Position numbers and translations under genes: made by a program. From IMG/VR virus record IMGVR_UViG_3300021964_000094, positions 1-53,602 of that record: 53,602 bases of DNA; one strand, written 5' to 3'. Origin of the DNA: a virus (Duplodnaviria; Caudoviricetes). Below the pieces are notes generated by a model. That model was given only the letters and a program-made list of their open reading frames with translations. It was not told the origin of the DNA and did not search any database. Shown one piece after another: positions 1-53,602 of the stretch (position 1 is the first letter of the stretch; the number at the start of each line of letters is the position of its first letter).

Positions 1-3000
1 GCTCCAGAATCCATCTACAGTACTATCGCTTTCTACTAATACGCTGTAAGGTCTAACCACTGCGTTAGCATTTAAATATTTTTTACCTTGATTAGTTACT
101 GTAACACTTGTAATTCTACCAAAGCTATCAACAGTAGACTCTGCTAATGCTCCAGATCCGTCACCTGTAATAGTAATCAATGGAGCTCTTTTATATCCAA
201 ATCCTGCTTCAACAATTTCTATTGTGTTAACATGACCATTAACAATGTTAATTAATAGTTTTGCTTCTCTAATTAAAGATGTAGTTTGAAATCTAAGTTC
301 TTTTTCAGAATCAATTGATACATCATAAAGATTCTTAACAAAGCTCGGTTTCTCATCTACTAGATTTAGATAACCGTAATCAATTTCATCTGCTAATGGC
401 AATGACATAAACGCATCATTGATAAATGTAATAGTTTGTTCAACTGCTTTGTTTCTATTAACAAAGATTGTTTGTCTAGGTCTACTTGAAATACCGTACT
501 TGTTTTTGTCAGTTAACGCAGGATCAGGTATTTGATTTCCTAAAATATCACTTCCTACTAAACTGTCAATCCATTTTCTTTCTAAATCTTCATTAGGATT
601 ATCTACACTTTCTTCAGTGGCTAACAAATACTCATTATGTATTAAGTTTACATCATCATTTGTTTTATAATATTGAATGTTTACGCTAAACTCGTCAGTC
701 GTTAACAGAGTTTTAAGATTACTAATAGTAATTTTGTCTTTATCAACTAGGTACGCAAACGGAACTCCAGCATTCTCTGGATTTTCAATATAATCAGCAA
801 CTTGTGATGCCGCTAATGTCTTTTCACTATTTGTTTCTTGAGTAAACTTATTCTTTACCCAGTAATAATATCTAGTTTTTGATATTTTTCCAGTTACAGG
901 ATTAACATTTCTTTTTACACTGTAAACAGTATCATCTGGATATAAAGGTGTTCCAGTTACGTCAGGATCATCTTTATTAGTTAAAGTAACATATTGGCTT
1001 GGTAAGTAAGGTGTTTCAACCCATTGATAAACATCAATTGAACTTCCTTCAGCATACTTGTTCCAATTACCGTTTCTAAATACAACATTGCCTTGTTCGT
1101 AAACTAGATATTTTACTTTTGAAGTATCCCACCAAATTTTGCCTACTTGAGCATCAGTCCAGTGTTGGCCTTCATCTATAGTTGTTAGTTCTTCATTAGA
1201 CGAGTCACTGTATACAGCAGGGTCAAAAGTAGTTTTAAAATCAATATTCTGTTCTACAATTCCTAGAACTTTTCCTTTATAATAATCTATAATATCAATG
1301 TCAGCTATCTTAGTGTATACATCTTTTTCGTATGCCGCTAAATTTTTTATCTTAGAAATATCAACTTGTGGCTGTTGTGATCTAATTGCTTCCCACGGTA
1401 ATACATTTTCAGCTTTTTCAAACTTTTGTATTCTACCAATAACAACTTCACTAAACGCAGGATCTGTAGAAAGATATTTTGGTGAACCTACAATAATTGT
1501 GTTATTACTTGTTGCTAACGCTGTACCAAAGTTTTCGTTATAATTAAGATCATCTTCAAAAATTTCGCCAAGTACCCAACGACCGCCATATTGATTAAAC
1601 ACAAAGACTTTGCCTGTAACACCTAACGGATCAGCATATTTTGTTGTTAGTCTATCAAACTTGGTTTGGTCTGTATCAAAAGTAGTTACATCAAACGTTT
1701 GTGCGCCTTCAGCAGATACTACTAACGTTTTACCGTCTGGTGAAATATCTAAATTAGATCCAAATCTTTCATCGTAATCTAATGTGTTAGATTGAATTCG
1801 TTGTTTGAATACAAAACTTGTTCCTGACCAATCAAAAACAAATACTGATCCTTGATCTTTTTCATTCTTGTCGGCATTTGGTGCGCCAACAAATAGTGTG
1901 TTACCATCTTTTGATATGATTACTTTGTAGCCAAACGCATCGCCTGGATTCAATGACGGGATAGAGTTTTTATTAATTTGCTGAACAAAGTTATAAACTC
2001 TATTTGTATTTTTCTTATAAACAAAAACTACACCAGTTCTTGGGAACGAAGTATCATTTATTTTAATCCACTTGTTATCAATTTCAGGAGCGTCATCAAT
2101 ACTTGTTAAACTAGAATCACTATCTAGCTCATAGTATTCATTGTTTCTTCTAACAATATCACCTTGAATATAAGTTTCAGTGTTTCGCCAAACACCTCTA
2201 TAATTTTCAAAATTATTTGTATCAGCATACGGAGCAGAAGCAACTAGTATGTTACCATCTTTGCTCATGCTTGTACTTGTACCAAACTTATCACCGATAT
2301 CAATATTTTCAATCTGCTCATCAGCTGTTCCTTGCTCTAGTGATGACCCATCATCTACATAAGCATTAACATTTGGAACAATGTTTTTATTAATAGTGTT
2401 TGATACTTCCCAATCGTCACTACTATCTGGAGTAGTTACACCGTCTGAAGTAAAGAATGTTGTTGCTGTATAATAAGAAGTTTGATACCATACAATGCTT
2501 CCTTCTGGATAACTTCTATTAATATCAAAAATTCCTACAAATTCTTTATCTTGTAAGAACGTCCATTTTGTTCCGTTGAACTGATATAAGTAAATCTTAC
2601 CTCTGTTATCTCTACTTCCTGGAGCAGAGATTGACATATAATAACTCTCATCAGTTGCTCCTAGATCTGTACCTAATATCTTAACTTGGTCTCCTACAAC
2701 GTATCCTGTGCCTGCTACACTAATAGTAGCACTGTAAGCGCCGCTTGCTCTTTGAATATTAAAGATTGCGCCTATTCCTGGATTTGAAATATCTTCAGGC
2801 GATACATCTAGGAAAGTTCCGCTTCCAGGGCCTGGAATGCCTACATACTCAATACCCAATGCGGCTGTGCCTGTAAAGCTAAAATATTTTATCTCACCTT
2901 CACGCTTTGTTGGAAATGGTCCTAACGACCCTAAATCTGATACTTGATTAATTCTTATTGTAATGTCGTTTTCTGGGGTTGCGCCGCCGACTGTATTTCC

Positions 3001-6000
3001 AGGAATTACAATAGTTGTTCCTGAGGTATACTTGATTAAGTTACCTTTATTATCTTTTTCTCCCCAGTCAACCCAGTTACCAGTTCCAAAAGTGGCCGAA
3101 GTTGGATCATCGTCATATGGCACATTGAATGGAAACCCTTGTACTTGTTCCCAAAACTCTGGAGATTGATTAGGAAATATTGTTTGATATGCTGAATATG
3201 CTGTAGCATCAGTTCCTGGTACTATGCCTGTTACAGTTTTTAAAACATTCCAGTATTGCGAACTGTTTTCTGGATACTTAACAACATCACCACTATCATA
3301 AGTTCTTGTAGAACTCCAAACACCTTTGTCAAATCCTGTATCTTTAACACAAGCATAAAAGAATCCATTAAATCTAACAATACTTCTAGACTTGTAACCG
3401 TTACCTGGCTGTACTGGAACTGCTGGACTTACAGAAGTGTTTTGTCTAAGTCTTACATTGTATACATCTTTGTTTTTTGTAACTGTAAGCAATGCTGATT
3501 CCGAAACTGGTCCACTTGGAATACCACTAATGTTATTAAATGTATCTGAACCTAAAATTCCGCCATTTTCGTCAACTGCTTTAACTGTAATAACAATATC
3601 GTTGTTACCTGTTCCTGTTGCTGGCTGGCCACCTACTCTTGTTCCTTGGATGTATAACTTGTCGCCTGGAGCATATCCAGTGCCTGCTGATCTAACTTCG
3701 ATGTCATAAGCAGGAATACCAGTCGATCTAGTAATATCAAACGTAGCATTTTGGCCGTCTGAACTAATGTCTGTACCACTAACATTCTCAAATAACTCAT
3801 CGTTCAGTCCGCTTGATCCATCAGCTTTTACTGAAAGTATTCCGCCAACATCGTCAACTTGATTAACTGTAAGAGTTACATCTCCGCTTGTTCCTTCAAT
3901 GCCTTCTAACTTTCCAATGTTAATAGACGATCCAAAAAATTCACTGTTTGCTTGTCTTGGACTTACTAAACTGTTTTTAAGTTTCCATTGTCCATTTGAA
4001 TATTCATAAATGTCTACTCCGCCTTGTTTGGCGTAACCTTTGTTTGCTAAAAATAATTCAGCACCAAGTGGATTCGCTTCTAATAATTCTACTGGTTGCC
4101 AGTCTTGGCTTGCTAAGTCGATTGTACTTCCGTCACCAAAGATTCTATTATTTGCTTTGTAAAGTTTACCAGCATATAATACAGTATCGCCCGGCTCATA
4201 GTCAGCATTAGTATCAAACTCTTCTTGATAGTTACTAGGAATATAACTTGCTTTCGGCGAACCTACAATTAACCATCTGCCGTCGTCACTTGCTGTAATA
4301 ACTTCAGCATACGCTCCGAGGTATGAAGGTTTTAGCCCGTCTTTAGGTGTTAAAATTTGTAAAGGAATAAGTCCTGTTTCACCATCTGAGTAAACAACAA
4401 CTGCTGAACTTCTTACTACATCACCGACGGATACCGGAGCACCTGGATTACCTACAATAGTTTGATTAAGTTGTGGAGCAAATGTTACAGCACTACCTGT
4501 ACCTGTAGGAAAAGCAATACCATACTCTGAAATTTGAGTTACGTTATACTGCTTGTTTCTCTGTACAACTTCCCAGCCGTTTGTGTTTTCAGATTTATCA
4601 ATGAAGACTTTTGAACCTGTAGGTAATTTAGCAAATCCATTGTCAATTAGTTCTTTGTAATCTGCTACTCTTACACTTTCAAAATAACTTACATAACTAA
4701 ATGAACTTTCATCTATAGTTGGTTCGTCTTTGAATCCAGCGATAGCAATAATAATCTTTTTAGGTTCAACTGCTGAAATTTGATAGAAGCCTGTAAGGCC
4801 ACTTATGTTATTAATTCCTACAATCTGTCCTACTTTAAAGTCATGTACTTTGTTTGTTTCTAACTCTACTCTATCAACATCCGGAACTGAAATACTATAA
4901 ATTAGTACATTACTAATAACGTATCTATATACGTTCCATGATCCTGGCTCAAAGGTTGTCCAAATATTATCGCCATGATTTATATCTGATAAAGGAATGT
5001 CGTTAACTAAGAAATCAAACAGACTGTTGCGGATAAAGTCTACATCACTATTAAAAATATATCCTGCTGAATTTTTAGCAACATCGTAAGTTTTTTGTGG
5101 AAGTGAAAAACTTGTATTTCCAAGCTGGTAATCAGCGTCTTTTAAAAGTATAAAATTTTGAAATTCATCTGATCTAAAAGAATTGCCATTAAGTAAAATA
5201 GGTTGTGGGTTTAACTTAAAGTTATTTGATTGTAATACAAATTCTGTTTCATCAATTTGATCTGTGCCGCCGACAGATCCCATTCTAAATGCCCATTCCT
5301 CATCTAGTACAATCTTATCATCGTCAACTTTACTAACTTTATCAAAAACTTTTTTGATAGCGTTGTTAGTTCCTTTCTCTCTACTAAATCCTTGGAACAG
5401 TTTAAACTGTGACACATCGTCCTCAGCAATTTCTTGTAGATAATTCCTTTGTTGGAAACCAACTGTGTGCTTGGCTAGTGTTTTTTGTGCCGAATTAATA
5501 CCGTCAACAGTTAGTTCGTAGTAGTCCTCAATTTGATTAACTCTAAAATCAAAGTTAGGAACTAATCCGCTTGTAGGATTGCTATCAAGTATAGACCATT
5601 TTGATTCATCAAAGGCTTTGCTACCTTTTTGGAATACTTTACTGACATAGTTATACTGCTTATATTGTACAATGTCACCTAGTTTATAATCTGTAAATTG
5701 CTTCCAAGAAAGTATATTAACATTATCAAATATAAATCCTGGGCTCGTATAATCGCCGTCCCAATCAACTGTGCGGAACCCCTTACTTTTAATTCTTTCT
5801 TGTCTGTAACCAGGTCCTTTGTCAAAAATAACATCATTGAACACTGTCTTGTCATCGAATATTGTTACATGCTCTTTTTGAACATAGTTGATCTCAGCAA
5901 AATAAATTCCTTCGGTAGTTGTTTCTGGAGAAATTAGTAATTCATTTTCTCCTCTGAAAATATCAATATCATTTGAATCTATTTTTGTACCGTCTGATCT

Positions 6001-9000
6001 TAAAATGTTATAGTCATAAAAACTATCTAATACATTGTCTGCTACAGATCCAATATTTTGGAATTTAAGTAAAGTTGCTCCGGGACTTACTGAAAGTACA
6101 CTTCCTACAGCCCAGTTGTGTGTTGTCCAGAACAAAAATTCTTTAACAGCCGTTTCCCAATCTTGAACGTTTCCTAGTTCTTTATTGTAAACATCAAATA
6201 CCATTCCTTGGTTTTCTAATAAGCGGCCATATCCTAATAAAAAGTCAACTACTGATTGTGCTGTTTCAAACACAGTATCGTAATTTAAAGTAAGTGTTGA
6301 TGATTCATCAAACTTAGTTCTTCGAACCGCTCTTGCTCCGCCGACCGTTGGAACTTCGTCTATTTTATTCCACTTGTCAGGATCAAAATTGCTTTCGGCT
6401 TCGTGAGCAATATTGGCTCTATAAAAACTATTTTGAAATTTTACTAACGTTCCTTTGATATAGAACGAGCCTTGATTCCAATCTATAAATGCTTCACTTA
6501 CTCCGCCAATATCTAGTACAGGATCGTTTTGTTGGGCAAAGAAGTCGTGATATTTAAAAATAGCATTAAGTTGATCATATCCGCCAACTTTATAGCCGCC
6601 TGCGACTTTTTCAATTAATACTCCACTGTATCTCGTAGTAAATTGTGGAGAGCTAACATTGAAGAAAACATCATAATTTTCTCTTGGTAAAAATACACCA
6701 GTTTGTGTACTTTGTGGATTTTTACTGTCTAACAAATACTGCTGTTGTTCTTTATCAATGAATCCTTTAATTCTTGTGCTTAATTTAATATCAAAGTTAT
6801 TGTAAACATCATAAAGAGCAGTTTTTGTTTGAGCATTTGATTTCAAGTAATTGATTACAAATGCTAACAATCCATCAGGTCTTGTTTCTGAAGCAAGGCT
6901 ACTAATGATATCTGAATTATTAGCAAACGTATCTGTTGACGCACTAATAAGTTGTCCTATAATATTTTTCTTTAATATTTTTCTATCTAAGTTAAGACTA
7001 ATTGTTTCAAATGGTCTTAGCAAGCATGCCGCAATAATTTTAGCATAAGGATAAACACTACTGCGTCTCCAGGCTGCCTCCGACGGTGATATATCACCAA
7101 ATTTAAAGTCAGCTCTATAATCTGTACTAAAATCAATAAATGCGTCACTTGCTAACGGGTCAAGTAACCTTCCATCGGCATCTACTGGAAGATAATCTAA
7201 TAGATTTGATCTAGTATATCTCTTATGTGTTCCTTGTCTTTCGCCTTGCTTGATAATACCATCACGCATATCTTCCCAAAGAATTAGGTTGTTACTTGTG
7301 TAAGGTGCTGGTCCATACTCATCTTCCCACCAACTTGGCTTAACTGTAAATCCTAGCATTTCCCACGGAGTTAAATGTGGCGTTACTGTATCAAACAAAT
7401 ACTGATAAACACCTCTCCAGTAACCAGGCATTGACTGTTCTCGTTTAATATCTAATGTTTTGTTAAATGTCCATGTAAATTCATTGGTTTCGTTGTAATA
7501 TGAATTAGCATATAGATCAATACCTTTAATAACCGGCCATCTTAAAAATTCTAATTCTAAAATATCATCAACTTGTTTTTTAGTAAACACGCCTGTGTTA
7601 TCATATCCACCGAATAAATTATCAGTATCTAATATTTCAGGATTATATTTTTGTTTAATATTATTATAAATTCTCTTTTCAAATTCTAATAATAGCTGGT
7701 CTCTAAAATCACCATAAGCAATAGTAACGCTTCCGTCGTGTCCTCTGATAACTGTTGTTGGATTTATAAAAGAAGTATCCTCATAAATCTCAGGAACCCA
7801 TGCTTTATATAAACCTAAACTTGTAGGAGTTTCTGGAACAAAAGTAAACGATGTAGAATAATATTCTTTAATTTCAAGTAAATCGTTTTCTTGTAGCTCT
7901 CTGATTATCTTAACAAAACCAAATTCACTATCAAACTCATAATCAATTCCGTGAATTAATTGTACATTGTTAATATACAGGTAAACTGCTTTTGTTGAAG
8001 GTGTTTCTAAATCAAATTTGTCTGATAACGCAAATGTTTTAATTCCTGTATCTTCAACTGTATATTTGGTAAGTTTATTAGCGCCAGTACCTAGCATATC
8101 CGTATTAGAAAATGCTCCTGTATCAGGCTTTGATTTTGAAATATTTGTAAGAATATCGTCTAACAAAACAATTACATCTTCGCCGCCGAACGGTATAGTT
8201 ATTGCTTGTTTTAAAATGTTACTCTTATAACTTTCGTACTGTTTAGCAGAGTGTCTTAAAGATTTAATTATGTTAAACTGCTTGTCACAAAGTAACGGCA
8301 ATGATGTAGCGGCTACAGAGCTATATTTTACAAATCTCTGTCCTTTATTTTGATATCCGTCAATGTCTCTTAAATTGCTTATACCAGGAAAACTACCTGT
8401 GAATTCTTCAGTATAATTAACCATAGATCTTAAATGATCTGTTGCTTGTCCTAAAGTAAAAGAGTCAATAGTATTGTTTAATGGATTTCTTTCTAAACTT
8501 TTTGGAAATTCATAAAAACCTAAATTAGGTTCATCGTCGGAAAATACTTTTAATGTAACAGTGTCGTCTTTATTAAAAGATATATTAGTAAAACTAAAAG
8601 TTCTTAATCCTTCAACAGTTGATACAACAGTATAATCTTCTTTTATAAATTCACCATTTAGATAAAAATACAAATTAGGTTGAACACTAGTATTCCAATC
8701 TACATTTGAAAAAGTAACTTCTGAACTATCTTCGCTAAGTGTATATGTCTGGAGTATTGCTTGATCAAATACAGGATCAGAAGGAAGATACAAATTATGA
8801 TAGCTGTAATCTAAAAGTGTGTTGTTAGTTTTAATAAAACCAGTGTTGATGTTAATATCTACATTTGAAGCATCGACTTGATATGTAAAGTTATCAACAT
8901 CCCAGTTTGATTCAAAAACAATATCGCCGCTGTTATTTAGGTTTTGGTAAGCAATAGGAAAACCAAGTTCTGTATCATTTGCGCCTGTACCTATTTTATA

Positions 9001-10743
9001 AGATACTAAGTTTGATCCTGCGAAACTTGATGTTTCGTATTTTGTATTATCTGTAAAACTAGTTCCAGTACTATCAAAAACATCAAACTTTGGTTGTTGA
9101 TTTACTGAATTCTTTGATTGGCTTTTGTTCCATGTTGTGCCATCATAATGATACATTATGCCAGCATTATTTTTTCCAAATTTAACAATTACACCTTCAC
9201 CGGCTTGTGTCTCAGCATCATCTGCTTCTACTAAAGCAATCTGTAAATTGTCAGCAATATTATTTGCTTGTATAGCAATCTTTTTAACTACAAAAATTTT
9301 GTTCTGTACCAGCGGATCTGTATCTGCTGTAAACAAAATTCTAGCGCCTTCAAAAATATCAACATTATCAATGTTATAACCTGCTGTTCCTTCAATAGTT
9401 GAAAACACATCAGTTGTAAAATCGTCAATAAAATCAATAGTTTGTTTAGCAATAGAACAGTGATTTACTAATTGAAGATTTGGTTTAAATTCAATAATGG
9501 GTCTTTTAGCTCTGTTGCTTTCACTAATCTTAGAAGCAACTTTATTAAAGTCTGCGCTATAGTCAATCACAGATCTATGGAACCATTTATTGTACCTGCT
9601 CCATGGATTTCTATCTTTACTAGATCTGTTAATTGTAATATAATCTTTATTTGATGGAAAACTTACAGCATCGTCAAATGGTAGTTCGTCCCATCCTCCA
9701 TCATCGAATAAAACATCTACTGTGTCATTAGGTACTGGCGGTAAATCTAAATCTTGAAAACTAATTAACTTAATAGCATCGCCAACTCCGTCAACTAACC
9801 AATCGCCCGAAGCATATTTTTCAGGTGTTACATTTCCTGAAAAGTTAATCTTTAAACCGTTTGAAAACTTAACACCATTAGAACTTGTATAATTTGCTTT
9901 GCCAAGTATTTCAGTACTAACATCAATTTTTGTGTTTTCGTCAATCGACGAAATTCTAAACATACCAACTCTATCAATATTGTTTCCACTTTGATAGTAT
10001 AAAACATCAGGACTATTATTAGGTATTGTAATTGTAATAGTTCCTACTTCAATGCCGTTGTTAGTTACACCGTCATTATAATCAGCAATACCACCTTCTG
10101 TTGGATTTCTTCTAATGTAAAGTGGGTCTCCAGGAGTATTAACATTTAATACGTATGTTTGTCCTCTGTACAAGTTAATGCTTGGATTAGGAGTAAGTCC
10201 GTCTGGATAAAAGATATATTCGTTTTCACCTTGGCTTCTAACTCTATATTCTGATTCTACTTCTTGAGCTTGTCCGCTTACAGAGATAGTATCAGGACCT
10301 TGTGGTAGCCAATAATACTCTCGGTAGTTAATAAACTTATCCCAGTCAATTGGTGGATTCCAGGAATAACTTTTCATTCCTGTAGTTAAGTCGTCTCTTT
10401 CGTTATTGTTGTTAAAAAATTTAAGCTGACTTTTTACATCGAGATAGTCGTAAAAATTAACAACCTTTTCATTCTCTGAATCAGTAATAACAACACCAGG
10501 CTCTAACTGATAAGCATGTCGTAATGATTGTTCTTTATCAAGATAGATGTCTTTGCTATTATAAGTTCTACCATAAGTTCTACCAATATACCCAGACAGT
10601 CTATCTAACGTTCCAGGCTGTACTAGAGGATCTAGTGTAGCACTTAGGAACTTTCTATTTGTAGGACTTTTGAAAATTTCCGGTAGTAAATCGTAGGTTT
10701 CTCTTACCGGTAACTCACTTTGTTTGAATATCTTTTTGCTCAT
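1..10743 (-). CDS. Giant baseplate wedge/structural protein (gp7-like position), >3581 aa, 3' end outside window
   Basis: ATG at 10743 overlaps the gp6 stop (TAATG). Translation starts MSKKIFKQSELPVRETYDLLPEIFKSPTNRKFLSATLDPLVQPG and the same frame reads ...SDSTVDGFWS at position 1. It is absent from the ORF track, consistent with no in-frame stop. Contains FG-GAP-like repeats (e.g. FGYKVIISKDGNTLFVGAP) and W-x-Y-x-x-G-D-x-V modules. Directly downstream of gp6. Confidence 0.85.
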   Translation of the reverse strand, partial: MSKKIFKQSELPVRETYDLLPEIFKSPTNRKFLSATLDPLVQPGTLDRLSGYIGRTYGRTYNSKDIYLDKEQSLRHAYQLEPGVVITDSENEKVVNFYDYLDVKSQLKFFNNNNERDDLTTGMKSYSWNPPIDWDKFINYREYYWLPQGPDTISVSGQAQEVESEYRVRSQGENEYIFYPDGLTPNPSINLYRGQTYVLNVNTPGDPLYIRRNPTEGGIADYNDGVTNNGIEVGTITITIPNNSPDVLYYQSGNNIDRVGMFRISSIDENTKIDVSTEILGKANYTSSNGVKFSNGLKINFSGNVTPEKYASGDWLVDGVGDAIKLISFQDLDLPPVPNDTVDVLFDDGGWDELPFDDAVSFPSNKDYITINRSSKDRNPWSRYNKWFHRSVIDYSADFNKVASKISESNRAKRPIIEFKPNLQLVNHCSIAKQTIDFIDDFTTDVFSTIEGTAGYNIDNVDIFEGARILFTADTDPLVQNKIFVVKKIAIQANNIADNLQIALVEADDAETQAGEGVIVKFGKNNAGIMYHYDGTTWNKSQSKNSVNQQPKFDVFDSTGTSFTDNTKYETSSFAGSNLVSYKIGTGANDTELGFPIAYQNLNNSGDIVFESNWDVDNFTYQVDASNVDININTGFIKTNNTLLDYSYHNLYLPSDPVFDQAILQTYTLSEDSSEVTFSNVDWNTSVQPNLYFYLNGEFIKEDYTVVSTVEGLRTFSFTNISFNKDDTVTLKVFSDDEPNLGFYEFPKSLERNPLNNTIDSFTLGQATDHLRSMVNYTEEFTGSFPGISNLRDIDGYQNKGQRFVKYSSVAATSLPLLCDKQFNIIKSLRHSAKQYESYKSNILKQAITIPFGGEDVIVLLDDILTNISKSKPDTGAFSNTDMLGTGANKLTKYTVEDTGIKTFALSDKFDLETPSTKAVYLYINNVQLIHGIDYEFDSEFGFVKIIRELQENDLLEIKEYYSTSFTFVPETPTSLGLYKAWVPEIYEDTSFINPTTVIRGHDGSVTIAYGDFRDQLLLEFEKRIYNNIKQKYNPEILDTDNLFGGYDNTGVFTKKQVDDILELEFLRWPVIKGIDLYANSYYNETNEFTWTFNKTLDIKREQSMPGYWRGVYQYLFDTVTPHLTPWEMLGFTVKPSWWEDEYGPAPYTSNNLILWEDMRDGIIKQGERQGTHKRYTRSNLLDYLPVDADGRLLDPLASDAFIDFSTDYRADFKFGDISPSEAAWRRSSVYPYAKIIAACLLRPFETISLNLDRKILKKNIIGQLISASTDTFANNSDIISSLASETRPDGLLAFVINYLKSNAQTKTALYDVYNNFDIKLSTRIKGFIDKEQQQYLLDSKNPQSTQTGVFLPRENYDVFFNVSSPQFTTRYSGVLIEKVAGGYKVGGYDQLNAIFKYHDFFAQQNDPVLDIGGVSEAFIDWNQGSFYIKGTLVKFQNSFYRANIAHEAESNFDPDKWNKIDEVPTVGGARAVRRTKFDESSTLTLNYDTVFETAQSVVDFLLGYGRLLENQGMVFDVYNKELGNVQDWETAVKEFLFWTTHNWAVGSVLSVSPGATLLKFQNIGSVADNVLDSFYDYNILRSDGTKIDSNDIDIFRGENELLISPETTTEGIYFAEINYVQKEHVTIFDDKTVFNDVIFDKGPGYRQERIKSKGFRTVDWDGDYTSPGFIFDNVNILSWKQFTDYKLGDIVQYKQYNYVSKVFQKGSKAFDESKWSILDSNPTSGLVPNFDFRVNQIEDYYELTVDGINSAQKTLAKHTVGFQQRNYLQEIAEDDVSQFKLFQGFSREKGTNNAIKKVFDKVSKVDDDKIVLDEEWAFRMGSVGGTDQIDETEFVLQSNNFKLNPQPILLNGNSFRSDEFQNFILLKDADYQLGNTSFSLPQKTYDVAKNSAGYIFNSDVDFIRNSLFDFLVNDIPLSDINHGDNIWTTFEPGSWNVYRYVISNVLIYSISVPDVDRVELETNKVHDFKVGQIVGINNISGLTGFYQISAVEPKKIIIAIAGFKDEPTIDESSFSYVSYFESVRVADYKELIDNGFAKLPTGSKVFIDKSENTNGWEVVQRNKQYNVTQISEYGIAFPTGTGSAVTFAPQLNQTIVGNPGAPVSVGDVVRSSAVVVYSDGETGLIPLQILTPKDGLKPSYLGAYAEVITASDDGRWLIVGSPKASYIPSNYQEEFDTNADYEPGDTVLYAGKLYKANNRIFGDGSTIDLASQDWQPVELLEANPLGAELFLANKGYAKQGGVDIYEYSNGQWKLKNSLVSPRQANSEFFGSSINIGKLEGIEGTSGDVTLTVNQVDDVGGILSVKADGSSGLNDELFENVSGTDISSDGQNATFDITRSTGIPAYDIEVRSAGTGYAPGDKLYIQGTRVGGQPATGTGNNDIVITVKAVDENGGILGSDTFNNISGIPSGPVSESALLTVTKNKDVYNVRLRQNTSVSPAVPVQPGNGYKSRSIVRFNGFFYACVKDTGFDKGVWSSTRTYDSGDVVKYPENSSQYWNVLKTVTGIVPGTDATAYSAYQTIFPNQSPEFWEQVQGFPFNVPYDDDPTSATFGTGNWVDWGEKDNKGNLIKYTSGTTIVIPGNTVGGATPENDITIRINQVSDLGSLGPFPTKREGEIKYFSFTGTAALGIEYVGIPGPGSGTFLDVSPEDISNPGIGAIFNIQRASGAYSATISVAGTGYVVGDQVKILGTDLGATDESYYMSISAPGSRDNRGKIYLYQFNGTKWTFLQDKEFVGIFDINRSYPEGSIVWYQTSYYTATTFFTSDGVTTPDSSDDWEVSNTINKNIVPNVNAYVDDGSSLEQGTADEQIENIDIGDKFGTSTSMSKDGNILVASAPYADTNNFENYRGVWRNTETYIQGDIVRRNNEYYELDSDSSLTSIDDAPEIDNKWIKINDTSFPRTGVVFVYKKNTNRVYNFVQQINKNSIPSLNPGDAFGYKVIISKDGNTLFVGAPNADKNEKDQGSVFVFDWSGTSFVFKQRIQSNTLDYDERFGSNLDISPDGKTLVVSAEGAQTFDVTTFDTDQTKFDRLTTKYADPLGVTGKVFVFNQYGGRWVLGEIFEDDLNYNENFGTALATSNNTIIVGSPKYLSTDPAFSEVVIGRIQKFEKAENVLPWEAIRSQQPQVDISKIKNLAAYEKDVYTKIADIDIIDYYKGKVLGIVEQNIDFKTTFDPAVYSDSSNEELTTIDEGQHWTDAQVGKIWWDTSKVKYLVYEQGNVVFRNGNWNKYAEGSSIDVYQWVETPYLPSQYVTLTNKDDPDVTGTPLYPDDTVYSVKRNVNPVTGKISKTRYYYWVKNKFTQETNSEKTLAASQVADYIENPENAGVPFAYLVDKDKITISNLKTLLTTDEFSVNIQYYKTNDDVNLIHNEYLLATEESVDNPNEDLERKWIDSLVGSDILGNQIPDPALTDKNKYGISSRPRQTIFVNRNKAVEQTITFINDAFMSLPLADEIDYGYLNLVDEKPSFVKNLYDVSIDSEKELRFQTTSLIREAKLLINIVNGHVNTIEIVEAGFGYKRAPLITITGDGSGALAESTVDSFGRITSVTVTNQGKKYLNANAVVRPYSVLVESDSTVDGFWS

Positions 10744-13700
10744 TAACTATTACTCGTCTTAGTTATAACCTGTGATTTTAACAAGTTCAATTCTATTGCT
10801 GTAATGGTATCAACTATCTGAATATCATCAACAGTTGCCGCACTAACCAAAATTTCATCTGGTCTTGCTTGTACTTCTGATAGGCTTCCGTATGCTTGAT
10901 TCTCTTGTTTAGGAACTAAAACGACGTTGCTAATTTCAGGTGAATTGTATTGAATAATATATGACAACAATTCACTAGAATGAAACTTGTCTCCAAAATC
11001 CCAATTATCAATAGCAAAGTAATTTGTAATACTGTTTATAATTTTGACCTTTAAATCATTATCATTAATTGTCATGTTTTTATTTTTAACAACTTTAAAT
11101 GTCGCTTGAAATTCTGTTTTTGCTTTTGTACCAAACAAAGGAAAATATGTTACTGGATGGTAAACAATTTCATCACTGATTGTTTTTAAATCTGCTAACG
11201 GTGTGCCAAACTGGATCCTTAAACTTTCTGGTGTAGGTTCTTGAGGTGCTGTTGTTACTGATCCATTTAGATACTTGCGGTAATTAATGTCGTACGTTCT
11301 AACAAGAAGGTAAACATCAATAATATTACTAACACTAGGATCAATTCTTCTATTGCTACTAGCATTATGAATATATTGGAATTTTAATCCGCTACGCCCA
11401 ATATAAGCAACATACGAGGGTTCTAAAATAAACGTTCTAGTAATTAGATCAACTCTTTTAATAAAGTTTTCTGCTTGATCATAAAAGTATATTAATTGAT
11501 TGTGATCATAATCATTAACATTTGTATTAACTTCTTTATCTTTAACTAAAATAGTATTGTTTTCATTATCGATAAAATCTAATTTTGTGAAACCAAAATT
11601 ATCAGTTGTCTTTTTAAAGAACAAGTATTTGTTTGACAAGTCTGTTCCAACGATATCATCAAAACTATCTGGATTATCAATTACACCGTCATCGTCACTG
11701 TCATAAAATGTTATCTTTACACTTTCAGTACTCTGATAGCCGTCTTCAAATCTAACGCTGTCAGCAATTTCAAACTTAATATCATTCTTTAATGTTCTGT
11801 CTTGGTCAATAATTGCTGTTACATCGTCTGCTGTAAAATCAGGATTTAAATTTTTAAGATTAATAATACTTGCGGCTAGTGTTGCTGGTGAAATTTCTTT
11901 ACCTTCTGGAACACTGTTAATGTCAAGTACGCTGATTTGATCTTTAATAACTGTTCTGTTCTTGCTATCATAGATCTTTTCAGATCTATCAAAATAAAAT
12001 CTATTTTGCTCTACACTTGAAAATACATAATTTGTTCCTCTAACACGGACTCTAAATTCGTCTCCATCGTAGACAAATGCTAATAACCAACCAGCATCTG
12101 CGTTTGTATTTGTGTTATCGCCTGCTTGACCTAAACTAAAATCACTGCTTAAATCAATGTTACTGCTTGATATAACTTTCCATGATCTAGTTTCAATGTC
12201 ATATCTTAATCCAAAAGTTTGACTAGCAAAACTTAGGTTTAATATTTCAGTTTCTATATCAACTGGTAAATTGCTAATAAACTTAGGAACAACCTGCGAA
12301 GGAACTGCGCTAGTTGGAATAGGGTCAGACAGTGTAATAGGTCCAACACCGTTTGATAAATTACCTACGCCAGCATTTGTACCGTCGCCTACTACTCTTA
12401 CTACTTTAGACCAAATATATTTTTTATGTGTCTTGTCTGTTGGATCATAAGTTACAATTTCGCCGTCTTTGAATGCTTGAGTAGACAAAGGAGGTAAAAA
12501 CTTAATTAAACTTCCTGCTTCAATAAATCTAAGGTTACTAGTTGTATAAACACCAATCTTGATTGGAAATTCATCAAAGATATTACCAAAGTAGCCAGTG
12601 CTACCGTTAATATCAGTTGTTGTTTGTAACCATTTTACACTTACGTCACTTGTAAAAATTTTATCAAAATTAGTTAGATAAAAATTATAAGTTTCAAAAT
12701 CTTCAATAGCAGGTTCTATTGTGTTTCTAATATAGTTTAGAATAATATTTTTATTAGTATACTTGTAACTAAAGTTGCGTTCAGTATCTGCTCTATAAAC
12801 TAAACCATCGTCGGCAAAAACATTTACCATTGAATACTTTCCGCTGGCATCAATAATGTCAAAATTTCGACTAATGCCGCTTGATGTTCTGTTTATTGCT
12901 TTTACTTTTAAAATTTCTTGTGAACTACCTAAAGGAGCAAGGTTATAATCTTCTCCAGTGACCATTCTGTTTTGTGTATAATACTGTGCTGGTGCTTTAG
13001 TTCTAATTGATTCAATAGTTTCTGATGCCGCACTATTATCAACAGTATATTGTAACGATAAAGTAATTGTAAGAGTTTGACTTGCTCCGGATTTACCTAC
13101 ATACGGAATAGATACTGTTATGTTACGCATATCTCTTGGAGATATGCTGTAAGTTGTTCCTGCTGATGTTCTATAAAACGCTCTAAATGTTCCTTGCGGA
13201 AGATTACCAAATACACCATCAGAAAACAATAAGTCAATGGCGTCATTTTCTTGTGTAATTACAGAATAGATATCTTTTTGTTGACTAGTTAAACTGTTAT
13301 AGATAATGTTATTGCCTTCTACACTATCTACTTTTGTCCATAGTGTATCTAAATTGCCATTAGCATCTAATTTATACAACCAAACATCATCATTGTTAAT
13401 TCCTTGTGATGTGATAGAAACTTGTTCATTTACAGTCGGCTGTGTAACTTCAAAGTCAGCACTTTGAAGGGATCCTTGCTTAAACATCATAAAGAATCCT
13501 GTATTAGCACTAGCATTACCTCTACCATCTTGTCTGTAAATAAAACCGTAGTTTCTTCCAGGCATCGGAGACTCTTCATAAATGTAATCTTGTCCGATTA
13601 TTGAAGTACTTGGAATTTCAAATTTTAAACTTCTTCCGCCAGCACTTTTACTAAAATTAAAAAGTGGAGATGTTTCATTAGAACTATTAAAACTGTACTG

Positions 13701-14255
13701 CTCTGTAACTATACCATCGATGTTTTGCTGGCCTTGATTCTTTCCAAATTCTGTATTTGGAACCATTGCCGCATTGAGAATAATAATAAATTGTTCAAAC
13801 CAATTTGGGTTTGTAGGATCATTCCAGTTGATAGTTTGGCTTGATAAGTTTGTGCCTGCGCTATCAGTTAACTGCTCATCTGTTTCAATTGAAGTAAACT
13901 TTAAAAGTCCACTAGCACCTACGTTTCGTTTAGCATTGTAAGACAACATACGAGCAATACGCAATACACTTTCTTTACGTTCTGCTAATTCAATGAAATT
14001 TTCTCTGCTGTTTAGATCCATTCTAAACGCAAGACTTTGTCCTAAGAATGCTATAAGATCAATTAGAGCAACATATTCTGAACTTTCAATAAAATCGTTA
14101 AAATCTTCCGGATAGTTTTCTCTTAGATATTCAACCATAACACGGCGAAGATTTTCAAAGTCGTAAGACTTGAAATCAGCGTTACGAAACGTCTGATATA
14201 TACGAGTCCAGTCTTCAGCTAGTATTAAATTGTTCTGTCTAGTTGTTGTTGTCAT
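10743..14255 (-). CDS. gp6: Baseplate wedge subunit gp6-like (baseplate J family)
   Basis: N-terminal DFENLR...FNDFIESSE...LIDLIAF...ELAERKESVLRIARMLSY, plus ETIESIRTKAPAQYYTQNRMVTGEDY typical of gp6/gpJ. Follows gp25. Confidence 0.9.
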   Translation of the reverse strand: MTTTTRQNNLILAEDWTRIYQTFRNADFKSYDFENLRRVMVEYLRENYPEDFNDFIESSEYVALIDLIAFLGQSLAFRMDLNSRENFIELAERKESVLRIARMLSYNAKRNVGASGLLKFTSIETDEQLTDSAGTNLSSQTINWNDPTNPNWFEQFIIILNAAMVPNTEFGKNQGQQNIDGIVTEQYSFNSSNETSPLFNFSKSAGGRSLKFEIPSTSIIGQDYIYEESPMPGRNYGFIYRQDGRGNASANTGFFMMFKQGSLQSADFEVTQPTVNEQVSITSQGINNDDVWLYKLDANGNLDTLWTKVDSVEGNNIIYNSLTSQQKDIYSVITQENDAIDLLFSDGVFGNLPQGTFRAFYRTSAGTTYSISPRDMRNITVSIPYVGKSGASQTLTITLSLQYTVDNSAASETIESIRTKAPAQYYTQNRMVTGEDYNLAPLGSSQEILKVKAINRTSSGISRNFDIIDASGKYSMVNVFADDGLVYRADTERNFSYKYTNKNIILNYIRNTIEPAIEDFETYNFYLTNFDKIFTSDVSVKWLQTTTDINGSTGYFGNIFDEFPIKIGVYTTSNLRFIEAGSLIKFLPPLSTQAFKDGEIVTYDPTDKTHKKYIWSKVVRVVGDGTNAGVGNLSNGVGPITLSDPIPTSAVPSQVVPKFISNLPVDIETEILNLSFASQTFGLRYDIETRSWKVISSSNIDLSSDFSLGQAGDNTNTNADAGWLLAFVYDGDEFRVRVRGTNYVFSSVEQNRFYFDRSEKIYDSKNRTVIKDQISVLDINSVPEGKEISPATLAASIINLKNLNPDFTADDVTAIIDQDRTLKNDIKFEIADSVRFEDGYQSTESVKITFYDSDDDGVIDNPDSFDDIVGTDLSNKYLFFKKTTDNFGFTKLDFIDNENNTILVKDKEVNTNVNDYDHNQLIYFYDQAENFIKRVDLITRTFILEPSYVAYIGRSGLKFQYIHNASSNRRIDPSVSNIIDVYLLVRTYDINYRKYLNGSVTTAPQEPTPESLRIQFGTPLADLKTISDEIVYHPVTYFPLFGTKAKTEFQATFKVVKNKNMTINDNDLKVKIINSITNYFAIDNWDFGDKFHSSELLSYIIQYNSPEISNVVLVPKQENQAYGSLSEVQARPDEILVSAATVDDIQIVDTITAIELNLLKSQVITKTSNS

Positions 14256-14276
14256 CTTTGTTTTTGCCCTATATGC

Positions 14277-14282
14277 TATTTA
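14277..14282 (-). promoter_or_regulatory. Late promoter for gp6
   Basis: TAAATA on minus, about 21 nt upstream of the gp6 ATG. Confidence 0.55.
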
Positions 14283-14309
14283 CCGTATCTAAAAAACTGC
14301 GCATTTTAT

Positions 14310-14747
14310 TTAGACATCTGTTTTATTAAAATCTAACACTAATTTTTCGGTTAAATTTAGCTGTACATACTCTAGATCAACTTCAACACGTATTCCGTAT
14401 TCAGTAGCATCAACACTTATGTTAGCTGGATTTACACGTGGATCCCTGTTTATAATTTCAGTTACATCCTCTGAAACTATTTGTACATTTTCTTCGGTCA
14501 TTGGCTCAAATACCATCGACCATATTACTGTTCCAAATTCCGGTTGTTCTAGTTTTTCACCCTTACGTATATGAAAGTGATTTAATAGATCTTGTTTAAT
14601 AAGTTCAAGGTCGTTTTCTTTAAAATGATTTTGCTTTTTTCTAGAATTAAATCCTTTATAAATTAATGATCCTACGTCAGGCGATGTAGCTCCAAAGTTT
14701 GCTTCACTTGATTGAACCTTTTGCTGATTATAAATTCTTCTAACCAT
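14310..14747 (-). CDS. gp25: Baseplate wedge subunit gp25-like (sheath initiator, GPW/gp25 family)
   Basis: DLELIKQDLLNHFHIRKGEKLEQPEFGT...FEP...DPRV motif; 145 aa; lies between gp5-like and gp6. Confidence 0.9.
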   Translation of the reverse strand: MVRRIYNQQKVQSSEANFGATSPDVGSLIYKGFNSRKKQNHFKENDLELIKQDLLNHFHIRKGEKLEQPEFGTVIWSMVFEPMTEENVQIVSEDVTEIINRDPRVNPANISVDATEYGIRVEVDLEYVQLNLTEKLVLDFNKTDV

Positions 14748-14749
14748 TA

Positions 14750-16405
14750 TTATTCCTCATTTTCCCTGTCAGTCTTTGGAGGAGCAACTGCCAAAGGATC
14801 TGTATTTTCGTGTTCTTTCCACGGCTCGTGCTGTGGTATACGTTTCATAATACTTTCTAAGGGCTCGTCGCTTTGATATTCTTTATTTGCCCAAGGAAGT
14901 TTTATGTCTGTAACACTATTTAAGTGAGTTAAAAGTGGCTCCGGAACTGTTACATTTGCTATCGATCCTGGCTCTGCTACTTGTGCTGGATCACAGTTCA
15001 TTTCAATTTTATCAGCAGTTTCTCTGTGGAAATTTTTACTGCTTATATTTGTACTGTCGTTAGATCTAATTCTTGTGTTATTAACCGAAGTCGTATTAAC
15101 ATTGCTTGCTTTTAACTTGTAATCCTTAGAAGCAGTAGTTTCAATATTTCCTTCAACGTTTGTTCGATCGCTTCCTTTAACTGTTGTACTAACATCTTCT
15201 TCTACAACTGTCGACTTAAATCCACCAACTAATGTTGTTAGATTGCCAGCAGAATCAACATGTATTCTGCCAACTGTACTTGGAGTTCCCTCCTCGCCTG
15301 TTGGACTTTCTGTATTCGTACCGCTTGCTTTGATATTGATATTTCGTTGTGCTTCCATGTTGATGTCTCTGCCAGCGTGGAAGTTAAAATCTTGTTGTGT
15401 ATGAATACTGATACTGTCTTGAGCAAATATATCAATTTTACCGTCAGAAGTAAGTTCTATCCAAGCAGTACCTCTACTATTTCCGATATAGATTAAATCT
15501 TCTGAATTGTGTAATAGGATTTGGTGTCCTGTTCTAGTGCGCATTCTAAAACTTTCACCATAAGGAATTCTAACATCGCCTTCTTCGTCTTTTGTGGCAT
15601 CAGCATATTCAGGAGGTCCTTGGTCTGCTGGTGTTTTTCTTATAAATCTATCATCGCCGTCATCCATTACAAACTGATGACCGCCTAGTCTACTTACATA
15701 AGTTGGATCAGACACATTGTCGCTTGTTCCTATAGACTTAGTTCTTGCTCCTGGTCTTTTATCTAACGGTCCAGGAGTACTAATACCATGTACACTTGAT
15801 ATACCGTTTCTAACCATAGTACTGTTATGGCTTCCTCTTATAGGATCTCCTACTAGTCCGCTATCTAATAAAAATCCTGCTAATGGGTGTACAGCCCTTT
15901 TGTTAACTTCAGCATACTTTGAAGTTTCTGTGCTATCTAAATTCTTGTTAATTTCAGCAACAGGTAAAACGGTTGTTTGCCCAAAGTCTGATTCTTGTGT
16001 TGGAGACTTATCGACATTGCCTGCGGCCGCGATACCTGGTACCATGTGATTTGCGCCCGGTTCAGGTATAACTCCAATCCAGTACCAAGTTTTCGAATCT
16101 TCTGTTTGAACTACTAAAACTTTTGTTCCTACGTCTGGCGGAATAAAACTCATACCGTACGATTTTTGTGTGTCATTATAAGCTAGATCAGAACCTGTAT
16201 TCTTACCGTTAAATGATTGATTAGTATAACCAAAAAACGGAGGAGCATAATACGCAGGAACATAGCTTACTTCACTACCAACAAGTCCGGGATCATAGCC
16301 CTCAATGTTAACAAATAATGTTCCTATTCCTTGCTTAATGTCATGTCCAATAACACGGGCAGTTTTAGGACCTGAATATGCTATGTCTGTTTTATTCAAC
16401 TTCAT
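14750..16405 (-). CDS. gp5: Baseplate central spike, gp5/VgrG-like, no lysozyme domain visible
   Basis: OB-fold-type YGMSFIPPDVGTKVLV, GHQFVMDD and RTRTGHQILLHNSE motifs, followed by beta-helix-like repeats; synteny upstream of gp25. Confidence 0.75.
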   Translation of the reverse strand: MKLNKTDIAYSGPKTARVIGHDIKQGIGTLFVNIEGYDPGLVGSEVSYVPAYYAPPFFGYTNQSFNGKNTGSDLAYNDTQKSYGMSFIPPDVGTKVLVVQTEDSKTWYWIGVIPEPGANHMVPGIAAAGNVDKSPTQESDFGQTTVLPVAEINKNLDSTETSKYAEVNKRAVHPLAGFLLDSGLVGDPIRGSHNSTMVRNGISSVHGISTPGPLDKRPGARTKSIGTSDNVSDPTYVSRLGGHQFVMDDGDDRFIRKTPADQGPPEYADATKDEEGDVRIPYGESFRMRTRTGHQILLHNSEDLIYIGNSRGTAWIELTSDGKIDIFAQDSISIHTQQDFNFHAGRDINMEAQRNINIKASGTNTESPTGEEGTPSTVGRIHVDSAGNLTTLVGGFKSTVVEEDVSTTVKGSDRTNVEGNIETTASKDYKLKASNVNTTSVNNTRIRSNDSTNISSKNFHRETADKIEMNCDPAQVAEPGSIANVTVPEPLLTHLNSVTDIKLPWANKEYQSDEPLESIMKRIPQHEPWKEHENTDPLAVAPPKTDRENEE

Positions 16406-18516
16406 TATTCAGATCCCTTGTTGCTATATTTTTTGATATCATAAGAGTCTAGATCAGATCTAGTTTGAAGATCAGCACCTAATAATTTTTTAGTATTTGA
16501 TGCAGCTGTTGATTGTGAGGCGCTGACGCCTTTAATATCTAACTCTGGATCTTGTGTTAGATCTTTTACTAGTTTTAAATTCTGTTTAAAAACACCATCT
16601 TCAAAAGTGCTTATATTTCTTAATAATTTGTAAACACCACTAAACGGATGATCAGTACCTCCCGATGGGACTTGAGGTAAATTTGATCCAGGATAAGGGT
16701 AATCTTGAATAGTTCTAAATCTTACATATATTCTAGTATCTTCACCGTTCCATGCCATTCCTAAACTAGGAAACACATATTTTTGATTTCCAAGACCGCC
16801 AATTGGAATATAAAAAGGATCGCCTAAAATATCTATACTCAATTCTAACATATAAAGATTTTCTTCTTTATCGTCACTTGATGTTAATCCTGTTACATTA
16901 GCGTGTACCCATCTTGCGACATTTAGTTCAGTAGCATCAATTCCTGCTCCACCGGCGACATTAGGAAAAGAATATTTGTCAGGTTCATATGTATATGCTC
17001 CAGGAAATACTGAATTAAATGCGTTTGATGCACCCGGTGTAGGTTTTACAAAAGTATATTTTCCGTTAACTAGATTTTTTTTGTTCTCAGCAAGATTATC
17101 AAACCCCGCTGGCTGTCCAGAAAGATAAAATGCAGCATTAAAATTTAGATCAAAATTAATAATGTCATCATTCTGACCAGTATAGGTATAAGAATACGCT
17201 TTTTTAATCCTTGCCTTTGTAGCAGGAGTTACTTCAATGCCTTGACTTGGCAGTTTTAGATTACTTAAATTTGTATAAAAAGGTACAACCGTATAATAAA
17301 ACACCTGTGGAAATTTTCCACTCACTGGATCAATTGGACCGTTTGGATCTTTATATTTTGCCATACGCTGGATAGTAAAATAAACTGCGTTTCCACCTTC
17401 GTCAGCAGTATCAGTTACTTTTGTAGCAATAGTAGAATGGCACATCACATCAGAGATAACTTCTAGTAGTTTTAATCTTTTATCTTTAGATGCGTTATAC
17501 ACAAATCTAGGATCAACAGAAATAGATTTAGTGTTAGGAGCTGACTCAAAAACAAGTTTTACATCAGTTTCCAAATTTACGTTTTTTAATTTTTCAGGAT
17601 CTGATAAAAATGTTTCCCATGCTGGAGATTCTGGCCAACTAGCATCATTAACACCGTTCCTTGGTAATATTGTGATAATGTATTCGTCTGCTAGAGTCTT
17701 CATTCCAGTGCTAATAAGTTCTTCTTCTTTCTTGTTCATTATTTGAGCAAGGTTAAAAAGTGCTATGTCTGGAGATCGGCCCGCATTAAAACTTATACTA
17801 GATCCAATGTCAGTAGTGAATTCATTTAATGTCATGACATCTTGACTAACTAGGTAGGTAACTGTGTAGTTACTGCCGGAGCCGTCAGCATTAAATGTAA
17901 CATTTTGTAAACGAATTGGAATATATCTAGTTGCTTCTTTAATTGTTTCTTGTTTGCCATCATTCCAACCATGAAAAACAATCTTTACAAGGTATGGTGC
18001 TTGTGTGAAATGATTATATCCTGATAGTAACGCACTAGACATTAAACTTTCAAATAATTGTCCCATGCTGTATGGTTCAAATACTTCAAACGATCCACCA
18101 TGCATGCCTGTATTTCCGTTTGGAGTGCTAGGATCGCTTGGCATAATTGTTTTAACCATAAATCTATTAATAAAAAATTCTGGATACCCTCCAATTGCTG
18201 GCGCACGAGAACCAACATCGCCTTCCGATAGCTTTTTTTCTCCGGTTTGCTTTGTGCCTGTATATCCGCTCTCACCAAACACAATCCATCTTGGATCTTG
18301 GGCTTGGTCTCCAATGTATGAAGCTGAATTATAAGATTGCTTATCCAATGCGCCCATTGAAATTTGATAAGTTATCGATTCGTATCCTTTAAGAATATTT
18401 TCTTCTAAATTAAAATCTCTATAAAAGTTTTCGGAGGAAACAGATCCAAGACCTAATGATTCGTTTAACCGATTTTTTTGTTGTTTAATAGCGGAAGACT
18501 TTGATTTTACGGCCAT
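16405..18516 (-). CDS. Putative baseplate hub protein (gp27/gpD-like)
   Basis: 703 aa between gp53-like and gp5-like genes; C-terminal ELSIDILGDP and FSGVYKLLRNISTFEDGVFKQNLKL resemble hub C-termini. Confidence 0.6.
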   Translation of the reverse strand: MAVKSKSSAIKQQKNRLNESLGLGSVSSENFYRDFNLEENILKGYESITYQISMGALDKQSYNSASYIGDQAQDPRWIVFGESGYTGTKQTGEKKLSEGDVGSRAPAIGGYPEFFINRFMVKTIMPSDPSTPNGNTGMHGGSFEVFEPYSMGQLFESLMSSALLSGYNHFTQAPYLVKIVFHGWNDGKQETIKEATRYIPIRLQNVTFNADGSGSNYTVTYLVSQDVMTLNEFTTDIGSSISFNAGRSPDIALFNLAQIMNKKEEELISTGMKTLADEYIITILPRNGVNDASWPESPAWETFLSDPEKLKNVNLETDVKLVFESAPNTKSISVDPRFVYNASKDKRLKLLEVISDVMCHSTIATKVTDTADEGGNAVYFTIQRMAKYKDPNGPIDPVSGKFPQVFYYTVVPFYTNLSNLKLPSQGIEVTPATKARIKKAYSYTYTGQNDDIINFDLNFNAAFYLSGQPAGFDNLAENKKNLVNGKYTFVKPTPGASNAFNSVFPGAYTYEPDKYSFPNVAGGAGIDATELNVARWVHANVTGLTSSDDKEENLYMLELSIDILGDPFYIPIGGLGNQKYVFPSLGMAWNGEDTRIYVRFRTIQDYPYPGSNLPQVPSGGTDHPFSGVYKLLRNISTFEDGVFKQNLKLVKDLTQDPELDIKGVSASQSTAASNTKKLLGADLQTRSDLDSYDIKKYSNKGSE

Positions 18517-18517
18517 G

Positions 18518-18817
18518 TTAGACTCCTAAAGAGGCTTTTAAAATATCCGCTCTAGGTATGTATATCACTAGACCTGGTTCAAAGTCGAAGATTGGATCTT
18601 TAAGTAGTGTCGGATTACGTTTAGAAAATACCCACCACAGTTTAGGTGTATCATACAAACTATAAGATAATAGATCAGGTCTATGTCTAAAACGACTTTC
18701 AATTTCGTATGGATAATCTGTGTCGTTGATAGAAAAATCCCTTGGCTCTAAAAGTTCTAAATAGGTATTGTTCATTGGGGTATTATACCAAGGACTGGTT
18801 TTTGCGTATTCTGCCAT
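18518..18817 (-). CDS. gp53: Baseplate wedge gp53-like (LysM-like) protein
   Basis: RPDLLSYSLYDTPKLWWVF...NP..LKDPIFDF.PG..IYIP motif; 99 aa. Confidence 0.8.
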   Translation of the reverse strand: MAEYAKTSPWYNTPMNNTYLELLEPRDFSINDTDYPYEIESRFRHRPDLLSYSLYDTPKLWWVFSKRNPTLLKDPIFDFEPGLVIYIPRADILKASLGV

Positions 18818-19929
18818 TATAAAATTCCTCTTTGTCCGCCGTTGGCATAATCATTGAGATTGAATGCTCTTAGTTTTGATCTATTAAACACAGGCGATAC
18901 TGTTAAGTTAATATTACTATCTAAAGGAACATAGTTTATTTCGTTTGTTTGCCCATATACAATTCTTTTATACTGTACATTTCTTGGTAAATCTATACTA
19001 ACAGATTTTACTACAATATTAACTCCGCCCTTTGATCCACCAAACATATGATCTCCATAACCGTATAGTTGTGCTACAATAGGTGGAAACCCTTGAGGGA
19101 AACTTTCTCCATAAAAACTTTTGGTTAAAAGTTTAAAAAATCTTGTTGCCGCAAGCCAGTAACGTCCTTCTTCTTCATTTTGAACTGTGAAATTACCGTT
19201 GATTATAATATCATCTACTGAACTATTTTTATAACTTTGAAATGTAAAGTTATTGTGTACTGGAGATTGTTGAACATACGTTCCTTTGTGTACTACAGTT
19301 ATTGAAGGTGTATAAGGAAATACTACACTGTTTCTTCCGTCTTTAGTTATTGGACCTAAATAACCTGTTGATGCTGATGCCGCCGCTAATATTGAATTAA
19401 GATTAGTAACACCTATTCTTACTCGCCAGTCACCTTTCATAATTTTATTGTCAACAGTCTGTTTCTCTGAAGAATCTGGTTTTTCCTTATCGGCGGATTT
19501 TTTAAGATCCTCGCCTGCGGCCTTTGCTGACGAAAATAAACTATCGCCAAATGCTCTTGCTTGATCAGCTATTTGACTAATACTTTTTAATACTCCTTCG
19601 CCGGCTTCTATCAATGACGATGCCGCTTGTACTAAAGCAAACCCTGTACCTAAAGCTCCAAGAGCTTTTTCAATACCATTTGCTTCAGGCTTTCCAAAAA
19701 TGCCAAACGAGAAACTGCCACTTCCGCCAGACGGAATAGAATTATTGTTACTTCCAAAAGAACCGCTTTGTAAAGCCGAACCTGAACCCGAACCAGCTGT
19801 TCCATTAAAGCCGTTGATTGACCACCTACTTCTTGGATCGGCGGCGTTTACTGTAATTGTGTTTCTAATTCCAGTACCATTGGCGTTTACTCGCCCGGCT
19901 GTACTAGGTGTATTTGTTGGTAATGCCAT
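18817..19929 (-). CDS. Tail tube initiator / baseplate-tube junction protein (gp48/gp54-like)
   Basis: DWRVR...VVFPYTPSI...HNNF...PPIVAQLYGYG; directly upstream of gp53-like; Gly/Ser-rich N-terminal extension. Confidence 0.55.
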   Translation of the reverse strand: MALPTNTPSTAGRVNANGTGIRNTITVNAADPRSRWSINGFNGTAGSGSGSALQSGSFGSNNNSIPSGGSGSFSFGIFGKPEANGIEKALGALGTGFALVQAASSLIEAGEGVLKSISQIADQARAFGDSLFSSAKAAGEDLKKSADKEKPDSSEKQTVDNKIMKGDWRVRIGVTNLNSILAAASASTGYLGPITKDGRNSVVFPYTPSITVVHKGTYVQQSPVHNNFTFQSYKNSSVDDIIINGNFTVQNEEEGRYWLAATRFFKLLTKSFYGESFPQGFPPIVAQLYGYGDHMFGGSKGGVNIVVKSVSIDLPRNVQYKRIVYGQTNEINYVPLDSNINLTVSPVFNRSKLRAFNLNDYANGGQRGIL

Positions 19930-19966
19930 TTTGGTAAAATTTCCTCATTCGTTTGGTACTTTACTC

Positions 19967-19972
19967 TATTTA
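19967..19972 (-). promoter_or_regulatory. Late promoter for the baseplate operon
   Basis: TAAATA on minus, about 37 nt upstream of ATG 19929, SD GAGGA in between. Confidence 0.6.
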
Positions 19973-19987
19973 TTTCAAGAGAAATGT

Positions 19988-19996
19988 GCTATTATA
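19988..19996 (+). promoter_or_regulatory. Possible extended -10 sigma70 promoter for gp55 (coordinates approximate)
   Basis: TGCTATTAT (TGnTAnnnT) about 25 nt upstream of the probable gp55 start; no clean -35. Confidence 0.4.
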
Positions 19997-20020
19997 TAAG
20001 TATTGATGGAGACCAACTAT

Positions 20021-20848
20021 ATGACACAAAGACGAGTAAAATACCTAAATAATAAGGATCTTTTAAAAGAGATTCACAAAAGTAAGAACACTTACTGTTC
20101 ATATGTCGACAAAGAACATCACCAGTTCGACATAATCCTTCCTAGTTTAGAAAAAATAAACAGACTTACGATTGCTGAGGCAAAACGCAATCAAGCAAAA
20201 AGATTAGCACTAAAAGCATTTGAACAAGCAAAAGAACAAGATAAAAAAGTAGTAGCAAAACAATTTGAAATACCTTATCAAAAGATTGAAAAAACAGATT
20301 TAATTTTTAGGATCATGACATTTGAGCATGTCCCACTTGCTCCTGGGCGTAAGAAAACTGTAAAAACAGTTGCTGACGCACATGAAAGATGTAATTTCCC
20401 CCCATTTCAACATTGGAAATTTGATGATAATGACAACTTAGTTTGTGTTGGAAAAAGTCACTGGGTTGGTGGTATGGAAAATGGTTATTTTTCAAAAACA
20501 GACGGACAAGCAACAAACGAACTTGCTAAGATGTGGATGAAACTTTGCGAACGATATGCTACCCGTGGTAATGTTCGCGGTTATACTTACAACGACGAAA
20601 TGCGAGGACAAGCAATTCTTCAATTAGCACAGATTGGACTACAGTTTGACGAATCAAAATCACAGAATCCGTTTGCTTACTATACTGCCGCAGTTACAAA
20701 CTCGTTTGTTAGAATTATTAATATCGAAAAACGCAATCAAAACATTCGTGATGATATCTTAGAAATGAATGGCATGAACCCAAGCTGGTCTAGACAAAAC
20801 GCTAACGAAAATTTAAGTGGTGAACCAGCAAATGGTGACAAAAAGTAG
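20021..20848 (+). CDS. gp55: Sigma factor for late transcription
   Basis: YLNNKDLL...RGYTYNDEM...QFDESKSQNPFAYYT...RIINIEKR motifs of T4 gp55. Start refined to ATG 20021 with SD GGAG at 20008-20011. Confidence 0.9.
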   Translation: MTQRRVKYLNNKDLLKEIHKSKNTYCSYVDKEHHQFDIILPSLEKINRLTIAEAKRNQAKRLALKAFEQAKEQDKKVVAKQFEIPYQKIEKTDLIFRIMTFEHVPLAPGRKKTVKTVADAHERCNFPPFQHWKFDDNDNLVCVGKSHWVGGMENGYFSKTDGQATNELAKMWMKLCERYATRGNVRGYTYNDEMRGQAILQLAQIGLQFDESKSQNPFAYYTAAVTNSFVRIINIEKRNQNIRDDILEMNGMNPSWSRQNANENLSGEPANGDKK

Positions 20849-20877
20849 TTGACTTCTTCACAAAAAGATCGTATACT
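20849..20877 (+). promoter_or_regulatory. sigma70-type promoter for gp47-gp46
   Basis: TTGACT (20849-20854), 17-nt spacer, TATACT (20872-20877), then SD AGGAG before ATG 20897. Confidence 0.8.
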
Positions 20878-20896
20878 AGTATAGGAGAATGAAATA

Positions 20897-21910
20897 ATGG
20901 CGCTATTTAAAAAAGCGGCCTGCTTCACTGATATCCACTTTGGGATGAAGTCCGGTAGTAGACTTCATAACAAGGACTGCGAAGATTTTGTAGAGTGGTT
21001 TATTGAAGAGGCCAAAAAAGAAAATTGTGATGTTTGTATATTTTTAGGTGATTGGCACCATAATCGTGCTACCACTGACGTAAGCACTATGAATTACAGT
21101 GTGAGTAACCTAGAAAAATTAAACAACGCATTTGATAAAACATATCTAATGCTAGGCAATCATGACGAATTTTATAAAGACAAAAGAGAAATACACAGTT
21201 TAGAATTTGCTAGACTATTTCCTAATATTGTCCCAGTTAATCATCCAATTACAGAAGGCGATGTTACGCTTCTTCCTTGGCTAGTAGGCGACGAATGGAA
21301 AAAAGTAAAAGATATTAAATCAAGATATATCTTTGGACACTTTGAACTTCCATTGTTCTACATGAATGCTATGGTTCAGATGCCTGATCACGGACAACTT
21401 CAAGCAGACGATTTTATTAATCAAGAATATGTATTCTCAGGGCATTTTCACAAACGTCAAACTAAAGGGAATATTACATATATGGGTAACGCATTTCCTC
21501 ACAACTACGCAGATGCGTGGGATGACGAACGCGGAATGATGATTTTAGAATGGGGCGGAACACCTGAGTATCGCAGTTGGCCTGATCAACCTGTTTATCG
21601 AACCTTTAAATTATCAAAGCTATTAGAAAATCCGGATCAACTACTAACTGGACGCATGCACTGTCGTGTTACTATTGATGTTCCTATTAGTTTTGAGGAA
21701 GCAAACTTTATTAAAGAAACATTTATGCCGCAGTATAACTTGCGTGAACTAATGCTGATACCTGAAAAAGTAGAACTTGAAGGCCAGGATGTTAAGCCCA
21801 TCGACTTAAAATTTGAAAGCGTTGATACTATTGTTGTAAATCAAATTACAAACATTGACTCAGAACAATACGATCAAAAACTACTATTGGAGATCTATAA
21901 TAACCTATGA
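20897..21910 (+). CDS. gp47: Recombination endonuclease subunit (Mre11/SbcD-like)
   Basis: Metallophosphoesterase motifs DIHFG, GDWHH, GNHD, GHFE, SGHFH. Confidence 0.95.
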   Translation: MALFKKAACFTDIHFGMKSGSRLHNKDCEDFVEWFIEEAKKENCDVCIFLGDWHHNRATTDVSTMNYSVSNLEKLNNAFDKTYLMLGNHDEFYKDKREIHSLEFARLFPNIVPVNHPITEGDVTLLPWLVGDEWKKVKDIKSRYIFGHFELPLFYMNAMVQMPDHGQLQADDFINQEYVFSGHFHKRQTKGNITYMGNAFPHNYADAWDDERGMMILEWGGTPEYRSWPDQPVYRTFKLSKLLENPDQLLTGRMHCRVTIDVPISFEEANFIKETFMPQYNLRELMLIPEKVELEGQDVKPIDLKFESVDTIVVNQITNIDSEQYDQKLLLEIYNNL

Positions 21911-23685
21911 TCAAAATTAAAAATCTCACAGTTCGTAACTTTATGAGTGTTGGTAATCAAACTCAAGCTATTGATTTTGATAAAGGAATGCTTACACTTG
22001 TGTTAGGCGAAAACTTAGATCTCGGCGGAGATGATAGCGGTGCTAGAAACGGTACCGGTAAAACAACTATCATTAACAGTTTAAGTTATGCTATCTACGG
22101 TATTGCTCTTACAAACATTAAAAGAGACAACCTTATTAACAAAATTAACAGCAAAGGCATGCTTGTAACTGTTAGTTTTGAAAAGAATGGCGTAAAATAT
22201 CATATTGAACGAGGACGTAAACCTAATATTCTAAAACTAAATGTTGATGGTGAAGAATATTCAGCTGATGATGCTGACGAATCTCAAGGTGACAGCAGAC
22301 AAACACAAAAAGAAATTGAAAAACTATTTGGCATGAGCCACGATATGTTTAAACATCTTATTGCTCTTAATACCTATACAGAGCCGTTCCTTTCTCTTAA
22401 AGCGAATGATCAACGTGCTATCATCGAACAATTACTAGGCATTACTATTTTGTCAGAAAAAGCCGATGCTTTAAAAGAACAGGTTAGAATTAGCAAAGAT
22501 TTAATACAACAAGAAAATACAAAGATTGAAACTATTAAAGTAAGCAATCAAAAAATTGAAGAATCTATTCAGAGTCTAGAACGCAAACAAAAAATGTGGC
22601 AAGATAATCATAGTAGCTCTGTTTCTGACTTGGATCAAAGTATTACACTGCTAGAAAAAATTGACATTGAAGCAGAAATCGACTCACACAAGTGTTTAGA
22701 AAATTATAACGAAAAGAAAAAACGTCTAGAAGAAGCACAACGGTGGATTGCTAATATTGATGCTGACAATATTAAACAAGAAAAAACTATTGCTAAACTG
22801 GAAAACGAAATCAGTTTGTTAAAAGAACACAAGTGTCATACTTGTGGACAAGATTTACATGATAAACAACAACAAGAAATTTTAAACAGCAAAGAAGATC
22901 AAAAGAAAGAAGCCGCACTACAAATTATTTCTAATAACAGTCAGTGGGAAGAACATACTAATGTAGTTAATGAAGTTGGAGAACTTGAAGTTTGTCCTCC
23001 AACACAATATGATTCACTTGAAGAAGCTGTTAATCATAGAAGCACACTTGCGAGTTTACATAAAGAATTAGAAAACAAAAAAGCAGAAATTAATCCGTAC
23101 AAAGAACAAATTATTGAACTAAAAGAAACTGCTTTACAAGAAATTAACTGGGATGCTGTAAACGATCTTACTAAAGTAAAAGAACATCAAGAATTCTTAT
23201 ACAAATTACTTACAAACAAAGACAGTTTTGTAAGAAAACGTATTATTGACCAGAACCTAAGTTACTTAAACATGCGCTTAACATACTATCTGAGCAGGAT
23301 TGGTTTACCGCACACCGTAGAATTTCAGAACGATTTAAGCGTCGTTATTACACAACTTGGGCAGGACTTAGACTTCGACAATCTCAGTAGAGGTGAACGA
23401 AATAGACTCATTTTATCAATGAGTTGGGCGTTCCGTGACGTTTGGGAAAGCCTGTATCACAGCATTAATTTACTGTTTATTGACGAATTAGTAGACAGCG
23501 GCATGGATTCTAGTGGAGTAGAATCTAGTATTGCTGTATTAAAGAAAATGACTAGAGAACGTGATAAAAACGTATTCTTAATTTCGCACAGAGACGATTT
23601 AGCAACTCGTGTTAATCAAGTTCTTAAAGTTATTAAAGAGAACGGGTTTACATCATACTCCAACGATGTAGAATTGGTGGAATGA
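21907..23685 (+). CDS. gp46: Recombination ATPase subunit (Rad50/SbcC-like)
   Basis: Walker A NGTGKT, coiled coil with zinc hook CHTC, signature LSRGE, Walker B LLFIDE, ISH; ATGA overlap with gp47. Confidence 0.95.
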   Translation: MIKIKNLTVRNFMSVGNQTQAIDFDKGMLTLVLGENLDLGGDDSGARNGTGKTTIINSLSYAIYGIALTNIKRDNLINKINSKGMLVTVSFEKNGVKYHIERGRKPNILKLNVDGEEYSADDADESQGDSRQTQKEIEKLFGMSHDMFKHLIALNTYTEPFLSLKANDQRAIIEQLLGITILSEKADALKEQVRISKDLIQQENTKIETIKVSNQKIEESIQSLERKQKMWQDNHSSSVSDLDQSITLLEKIDIEAEIDSHKCLENYNEKKKRLEEAQRWIANIDADNIKQEKTIAKLENEISLLKEHKCHTCGQDLHDKQQQEILNSKEDQKKEAALQIISNNSQWEEHTNVVNEVGELEVCPPTQYDSLEEAVNHRSTLASLHKELENKKAEINPYKEQIIELKETALQEINWDAVNDLTKVKEHQEFLYKLLTNKDSFVRKRIIDQNLSYLNMRLTYYLSRIGLPHTVEFQNDLSVVITQLGQDLDFDNLSRGERNRLILSMSWAFRDVWESLYHSINLLFIDELVDSGMDSSGVESSIAVLKKMTRERDKNVFLISHRDDLATRVNQVLKVIKENGFTSYSNDVELVE

Positions 23686-23948
23686 GTACAGAAAGCCATG
23701 ACAAACTTATAAAAGCATTTCAAGAATACTTTAAATGGGCCGATAAGTTTGAGTATAGTGGTTCAGATGCCGCCGGCATTAAAGCACGATATTGGCTTTC
23801 AGAAATACGTAACTTCTCTAGTTTAAGACGAAACGAAATACAAGATAAAAGGCAACAACGAAAGGCAACCAGAAAAGGCGTCATAGGTAGACCCAAGAAA
23901 GTAAGTAATGCTGATGAAGACGAATCCAGCATGGACTTACCAAAATAA
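23682..23948 (+). CDS. Small basic helical protein, histone H1-like Hc1 family-like
   Basis: KF..SGSDAAGIKAR..LSEI......RRNEIQ resembles the GNKAAGTRARK pattern of Hc1-like proteins; basic C-terminal tail; ATGA-coupled to gp46. Confidence 0.5.
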   Translation: MSTESHDKLIKAFQEYFKWADKFEYSGSDAAGIKARYWLSEIRNFSSLRRNEIQDKRQQRKATRKGVIGRPKKVSNADEDESSMDLPK

Positions 23949-24375
23949 ACCTATTGAATGTATTCCTGATGAATACGAAGGGTTTGTCTACCTCATCACA
24001 AACACACATACTGGGCAAAAATACGTAGGCAAAAAACTAGCCAAATTCAAAACTACCAAACCGCCACTCAAAGGCAAAAAAAATAAACGCAGAGGCACTA
24101 AAGAAAGCGATTGGAGAGACTATTGGGGCTCATCAGATCGTTTAAACGCAGATGTCCAAGCACTAGGCCCAGAAAACTTCACAAGAGAAATACTATACCT
24201 ATGTAAAGGTAGGGGCGAAATGTCCTACATAGAGGCAAGAGAACAATTTGACCGCCGTGTATTAGAGAGAGATGATTATTACAACGGTATTATTAATGTT
24301 AGAGTTGGCGGTTCAGACAAGTTACGACAGGCATTGCTAGAACATAGCATCAAGGCAAAGCAATCCAACACATAA
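23908..24375 (+). CDS. Stand-alone GIY-YIG endonuclease (Seg-like catalytic domain only)
   Basis: GFVYLITN...KYVG, DYWGSS, REIL, E.REQF and YYN motifs; 155 aa with no evident C-terminal DNA-binding repeats. Start may be ATG 23914, 6 nt after TAAGTA (23902-23907). Confidence 0.85.
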   Translation: MLMKTNPAWTYQNKPIECIPDEYEGFVYLITNTHTGQKYVGKKLAKFKTTKPPLKGKKNKRRGTKESDWRDYWGSSDRLNADVQALGPENFTREILYLCKGRGEMSYIEAREQFDRRVLERDDYYNGIINVRVGGSDKLRQALLEHSIKAKQSNT

Positions 24376-24780
24376 GGTTAGCGGGCCAGTTTAGAAATAC
24401 CGCTGTGAAAAAAGTCTCCGTATAGGAACACACGTACACGTTGATCGACACACCAGAGTGTGGAAGCCATCAAAAGAATTGGGCTCACTGGTTGACGTAG
24501 ATAGAATGTTGGCTGTCGAAAAACTGTATATTACACATAAAAACTCCTTAGCACTAGGAACGAGGCGGGAGGTAATGTATTATAAAGAAGGCATAAAAGC
24601 GTTTTATGCGCTCTATATAGTACATAATGTCGACGTAGGTTGGGAAAGGTCAGAGCCCATTGTGTAGCAGTATAATAAACACCTACTTCCAAGTCTCGGC
24701 TGTGACGGACTCACATAAAGTCAAGATTAGATGGAACCCTTAAACAGGTTCCGTCTGACTGAAACAATCTACATAAAGCT
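24376..24780 (+). ncRNA. Candidate large structured non-coding RNA of unknown class
   Basis: Intergenic and richer in G/C than its flanks. About a dozen complementary segments, several with G-U pairs on the plus strand: 24379-84/24400-05, 24449-53/24458-62, 24575-98/24602-25, 24727-38/24747-58. Long-range pairs: 24385-90/24487-92, 24480-86/24653-59, 24523-37/24661-71, 24635-40/24681-86. Confidence 0.65.
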
Positions 24781-24782
24781 AA

Positions 24783-24875
24783 AATTGCTTCGCAATTATT
24801 ATATTGTATAAATATCTATAATAAAAAAATGTGTTTGAGCGATAGCGATAAACACAAGTGAGCTTTAGCTCACTT
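24783..24875. other. Cluster of three short inverted repeats around an AT-rich tract
   Basis: AATTGC-TTC-GCAATT (24783-97); TGTGTTT..GAGCGATAGCGA..AAACACA (24830-56); AAGTGAGC-TTTA-GCTCACTT (24856-75). Confidence 0.6.
24807..24814 (+). promoter_or_regulatory. T4-type late promoter
   Basis: Exact TATAAATA upstream of the 435-aa ORF; gp55 is encoded in the window. Confidence 0.65.
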
Positions 24876-24896
24876 ATTAATATATGAGATTGTTAA

Positions 24897-26204
24897 ATGA
24901 AACTGAATCAATTAGAAAATATCGAACATCTAGATGAAGCACCACAAGGCATATTCAAAAGAATGGGCTTAAAAACAAAATCAGCTTTTGGAAGTGATGT
25001 TGCTAAAGGACAACTTCAATCAGGTGATGCAGCAAATAAACTAAAAAAAGAATATATGCTGTTTGTGGGGCGTATGGCAGGGAAAGTTGGTACAACAAAG
25101 CCAACAACAGATACACTTCTTGCGTTCCTAAAAAGCAAAGGTGCTGATACTAAAGCAGTTGCTGGCATGATTGACAAAGAGCTACAGGCTCTTGCGCCAC
25201 AACAGCAAGAACCAGTTTCAAATGAGCCTTCAGCTGAACCTGAAAAGACAGAGCCGGAAGTGGGTTCCGATACTGAGCTAGACAAACTTAAATCACAAAA
25301 TTCAACAGATCAAAATAACCCTCTCAAGCCGGGCAACAATACAACAAATATGAAACAAACAGATTTGGGTTTGGACAATCCGAATGATCCTCAAGGCGAT
25401 CTGTTTAAAAGTAATCCAATTCCGAGCATGTCTACTAACAATACTACTGTTACTACAAAAAGAAAAAAGACAGGTGGTAAAATAGCCGGAAAAACTTCTA
25501 TGACCAAAAATGCTATTAGAAAACGTAATAGTAGAAAGAAACCTGGAGATCAACTAGAATTACTATCAATGTACAGTGAACAATCGCAACGCTACAGAAA
25601 AAACTTTGAACGCATTGATTGGACACTAAAAGAAGATCAAGCATACTTTGACGCACTTGAATTTATGGGTGTTATGGAAGCTGAAATTCCAACAAAAGTA
25701 TTAGACAAAGTATTAAACAGTGTAGCAGTAGATTTAACAGAACCGGCTGCCGCAGATGTTAACGCACCACAAGATGATCAACAGTCAGGACAAGATGATC
25801 AACAGTCAGGTGCTGACAATGCTGGCACACAAAAGAAGGGTGGCGGCCTTTTAAAAGGCATAGGCAAAGCAGTTGGCGGCGTTTTTGACAAAGCCAAAGA
25901 TGGTGTACAGTCAGGCCTAGGTGATAATCCTGAAGATAAACAAGCCTCAAAGATTTTTGATCCAGATGACGAAAAAGGCACCGGACAGATGCGAGGTACA
26001 TTAAATTACCAGAACATCAGTAAAGAATTTCCGGGAATCGATCCTACAATGTTAAGAAGAAGTATGTCTAAAAGTTTACAAGGACAACCACTTACTAAAT
26101 CTGAACATGAAACTATGTCTTTAGCAATGACAGAACTAGTAAAGAAAAATCCTCAAGATACAGTTAAAGTTATGAACTTGTTTAAGCAAGCAAGGCAAGA
26201 TTAA
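24897..26204 (+). CDS. Hypothetical protein, probable internal head/virion protein
   Basis: 435 aa, low-complexity. N-terminus MKLNQLE...LDE-A resembles a propeptide cleaved after Glu by gp21-type proteases (inference). Late promoter upstream. Confidence 0.55.
   Translation: MKLNQLENIEHLDEAPQGIFKRMGLKTKSAFGSDVAKGQLQSGDAANKLKKEYMLFVGRMAGKVGTTKPTTDTLLAFLKSKGADTKAVAGMIDKELQALAPQQQEPVSNEPSAEPEKTEPEVGSDTELDKLKSQNSTDQNNPLKPGNNTTNMKQTDLGLDNPNDPQGDLFKSNPIPSMSTNNTTVTTKRKKTGGKIAGKTSMTKNAIRKRNSRKKPGDQLELLSMYSEQSQRYRKNFERIDWTLKEDQAYFDALEFMGVMEAEIPTKVLDKVLNSVAVDLTEPAAADVNAPQDDQQSGQDDQQSGADNAGTQKKGGGLLKGIGKAVGGVFDKAKDGVQSGLGDNPEDKQASKIFDPDDEKGTGQMRGTLNYQNISKEFPGIDPTMLRRSMSKSLQGQPLTKSEHETMSLAMTELVKKNPQDTVKVMNLFKQARQD
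25769..25810 (+). repeat. Perfect 21-bp tandem duplication (QDDQQSG x2)
   Basis: ACAAGATGATCAACAGTCAGG repeated twice, in frame. Confidence 0.9.
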
Positions 26205-26377
26205 AAGAAAGGAAGACCACTTTCTTTTGTGGTCTCCATATTTGATTTTACAATTTCTACTATAATTTCACGTTCTTCAGAACTTAAATTCATAGCTTCA
26301 GTAAACGAAAGACCCCCACGCATATACCATACGGATCGCATGGCTTCTGATTTGATTAGTTTTGCCTGGTCGTCCAT
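26201..26377 (-). CDS. Small gp51-like ORF (58 aa from ATG), not in ORF track; probably also the C-terminus of a gp26 -1 frameshift product
   Basis: MDDQAKLIKSEAMRSVWYMRGGLSFTEAMNLSSEEREIIVEIVKSNMETTKESGLPFF*. The frame stays open upstream to the slippery site at 26431-26437. Its stop overlaps the convergent stop of the 435-aa gene (TTAA). Confidence 0.75.
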   Translation of the reverse strand: MDDQAKLIKSEAMRSVWYMRGGLSFTEAMNLSSEEREIIVEIVKSNMETTKESGLPFF

Positions 26378-26409
26378 GGCTTTCGTCTCGGCAAGAATGT
26401 CGTTAATTT

Positions 26410-27375
26410 TTAACTGCGAAAGCCTTGTCCGAAAAAATCCGCTTGATCCAATGTTAAGCTAACATCCCATTCGTGCTTACACTCTTCATTATCACACACA
26501 GCATTAAAGCTAGCCATCTTACCACTTTTTTGTGATTTGTTTACAGCATCGTTGATAGTAGTAAACACTGCTTTGTCGGCTTTCTGTAAGAACTCTTTAA
26601 TAAATTCTGGATTATCAGTAGTACCTGCTGCACTTTCAACTTTGGTAACACATTTTACTGCTGTATCAAGTGTTAGATCAGTTAGTTTAATAAAACTTTC
26701 ATTAAACAAGCGTAATTTTTCATCTTCACCTAAAGACTCGTCATTGATGATTGAAAAAATTCTTTGATGCTCGAAAGTTTTAAGTGCTGTACTAGTAATT
26801 TCCTTATAAGTCATTGGACGTAAATGAACAACCATGTCGTTATTAATTTCTACAGAAGTAGCAAAATCAATTCCTAATAAGTTATCAAGTACGTTTCTTA
26901 AGTCCACAGACTTATCGTTTACAGTTTCGCATTTTGGACAAGTAGCACTGACATCCATTTCAACTCCGTATGTTGCCATTCTAATTGCTGTTAGAACTGC
27001 GTCAACATCCATACTTGGCATTTCCCAAGCATTTTTAATTGATGGAATACAACTTTGAATTACTTCAACAATAGCAGAACCGTTCATTAACGCATCTGGT
27101 GTTTTAAAAAGCAATTCGTCTCTTGCGGTCATTGCGTATACTGGGTGCTCGCCAGTAGTTGGTGTTTCTAAACTTCCCATGGGCCAGAATTTACCCTCAC
27201 TTGGAAATTTAACGTGAATCTTTGGCTGTCTAAAGTATTGTGCCAAAGGGTTTCCTGAAGCAGGCGCAACATTAACAGGTGCTTCTGGCACGGGTACTTT
27301 ACCTGCTTGTTTTGCCTGTTCTGCTTGTGCTTGTACAAAAGCAGTAGGATCAAATTGATTGTTATTTTCAGCCAT
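26410..27375 (-). CDS. gp26: Baseplate hub assembly protein gp26-like (candidate tail assembly chaperone)
   Basis: NPLAQYFRQPKI...PSEG...MTARDELL...D.DAVL.AIR.ATYG, CPKC and C-x4-C zinc motifs, ends DFF; divergent from the tape-measure-like genes. Confidence 0.8.
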   Translation of the reverse strand: MAENNNQFDPTAFVQAQAEQAKQAGKVPVPEAPVNVAPASGNPLAQYFRQPKIHVKFPSEGKFWPMGSLETPTTGEHPVYAMTARDELLFKTPDALMNGSAIVEVIQSCIPSIKNAWEMPSMDVDAVLTAIRMATYGVEMDVSATCPKCETVNDKSVDLRNVLDNLLGIDFATSVEINNDMVVHLRPMTYKEITSTALKTFEHQRIFSIINDESLGEDEKLRLFNESFIKLTDLTLDTAVKCVTKVESAAGTTDNPEFIKEFLQKADKAVFTTINDAVNKSQKSGKMASFNAVCDNEECKHEWDVSLTLDQADFFGQGFRS

Positions 27376-27385
27376 TTTTTATTCC

Positions 27386-27415
27386 TATAAATAGTATTGT
27401 ATAGCGATATTTATA
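27386..27415. promoter_or_regulatory. Face-to-face pair of T4-type late promoters
   Basis: TATAAATA on plus at 27386-27393 (towards 27453) and TATAAATA on minus at 27408-27415 (towards gp26). Confidence 0.75.
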
Positions 27416-27452
27416 TGCGCAGAAAACTGGTAGTTTTATTCTTGGATACAAA

Positions 27453-30026
27453 ATGGCAAAAGATACAGTAGAAATTCTAGGCGGACAATTAGACGGAGCA
27501 ATACTTCAAAATGCCGCATCTGAAGCAACACTAAAAGAGCTTGTAGCCGCCATTAGCGGTAATAGAGGCGGTTCAACAGGCGGTGGCTCAAGTATTTTGG
27601 GTAGGACACCTGCTGGAATGATTGCTGGCGGCATCGTAGGTGCTGTTGGCGGAGCAGTTAAAGGTGCTGTTAATCAAATAGGCAATGTTACTGGTGCCGC
27701 TGGTGCGTTTGCTGGGATGATGTTTAAAGGTGAAGGAAGGATAAGTTCCTACACTAAAGTATTAAACAATCAAGTTATTAGCCAATTACCACTAGTTGGA
27801 AGATATTTAGGTGCTGTTGGCGGCGCAATATCAGGAACTATTCAGGAATTTGAAAGGTGGAATAAGACTCTACAGAGTATAACTGGTACTGGTGCTACAT
27901 TTAATAACAGTATCATTCAAATGATGAATGCTAGTGCTAGAACTTACATGTCATTGGATCAGTTCTCGGCGTTTGTACAAAAAAATAATAGAACATTTAT
28001 TGCTCTTGGTAATTCAGTAACTGAAGGTGCTGTAGCATTTTCAAATTATTCATATGATGTTTTAAAAGCAAGTGGTCCTGCTAGAACGACATTGATTCAA
28101 ATGGGTTACACTGTTCCTCAGATTAACCAACAACTAGCTGATTACTTAGAAAACAACTATCGAGGAATAGTTGCAGAAAGAATTAATTCAAAAAACTTAG
28201 GCGATTCTTTTGTTAACTATCAAATGTATCTACACAAGTTAACTTCGATAACAGGTAAGAATGCCGAACAGTTGACTCAAGAAATGAGTTCTGTACAAAA
28301 CGATACTGCGTTTAAATTAAAACTTAATAAGTTAGACAAAGACGAACGTAAAAAAGTTAATATGGCTCTTGCGAATTACACAGCCATATATGGAAAAGAT
28401 GGTGCTGAAGTGTTTAAAGCACTATTCTTAGGTTTAACACCAGCAACTGATGCTGCAGCATACTTTTCTATGTTATTCCCACAAGCAGTTAAGGAAATGA
28501 GAACAACGCTGGGCTTCGCACAAGACGGACTAACTTCAATAGCACAATTTGAAGGTATAACATTAAAAGAAAGAGCAAGAATATTAAAACATTCTGCATC
28601 TCAATTAGATAAGTTTAGTGGATACCTTAAAGCTGGCGCGGCAGGAATTGAAGAAGCGGCTAAACTAGCAGGTGTGAGTAAAGATGTAGCAAACTATATT
28701 GCTAAGACAGGTAAAGACTTTTCAAAAATGTCTCTAGAAGAAATTGAGGAAATGCTTGCCAAGGCAGATGCCGAAGTAAAGAAAAGTGAAGAATTAACAG
28801 AGATATTAAGATCATTTGAAACAGCAATGGGAGATTTTAAAGTAGGGTTCCTAGATGTTATGACAGCTGATGGAGGACCGTTACATCAATTCTCAGAAGC
28901 TATGAAAGGCAAAGACCTTCCAAATAAAATTAGACAGTTCGGAAGAGACTTTGGATATTTTGTTACAGATACAATTCCAGTAATAACTAAATTCTTTGCG
29001 AAACTGGCCACTGACGAAGGTCGAAAAGAATTTGGACTTCGTATAGACAAAATGGTTTCTAAATTAGGATTGTACCTACTTGCTTATCTTCCTAAGGTAT
29101 TTGGCGGCGATGTTGATCCAAATTTACAATCAAACTTAGCTAAAATTGACGCCGCATACCAACCAAAAATTGATCAAGCATCTGCCGGTGCTGACATGGC
29201 CGCAACTAGATTAACAAGAAAGCCATTTGAACTTCCAAACGAACAACAGTCTGGACCACCAGGTACCGGTGCGTCTACGGCAGGTGGAAAGATTTATCAA
29301 GACCAAGCTGGAAAGATTAGAAATAAACCTATATCAAATGAACTACGTACTATACTAGCTACAGCCGCAAAGGCTGCCGGTGTTGATCTAAGAATTGAAA
29401 GTGGCGGACAAATGTCAATGGCCGATTATGCCGCCGCAAGCGGAGTTAAAGAACAACGAGGCGACGATTATTATCTAGATGGAAAAAAAGTAAGAACAGG
29501 AAAAGAAAGACACGACGATGGCGGAGCTGCAGATTTAGATGTGTATCTACCTGACACTAATACGCCTTTATCGATCGGTCATCCAAGCTACATGAAGTTT
29601 CTTAAAGCTGCAAAAGAAGCTGGCATTACAAATGTAGGAGCAGGTGAAGGATACATGTCTACAGCAGTAGGCACTAGAATACACATGGGTATTACTGGAA
29701 ACGCCGCAAAATGGGGAGGCGATAAAGGCCCGTATGCTGAACTGGGCAAGGCTGGATTTAGAGAAGGAACGCTAGGCACAATGGGTTCGCTGTTTGCTAA
29801 TATGGGCGGAACGCAAGAAGTACATGGAGAAGAATCGATTATGTCTCCATCAGAGTTAACAGCAGAAATGGTCGGCGCTGCCGAGTATTCATCTGCCGGT
29901 GTATCACAACTAAATGAAAATTTAAATGTTTTAATTAATCTCACTAATCAGCGCAATATGTTAGCATCTAAAATATCAGATAAACTAGCAGGAAGATCAA
30001 AAGACTTAACTGCGGTGTTTGGATAA
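27453..30026 (+). CDS. Tape-measure-like protein 1 with C-terminal M15-type peptidoglycan peptidase domain
   Basis: Long Ala/Gly-rich helical protein with NAASEATL N-terminal motif. Has LRIESG...RHDDGGAADLD...RIHMG (H-x6-D...H zinc motif) and a C-terminal F..GT.G...HG.E motif. Confidence 0.7.
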   Translation: MAKDTVEILGGQLDGAILQNAASEATLKELVAAISGNRGGSTGGGSSILGRTPAGMIAGGIVGAVGGAVKGAVNQIGNVTGAAGAFAGMMFKGEGRISSYTKVLNNQVISQLPLVGRYLGAVGGAISGTIQEFERWNKTLQSITGTGATFNNSIIQMMNASARTYMSLDQFSAFVQKNNRTFIALGNSVTEGAVAFSNYSYDVLKASGPARTTLIQMGYTVPQINQQLADYLENNYRGIVAERINSKNLGDSFVNYQMYLHKLTSITGKNAEQLTQEMSSVQNDTAFKLKLNKLDKDERKKVNMALANYTAIYGKDGAEVFKALFLGLTPATDAAAYFSMLFPQAVKEMRTTLGFAQDGLTSIAQFEGITLKERARILKHSASQLDKFSGYLKAGAAGIEEAAKLAGVSKDVANYIAKTGKDFSKMSLEEIEEMLAKADAEVKKSEELTEILRSFETAMGDFKVGFLDVMTADGGPLHQFSEAMKGKDLPNKIRQFGRDFGYFVTDTIPVITKFFAKLATDEGRKEFGLRIDKMVSKLGLYLLAYLPKVFGGDVDPNLQSNLAKIDAAYQPKIDQASAGADMAATRLTRKPFELPNEQQSGPPGTGASTAGGKIYQDQAGKIRNKPISNELRTILATAAKAAGVDLRIESGGQMSMADYAAASGVKEQRGDDYYLDGKKVRTGKERHDDGGAADLDVYLPDTNTPLSIGHPSYMKFLKAAKEAGITNVGAGEGYMSTAVGTRIHMGITGNAAKWGGDKGPYAELGKAGFREGTLGTMGSLFANMGGTQEVHGEESIMSPSELTAEMVGAAEYSSAGVSQLNENLNVLINLTNQRNMLASKISDKLAGRSKDLTAVFG

Positions 30027-30037
30027 GGAAATAAGTA

Positions 30038-32797
30038 ATGGCTGATCAAGTAACATTTATACACAATGCGCTAGGACAGAGTACTATCAGTAATATGGCT
30101 ACTGAAGCAACCTTGAAAGAGTTGCTGAATGCTATTGGTGGGGGGAAAACAGGATCTCAAAATAAAAATAGTTTAGCATCTTTAACGAATCCATTTAACA
30201 GTTTAACTAGAAGAGCAAAGTCGTTAGAAAACGGAATTAAAGCAACAATGAGACCATTTACTGGTTTCATATCCATGCTTGGCAAAGGCGAAGTACGCAT
30301 GTCAGCATTCGGAAAACATCTGAATGAATCTGTTGTTTCTAAACTTCCGGTAGTAGGAGGACTGTTTTCAGGAGTCGCAGGTGTTGCTATTGCTGGTGTT
30401 AGCATTCTTGAATCTTGGAACACTGAATCAAAAAAACTTGCTCCAGCTGGAGCAACTTTTGGCAATAGTATGCTTGAGTTTTCTCAAATAGCTGCACAGA
30501 CTAGATTATCATTAGATGAGCTTAATACAGTAGTTGGTCAAAATGTTGAAAAATTTGCCGCATTGGGTCCAAACATAAATCAAGGTATTAGAAATTTTAA
30601 AGATTTTTCGAACGCATTTTTTAGACCTGGTAATATTTTAAATGAGAGATTACTCAATATGGGTTATTCATTTAAAGATATTAATGAACAAGCAATTGAC
30701 TTCTTATATTATTCACAACGTACTTCAGCAGATTCTATTTCAACAAACGTAGATGTACAAAAATCATTCTTTTATTACATGAAAAATTATGATGCATTAA
30801 CAAAACTGTTTGGAGCATCTAATAAAGCTCTAGACGATGCTTCGGCAAAAATATTAAAAGATTCAATACTTCAAATAGCACTTAATAAAGAAGATAAAGA
30901 AGTTGGAGAAAAAACAGCAATCGGTGCTAATACTCTTGTTAGATTTTTTGGAGAAAGTGTAGCAGAAGTATTTAAAGCCCAAATGTTTGGAATGGAAGTG
31001 TTTGGCGGTGCTTCAATGGATCTTAATTTAATGTTAGGCAACGATCTTAGACCTATAGTAAGAAGATTAACTGAAGCCGCCAAAGATAAAGATGTTACAG
31101 CAGAAGATATGACTGACATTTCAGTTGATGTGATAGCTGAAGCATTAGTTTTAACCGCAGGCAAACTAGACGAAAGAAAGAATATGATAGAATTAATGTC
31201 AGTGGCACCTGATGGAGCAAAAGGCATGTATGATTCTATCGCTCAAGCGGCTGATAATGTTATAAGAAAAGATCTCACAGGTAAAACCAAAGATCAAGTT
31301 AAAGCTATGATCCTCGAAGAATTAAAGCAACAAGATCGTGCTGAGACAATTACCGAAATTATTAGGGCAATGGAACAAGCGGCAAGATACTTCAAAGGTG
31401 AATTTCAAACTGTGCTAATTGAAGAACTTAAAGGCATGGGCGTCGCCTTTGAACAATACGACCTTCCAGGACTATTCCGTAAAGCAGGCGAGTGGGCGGC
31501 TGATTGGACTGTTAAAGCATGGAGCCAAATACAATCATTCTTTAGAATGATGTCGGACTCTGATGGTAGAGATTACATTGGATCTGCTTTTAGTAACATG
31601 ATGGGCTATTATGGAAATAAATTTACAGCAACGATAAAAAATTTAACGGCTCTCGCTGTTCAATCAGTGGTGCCAGAAAGTGTTAACACCACAGTCTCTG
31701 GTATGAATGATAGACTTAGAGAAAAATGGGGCTGGGATATTCCGCTTATCCGTACCAAGAAAGATAGTTTAATTGAGGATCAGCAAGATGAATTTTCTTA
31801 TTATGCTGGAAAAGGAAGAGCAGAACGATTTTATAACCTAGCTCAACTACCTGACAATAGAGCTTCGTTTGATCCTAATTCAACTAAAGGTATAGTAGAA
31901 GGCACAGTAGTATACCCAGATTACGTATCAATGGGTGTTGATGATCTAGGACCATTAGTTTTCAAAGACGGCAAGTGGCAATCACAACGTGCTGTAAAAA
32001 TGAGAGAAGGGTTAGACGCAATGTACAAAAACCCTTGGGCTATGGGGGGCATGGGCTACGGCGGCGTTTATGGCGCAGAACTAGGTGTTTCATCTGCAGT
32101 AGATGATGTTAACGATCTACTATCTTCGGCCGGAAATACAGCTAGATTGAACATGCTAGGACAAAAAACTGGTATCGGCGGCGGCAATCTAAAAGCATTA
32201 GTTATGACTAGCTCTGGTCACATGAAAGATGTAAACGCAAAATATGCTGATAAATTTCAAACAATGATTGACATGCTTGAAGGAGGCATGGGTCTTAAAA
32301 TTACTAAATTAACAGCCAAGGGCGACGGATTAGTAGGGCTCCAGATACAAACTGAACAACATGGCACTAAATGGTTTGATAGTTTATCTGAAGTTGAAAA
32401 GGCTGTTTTGTTCAGAGGAATGATGGATATTGGACTACTTGATCATGGTGAATATGAATTCTCTCAAGCAGTAGAACGACAAACACAATCGTTGAACGAC
32501 GGCATAATGTCTGCGTATAAATTATACGGGGGACCACATGCTGATATTGACAAATTTAGAACAGGTACACTAGAAACAACAGGCAGACTGTTTAACGATT
32601 TTGGAAGAAAACGACAAGTAGCACTGTCCGGCGATAAAGCAATTTTAACTAAACCGCAGTTTGATACTATTAAAGAAGGTGCCGCTCAGATTCCTATGAA
32701 AGATCTTGTAAATTCTGTAAATAGTAGTGTTCAGGAAATGATACGTATAACCAAACTGGAAATTGCTCATAATAGGACCATGTTAAGTGTTGCGTAA
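30038..32797 (+). CDS. Tape-measure-like protein 2 (paralogue of 27453-30026)
   Basis: Shares NMATEATLKELL, KGE.R.S...LN..V.S.LP.VG, GATF.NS and FRTGTL...LF.DFG segments with protein 1. Confidence 0.7.
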   Translation: MADQVTFIHNALGQSTISNMATEATLKELLNAIGGGKTGSQNKNSLASLTNPFNSLTRRAKSLENGIKATMRPFTGFISMLGKGEVRMSAFGKHLNESVVSKLPVVGGLFSGVAGVAIAGVSILESWNTESKKLAPAGATFGNSMLEFSQIAAQTRLSLDELNTVVGQNVEKFAALGPNINQGIRNFKDFSNAFFRPGNILNERLLNMGYSFKDINEQAIDFLYYSQRTSADSISTNVDVQKSFFYYMKNYDALTKLFGASNKALDDASAKILKDSILQIALNKEDKEVGEKTAIGANTLVRFFGESVAEVFKAQMFGMEVFGGASMDLNLMLGNDLRPIVRRLTEAAKDKDVTAEDMTDISVDVIAEALVLTAGKLDERKNMIELMSVAPDGAKGMYDSIAQAADNVIRKDLTGKTKDQVKAMILEELKQQDRAETITEIIRAMEQAARYFKGEFQTVLIEELKGMGVAFEQYDLPGLFRKAGEWAADWTVKAWSQIQSFFRMMSDSDGRDYIGSAFSNMMGYYGNKFTATIKNLTALAVQSVVPESVNTTVSGMNDRLREKWGWDIPLIRTKKDSLIEDQQDEFSYYAGKGRAERFYNLAQLPDNRASFDPNSTKGIVEGTVVYPDYVSMGVDDLGPLVFKDGKWQSQRAVKMREGLDAMYKNPWAMGGMGYGGVYGAELGVSSAVDDVNDLLSSAGNTARLNMLGQKTGIGGGNLKALVMTSSGHMKDVNAKYADKFQTMIDMLEGGMGLKITKLTAKGDGLVGLQIQTEQHGTKWFDSLSEVEKAVLFRGMMDIGLLDHGEYEFSQAVERQTQSLNDGIMSAYKLYGGPHADIDKFRTGTLETTGRLFNDFGRKRQVALSGDKAILTKPQFDTIKEGAAQIPMKDLVNSVNSSVQEMIRITKLEIAHNRTMLSVA
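32718..32723 (+). promoter_or_regulatory. Probable late promoter for portal
   Basis: TAAATA inside the 3' end of the upstream gene, about 90 nt before the portal start. Confidence 0.45.
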
Positions 32798-32809
32798 TTG
32801 GAGAAGACT

Positions 32810-34510
32810 TTGAGTTGGAAAAAATATTTTACACCAGTACCCACAGCAGGCGGTACTACTAATTATAGCCCATTAGGTAACGGTAGTCAACCGGGTCCAG
32901 CCCGTTCGAACTATTCTAGTTTTTTACCTGATGTTTACGCTGGAACACCAAATCGTGTAGAGCGTTATATGCAGTATAATACTATGGATATGGACAGTGA
33001 GGTAAATGCCGCACTAGATATCCTAGCAGAATTTTGTACACAGCAAAATAAAGAAAACAATACAGCATTTCAAATTTACTTTAAAAATGATCCAACCCAA
33101 ACTGAAGTAAAACTTTTAAAGGAAGGATTACAAAAATGGTTTAGATCAAACCAATTTGAAACACGCATGTTTAGGGTTGTTAGAAACTGCTTTAAATATG
33201 GTGATGAATTCTTTCTTAGAGATCCTGAGACTGGTAAACTATTTCATATTGATCCGTCTAAAGTTACAAAGATCATTGTTAATGAATCCGAAGGTAAAAA
33301 GCCTGAACAGTATATTATCAAGGATTTAAATTTCAATTTTACAAATCTTGTAGCCACTTCGATCCATCCAGATAATCATAATTCGCCTGCTGGAACAGGA
33401 AGTTATGTAAGCGGTGGTGCTCTTGGGCGTGGTATGGTTGGTGCTTCTCCCCAGTCTACAGGATCTCGCTTTTCTACAGAACAAAATGAAACAGCAGTAG
33501 ATGCTGAACATGTTGTTCACCTAAGTCTAAGCGAAGGCCTAGACAACAACTATCCATTTGGTAATTCACTTTTAGAAAGTGTTTTCAAAGTATACAAACA
33601 AAAAGAATTATTAGAAGATGCGATTATCATTTACAGAGTACAAAGAGCTCCTGAAAGACGAGTTTTTTATGTTGATGTAGGTAACATGCCAGCACACATG
33701 GCTATGAGCTTTGTTGAACGTGTTAAGAACGAAATCAATCAAAGACGTATTCCAAGTAACACAGGTGGCGGAGCAAACGTTATTGACGCAAGTTATAATC
33801 CTTTAAGTATATCAGAAGATTACTTCTTTCCACAAACAGCAGAAGGGCGCGGATCTAAAGTAGATACATTACCAGGCGGTACTAACCTAGGCGAGATTGA
33901 CGACCTACGTTACTTTACAAATAAACTATTCCGTGCGTTAAGAATTCCAAGTTCTTATTTGCCAACTATGCCAGATGACAGTCCAGCACAGTTTAATGAC
34001 GGTAAAGTAGGTACTGCTTATATTCAAGAATTACGTTTTAATGAGTATTGTAAGAGATTACAAAAACTTATTATTACAGACCTAGATCACGAATTTAAAC
34101 GTTGGTTAATTAAACAAGGTATTAATATTGACAATAGTTTGTTTGAAATTGGATTCAACGCCCCACAAAACTTTGCTTCTTACAGACAAGCAGAACTTGA
34201 TAATAACAGAGTACAAACATTTGCCGCTCTACAAGAAGTTCCATACATGAGTAAACGATTTGCTCTTAAACGATTCTTAGGCCTTTCACAAGAAGAAGTT
34301 ACAGAAAACGAATTAATGTGGAAAGAAGAGAATGGTACTAAGATTGCCCAAGACGCAGAAGCATCAGCACAGATGAGAAGTGTTGGTGTAAGTTCAAATG
34401 ATATATCAGCTGAAGCAGGAGCACAGGATGCCGAAGCAACTGATGATATGGCAGCCGCGGCAACTGATGATACAGCAACACCTGACACAGGTACCGCTGA
34501 AGAGATCTAG
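32810..34510 (+). CDS. gp20: Portal vertex protein
   Basis: LLEDAIIIYRVQRAPERRVFYVDVGNMP, EDYFFP...GRGSKVDTLPGG.NLGEIDD..YF..KL..AL.IP.S. Probable TTG start at 32810 (MSWKKYF) with SD GGAG at 32799-32802. Confidence 0.97.
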   Translation: MSWKKYFTPVPTAGGTTNYSPLGNGSQPGPARSNYSSFLPDVYAGTPNRVERYMQYNTMDMDSEVNAALDILAEFCTQQNKENNTAFQIYFKNDPTQTEVKLLKEGLQKWFRSNQFETRMFRVVRNCFKYGDEFFLRDPETGKLFHIDPSKVTKIIVNESEGKKPEQYIIKDLNFNFTNLVATSIHPDNHNSPAGTGSYVSGGALGRGMVGASPQSTGSRFSTEQNETAVDAEHVVHLSLSEGLDNNYPFGNSLLESVFKVYKQKELLEDAIIIYRVQRAPERRVFYVDVGNMPAHMAMSFVERVKNEINQRRIPSNTGGGANVIDASYNPLSISEDYFFPQTAEGRGSKVDTLPGGTNLGEIDDLRYFTNKLFRALRIPSSYLPTMPDDSPAQFNDGKVGTAYIQELRFNEYCKRLQKLIITDLDHEFKRWLIKQGINIDNSLFEIGFNAPQNFASYRQAELDNNRVQTFAALQEVPYMSKRFALKRFLGLSQEEVTENELMWKEENGTKIAQDAEASAQMRSVGVSSNDISAEAGAQDAEATDDMAAAATDDTATPDTGTAEEI

Positions 34511-34513
34511 GAA

Positions 34514-34519
34514 TAAATA
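34514..34519 (+). promoter_or_regulatory. Late promoter giving a near-leaderless transcript
   Basis: TAAATA ending 5 nt before ATG 34525; no SD. Confidence 0.6.
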
Positions 34520-34524
34520 GTATT

Positions 34525-34776
34525 ATGAAACTGATGGAATTTTTTTACTTTGATGATAAGAAAGCGGATTACGCCAATGATGAGCGTTATTCAAACGAAC
34601 GCGACATAAATGTTGTTGAGAAGTTTGATACAAGAAAGGTACGCTTGACACTTCGTCAGATTAATCAACTTCGCAAAAACAGCGAAGCACACGAGTTTGA
34701 AAAAGCGGCCGAATTAGAATTTATTCAGGGTATGTATGGACAACCAACCGCAGAAGAACTCGCCGCAACACAATAA
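34525..34776 (+). CDS. Conserved small head-module protein (gp68-like position)
   Basis: 83 aa, MKLMEFF...DTRKVRLTLRQINQLRK...MYG; between portal and core genes. Confidence 0.6.
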   Translation: MKLMEFFYFDDKKADYANDERYSNERDINVVEKFDTRKVRLTLRQINQLRKNSEAHEFEKAAELEFIQGMYGQPTAEELAATQ

Positions 34777-35371
34777 TCTCAATGTAGCATTTGTATTAGG
34801 TAATGGAACTAGTCGCAAGCAAATAGACATGCGACAGTTACAGAAGCATGGAAAAATTTATGCTTGTAATGCCGTTTATAGAGAATTTAATCCTGATTAC
34901 TTGATTGCCGTTGACGCTAAAATGGTAAAAGAAATAGTACAAAAGGGTTGGCATTTAAGAAATCAAGTGTGGACAAATCCTAATAAAGATGTACGCACAA
35001 TTCCAGGATTACACTTTTTTAATCCCCACAAAGGTTGGTCAAGTGGACCAACAGCATTATGGCTTGCTAGTCAGCATGGATATGATGCTATCTATATAAT
35101 AGGATTTGATTATGAGGGGTTAAATGGAAAGGTAAATAACATTTACGCAGATACGCCCAATTATAAGCGTAGCTCGGATCAGGCAACATATTTCGGTAAT
35201 TGGGCAAACCAAACTGAAAAGATTTTAAGGGAATTTACAGGCCAACGATATTATAGAGTGTGTCAAAAGGACGTTTTTACACCGGACAATGTACAACGTG
35301 TAACAAACAACTTTAGTCACGTATTTTTTGAAGAATTTGAAGAGAAATTCCCTGGTACGGTATTTAAATAG
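34736..35371 (+). CDS. DUF115/Maf/sialyltransferase-like Rossmann-fold protein (putative glycosyl- or diphospho-transferase)
   Basis: AFVLGNGTSR, IYACNAVYRE..PDYLIAVD, SSGPTAL.LA, IYIIGFD motifs. Confidence 0.65.
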   Translation: MDNQPQKNSPQHNNLNVAFVLGNGTSRKQIDMRQLQKHGKIYACNAVYREFNPDYLIAVDAKMVKEIVQKGWHLRNQVWTNPNKDVRTIPGLHFFNPHKGWSSGPTALWLASQHGYDAIYIIGFDYEGLNGKVNNIYADTPNYKRSSDQATYFGNWANQTEKILREFTGQRYYRVCQKDVFTPDNVQRVTNNFSHVFFEEFEEKFPGTVFK

Positions 35372-35422
35372 GCAGAATTCTTCAAAATAACACCATTTAA
35401 TGGGTAATATACAACTATTATG

Positions 35423-35428
35423 TAAATA
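35423..35428 (+). promoter_or_regulatory. Late promoter for prohead core/protease/scaffold/capsid operon
   Basis: TAAATA about 35 nt before ATG 35464, SD AGGAG present; lies in the loop of CAACTA/TAGTTG (35412-17/35430-35). Confidence 0.65.
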
Positions 35429-35463
35429 CTAGTTGACAGCTTACCAATTTCAGGAGAAACATT

Positions 35464-36375
35464 ATGTCAGAACAAAATTCAAAAATTGCTGAAATGCTTG
35501 ATCATCTTGTTAATGATGATACAGCTAAAGCAGAAGAACTATTCCACGAGTATGTGGTAGAAAAATCAAGAGATATTTACGAAGGTCTTATCGAAGATGA
35601 AGTTGATGAAGCAACTAAAGAAGACGATGAGGCTGTAGAAGAAGCATCAGACGAAGCAGATGACGAAGCAGTAGACGAAGCATCAGATAACGATGACGAC
35701 GACGATACTGTTGAAGAATCAGCTGACGCAGACGACGAAGAAGTTGAAGAAGGCTTTGACGAAGTTGAGCTAGAAGGCGACGATGAAATGCCAGACGCAA
35801 CAGACGCTATGATGGGCGATGTTGAAGACGGTGAAGAAGAAGAAGGCGAAGAAGGCGAAGAAGGTGACGAAGATGAAGAAGCTACAAAAGGCGACATCAT
35901 GGACCTTAAAGACGCTATCGCTGACCTAGAAGCTGCATTCAAAGAATACGCAGACGGTGACGCTCCAGAAGAAGAGCCAGAAATGGACGACATGGAAGCT
36001 ATCCAACCTGAGTTTGAATCAGAAGAAGGTGTTGAAGATTTAGAAACAGTACGTGAATACGCAAACGACGTTAAAGACGGTCACGGTGCTGAGAAAAAAG
36101 GTAAAGCTGAAACAGCTGATAACAAAGCATCACCAGTAGCAAAGCCAAACAATATGGGCGGCACAACTGCTAACATGACAAAAGGCGGCGAAGGCGGTGG
36201 ATCAGAAACTGGTCTAACTGGCAAAGCTAAAGACATGAACACTAAGAACATCAACAAAGTTGGTGGTTCTTCAGACGGTGAACGCATGAGCACAAACGGT
36301 TCAGGACACGGCGCAGAGAAAAAAGGCGCTGGTGAAGGTTCCGCAGATGCTACAAGCATTATCGGCAGTAAGTAA
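35464..36375 (+). CDS. Highly acidic prohead core protein (gp67-like)
   Basis: Helical N-terminus, long Asp/Glu tract with many V-x-E sites, Gly/Lys-rich tail containing GHGAEKKG twice; immediately upstream of gp21. Confidence 0.65.
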   Translation: MSEQNSKIAEMLDHLVNDDTAKAEELFHEYVVEKSRDIYEGLIEDEVDEATKEDDEAVEEASDEADDEAVDEASDNDDDDDTVEESADADDEEVEEGFDEVELEGDDEMPDATDAMMGDVEDGEEEEGEEGEEGDEDEEATKGDIMDLKDAIADLEAAFKEYADGDAPEEEPEMDDMEAIQPEFESEEGVEDLETVREYANDVKDGHGAEKKGKAETADNKASPVAKPNNMGGTTANMTKGGEGGGSETGLTGKAKDMNTKNINKVGGSSDGERMSTNGSGHGAEKKGAGEGSADATSIIGSK

Positions 36376-36394
36376 ACTAATCGGAGCCCAGTAG

Positions 36395-37027
36395 GTGAAA
36401 AATACTTTAACAGAACATTTAAGTTTTGACCAAGCTCAGTTACAACTCGAAAGGGCCGGTGAGGGAGATGATAAATCTTTGTATCTAAATGGCATTTGTA
36501 TCCAAGGTGATATTCGTAATGCTAATCAAAGATTTTATCCTACTTCTGAAATTTCTCGGGCTGTCAAAACCCTTAACGAACAAATTGAGGGCGGTTATTC
36601 AGTGTTAGGTGAAGTTGATCATCCTGCTGACTTACGCATTAACTTGGACAGAGTTAGCCACATGATTACTAAGATGTGGATGGATGGTCCAAACGGCTAC
36701 GGAAAAATGAAGGTTCTACCAACGCCCATGGGACAATTAGTACAAACCATGTTGCAAAGTGGAGTCAAATTAGGCGTTTCCAGCAGGGGCTCCGGTAACG
36801 TTTCCGAAGACGGTAGTGGTAAAGTATCAGATTTTGAAATTATTACAGTAGATGTTGTTGCGCAACCAAGCGCACCAGGCGCATATCCAACACCAGTATA
36901 TGAACATCTAATGAATACATTAGGCGGTGAAAAGGCATTTAAATTGGCAAAAGAAGTTCAAGGCGACCCAAAGGCACAGAAGTATATCGCAGAAAGCCTG
37001 GTGAATATCATCAGGAAACTGAAATGA
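36395..37027 (+). CDS. gp21: Prohead protease
   Basis: GICIQGDIRNANQRFYP, GEVDHP, RVSH, GVSSRGSG, DVVAQPSAPGAY; GTG start. Confidence 0.95.
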   Translation: MKNTLTEHLSFDQAQLQLERAGEGDDKSLYLNGICIQGDIRNANQRFYPTSEISRAVKTLNEQIEGGYSVLGEVDHPADLRINLDRVSHMITKMWMDGPNGYGKMKVLPTPMGQLVQTMLQSGVKLGVSSRGSGNVSEDGSGKVSDFEIITVDVVAQPSAPGAYPTPVYEHLMNTLGGEKAFKLAKEVQGDPKAQKYIAESLVNIIRKLK

Positions 37028-37043
37028 TCTGTAGGAGAATCAC

Positions 37044-38144
37044 ATGATTGATATTGTTAAACAACTGTTCGAAAACGATGTGATTTCCGAGGAAATGAAA
37101 TCGGAAATTGAATCTGCTTGGTCAAGCAAGATTCAAGAAAACCGTGACCTAGTCACCGCAGAACTTCGTGAAGAATTTGCTCAAAAGTACGAGCATGATA
37201 AGTCTACAATGGTAGAAGCTGTTGATAAGATGGTAAGTCAAAGACTACAGTCTGAGTTAGTTGAACTAGCAGAAGACCGTAACCAACTTATTGAAGCTAA
37301 AGCCAAGTATGCGAAAAAGATGACTGAAGACGCTAAGAAAATGGAAGGATTCGTCCTACAAAAATTAGCATCTGAGCTATCTGAGCTACACGAAGATCGT
37401 AAAAACGTAGCGGCAAATTTTGCTAAAATGGAGAGCTTCATCGTTGATGCGCTTTCTAAAGAAATTGCTGAATTCCACGCTGACAAGAAAGACTTAGCAG
37501 AAACTAAAGTTAAACTTGTACGTGAAAGCAAAGCAAAATTTGAAAAAGTCAAGTCAGATTTTATTGGTAAATCAGCTAAATTAGTTGAAGGCGTTGTTAA
37601 GTCTAAACTAAATTCTGAAATTAGCCAATTAAAAGAAGACATTGAGTCTGCTCGTAGAAATGATTTTGGTCGCAGAATTTTTGAATCATTCGCAAGCGAA
37701 TATGCTTCAAGTCATTTAAATGAAAAATCTGAAACTGCTAAACTAATGAAAGTTGTTAAGCAGGCAACAGATGAGTTGGCTGAAGCACAAAAAGAAATTG
37801 CTAAGAAGCAAGAAATTGTAGAAAGCAAAGACCGTGAGATCCGTATTGCTCAGGATATGGCATCACGTAAAGACATTATGAGCGAACTATTAAATCCGCT
37901 TACTGGAGAGAAAAAATCAGTAATGAATGAGCTACTTGAAAGTGTTAACACTAACAAGTTGCACGCGGCATTTGAAAAGTACTTGCCAGCTGTTATGGCA
38001 GGCGATGCTCCAAAGGCAAAGGCAAAACTGGTAGAAGGCAAAGAAGTTACAGGCGATAAAGAAACACAGGCACAAGCAAACAGCAGTGAGGATAAAACTG
38101 CTGCAATATATGACATCCGCAAGCTCGCGGGACTTAAAGTTTAA
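37044..38144 (+). CDS. gp22: Prohead scaffolding (core) protein
   Basis: Coiled-coil 366-aa protein between gp21 and gp23; FGRRIFESF and C-terminal IRKLAGL. Confidence 0.85.
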   Translation: MIDIVKQLFENDVISEEMKSEIESAWSSKIQENRDLVTAELREEFAQKYEHDKSTMVEAVDKMVSQRLQSELVELAEDRNQLIEAKAKYAKKMTEDAKKMEGFVLQKLASELSELHEDRKNVAANFAKMESFIVDALSKEIAEFHADKKDLAETKVKLVRESKAKFEKVKSDFIGKSAKLVEGVVKSKLNSEISQLKEDIESARRNDFGRRIFESFASEYASSHLNEKSETAKLMKVVKQATDELAEAQKEIAKKQEIVESKDREIRIAQDMASRKDIMSELLNPLTGEKKSVMNELLESVNTNKLHAAFEKYLPAVMAGDAPKAKAKLVEGKEVTGDKETQAQANSSEDKTAAIYDIRKLAGLKV

Positions 38145-38156
38145 GGAGATAAAATT

Positions 38157-39329
38157 ATGTCAGAACTACTCGAGTCACGCTGGCAGGAAACCAAAGGCGC
38201 TCTACTAGAAGGCCTTAATGGAACTCGCAAATCAGTTATGGACGTAACTCTTGAGAATACCAAAAGGTATTTGTCAGAGAGTGCTACAGCTGGTGCTACT
38301 TCTGCCGGTAACGTTGCTACCCTAAATCGTGTGATCCTACCTGTGATCAGACGTGTAATGCCAACAGTCATTGCTAATGAACTAGTTGGTGTACAACCAA
38401 TGACAGGTCCAGTTGGACAAATCCACACTCTACGTGTTCGCTATGCGAGTACAGATAGCGGTGCTGGTGTAACAGCTGGTGAAGAGGCGTTAAGCCCATT
38501 CAAGATTGCGGCTGCCTACTCAGGTAACTCTGCAGATCCAGCTAAAGGTGGCTCAACAGCTTCTTTAGAAGGTGAAGCAGGTAACAAGATGTCAATCCAG
38601 ATCTTGAAGCAAACTGTCGAAGCAAAAACCAGAAAGCTATCAGCTCGCTGGACTTTTGAAGCGGCTCAGGATGCTCAAGCTCAACAAGGTATTGATATCG
38701 AAGCTGAGATTATGGCTGCATTGGCTCAAGAAATTACTGCTGAAATTGATCAGGAAGTAATTAACAGCCTACGTGATCTTGCTGGAACTGGTTCAGAAAC
38801 ATATGACCAGTCTGCGGTATCAGGTACTGCTACATTTGTTGGTGATGAACATGCTGCACTAGCTGTTCTAATTAACAGACAAGCAAACCTAATCGCTCAG
38901 CGTACACGTCGTGGCGCAGGTAACTACGCAGTAGTTTCACCGTTCGCGCTAACAATCCTTCAAAGTGCTACAACTTCAGCGTTCGCAAGAACAACTGAAG
39001 GTACTTTCGAAGCTCCAACTAACACTAAGATGGTTGGTACTTTGAATAACGCTATGAAGGTATATGTAGACAGCTATGCTGCAAATGACGCACCTGTTCT
39101 TATTGGTTACAAAGGATCAAGTGAATCAGACGCACCTGCGTTCTACTGCCCATACATTCCGTTAATGAGCAGTGGCGTAGTGTTAGACCCAGGCACATTT
39201 GAGCCTGTAGTTTCGTTCATGACTAGATATGGATATGTTGAGTTAACAAACACAGCATCATCTCTAGGTAATGCTGCAGACTACTTGGCACGTGTTGAAG
39301 TCACAGACACAAGCGTATCATTTAAGTAA
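38157..39329 (+). CDS. gp23: Major capsid protein
   Basis: VGVQPMTGPVGQIHTLR, VEAKTRKLSARWTFEAAQD, EITAEIDQE, FYCPYIPL, FMTRYG. Confidence 0.97.
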   Translation: MSELLESRWQETKGALLEGLNGTRKSVMDVTLENTKRYLSESATAGATSAGNVATLNRVILPVIRRVMPTVIANELVGVQPMTGPVGQIHTLRVRYASTDSGAGVTAGEEALSPFKIAAAYSGNSADPAKGGSTASLEGEAGNKMSIQILKQTVEAKTRKLSARWTFEAAQDAQAQQGIDIEAEIMAALAQEITAEIDQEVINSLRDLAGTGSETYDQSAVSGTATFVGDEHAALAVLINRQANLIAQRTRRGAGNYAVVSPFALTILQSATTSAFARTTEGTFEAPTNTKMVGTLNNAMKVYVDSYAANDAPVLIGYKGSSESDAPAFYCPYIPLMSSGVVLDPGTFEPVVSFMTRYGYVELTNTASSLGNAADYLARVEVTDTSVSFK

Positions 39330-39347
39330 TTTAATTACTTTAATACT

Positions 39348-39375
39348 AAAGGCCCAGTTCGCTGGGCCTTTTTTT
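39348..39375 (+). terminator. Rho-independent terminator after gp23
   Basis: AAAGGCCCAG-TTCG-CTGGGCCTTT followed by a T run. Confidence 0.9.
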
Positions 39376-39380
39376 ATGAC

Positions 39381-39409
39381 TTGACAATCTTGTCAAATTA
39401 GTATAATAT
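39381..39409 (+). promoter_or_regulatory. sigma70 promoter with overlapping palindrome
   Basis: TTGACA (39381-86) with TATAAT at 15-nt or TAATAT at 17-nt spacing; TTGACAA-TC-TTGTCAA inverted repeat at 39381-39396. Confidence 0.7.
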
Positions 39410-39417
39410 ATACAAGT

Positions 39418-39690
39418 ATGCTAGAAGTTAAGACATGGGAAGACTTTCAAAAACTAAGAGAGCAATTTTCTACTTGGCGTAGAAGACATCCTATGTTTTC
39501 TCATGATGTTAAAGCTATAGAAAAAAGTATAGAAGTACATATGAAAGCTCATATGGATCACATCATCAAATACAAACAGTCAAGAAAAAAACAAAATCTA
39601 GTTAATGCTCAACACGAACTAGATCAAATCAATAAAATACTCAATACAGTAAGTAAAGTAGAATTAATGGCAATCTTATCGCAAAGATAA
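39418..39690 (+). CDS. Hypothetical helical protein (90 aa)
   Basis: ORF fills the gap between the gp23 terminator and the next late promoter; has its own sigma70 promoter and no SD. Confidence 0.65.
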   Translation: MLEVKTWEDFQKLREQFSTWRRRHPMFSHDVKAIEKSIEVHMKAHMDHIIKYKQSRKKQNLVNAQHELDQINKILNTVSKVELMAILSQR

Positions 39691-39693
39691 ATA
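39688..39693 (+). promoter_or_regulatory. Late promoter
   Basis: TAAATA overlapping the stop of the 90-aa ORF. Confidence 0.65.
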
Positions 39694-39698
39694 CATGT

Positions 39699-39775
39699 GT
39701 CAGATAGTGTACCACCAAAGGTGGTGGGCTTATGCTGTTACCCACAGCGTACCGGATAGAACCCGGATAGGACTA
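39699..39775 (+). ncRNA. Candidate structured 5' leader (multi-stem junction)
   Basis: ACCACC-AAA-GGTGGT (39711-25), TATGCTGT/ACAGCGTA (39731-38/39744-51, one G-U), CCGG/CCGG (39752-55/39763-66), closed by TAGT/ACTA (39705-08/39772-75). Confidence 0.55.
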
Positions 39776-39794
39776 CTTTTATAGGAGAAAACAA

Positions 39795-40244
39795 ATGGGA
39801 AGACCACTTAACAAAAAATTCTTTGGACCACCTACATTGGGTGGAAATGAAATCAAATGTGATTTCTGGGGCACAGCAGGTGTGCTTGAAGGTTACATTG
39901 TAAAACAGCTAGGATCTAAAAAATTCCGTGTTGCCGCTATCGGAACACCAGGAACTACTTATGATCGTTATCTAACAACAGGTAAATTAGCATCAGCACT
40001 AACAGGTACTGAAATGGCAATTACTATGTTAATGGATGATTCAGAAACATACCAAGTTTCAAAAATCGCAGGACGTAGAGCAACATTGATTGCTCCAGAT
40101 GGCACAGGTTCTAATGCTTATGATGGCAAAAGTGTACCATGGAACTTTGCGGCTGATACTGGCGACGGTGCTGCACAAGTTGAAGAAGCTGGTGACGACG
40201 ATACATTGATCGGCACAGACGACGACGATTTTGCTAACGCATAA
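39795..40244 (+). CDS. Virion structural protein (149 aa)
   Basis: MGRPLNKKFFG...GYIVKQLGSKKF.V; strong SD; first gene after a late promoter. Confidence 0.6.
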   Translation: MGRPLNKKFFGPPTLGGNEIKCDFWGTAGVLEGYIVKQLGSKKFRVAAIGTPGTTYDRYLTTGKLASALTGTEMAITMLMDDSETYQVSKIAGRRATLIAPDGTGSNAYDGKSVPWNFAADTGDGAAQVEEAGDDDTLIGTDDDDFANA

Positions 40245-40268
40245 TCGTTAAACTAACAGGAATCAAGC

Positions 40269-41807
40269 ATGGCTGAAATACTACAAACCAGTAACGATTA
40301 TAAGATTAAAACTAGATCTGGAGGAGAAATTACTCTAGATGTTGGACCGTCTTCCGGTTCTGGAGTTGTACGTGTAACAGCCAGCTTGATTGTTGAAGGT
40401 CAAACTACAACTGTTAACTCGCAAGAGTTAGCAGTACAGGATAATATGATTACACTAAATGCCGGAGAAACCGGCAATGGTGTAACATTAAACGTAAGTG
40501 GATTAGAAGTTGATAGAGGATTTTCAGCACCAAGCGCAAGAAATCCTTATGCTGTTTTTAGATTTAACGAAACAGATAATTCATGGGAAATTGTTGAAAG
40601 AGATACTTCATCTAGATTTAATAATAGTGCGTTAAGATTAAAAAGTATCTTAACAGACAGTTTTACAGATGGTGGAGATTTAACATTAATTGGTTCAGGA
40701 TCGGGTGTTGTTAAAGTTGACGGAACAGTAGACTATCATTTAAATGTTTCCGGCGACAACGATATTCCAAACAAGAAATATGTTGATGTTGCTATTAATA
40801 ATAGACAACCAAGTAATAAAATTGAAAGAGACGATACGTATGTTATTGCTCAAGACGTAGATGGCGGAGCACAAGGTTTTGCTATTATGCATCTTGGTAC
40901 TTCGGTTATTAACTCGAGAGGTTTAGGATACGCAGTAGGTGATGAGTTAATTATTAACGAAGGTACTAGAGTAAGAGATGCTAAGTTCCAAGTTGATACT
41001 ATTGACGCACAAGGTAGAATTTTAACAGTTATTATGACTGACCATGGTAGATTCTCAGCACTGCCGACATCAAGAATTAATGTACAAACAATTACAAACA
41101 GTTTAGGCGGAACTGGTGCGACATTTGATTTACTTTATAATGTTGCTGAAATTGAATTAACAAACCGCGGTAGCGATTATGCCAGCGTTACAGTAAATTT
41201 TGTAGACAACGGCGGACAGGTTCGCGTTGCTACTGCTACAGCAACTATTGATTTAAATCCTAACAGCAACACGTTTAGACAAATTGATACTATCACAGTA
41301 ACAGACGGTGGTAACTATCAAGACATTCCGGGAGTTACATTCTCAGCAGGATTAAATGCTTCACTACCTGAAAGTCAGGTACAAGTTGTTGTTGAAAATA
41401 ATCCAGTTGCTACTTTTTATTCGAATAGATCGCTATTTGGTGAATTAGAAATTCTTGGTAATACAATTACTAATAATAACACAAACAGTAATATTGTATT
41501 AAGAACACAAGGTACTGCTTCGGTCGAGATACCTAGAGCACTACAATATAACTTTACAGGCGAAGTAGTTCCATACATTTCAGGTGCTACTTTAATGTAT
41601 GGTGACATGGACGAATCTGTTTCAGCGGAACGTACACCAGGTGGAACTGGACTTTATTTTAATAACTCTAAACAGACACTATCGTGGCAAGAATGGGTAA
41701 CTAATAACCCAGATCCAAATATTACAACAGGTAATCTTGTTCAGTATCCGGCTGAAAATGAATTGATAAGTAAACAACGAGCACTAGCATTTAGTATGCT
41801 GTTTTAG
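40269..41807 (+). CDS. Virion structural/fibre-associated protein
   Basis: L.V.GQTTTVNS..LAVQDNMITLN.GE...GLEVDRG fibre-type motif, IPNKKYVD, internal G-x-Y repeats, C-terminal ELISKQRALAFSMLF. Confidence 0.65.
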   Translation: MAEILQTSNDYKIKTRSGGEITLDVGPSSGSGVVRVTASLIVEGQTTTVNSQELAVQDNMITLNAGETGNGVTLNVSGLEVDRGFSAPSARNPYAVFRFNETDNSWEIVERDTSSRFNNSALRLKSILTDSFTDGGDLTLIGSGSGVVKVDGTVDYHLNVSGDNDIPNKKYVDVAINNRQPSNKIERDDTYVIAQDVDGGAQGFAIMHLGTSVINSRGLGYAVGDELIINEGTRVRDAKFQVDTIDAQGRILTVIMTDHGRFSALPTSRINVQTITNSLGGTGATFDLLYNVAEIELTNRGSDYASVTVNFVDNGGQVRVATATATIDLNPNSNTFRQIDTITVTDGGNYQDIPGVTFSAGLNASLPESQVQVVVENNPVATFYSNRSLFGELEILGNTITNNNTNSNIVLRTQGTASVEIPRALQYNFTGEVVPYISGATLMYGDMDESVSAERTPGGTGLYFNNSKQTLSWQEWVTNNPDPNITTGNLVQYPAENELISKQRALAFSMLF

Positions 41808-41816
41808 GATAAAAAA

Positions 41817-42188
41817 ATGATTGAAAATAAACAACTTACAGTAGATATTGAACCGATTTATACTTCACCAGGAACGCCGGGAGATGTAAACGTTCAAAGT
41901 GCTATTACAACATTAATTTTCTGTAATACTACTGACCCAGATGATTCTACTATCGCACCTAGTTCTGGTGCTTACGGCGGTGATACAAATATTGATGTTT
42001 ATTTGGTAAAGGCAGGAGCAACTCCTGACCCAACAGTAAACGCAATTATTAAAAATTTAAGAGTACCAGCAGGCGAAACAGTATTTTTTGATACAGAAAG
42101 AATTGTATTAGGAGCAGGCGAAAGTATTCAAGCAAGATCAACAGAAAACAACAAAGTAATCGCAACAGTTAGTATTTTACCGGTGTAA
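41817..42188 (+). CDS. Small virion structural protein
   Basis: AITTLIFCN...VPAGETVFFDTERIVLGAGESI; beta-rich; within the structural operon. Confidence 0.6.
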   Translation: MIENKQLTVDIEPIYTSPGTPGDVNVQSAITTLIFCNTTDPDDSTIAPSSGAYGGDTNIDVYLVKAGATPDPTVNAIIKNLRVPAGETVFFDTERIVLGAGESIQARSTENNKVIATVSILPV

Positions 42189-42191
42189 AGA

Positions 42192-43049
42192 ATGAAATAT
42201 TTAAAAACGCAGAACTTGTCAAAATTTAATATACAGGATGATACATTTAAGATTTCTCATCCTTTTGGTCAAGTGACAATTAATTCAAAAGATAGTATGC
42301 TTTTACCTAAGGGTGAAATACAAGACAGAACTTATTATCCTTTTGAAGGAATGGTGCGTTATACTACTAACGACACTTCACAACACGAAATAGCAGACAT
42401 TGCTCAACATTATCCTAATGTTGCTATTGGTTTAGAAATTTATCATGAAGGTCGTTGGATTCCTATTCGTTCAGCTGAACCAGCAAGAATTATAAAACAA
42501 AACTTAGGTGTTGGTAACTATGATGTAGTTACACAGCCAGTAGAAGAATTAAGTCAATATTTTCCTACATACGATGCTACAAGAAATCACACAGGAATGA
42601 CATACGTTCCCGGTTTAGCACACGGAAAAGACCCACAGGATTATATTGATAATATGATTGTTGTAGTTGAAAACGTTATTCAAATTAGCGGTGTTAACTA
42701 TGAACTTTATCAATCACAAGGCGAAATTGTTGGAATGGCAATTACCTCAGCAGGATCAAGTGATCATACAACAATGTCAATTAGTGTTAGTACTTCAGAC
42801 TCAACAGGTGCTGGCGGAACATTTACTGCTAACCTTGACGGCTCCCCCGGTTCACTAGACAGTGTAACTGTCACCGATGGTGGTACTGGTTTTAACGATG
42901 CTTCATTAATTACAGTCACAGCAACAGGCGACGGAACAACAGATCCTACATTAGAAGCCTATGTACTACAGCCTGGCTGGCATTTAAAATTATTAAGTGC
43001 TGTACCAGACACTAAGCCAGTATACGTATTTTTCGGCTACGATCAATAA
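42192..43049 (+). CDS. Virion structural protein
   Basis: LLPKG...R....GMVRY, IIKQNLG.G, VVVENVIQI motifs shared with fibre-type modules. Confidence 0.6.
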   Translation: MKYLKTQNLSKFNIQDDTFKISHPFGQVTINSKDSMLLPKGEIQDRTYYPFEGMVRYTTNDTSQHEIADIAQHYPNVAIGLEIYHEGRWIPIRSAEPARIIKQNLGVGNYDVVTQPVEELSQYFPTYDATRNHTGMTYVPGLAHGKDPQDYIDNMIVVVENVIQISGVNYELYQSQGEIVGMAITSAGSSDHTTMSISVSTSDSTGAGGTFTANLDGSPGSLDSVTVTDGGTGFNDASLITVTATGDGTTDPTLEAYVLQPGWHLKLLSAVPDTKPVYVFFGYDQ

Positions 43050-43056
43050 ACCTTCC

Positions 43057-43084
43057 TTCCTTACAATAAATACAGTGTAAGGAG
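43057..43084 (+). promoter_or_regulatory. Late promoter inside an SD-sequestering hairpin
   Basis: TTCCTTACA (43057-65) pairs with TGTAAGGAG (43076-84, contains the SD); the loop contains TAAATA (43067-72). Confidence 0.75.
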
Positions 43085-43090
43085 CATTTC

Positions 43091-46000
43091 ATGTCTACAT
43101 TAGGGCGAATATCAGGACAGATGTTAAAAGCCAACCTCGAGCGTAGTGGGGTTGATTTAGCATTTGAAAACGATCTTTTATATCTCGATGTCAATAACGG
43201 CAAAGTGGGTATTAATACGAGTATCGTTCCTAGAGACTTAACAATTGACGGAACTTCTCTTACAACTGATCTAATTGTTGACACAGGATTTTTACAAGTT
43301 GTTGATACTGTTATTGACGGATCTACAGGAAATATAACAACAGTCGGAAATCAGCCAGTCACTATAAACGCACATTCAGGTAACGTAGATATTTCATCTT
43401 TGACTGTTAATAGTCTGTTTTTTGAAAATAGCACAATACAAACAAACGAATCAAATACTAACTTAGAAATAAGAGTAAACGGCTCTGGACGAATTGAATT
43501 TGGTACAGACGATAGTGCGTTTACAGATGTGTTGATGAGACAAAATTTACATGCTGTTGGAGATGTTACACTAGACGGAAATATTTCTTTTGGCGATAGC
43601 AGTGTTGAAGATACACTATCTGTATACGGTAAAATACATTCTGATATAATGCCATCTGTAACAGATCTATATAATATAGGTTCGCCTACAGAAAAATGGA
43701 AAGAAGTTCATTCTAGAACAATCAACGGTGAGTTTTTAGTTACAACTGATTTCGGCGTTCCGGGTATTACAACAATTAGCGCAAGGCCAGGTAATACTTG
43801 GTATGTAAGTACAGTAGAAGGTGATGATACTAATGTTGGTGATCATCAGATGGGCCCTTTTAAAACTATCAAACATGCTCTAAGCCAAGCAACTGTTGGA
43901 GACACTGTTTATATCTATGCTGGCGATTACGAGGAATTTTTTCCTTTGACTGTGCCAAAGGGTGTAACTGTACAAGGAGAAGGAATACGTTCTGTAAAAG
44001 TTTATCCTCATACAAGTCACAATGATAAAGATGCTTTTTTATTAAACGGTGAAACTACTGTTGAAAATTTGACGGTATCCGACTTTTATTATAATAGTAC
44101 AAATGATACAGGATATGCTTTTCGCTTTGCTAATAATTTACAAGTTGACGAACGCAGTCCTTATGTAAGAAACATTTCAGTTATAACACGTTCAGACAGC
44201 AGTAACGAAAGTGCTGGCCGAGGCGCCCTAGTCGATGGAAGTGTAGCAACACAATATAGTAAAGAAGCAAGTATGCTATTCCATAGTGTGACATTTATTA
44301 CACCGGGAAGCATTGCTCTTTATATGAAAAATGGTGTACGGGTTGAGTGGTTAAATTCATTTACATATTTTGCTAGTAGAGGCTTTTATGCTCAGAACGG
44401 TGCTTTTGGTAGATTGACACCGGACGGTAGCACTATAAAATATGGTGCTGAGTTACGTTCAATTGGTTCAGCAAACGTGTACGGTATAGTCGGCGCCGAA
44501 GCAGATGGTAATCAGTGTTTAATGTATTTGATACAACACAATTTTGCCTATGTAGGTGCTGGCACAGATGTAGAAAACGATCCTGGTTTTGTTACACAAA
44601 ACACCGAAACAATTGAAGTAAACAGCGGAAAGATTTATTATCAAAGTGTTGATCAATCCGGCGACTTTAGAGTTGGCGAAGCGTTTACAGTAGATCAAAG
44701 TAGCGGATTTATTACAGCAAATGGATTAGGTGGAAACGTAGGCGGTGTAACAAATATCAGTTTCGGTGACGGTGTTAACAATACTGAAATTGATGCTTCA
44801 CAGGTTAGTACAGGAAATATTCAACTTACACAAAATAATGTAAACACTGTCGGCGGAGATTTAAATATTACTCCTTCGAGCGGTAGTACAACGCTGGATA
44901 GTGATGTAGAAATTAGAGACGGTTTAACAGTCGGCGGCGATATGATTGTTAATGGTGCTGTATCGTTTGGCGACAGCAGTCAACAAGGTGGCGGATCGCA
45001 GATCAGTTTTGATGCTCCTATTAGTATTGATCTCGAGCCAACATTTGATGTAACATACAACTTAGGTAATGATGTTGAAAGTTGGAAAACTGTATACACA
45101 AACCGCTATCTAGCCGAAGATATACAATTATTTCAAAATAGAATTACAACCACAAGATCTAGCAGTAACTTAGATTTAGAAGCCGCAGGCACAGGTGTTA
45201 TACAATTTGTTAGTCCTGTTGAAATAACAAACAATCTTTCAACTGGAGATGCTGATTTACAAGATGTTGATATAACTGGCGATCTTATACAAACAGGAAA
45301 TACAACACTAACAGGAAATAAAACTGTAAGTGGAAATTATACACTTAGTGGTTTTTTAAATTTAAATGATGATCTAGTTCCATTTGATGATATTAAAATT
45401 GCTGGTAACAAAATTACAACAACAGAAAGCAATAGTAATCTACAACTAGATGCTAGTGGTACAGGTAAAGTTGTATTTTCTACAGACACTGATATTAGTT
45501 TAAACTTAACAACTGATCAATTAGTTAGTAATGAAATTGATAATACAGGATCTGCTGTTACATCAGATGAATACTTCACAGATGGATTACACATTTTTCA
45601 AGATAACATTGTAGGTACTAGTAATGACAGTATCGATGTAAGAACTACCACAATTAAATTACAAGACGATGTTGATGTAACACAAGATTTACAAGTATCA
45701 GGAACAAGTACATTATTAAACACAACAACAAACGGCACACTTGATGTAACTGGTCCAACTACTCTTGTTGGCGATGCTGAAATACAAAGTACACTTATTG
45801 TAAATGGTGGCAATCTAACAACCAGTGGATTACATTTAGGTAATATTCGAGTTGATACTAATGTTATTACCACAACCGAATCAAACTCAGATCTTGAATT
45901 ACGTGCTAGTGGAACTGGTCGTGTTATTACAAATGAACGTGTGCTAGTTGAAAATACTATTGATGTTAGAGGCGCCCTAGATTTCCAAAGTCTAACAGCA

Positions 46001-48604
46001 ATTAACAGCGTAACAGCAAGTGAGTTTTATACTGATCAAATATTAATAAAAGATAATTTCTTTACTACAACAAGCAGTAACGGAAACTTAGAGTTACGTG
46101 CTAGTGGTACTGGAAAAGTTGTAGTAAGCGAAACAAATGTACAAATTGATACAGACTTAACAGTTGATTTAGAAACTGATCTAAATGATACTAATATTTC
46201 AGAAACATTAACACTAACAGGAAACAGGATTGTTAGTGGAACTTACACAAATATTGGTAGCACAACAGTTTCAAACGATGTAACTATTGACGGATACTTA
46301 CAAGGAGACAATGTTCGTTTTGAAACAAATTACGTTAGTACAACTGAATCAAACAGCGATTTAGAATTAAGAGCAAGTGGTACAGGTAAAGTTGTAGTAA
46401 ACAACACAGATGTTGACGTAACAAACAACCTAACTGTTGTAGGTGATATTTTTACAACAAATGCCAATATCACAAACACTCTTACATTTGATAGACTAGA
46501 ACAAAATGAAATTGTACTAGATAATAACTTTATAACAACTACAACATCTAACGCAGATCTTGAATTACGTGGCAGTGGATCGGCATTGATAGTTGTTCCT
46601 GATTCAGTTACTGTATCTGAAAATTTAAATGTTACAGGTACTGTGTTTGGTAACATAGTTACTGCGAATGATACCGTTACATTAAATTCGTTTACACATA
46701 ACAATGGTACATTAACTAGATCAGGAACAACTGTACTTAATAATGAATTAATTGTTAATGATAATGTTCAATTTGAAAACATTAAGATTGACGATAACAC
46801 AATTTCAACAACAGAATCAAATAGTGATTTAGAATTACGTGCGGCAGGAACCGGCCAAATACTGATAGATCACAATGTTACATTAGGAAAAAACATTACT
46901 GTTTTAGGTAATACTAATCTTTCCGGAGACTTTACGGTTTCAAGCATTGTGTTTAACAGTATTAGCAATGGCGATATCTTAATTGATGATAATTTTATTA
47001 CTACTACGCTGTCTGATAGTAACTTAGAGCTTAGAGCAAACGGTGTAGGAACGCTATATTTAGACAGCAATAATTTACAAGCAGACGAAGATTTTACAGT
47101 TAATGGGATAACTGATTTATTAGATACAACTATTAATGGATCAATAATACATACCGGTAATGCTGTACATACAGGAAATTATACTAATAATGGTGCGATA
47201 AAAACCACACAAAATTTTGTCACTAGTGGCGACCCAACATTCTCTAATATAAGAGTTGTAAACAACACAATTACTACTAGCGATTCAAATAGTGACTTAG
47301 AGTTTAGGGCCGATGGTAATGGAAAAGTTATTTTTGACTATGATTCAAGATTTCAAAATAATGTAAACATCACTAATGACTTTATATCAAAAGACGTTAA
47401 TGTGCTTGGAACGCTTCAAGCAACAACCTTCCAAACACAAGATGATCTAAGAATTAGCGGAAATACTATTTCAACAACAGTTAGTAATAGTAATGTACAT
47501 CTCCGTGCTTTAACAGAAGTACAAGCTGATAATATTGTTTTTGATGATAACGTTATTAAATCAAAACAAACAAATCAGGATGTCGTACTAGAACCAGCAG
47601 GACAATTAGATGTTAGTACATCGGGTCCGCAGGGTTACACAGCAACATTACCAATAACTGGAAGTATGTACCTTGCCGCTGGAGCAGATTATAGCTTAAC
47701 AGAAGATAGACTATTAGGAATAACAAGTCAAGATTTACGTGATTGGGCCAACGCATTTAATGGACAAACTGTTACTATTGATTTAACAGGACAGTCAGTT
47801 GGAACTGCTCAAATTACAGGAACACTGGTATACACATCTGGAGATTCATATCTTGCTGTAACTCCAAATACATTATCGTCTGGTATGACATTCCAATATT
47901 ATGATGTTACGGGACTTACTCCTAATGCCGCAACACCAGGTACGACTAACTTTATACTACCAAAAGGAACAACAGCACAAGCAACAGCAATCGACGGAAT
48001 GATTAGGTTTGATACTGATCTTGATAAATTTACCGGACATGTGTCGGGAGTAAAACCTTTTGGCGGAGTATATTCAGCAGATAGAAGAACAAGTGTCACT
48101 GTTTCTGATAGCAGATTTTTTAAAGACAACCAAACAATTAATTTTCAAAACAATAATATACAAACAGCTCATATTGATAGTCAAGGAATAAAAGCACACG
48201 GTCTAACTGTTGACAATGTTACTATTAACGGTAATACAATTTCAAGTCTTACTAATAACGATATTAATATTATACCAAACGGTACAGGTGATGTAATATT
48301 AGATGAAACCATTGTTAGAGGTGACGAGTTTGAAAATCAAAACGCTACAGATCCTATGTCGCTTGCTACAACAGCAAACGGGTATGTAAAGTTTAACACT
48401 AAAACAGCGGTCGTAATGCCAAACGGTACTACTGGCCAACGTCCGGCAAATCCTGAAATAGGAACAGTTCGTTATAATTCTCAACAAGGTACTCCAGAAG
48501 TATGGAATGGCAGTACTTGGGCAACATGGGCTGGATCTAGTGTAACAGCATCTGAAGCAGAAATTGATGACATATCAAACATTTTTGCTATCCTACTTGG
48601 ATAA
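43091..48604 (+). CDS. Long tail-fibre-like structural protein 1 (1837 aa)
   Basis: GRISG.MLKANL.R.GVDLAFENDLLYLDV N-terminus; pectin-lyase/DUF1565-like WYVS...GPFKTIKHAL...GDTVYIYAGDYEE; about 13 N.I.TT.SNSDLELRA.GTG repeats; C-terminal P.GTT.QRP....G..RYN. Confidence 0.8.
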   Translation: MSTLGRISGQMLKANLERSGVDLAFENDLLYLDVNNGKVGINTSIVPRDLTIDGTSLTTDLIVDTGFLQVVDTVIDGSTGNITTVGNQPVTINAHSGNVDISSLTVNSLFFENSTIQTNESNTNLEIRVNGSGRIEFGTDDSAFTDVLMRQNLHAVGDVTLDGNISFGDSSVEDTLSVYGKIHSDIMPSVTDLYNIGSPTEKWKEVHSRTINGEFLVTTDFGVPGITTISARPGNTWYVSTVEGDDTNVGDHQMGPFKTIKHALSQATVGDTVYIYAGDYEEFFPLTVPKGVTVQGEGIRSVKVYPHTSHNDKDAFLLNGETTVENLTVSDFYYNSTNDTGYAFRFANNLQVDERSPYVRNISVITRSDSSNESAGRGALVDGSVATQYSKEASMLFHSVTFITPGSIALYMKNGVRVEWLNSFTYFASRGFYAQNGAFGRLTPDGSTIKYGAELRSIGSANVYGIVGAEADGNQCLMYLIQHNFAYVGAGTDVENDPGFVTQNTETIEVNSGKIYYQSVDQSGDFRVGEAFTVDQSSGFITANGLGGNVGGVTNISFGDGVNNTEIDASQVSTGNIQLTQNNVNTVGGDLNITPSSGSTTLDSDVEIRDGLTVGGDMIVNGAVSFGDSSQQGGGSQISFDAPISIDLEPTFDVTYNLGNDVESWKTVYTNRYLAEDIQLFQNRITTTRSSSNLDLEAAGTGVIQFVSPVEITNNLSTGDADLQDVDITGDLIQTGNTTLTGNKTVSGNYTLSGFLNLNDDLVPFDDIKIAGNKITTTESNSNLQLDASGTGKVVFSTDTDISLNLTTDQLVSNEIDNTGSAVTSDEYFTDGLHIFQDNIVGTSNDSIDVRTTTIKLQDDVDVTQDLQVSGTSTLLNTTTNGTLDVTGPTTLVGDAEIQSTLIVNGGNLTTSGLHLGNIRVDTNVITTTESNSDLELRASGTGRVITNERVLVENTIDVRGALDFQSLTAINSVTASEFYTDQILIKDNFFTTTSSNGNLELRASGTGKVVVSETNVQIDTDLTVDLETDLNDTNISETLTLTGNRIVSGTYTNIGSTTVSNDVTIDGYLQGDNVRFETNYVSTTESNSDLELRASGTGKVVVNNTDVDVTNNLTVVGDIFTTNANITNTLTFDRLEQNEIVLDNNFITTTTSNADLELRGSGSALIVVPDSVTVSENLNVTGTVFGNIVTANDTVTLNSFTHNNGTLTRSGTTVLNNELIVNDNVQFENIKIDDNTISTTESNSDLELRAAGTGQILIDHNVTLGKNITVLGNTNLSGDFTVSSIVFNSISNGDILIDDNFITTTLSDSNLELRANGVGTLYLDSNNLQADEDFTVNGITDLLDTTINGSIIHTGNAVHTGNYTNNGAIKTTQNFVTSGDPTFSNIRVVNNTITTSDSNSDLEFRADGNGKVIFDYDSRFQNNVNITNDFISKDVNVLGTLQATTFQTQDDLRISGNTISTTVSNSNVHLRALTEVQADNIVFDDNVIKSKQTNQDVVLEPAGQLDVSTSGPQGYTATLPITGSMYLAAGADYSLTEDRLLGITSQDLRDWANAFNGQTVTIDLTGQSVGTAQITGTLVYTSGDSYLAVTPNTLSSGMTFQYYDVTGLTPNAATPGTTNFILPKGTTAQATAIDGMIRFDTDLDKFTGHVSGVKPFGGVYSADRRTSVTVSDSRFFKDNQTINFQNNNIQTAHIDSQGIKAHGLTVDNVTINGNTISSLTNNDINIIPNGTGDVILDETIVRGDEFENQNATDPMSLATTANGYVKFNTKTAVVMPNGTTGQRPANPEIGTVRYNSQQGTPEVWNGSTWATWAGSSVTASEAEIDDISNIFAILLG

Positions 48605-48618
48605 ATTTCCAAATTAGC

Positions 48619-48624
48619 TAAATA
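48619..48624 (+). promoter_or_regulatory. Late promoter
   Basis: TAAATA about 70 nt upstream of the TTG start at 48695. Confidence 0.65.
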
Positions 48625-48632
48625 CTATTACA

Positions 48633-48683
48633 AACTGTGGTAAACCCGCAATGTAAGGTGGTTATCCGTGAAACTCGGAAGTT
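48633..48683 (+). ncRNA. Candidate structured 5' leader (possible pseudoknot)
   Basis: TGTGG/CCGCA (48636-40/48646-50), AACC/GGTT (48643-46/48660-63), TCCG/CGGA (48665-68/48676-79), AACT/AGTT (48633-36/48680-83), abutting SD AGGAG. Confidence 0.4.
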
Positions 48684-48694
48684 AGGAGAGCGAA

Positions 48695-51600
48695 TTGAGC
48701 CAATTAGGTCGTATTTCGGGTCCGCTCTTGAAGGCAAATCTATTGCGTAATGGCATAGATCTGGCTTTTGAGAACGACTTATTATATTTAGATGTAACCA
48801 ATGGTAGGGTTGGAATTAACACCAACGCACCAACTCACGAATTAGAAGTCAGCGGCACAACACGTACTACTAACTTAGAGGTTACTAATTCAGTAAGCCT
48901 TTCAAACTTTACAATTTCAAACAATACTATTTCAAACGACGCAGGTGATATTACATTCACATCTCCTGTTATAATTAATAACGAATTAACTTTTGATGAC
49001 ATGCGTATCTTTGATAATGTCATCGAAACAACATCATCAAACGCAGACTTAGAAATTCGAACAAGCGGTACTGGTATAATTGATCTTCAATCAGATGTAC
49101 TTGTCGGCGGTAACTTACATGTAAATGGTAATATTACAGCAGACGGAACAATTGGATTAGGCGACAGTGTTAGCGATATTATTAATTTCAATGCTAGAAT
49201 AGCAAGTGATTTAATACCTTCTGAAAATGATAGATGGACAATAGGTAAAGATCCAGACGATTCAACTAATACACGTTGGAACGATCTTTGGGCTGTTAAC
49301 TTATATGCTGATTCTGTATTTTCAGCAAACATTGTTATTGACGGAATTAACTTAGCTACCCGTCCAGGTAATACTTATTATGTTAGTGTTAATGGTAGTG
49401 ATTTAAATAATACTGGAACACACCAAAACGATCCTGTTGAAAGTGTTGGATATGCTTTAAGTCAAGCAAGTTCCGGTGACACTATTTGGATTTATCCAGG
49501 CACATATACAGAAACATTTCCTTTAGTAGTTCCGGTCGGTGTAACAGTGCGAGGCACAGGAATACGCTCGGTTACTATTGAACCAACTGCCGCTACAAGA
49601 AACAAAAACGCTTTTGAATTAAATGGCGAAACTACTGTTGAAGATCTAACGGTAGCAAATTTTGAATATGACTCGGGCAATGATACTGGGTATGCTTTTG
49701 TTTTTGCGAATAATATAACTGTAACTAGTCGTTCTCCTTATGTTAGAAACATAACAGTTAGTACTAAAGGTAGTACTGTAAGATTAGGTACTAATCCTCC
49801 TGAAGATCCATTAGGATTCAACGCAGGTGACGCAGGAAAAGGAGCAAAGATTGATGGAAGTGTAGCAAATGCTTCAAGTAACGAAGCAAGTATGCTATTC
49901 CATTCAGCAACATTCATTACTCCTGGTGTTGATACAATTACAGCGACTAATGGTACAAGGGTAGAATGGCTTAACAGTTTTACATATTACGCAAACAAAG
50001 GCATGAACCTATTAAGTGGTACTGCTGGATTTAGTGGCGATGGTAAGACTAGAATTAAAATTTCAAACACCGGCGGCACGTTTGCTGTTAATGACACATT
50101 AAGTTATTATGATGTTGACGGTACAACAGTACTAGCATCAGGAACAATTGAAAGCATTAACGGTGACTTTTATAACATTGATGGTAAAGTTACAGGATTC
50201 GAAACACTTGAAGATAGAGCAGGCAAATCAGGAACAGCATACGGTGATGCTCAACTAGATACATCACAAGCAAAGTTTGGTGCTTCAAGTTTATTGCTAG
50301 ACGGAACTGGCGATTATGTAGGTTATTCAACACAGCCAGACTTTGGATTTGGAACTGGAGACTTTACAGTAGAAGGTTGGATAAGATTAGGTGCTCTTGC
50401 TTTAGATCAAACAGTATTTGATTTTAGAAATGGCGCTGATGGCGACACAGCTCCAGTATTAAGAATTAATACTTCTAATCAACTTGAGTTTGCTCCAGCA
50501 GATACAGCACAGATTACTGGAACTGCCCTTTCGAGTTTAACTTGGTATCATGTTGCTATTTCAAGATCATCAGGATCTACAAAATTATTTGTTAATGGAA
50601 CACAACAAGGATCAACTTATACAGATGCTAATGACTATGGAACCAGTAAACCATTAACTATTGGTGCTAAACATTCCGGAACAAACTTCTTGAATGGTCA
50701 TTTAGATGATATTCGAGTAAGTGATATTGCTAGATATACAGCAACCTTTGCGGCACCTGGAGCGGCATTTACAAGTGATACAAATACTGTATTGCTTTTA
50801 CACTTTAATGGTTCTGATGGCACAACTGTTATAGTTGATGACGGAATTACAACACAAGATATCAGAACTACCAGCGGTGGTACAGCAAGTAAAATTGATT
50901 TTGCTAACTATTCAGACTTTGGTGTTGAAGTTAGAGCAATTGGTTCAGCGAACGTTTATGGTAATTATGGTGTTTATGGCGACGGCGACGGAGTTATTGC
51001 TTACCTAATAGGACACAACCTTGCTTATATTGGTACAGGCAAGTCTAGTGAAAACGACGAAACACAAGTAATACAAGCAAACGAAATTACAGAGCTAAAC
51101 AGAGCAAAAATTTTATACTCAACTGTTGATCAAAGTGGTGATTTTAGAGTTGGCGATCAGTTTTATGTTAATCAGAGAACTGGTGAAGTAAGTTTTTCAA
51201 ATAGCGAACTTGATGTTACAGGTAGTTTAACATTTACATCAGGTGGCAACACAACATTTATTGATGCTACTAGGATTGATACTGGTAATTTACGTCTAAG
51301 TGGTAATACAATTTCAAGTACAACTGGTGATATTAATGTTAATCCTTATACAGATCAATTAAATTTAAACAGTGATGTTACAGTTACTGGCGATTTAAAT
51401 ATTACACAAGACGCAAACATTGGCGGTAACTTGGTACTTGTTGGTGATATTATCTTAAGTGCTAAAGTTGATTCTGATATTATTCCTAGCACAGACGATA
51501 CTTATAGTTTAGGTAGTCCAACAAACCAGTGGAATACAGTTTATGCTTCGAGATTGTTTACAGAAAATATTGAAATAGACAATAACAAGATTAGAACACT

Positions 51601-53602
51601 TGATTCTAACAGTAATTTAGATCTAGAAGCCGCAGGTAATGGTGTTATTAATATTGGGCTTAATGATGTTGTTGCTAATCAGGACGTTACAGTACAAGGT
51701 AACACAACTTTAACAAATACAACGATAAATGGATCACTTACACAAACTGGTGATCAAACAATCACAGGAGATGTTGTACAAACTGGTGGGTTAACTGTAG
51801 ACGGAGAGTTTACAGCAGGCGATTTAAAACTAGATGCTATTGAAATTGTTGGCAATGTAATACGTTCAACAGAAAGTAATGCTAATTTAGAACTTGATGC
51901 TGCAGGAACTGGCATAATTGACATTGCTAATAACGATGTTGAAATAACAAATACACTTACAGTACAAGGTACGTCAACCACAACAGGTATTACTAACACA
52001 GGTAACATTATATCTGATAGTTTTTCAACAGATCAGTTAACCATTAGTGGCAATGTAATTGAAAATACTGCTTCAAACAGTGAAATTATTTTTAGAACTA
52101 GTGGTACTGGTAACATAATACTTGACGCAGTTCAAACTCAAATAACACAAGACCTTACTGTTAGTGGAGACACAGCATTATCTAGTACAACAGTTACAGG
52201 AACATTTGATGTAACAGGAAATTCAACATTTATTGGTAATGTAACACAAACAGGATCATTAAATGTATCAGAAAATGTAAGTGTTGATGGTTATTTACAG
52301 TTAGATAATATTAAAATTGACACAAATTATATTAGTACAACTGAATCAAATAGTGATTTAGAACTTCGTGCTAGTGGAACAGGTCAAGTCGTATTCCCAA
52401 CTAGCAATGTATTAATTAATAACGACTTAGATGTAAATGGAAGCATTGTAACAAGTAACCTTAGTGTTACAGGAAGCATTATTGCTCCTGCTTTTGATAG
52501 CGGTGATATATTAATTGAGAACAATGTTGTAACTACTACATCGTCTAACAGTGATCTAGAATTACGTGCCTCTGGCACAGGTGAAATACTTGTTCCTAGT
52601 AATAATGTACAAATTGACAACGATTTAAATGTTGACGGTATTACTAGTTTAAATGATACAACAATTAACGGTACATTAACACACGTAGGTAATACAACAC
52701 ATACTGGAAACTATAATCTAACAGGTGCTTTCAATCAAACTGGTGATTTTACAACAAGTGGATACATTGACCTACCTGATTTATTAATTGAAACTAATTT
52801 TATCAGTACAAAAACCAGTAATAGTAATTTAGAACTACGAGCTAACGGTACAGGAAAAGTAATTGTACCTAATAATGATGTTGAATTTGGACAAAACTTA
52901 ACAGTAGTCGGCGATGTTACTGCTAGTGATATTAACATCACAGGCGTATTGAGCGCACCTGTAATATCAAATGGCAATATTGAGATTGATAATAATGTTA
53001 TTAGAACTACGCAATCAAATTCAGACTTAGAATTAAGAGCTAATGGAACTGGTACTGTTCTTATTCCTGATAATGATGTACAAATTGATAATGATTTAAC
53101 AGTTTCAAACAATACAGTAGTTGAAACATTAACTGCTAATGGATTAATACTTAATGGCAATGTTGTTCAAACAGGAAATTACACACAGAGCAATGGTACA
53201 CAAACATTAAACGGTCAATTAACTGTTAATGATAAAGCTCAATTTGAAGAAATTCAAATTAACACGAACTTTATCACTACTACAACTACAAATACTGATT
53301 TAGAATTACGTGCCGCAGGCACAGGACAAGTAATTGTACCTAATAATGATGTTACTATCACACAAGATCTAACTATTGGCGGTAACATCACAGCAACTGG
53401 CATTACTGTTGAAGATGATTTAAACGCAGATGTAATTAGTAACGGTGACATTGAGATTGAAGGCAATGTTATCACTACAACTTTAAGTAACAGTAATTTA
53501 GAACTACGTGCCAATGGTGCTGGTGTTATACTTGTTCCATCAAACGATTTTGAAATCGATAACGACTTAACAGTTAACGGTACAACAAATCTTTCAGATA
53601 CA
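48695..53602 (+). CDS. Long tail-fibre-like structural protein 2 (>1636 aa, 3' end outside window) with LamG/concanavalin-like domain
   Basis: TTG start after AGGAG. MSQLGRISGPLLKANLLRNGIDLAFENDLLYLDVTNGRVGIN is paralogous to 43091. LamG motifs FGTGDFTVEGW, WYHVAISR, LFVNG and GHLDDIRVS lie at ~50230-50820. Carries the same SNSDLELRA.GTG repeats; frame open to the window end; missing from the ORF track. Confidence 0.85.
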   Translation, partial: MSQLGRISGPLLKANLLRNGIDLAFENDLLYLDVTNGRVGINTNAPTHELEVSGTTRTTNLEVTNSVSLSNFTISNNTISNDAGDITFTSPVIINNELTFDDMRIFDNVIETTSSNADLEIRTSGTGIIDLQSDVLVGGNLHVNGNITADGTIGLGDSVSDIINFNARIASDLIPSENDRWTIGKDPDDSTNTRWNDLWAVNLYADSVFSANIVIDGINLATRPGNTYYVSVNGSDLNNTGTHQNDPVESVGYALSQASSGDTIWIYPGTYTETFPLVVPVGVTVRGTGIRSVTIEPTAATRNKNAFELNGETTVEDLTVANFEYDSGNDTGYAFVFANNITVTSRSPYVRNITVSTKGSTVRLGTNPPEDPLGFNAGDAGKGAKIDGSVANASSNEASMLFHSATFITPGVDTITATNGTRVEWLNSFTYYANKGMNLLSGTAGFSGDGKTRIKISNTGGTFAVNDTLSYYDVDGTTVLASGTIESINGDFYNIDGKVTGFETLEDRAGKSGTAYGDAQLDTSQAKFGASSLLLDGTGDYVGYSTQPDFGFGTGDFTVEGWIRLGALALDQTVFDFRNGADGDTAPVLRINTSNQLEFAPADTAQITGTALSSLTWYHVAISRSSGSTKLFVNGTQQGSTYTDANDYGTSKPLTIGAKHSGTNFLNGHLDDIRVSDIARYTATFAAPGAAFTSDTNTVLLLHFNGSDGTTVIVDDGITTQDIRTTSGGTASKIDFANYSDFGVEVRAIGSANVYGNYGVYGDGDGVIAYLIGHNLAYIGTGKSSENDETQVIQANEITELNRAKILYSTVDQSGDFRVGDQFYVNQRTGEVSFSNSELDVTGSLTFTSGGNTTFIDATRIDTGNLRLSGNTISSTTGDINVNPYTDQLNLNSDVTVTGDLNITQDANIGGNLVLVGDIILSAKVDSDIIPSTDDTYSLGSPTNQWNTVYASRLFTENIEIDNNKIRTLDSNSNLDLEAAGNGVINIGLNDVVANQDVTVQGNTTLTNTTINGSLTQTGDQTITGDVVQTGGLTVDGEFTAGDLKLDAIEIVGNVIRSTESNANLELDAAGTGIIDIANNDVEITNTLTVQGTSTTTGITNTGNIISDSFSTDQLTISGNVIENTASNSEIIFRTSGTGNIILDAVQTQITQDLTVSGDTALSSTTVTGTFDVTGNSTFIGNVTQTGSLNVSENVSVDGYLQLDNIKIDTNYISTTESNSDLELRASGTGQVVFPTSNVLINNDLDVNGSIVTSNLSVTGSIIAPAFDSGDILIENNVVTTTSSNSDLELRASGTGEILVPSNNVQIDNDLNVDGITSLNDTTINGTLTHVGNTTHTGNYNLTGAFNQTGDFTTSGYIDLPDLLIETNFISTKTSNSNLELRANGTGKVIVPNNDVEFGQNLTVVGDVTASDINITGVLSAPVISNGNIEIDNNVIRTTQSNSDLELRANGTGTVLIPDNDVQIDNDLTVSNNTVVETLTANGLILNGNVVQTGNYTQSNGTQTLNGQLTVNDKAQFEEIQINTNFITTTTTNTDLELRAAGTGQVIVPNNDVTITQDLTIGGNITATGITVEDDLNADVISNGDIEIEGNVITTTLSNSNLELRANGAGVILVPSNDFEIDNDLTVNGTTNLSDT

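What the first reader, a model, noticed from the sequence alone, without database searches (positions are those of the whole stretch)
23902..24780. Minimal GIY-YIG nuclease followed directly by a ~400-nt pseudoknot-rich RNA: candidate nuclease-ncRNA system
Seen: the GIY-YIG stop (24373-75) is followed at once by a non-coding stretch in which almost every segment has a partner. Local stems: TAGCGG/CCGCTG 24379-84/24400-05; TTGAT/ATCAA 24441-45/24469-73 enclosing CACAC/GTGTG; CTCC/GGAG 24544-47/24568-71; a long irregular hairpin 24575-24625; TGTGA/TCACA 24701-15; a 12-bp stem 24727-58 with two G-U pairs. Long-range crossing helices: loop GCCAGT 24385-90 with ACTGGT 24487-92; TGGGCTC 24480-86 with GAGCCCA 24653-59; ACTG..TTACACA 24523-37 with TGTGTAGCAGT 24661-71; GTCGA/TCGAC 24515-19/24630-34; GTAGGT/ACCTAC 24635-40/24681-86; GGAA/TTCC and CGAGGC/GTCTCG 24557-66/24687-98. 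The G-U pairs favour a plus-strand RNA. Known: T4 Seg and I-TevI GIY-YIG enzymes carry separate DNA-binding domains, and IscB/TnpB nucleases use an adjacent structured RNA (HEARO/omega RNA) for targeting. Inference: this 155-aa nuclease has only the catalytic domain with a basic insert (KTTKPPLKGKKNKRR), so the co-transcribed RNA may be its scaffold or guide, a ribozyme, or a replication/recombination-associated RNA. I cannot match it to group I or II introns, RNase P or tmRNA.
Basis: partly seen in the sequence, partly recalled or inferred. Interest (0 to 1): 0.85.

Follow-up and report, generated by a model that had tools for sequence, protein, structure and literature searches.

The report
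Twin-word structured phage RNA behind nuclease
The gene-free stretch behind a small nuclease gene of this uncultured T4-like phage encodes a real, intricately folded RNA of about 400 bases, a relative of a catalogued but unexplained RNA family. It does not look like a guide for the nuclease, and its function is still open.

Summary
The RNA is real. Window 24376-24782 (+) folds into helices that keep pairing through compensatory changes: 92.1% of cells paired and 25 pairs changed on both sides, against 3-8 in slid controls.

It is not novel as a kind. In sister phages the same slot holds an RNA whose 5' third is Rfam Polynucleobacter-1 (RF01718). The window's version gets no Rfam hit but shares the 3' module.

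The guide idea is not supported:
- Distant nuclease homologues lack the RNA.
- Sister clades place a PD-(D/E)XK resolvase-like gene there instead.
- One locus has the RNA alone.
- No guide-like variable segment exists.

The oddest feature is one purine-rich word written twice about 58 nt apart (24709-20 and 24767-78). The two copies change in step by identity (72 of 74 and 100 of 100).

My best guess, at about 0.3, is that the RNA pairs back onto its own DNA to form an R-loop, as ColE1 RNA II does, and the neighbouring structure-specific nuclease processes it.

This scan has reported the same family before on other DNA.

The parts
21907..23685 (+). gp46-like SbcC/Rad50-type ATPase (context; start of the syntenic block)
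   Evidence: PF13476 E 2.6e-14. The order gp46 - small ORF - nuclease - RNA is seen in the related loci.
23682..23948 (+). orf88, a small basic protein of unknown function that overlaps both neighbours
   Evidence: ORF. tblastn relatives (28-92% identity) lie between gp46 and the nuclease in most loci. No Pfam or PHROG family.
23908..24375 (+). 155-aa GIY-YIG nuclease, catalytic domain only
   Evidence: PF19835 E 4e-35 over residues 9-129; phrog_447. Synonymous divergence is lower than that of gp46 in 5 of 9 type-1 comparisons.
24376..24782 (+). structured RNA, 'type 1' of the extended Polynucleobacter-1 superfamily
   Evidence: Covariation. Conserved at 74-85% nt identity in 46 loci. Present in RNA-library contigs.
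24380..24433 (+). 5' hairpins P1 (24380-84/24400-04) and P2 (24405-07/24431-33 plus 24414-18/24425-29)
   Evidence: helices 1-4. P2 pairs change on both sides.
24438..24498 (+). P3 (24438-44/24492-98), enclosing a swappable sub-domain with hairpin 24449-53/24458-62
   Evidence: helices 5 and 6: 3 and 4 pairs changed on both sides. About 15-19 of 41 relatives lack the window's form of the inner domain (gap counts per pair; alignment).
24500..24517 (+). P4 hairpin
   Evidence: helix 7: 3 of 5 pairs changed on both sides.
24523..24671 (+). P5 long-range helix (24531-37/24661-67 well supported; 24523-26/24668-71 depends on the alignment)
   Evidence: helix 10: 100% paired, 3 pairs changed on both sides.
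24544..24571 (+). P6 hairpin with a conserved loop
   Evidence: helices 11-12.
24573..24627 (+). P7 variable-length arm
   Evidence: Length varies greatly in A1, with GNRA-capped short forms. The 'joints' in RNA contigs at 24544-74 to 24627 are these length variants.
24635..24686 (+). invariant core 28-mer (24635-62) and stem 24635-40/24681-86, which crosses P5 (pseudoknot)
   Evidence: The stem never varies in type 1 (helix 13). The equivalent stem appears to covary in type 2 (by eye in A2).
24702..24723 (+). first box (GTGAC) and twin word copy 1 (ACTCACATAAAG, 24709-20), in a loop closed by about 24703-06/24720-23
   Evidence: The closing stem is only 70% paired in A1 (helix 14).
24727..24758 (+). 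12-bp hairpin between the two word copies
   Evidence: helix 16: 98% paired. A GC-rich hairpin, often GNRA-capped, sits at this place in other types.
24754..24778 (+). second box (TCTGAC) and twin word copy 2 (ATCTACATAAAG, 24767-78)
   Evidence: The right-hand breakpoint of the RNA-type swap against L010 lies near 24764.
24783..24797 (+). short hairpin AATTGC-TTC-GCAATT, a possible weak terminator
   Evidence: Read from the sequence. The loop-closing sequences change in step in the alignment. The consensus terminator scan did not call it.
24798..24830 (+). AT-rich spacer (GC 0.06) holding TATAAATA at 24807-14
   Evidence: and sequence. That TATAAATA is the T4 late-promoter consensus is recalled, not tested.
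24831..24875 (+). hairpin with loop GAGCGATAGCGAT (24831-55), then hairpin 24856-75
   Evidence: Conserved with stem covariation in the alignment. Found by regex in 45 of 59 type-2 loci, and present in the stand-alone locus L503.

Best explanation
Shown:
- Window 24376-24782 (+) is a gene for a large structured non-coding RNA.
- It belongs to a superfamily found behind the gp46 - small ORF - nuclease block of hundreds of uncultured aquatic T4-like phage contigs.
- In most sister phages the 5' third of this RNA is the orphan Rfam motif Polynucleobacter-1. The window carries a different, unrecognised 5' domain, and its 3' region corresponds to theirs.
- It is transcribed together with the GIY-YIG gene.

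Shown by distribution: the RNA is not tied to this enzyme. The neighbour can be a GIY-YIG nuclease, a PD-(D/E)XK resolvase-like nuclease, another gene, or nothing.

Inferred mechanism (about 0.3 on its own):
1. The RNA acts on its own DNA locus.
2. The purine-rich word shown in a hairpin loop (copy 1) is identical to copy 2, so it is complementary to the template DNA strand at copy 2.
3. While or after RNA polymerase passes copy 2, the upstream word and its GTGAC box anchor the transcript to the template and hold an R-loop next to the AT-rich spacer. ColE1 RNA II does this with its rG stretch on the dC template stretch.
4. The neighbouring nuclease has only a catalytic domain. I read it as structure-specific, not sequence-specific. 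It would cut or resolve the branched product, to prime replication or to start recombination with gp46/gp47.

The stated confidence covers the shown part plus the claim that the twin word is read by a nucleic acid and not by the nuclease as a guide.
For: RNA reality:
- z -2.92 on the plus strand only.
- 25 pairs with changes on both sides against 3-8 in slid controls; 92.1% against 33-41% of cells paired.
- G-U pairs are kept in P3 and in the 12-bp stem.

Family:
- RF01718 hit at 67 bits in L010.
- 15 of 20 sister loci hit at 59-121 bits, starting 0-80 nt after the nuclease stop.
- A model built only from type-2 3' modules finds 24691-24781 as the best hit of the whole window on both strands (15.2 bits, E 0.046), aligned box for box.

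Linkage and independence:
- 107 of 118 loci holding the exact 28-mer have the GIY-YIG gene upstream. The other 11 have under 275 nt upstream.
- 103 of 119 type-2 loci have GIY-YIG, 1 has PD-(D/E)XK, 2 have neither and 13 are too short.
- 30 of 38 PD-(D/E)XK loci carry the 3' module.
- L503 has the RNA alone.

Twin word:
- 72 of 74 unique type-1 sequences agree at 7 positions.
- 100 of 100 parsed type-2 sequences agree, across 8 states; 6 of 106 could not be parsed.
- 20 states were tabulated by hand.
- In the 37-sequence type-2 set chosen for identical copies, no other column of the RNA follows the word (best MI 0.57).
- No consistent complementary site lies within about 1.6 kb upstream and 1.2 kb downstream.
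- In five 104-169-kb records only 1 extra 11-mer complement turned up, equal to the control rate.
- Free variation held only to 'copy 1 = copy 2' fits reading by a strand that changes automatically, which is the locus's own DNA.
- The words are purine-rich: mean 0.76, range 0.57-0.88, against 0.57 for the whole RNA.
- An AT-rich stretch (GC 0.06) follows.

Nuclease:
- The PD-(D/E)XK substitute is PF24608 / phrog_244 'RusA-like Holliday junction resolvase'. Its homologues in cultured phages are annotated as resolvases.
- The locus sits beside the gp46 recombination nuclease gene.

Precedent: ColE1 needs the rG stretch of the RNA on the dC stretch of the template for a persistent hybrid, and T4 oriF/oriG work through R-loops (passages of PMC4412123).
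Against: - No experiment or read-level data show an R-loop, an RNA 3' end or replication starts here.
- The cumulative GC-skew minimum lies near 19-21 kb, not at the RNA, and follows the switch of gene orientation.
- The two copies keep a constant difference just before the word (CTC against TCT). Simple self-DNA pairing does not explain this.
- A trans partner encoded by the host, or in the missing part of the genome, cannot be excluded. The window is an estimated 15% of a genome, and the five long records are 29-46% complete.
- A protein reader is not excluded.
- The elaborate, highly conserved 5' and central domains, including a 28-nt invariant stretch, are more than an R-loop anchor seems to need.
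- That the GIY-YIG enzyme is structure-specific is inferred from its size and from the enzyme that replaces it. It was not tested. PHROGs also relates it to homing endonucleases.
- The RNA-library evidence comes from contigs. DNA carry-over is possible, and the flanks may lack cover only because they are more diverged.
Confidence: 0.55

Rival explanations
1. Trans-acting regulator or decoy. The RNA works away from its locus. It shows the same single-stranded word twice, once in a hairpin loop and once before the last hairpin, to one partner RNA of the host or of the phage. It would act as a two-seed antisense RNA or as a sponge.
For: - Identity covariation over 20 tabulated states, with otherwise free variation, points to base pairing with a common partner.
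- The layout of a loop word plus a 3' single-stranded word before a hairpin resembles multi-seed bacterial small RNAs (recalled).
- L503 has its own promoter-like box, so the RNA can be a gene of its own.
Against: - No complementary site that follows the word was found in the RNA, in the flanks, or in five 104-169-kb records.
- A host target would have to change in step across many phage lineages.
- 400 nt of conserved, knotted structure is far more than known seed-bearing small RNAs have.
Confidence: 0.2
2. Mobile nuclease parked beside a conserved RNA gene. The GIY-YIG (or PD-(D/E)XK) gene is a free-standing homing endonuclease that cuts nuclease-less or different alleles in or near the conserved RNA gene and is copied in together with the flanking RNA. 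The RNA has a function of its own.
For: - Synonymous divergence of the GIY-YIG gene is far below that of the adjacent gp46 in 5 of 9 type-1 comparisons (pS 0.37-0.52 against 0.70-0.81).
- The GIY-YIG gene plus RNA is 74-85% identical in DNA where the gp46 end is about 70%.
- The RNA type is swapped between two close phages, with breakpoints at the 3' end of the nuclease gene and at copy 2.
- Two nuclease families alternate at one site.
- PHROG profiles relate the protein to homing endonucleases.
Against: - The nuclease is nearly universal at this site: 70 of 80 gp46-anchored loci, with most misses being truncated contigs. Homing genes are usually sporadic (recalled).
- No empty site holding the RNA was found in the same context.
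- The protein lacks the DNA-binding region that known Seg enzymes use for site recognition (155 aa, with the domain covering 9-129; Seg architecture recalled).
- The PD-(D/E)XK alternative looks like a resolvase.
- This reading explains the neighbourhood but not what the RNA does.
Confidence: 0.2
3. The RNA is the scaffold, activator or guide of the adjacent nuclease, and the two form a ribonucleoprotein.
For: - In this clade the RNA almost never occurs without a nuclease gene directly upstream.
- The two are co-transcribed.
- The enzyme has only a catalytic domain plus a basic insert that is longer in RNA-linked lineages than in three cyanophage homologues.
- The twin word could be a programmable element.
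Against: - The Melnitz homologue has the same basic insert and no such RNA module. There is a 148-nt gap and then small ORFs, no Rfam hit and no twin word.
- The RNA works with two unrelated folds, with an intervening gene (L260) or alone (L503).
- The 5' domain is exchanged between phages with 88%-identical enzymes.
- No unstructured variable guide segment exists.
- No Rfam HEARO or omega-RNA match.
Confidence: 0.12
4. Cis-acting 3' UTR. The structure only stabilises or autoregulates the nuclease (operon) mRNA.
For: Its position right after the stop codon, and co-transcription.
Against: - It stands alone in L503 and lies behind a different gene in L260.
- A 28-nt invariant core, a pseudoknot and the twin word are more than a protective 3' structure needs.
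- The same RNA follows unrelated genes.
Confidence: 0.08
5. Self-splicing intron or other ribozyme carrying a nuclease ORF.
For: - Group I introns host GIY-YIG and PD-(D/E)XK endonucleases interchangeably (recalled).
- The RNA has a pseudoknot and GNRA-capped arms.
Against: - No Rfam intron or ribozyme hit at E up to 10.
- There is no interrupted host gene, and the block upstream of the nuclease ORF is not conserved as RNA.
- The last base of copy 2 is not a conserved G.
- No RNA contig joins across the element, though contigs cannot prove absence.
Confidence: 0.03

Closest known systems
Polynucleobacter-1 RNA motif (Rfam RF01718; Weinberg et al. 2010, PMC2864571; I saw only its table row via 'find'; the supplement with details is closed)
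   Same: It occupies the same genomic slot in sister phages, directly after the nuclease stop. The RNAs that hold it share with the window the core hairpin region, the twin-word 3' module and the downstream GAGCG..AGCGA hairpin. Function is unknown in both.
   Different: The Rfam model covers only about 141 nt, the 5' third. The window's 5' domain gets no hit even at E up to 10 on 180 nt. The published table calls the motif possibly cis-regulatory and lists it for Burkholderiales and fresh water/estuary. Here it is part of a roughly 400-nt RNA of T4-like phages that lies 3' of a gene.
ColE1 RNA II pre-primer and T4 oriF/oriG R-loop origins (as reviewed in PMC4412123, passages read)
   Same: A structured transcript of several hundred nt. 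A segment of the RNA must match a downstream template stretch (rG on dC in ColE1), which appears in the DNA as a direct repeat, like the twin word. An AT-rich stretch follows, as in the T4 origin unwinding element. A nuclease processes the hybrid in ColE1.
   Different: There is no sequence or structural homology. The word here is a variable purine-rich 7-12-mer, not a G run. No origin activity, R-loop or processing has been shown. GC skew gives no origin signal at this place.
HEARO / omega RNAs of IscB and TnpB
   Same: A large structured RNA next to a small nuclease gene and transcribed with it.
   Different: Different nuclease folds. There is no transposon end and no variable guide at an RNA end. 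No Rfam hit. The RNA occurs with two unrelated nucleases or none.
Free-standing GIY-YIG homing endonucleases of T4 (Seg proteins) (recalled; the Pfam family name comes)
   Same: The catalytic domain matches the SegE-type profile (E 4e-35). The gene is intergenic and shows signs of lateral movement.
   Different: Only 155 aa, with no C-terminal DNA-binding part. It is nearly universal at one locus instead of sporadic. A resolvase-like PD-(D/E)XK gene replaces it in sister clades.

Membership tests
Polynucleobacter-1 RNA (RF01718) | Scores at or above the family's gathering threshold (37 bits) with the Rfam covariance model | tested here: not met
   No hit in the window at gathering, at E up to 10 on 1.2 kb, or on 180 nt. 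Sister loci score 59-121 bits.
Polynucleobacter-1 RNA (RF01718) | Same genomic position and shared downstream architecture with RNAs that are members | tested here: met
   Same gp46 - small ORF - nuclease - RNA order. The type-2 3'-module model finds 24691-24781 as the top hit of the window, E 0.046. This feature is mine and is not part of Rfam's definition.
HEARO / omega RNA guide RNAs | Rfam match, or a conserved scaffold with a hypervariable unpaired guide segment at one end, beside an IscB/TnpB gene | tested here: not met
   No Rfam hit. Both ends are conserved: the 5' end at the stop codon and the 3' end at the twin word. The neighbour is GIY-YIG or PD-(D/E)XK.
Group I intron with endonuclease ORF | Rfam intron match; an interrupted host gene with conserved exons; a terminal G at the 3' splice site; spliced junction in RNA | tested here: not met
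   No hit. No exon continuity. The last base of copy 2 varies. No joint across the element in RNA contigs, which is weak evidence.
ColE1-type pre-primer / R-loop origin RNA | An upstream RNA segment identical in sequence to a downstream non-template stretch, so that it can pair with the template | tested here: met
   The twin word is identical in 72 of 74 and in 100 of 100 sequences, and varies freely otherwise.
ColE1-type pre-primer / R-loop origin RNA | A persistent RNA-DNA hybrid, nuclease processing to a primer, and replication starts at the site | not testable with these tools
   Only indirect evidence: an AT-rich spacer, and no skew signal at this place.
SegE-type GIY-YIG homing endonuclease | GIY-YIG catalytic domain of the SegE profile | tested here: met
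   PF19835, E 4e-35, 121.2 bits.
SegE-type GIY-YIG homing endonuclease | A separate DNA-binding region and a sporadic, mobile distribution | tested here: inconclusive
   There is no room for a second domain (155 aa), and the gene is present in 70 of 80 related loci. But synonymous divergence is lower than in gp46. Site-specific cutting was not tested.

The most novel reading that the evidence does not exclude
A new kind of phage replication or recombination start site. A large, knotted RNA anchors itself to its own template DNA through a freely evolving twin word to form a programmed R-loop. A swappable structure-specific nuclease encoded just upstream (GIY-YIG in some lineages, PD-(D/E)XK in others) processes that R-loop next to the gp46/gp47 recombination genes. 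This would be the first defined origin-type element for the large uncultured aquatic T4-like phage clades, and a function for the orphan Polynucleobacter-1 motif.
Probability: 0.3. Interest if true: 0.85.

Novelty: new variant of a known kind. Interest (0 to 1): 0.6.

Why it matters
- The family is abundant.
- The work shows that an orphan Rfam motif, catalogued in 2010, is only the first third of a roughly 400-nt phage RNA.
- The RNA comes in exchangeable types.
- It carries a rare evolutionary signature: two copies of a word that covary by identity, not by complementarity. That signature narrows the possible mechanisms to ones that can be tested at the bench.
- If the self-DNA pairing idea holds, it would give a handle on how these uncultured phages start replication or recombination.
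- It also warns against reading every 'small nuclease plus structured RNA' pair as an RNA-guided system.

Tried and rejected
1. Known RNA families. Rfam at gathering and at E up to 10 gave nothing for the window's RNA. ARAGORN found no tRNA or tmRNA.
2. Hidden coding. There is no conserved ORF, and the indels are not in threes. I considered a translational bypass like T4 gene 60 and a stop-start overlap in the word. I dropped both because the region is closed in all frames and the spacing between copies (47-79 nt) is not a multiple of three.
3. A third pairing partner for the twin word. None was found inside the RNA, within about 1.6 kb upstream and 1.2 kb downstream, or in five long records. 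The freshwater-2 RNA of the window has no complement.
4. C/D-box, hammerhead, CsrA-site, CRISPR-repeat and anticodon-loop mimicry of the word. I compared these by eye from recalled consensus sequences and dropped them, because the needed bases are not kept in all word states.
5. Bacterial context of RF01718. My degenerate pattern scan of genome contigs returned only scattered hits that look like chance.
6. Cultured phages. No DNA match for the window's region or for two other RNA types.
7. nhmmer with a type-1 profile found almost nothing in type 2 (one hit, E 1.4e-4). A generic twin-word finder gave too many false positives and was replaced by curated lists.
8. The consensus promoter and terminator scan was no better than shuffles.
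9. RNA-library cover. Nothing maps beyond about 24803, and run X2 covers only the ORF. These are contigs laid at 80% likeness over flanks that diverge faster, so I draw nothing from the holes.
10. Complex prediction, structure prediction and the protein searches were not used. They cannot take RNA and would not decide between the readings.
Full report
**What is there**

The window is a fragment of an uncultured T4-like phage, estimated at 15% complete. Three genes run on the plus strand:
- a gp46-like SbcC/Rad50-type ATPase at 21907-23685 (PF13476);
- an 88-aa basic ORF at 23682-23948;
- a 155-aa GIY-YIG protein at 23908-24375, matched over residues 9-129 by the SegE-type catalytic-domain profile (PF19835, E 4e-35).

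The next long ORF starts at 24897. The 521 bases between hold no ORF of 70 aa or more. Rfam finds nothing there at E up to 10, and ARAGORN finds nothing in the window.

**Is the RNA real?**

- The plus strand of 24376-24780 folds better than every one of 100 shuffles (z -2.92). The minus strand does not (z -1.07).
- Eighty viral contigs encode close relatives of the nuclease. In 46 of them DNA similarity runs as one block from the nuclease gene to about 24780, at 74-85% identity. The end of gp46 is only about 70% identical.
- I fitted a structure to the 41-sequence alignment A1. In it 92.1% of cells are standard pairs and 25 pairs change on both sides. With the 3' partners slid by 1-3 columns the figures are 33-41% and 3-8 pairs. 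None of 500 shuffles reaches the observed values.
- Indels are not in multiples of three, and one arm (24573-24627) ranges from about 50 nt to a short GNRA-capped stem.
- G-U pairs in P3 and in the 12-bp stem are conserved, which fits a plus-strand RNA.

Confirmed:
- 24380-84/24400-04;
- CACAC/GTGTG;
- CTCC/GGAG;
- the variable hairpin;
- the 12-bp stem;
- the long-range helix 24531-37/24661-67.

Plausible: GTAGGT/ACCTAC. It never varies here, but the equivalent stem appears to covary in the sister type (by eye in A2). It crosses the long-range helix, so there is at least one pseudoknot.

Not supported: GCCAGT/ACTGGT, TTGAT/ATCAA, TGGGCTC/GAGCCCA, GTCGA/TCGAC, GGAA/TTCC and TGTGA/TCACA. Together they have 1 pair with a change on both sides and do no better than shuffles.

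**Relation to a known family**

- Three loci with close nucleases carry a different sequence of similar length downstream: L010 (88% identical) and L064 and L073 (83-85%).
- The first 142 nt of the L010 RNA match Rfam Polynucleobacter-1 (RF01718) at 67 bits.
- Of 20 further sister loci, 15 match at 59-121 bits, always starting 0-80 nt after the nuclease stop.
- The only paper in the library that names the motif lists it in a table as a possible cis-regulatory RNA of Burkholderiales and fresh water/estuary, with no function given (PMC2864571; table row seen, supplement closed).
- The Rfam model covers only the 5' third of these RNAs of roughly 350-450 nt.
- The window's RNA ('type 1') gets no hit, but its 3' region corresponds to theirs: a core hairpin region, then a module of box - word - hairpin - box - word.
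- A covariance model built only from 42 type-2 modules puts its best hit of the whole 53.6-kb window, both strands and filters off, at 24691-24781. It aligns box for box, at 15.2 bits and E 0.046. The score is weak, but the position is exact.

**Is it tied to the nuclease?**

Within the clade the link is very strong:
- 107 of 118 contigs with the exact 28-mer core have the GIY-YIG gene upstream. The other 11 have under 275 nt of upstream sequence.
- Of 119 contigs with a type-2 core 19-mer, 103 have GIY-YIG upstream, 1 has another nuclease, 2 have neither and 13 are too short.

The link is not specific to this enzyme:
- Loci L217 and L267 have a PD-(D/E)XK endonuclease in the same place (PF24608, E 5.6e-30; phrog_244 'RusA-like Holliday junction resolvase'), followed by the RNA.
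- Of 38 contigs found with that protein, 30 show the 3' module downstream, nearly all of them behind gp46.
- In L260 a 272-aa ORF separates the GIY-YIG gene from the RNA.
- In L503 the RNA stands behind a divergently transcribed gene with its own TATAAT box and no nuclease.
- Conversely, homologues of the GIY-YIG protein in cultured phages lack any such RNA. These are Melnitz at 65% and three cyanophages at 45-47%.
- No segment of the RNA looks like a guide. The variable parts are paired arms, and both ends are conserved.

**Movement**

- Against five type-1 loci, gp46 is saturated at synonymous sites (pS 0.70-0.81) while the GIY-YIG gene is not (pS 0.37-0.52). In two other loci both genes are saturated, in L092 the gap is small (pS 0.73 against 0.64), and in one close relative both are near dS 1.0.
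- The window and L010/L204 have 92%-identical gp46 but different RNA types. The breakpoints lie near 24344 and 24764.
- So the nuclease gene and the RNA are exchanged between phage backbones. This fits homing, or simply frequent recombination at this locus.
- The nuclease is present in 70 of 80 loci found through gp46. Most of the misses are truncated contigs. That is unlike a sporadic selfish gene.

**The twin word**

- In the window, ACTCACATAAAG (24709-20, in a loop) and ATCTACATAAAG (24767-78) flank the 12-bp hairpin. Each is preceded by a GTGAC-like box.
- Across relatives the core word takes many forms, and the two copies change together by identity:
  - 72 of 74 unique type-1 sequences agree at seven positions.
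  - 100 of 100 parsed type-2 sequences agree, in eight states; 6 of 106 could not be parsed.
  - The PD-(D/E)XK clade shows further states.
  - I tabulated 20 states by hand.
- In the 37-sequence type-2 set chosen for identical copies, positions 5, 6 and 9 agree in all 37, and no other column follows them (best MI 0.57).
- I found no complementary partner in the RNA, in the flanks, or in five records of 104-169 kb. One extra 11-mer turned up there, the same as the control rate.
- The words are purine-rich: mean 0.76 against 0.57 for the whole RNA.
- Free variation constrained only by 'copy 1 = copy 2' is what one expects if a nucleic acid reads both copies. The one partner that changes automatically is the locus's own DNA, because the RNA of copy 1 is complementary to the template strand at copy 2.

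**Transcription**

- RNA-library contigs from three studies (X1, X6, X12) cover the nuclease ORF and the RNA.
- Single contigs bridge the stop codon (24217-24436, 24353-24519, 24362-24485).
- These are contigs from relatives laid at 80% likeness. DNA carry-over is not excluded, and neither levels nor ends can be read from them.

**Best reading**

- Shown: this is a gene for a structured RNA of the extended Polynucleobacter-1 superfamily. It is co-transcribed with a nuclease gene that can be swapped or be absent, so it is not a guide for that enzyme.
- Inferred, at about 0.3: the RNA anchors itself to its own template through the twin word and holds an R-loop next to the AT-rich spacer (24798-24830, GC 0.06).
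- The precedents are ColE1 RNA II, where the rG stretch of the RNA must pair with the dC stretch of the template, and T4 oriF/oriG (passages of PMC4412123).
- The neighbouring catalytic-domain-only nuclease would then be structure-specific, like the resolvase-type enzyme that replaces it, and would process the branch beside gp46.
- Against this: there are no direct data. GC skew turns near 20 kb and not here. The constant CTC/TCT difference is unexplained. The RNA is far more elaborate than an anchor needs.
- The rivals are a trans partner, a homing gene parked beside an RNA gene, a ribonucleoprotein, a plain 3' UTR, and a ribozyme. They are scored in their own section.

**Earlier notes of this scan**

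After I had reached these points I looked the family up. About ten earlier reports on other genomes describe the same RNA family, the RF01718 link, the twin word, the swappable nuclease and the ColE1 analogy. They are notes of the same kind as this one, not independent evidence. One of them gave me the review that I then read.

**Verdict**

The RNA is a real feature and a new variant of a known but unexplained RNA family. The RNA-guided nuclease reading is not supported. Function is unknown, and a testable R-loop hypothesis is on the table.

Noticed in passing
window 39711-39797 (+): A full-length match to the Rfam freshwater-2 RNA motif (78.6 bits, gathering 49.9), ending a few bases before an ATG at about 39796. 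It is unrelated to the finding and has no complement to the twin word.
   Followed up: partly
window 24831-24875 (+): A hairpin whose loop holds two AGCGA words (GAGCGATAGCGAT), followed by a second hairpin. It is conserved with stem covariation behind the RNA in type 1, in 45 of 59 type-2 loci, and in the stand-alone locus L503. It may belong to the RNA unit or to the leader of the next gene.
   Followed up: partly
window 24807-24814 (+): TATAAATA inside the AT-rich spacer. It equals the T4 late-promoter consensus as I recall it, and would start a late transcript through the AGCGA hairpin into the 435-aa ORF at 24897.
   Followed up: no
L217:5017-5583, L267:4960-5466 and 38 loci L523-L560: A PD-(D/E)XK 'RusA-like resolvase' gene (PF24608, phrog_244) takes the place of the GIY-YIG gene behind gp46 in sister clades. 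This is an apparent non-orthologous replacement at one locus.
   Followed up: yes
L503 (oriented), about 12880-13330: A type-2 RNA with the twin word and the AGCGA hairpin stands alone behind a divergent gene that looked to me like a 5-aminolevulinate synthase (judged by eye, not searched). It has a TATAAT box about 30 nt upstream and no nuclease gene.
   Followed up: partly
loci L003, L006, L009, L012, L014, L018 and many others: Many contigs end 30-250 nt after the nuclease stop, that is, inside the RNA. Co-existing RNA types or arm lengths in one sample probably break the assemblies there.
   Followed up: no
window 23682-23948 (+) and relatives: A small basic protein (61-88 aa) sits between gp46 and the nuclease in most loci and overlaps both genes. 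It has no Pfam or PHROG family. It is another candidate reader of the RNA that I did not test.
   Followed up: no
L460 (oriented) 214-1452 (-): A 412-aa protein whose C-terminal end looked to me like a Vsr/DUF559-type endonuclease, with repeated helix-turn-helix-like units (judged by eye). It lies on the opposite strand next to a hairpin that holds the 19-mer core but lacks the rest of the RNA.
   Followed up: no
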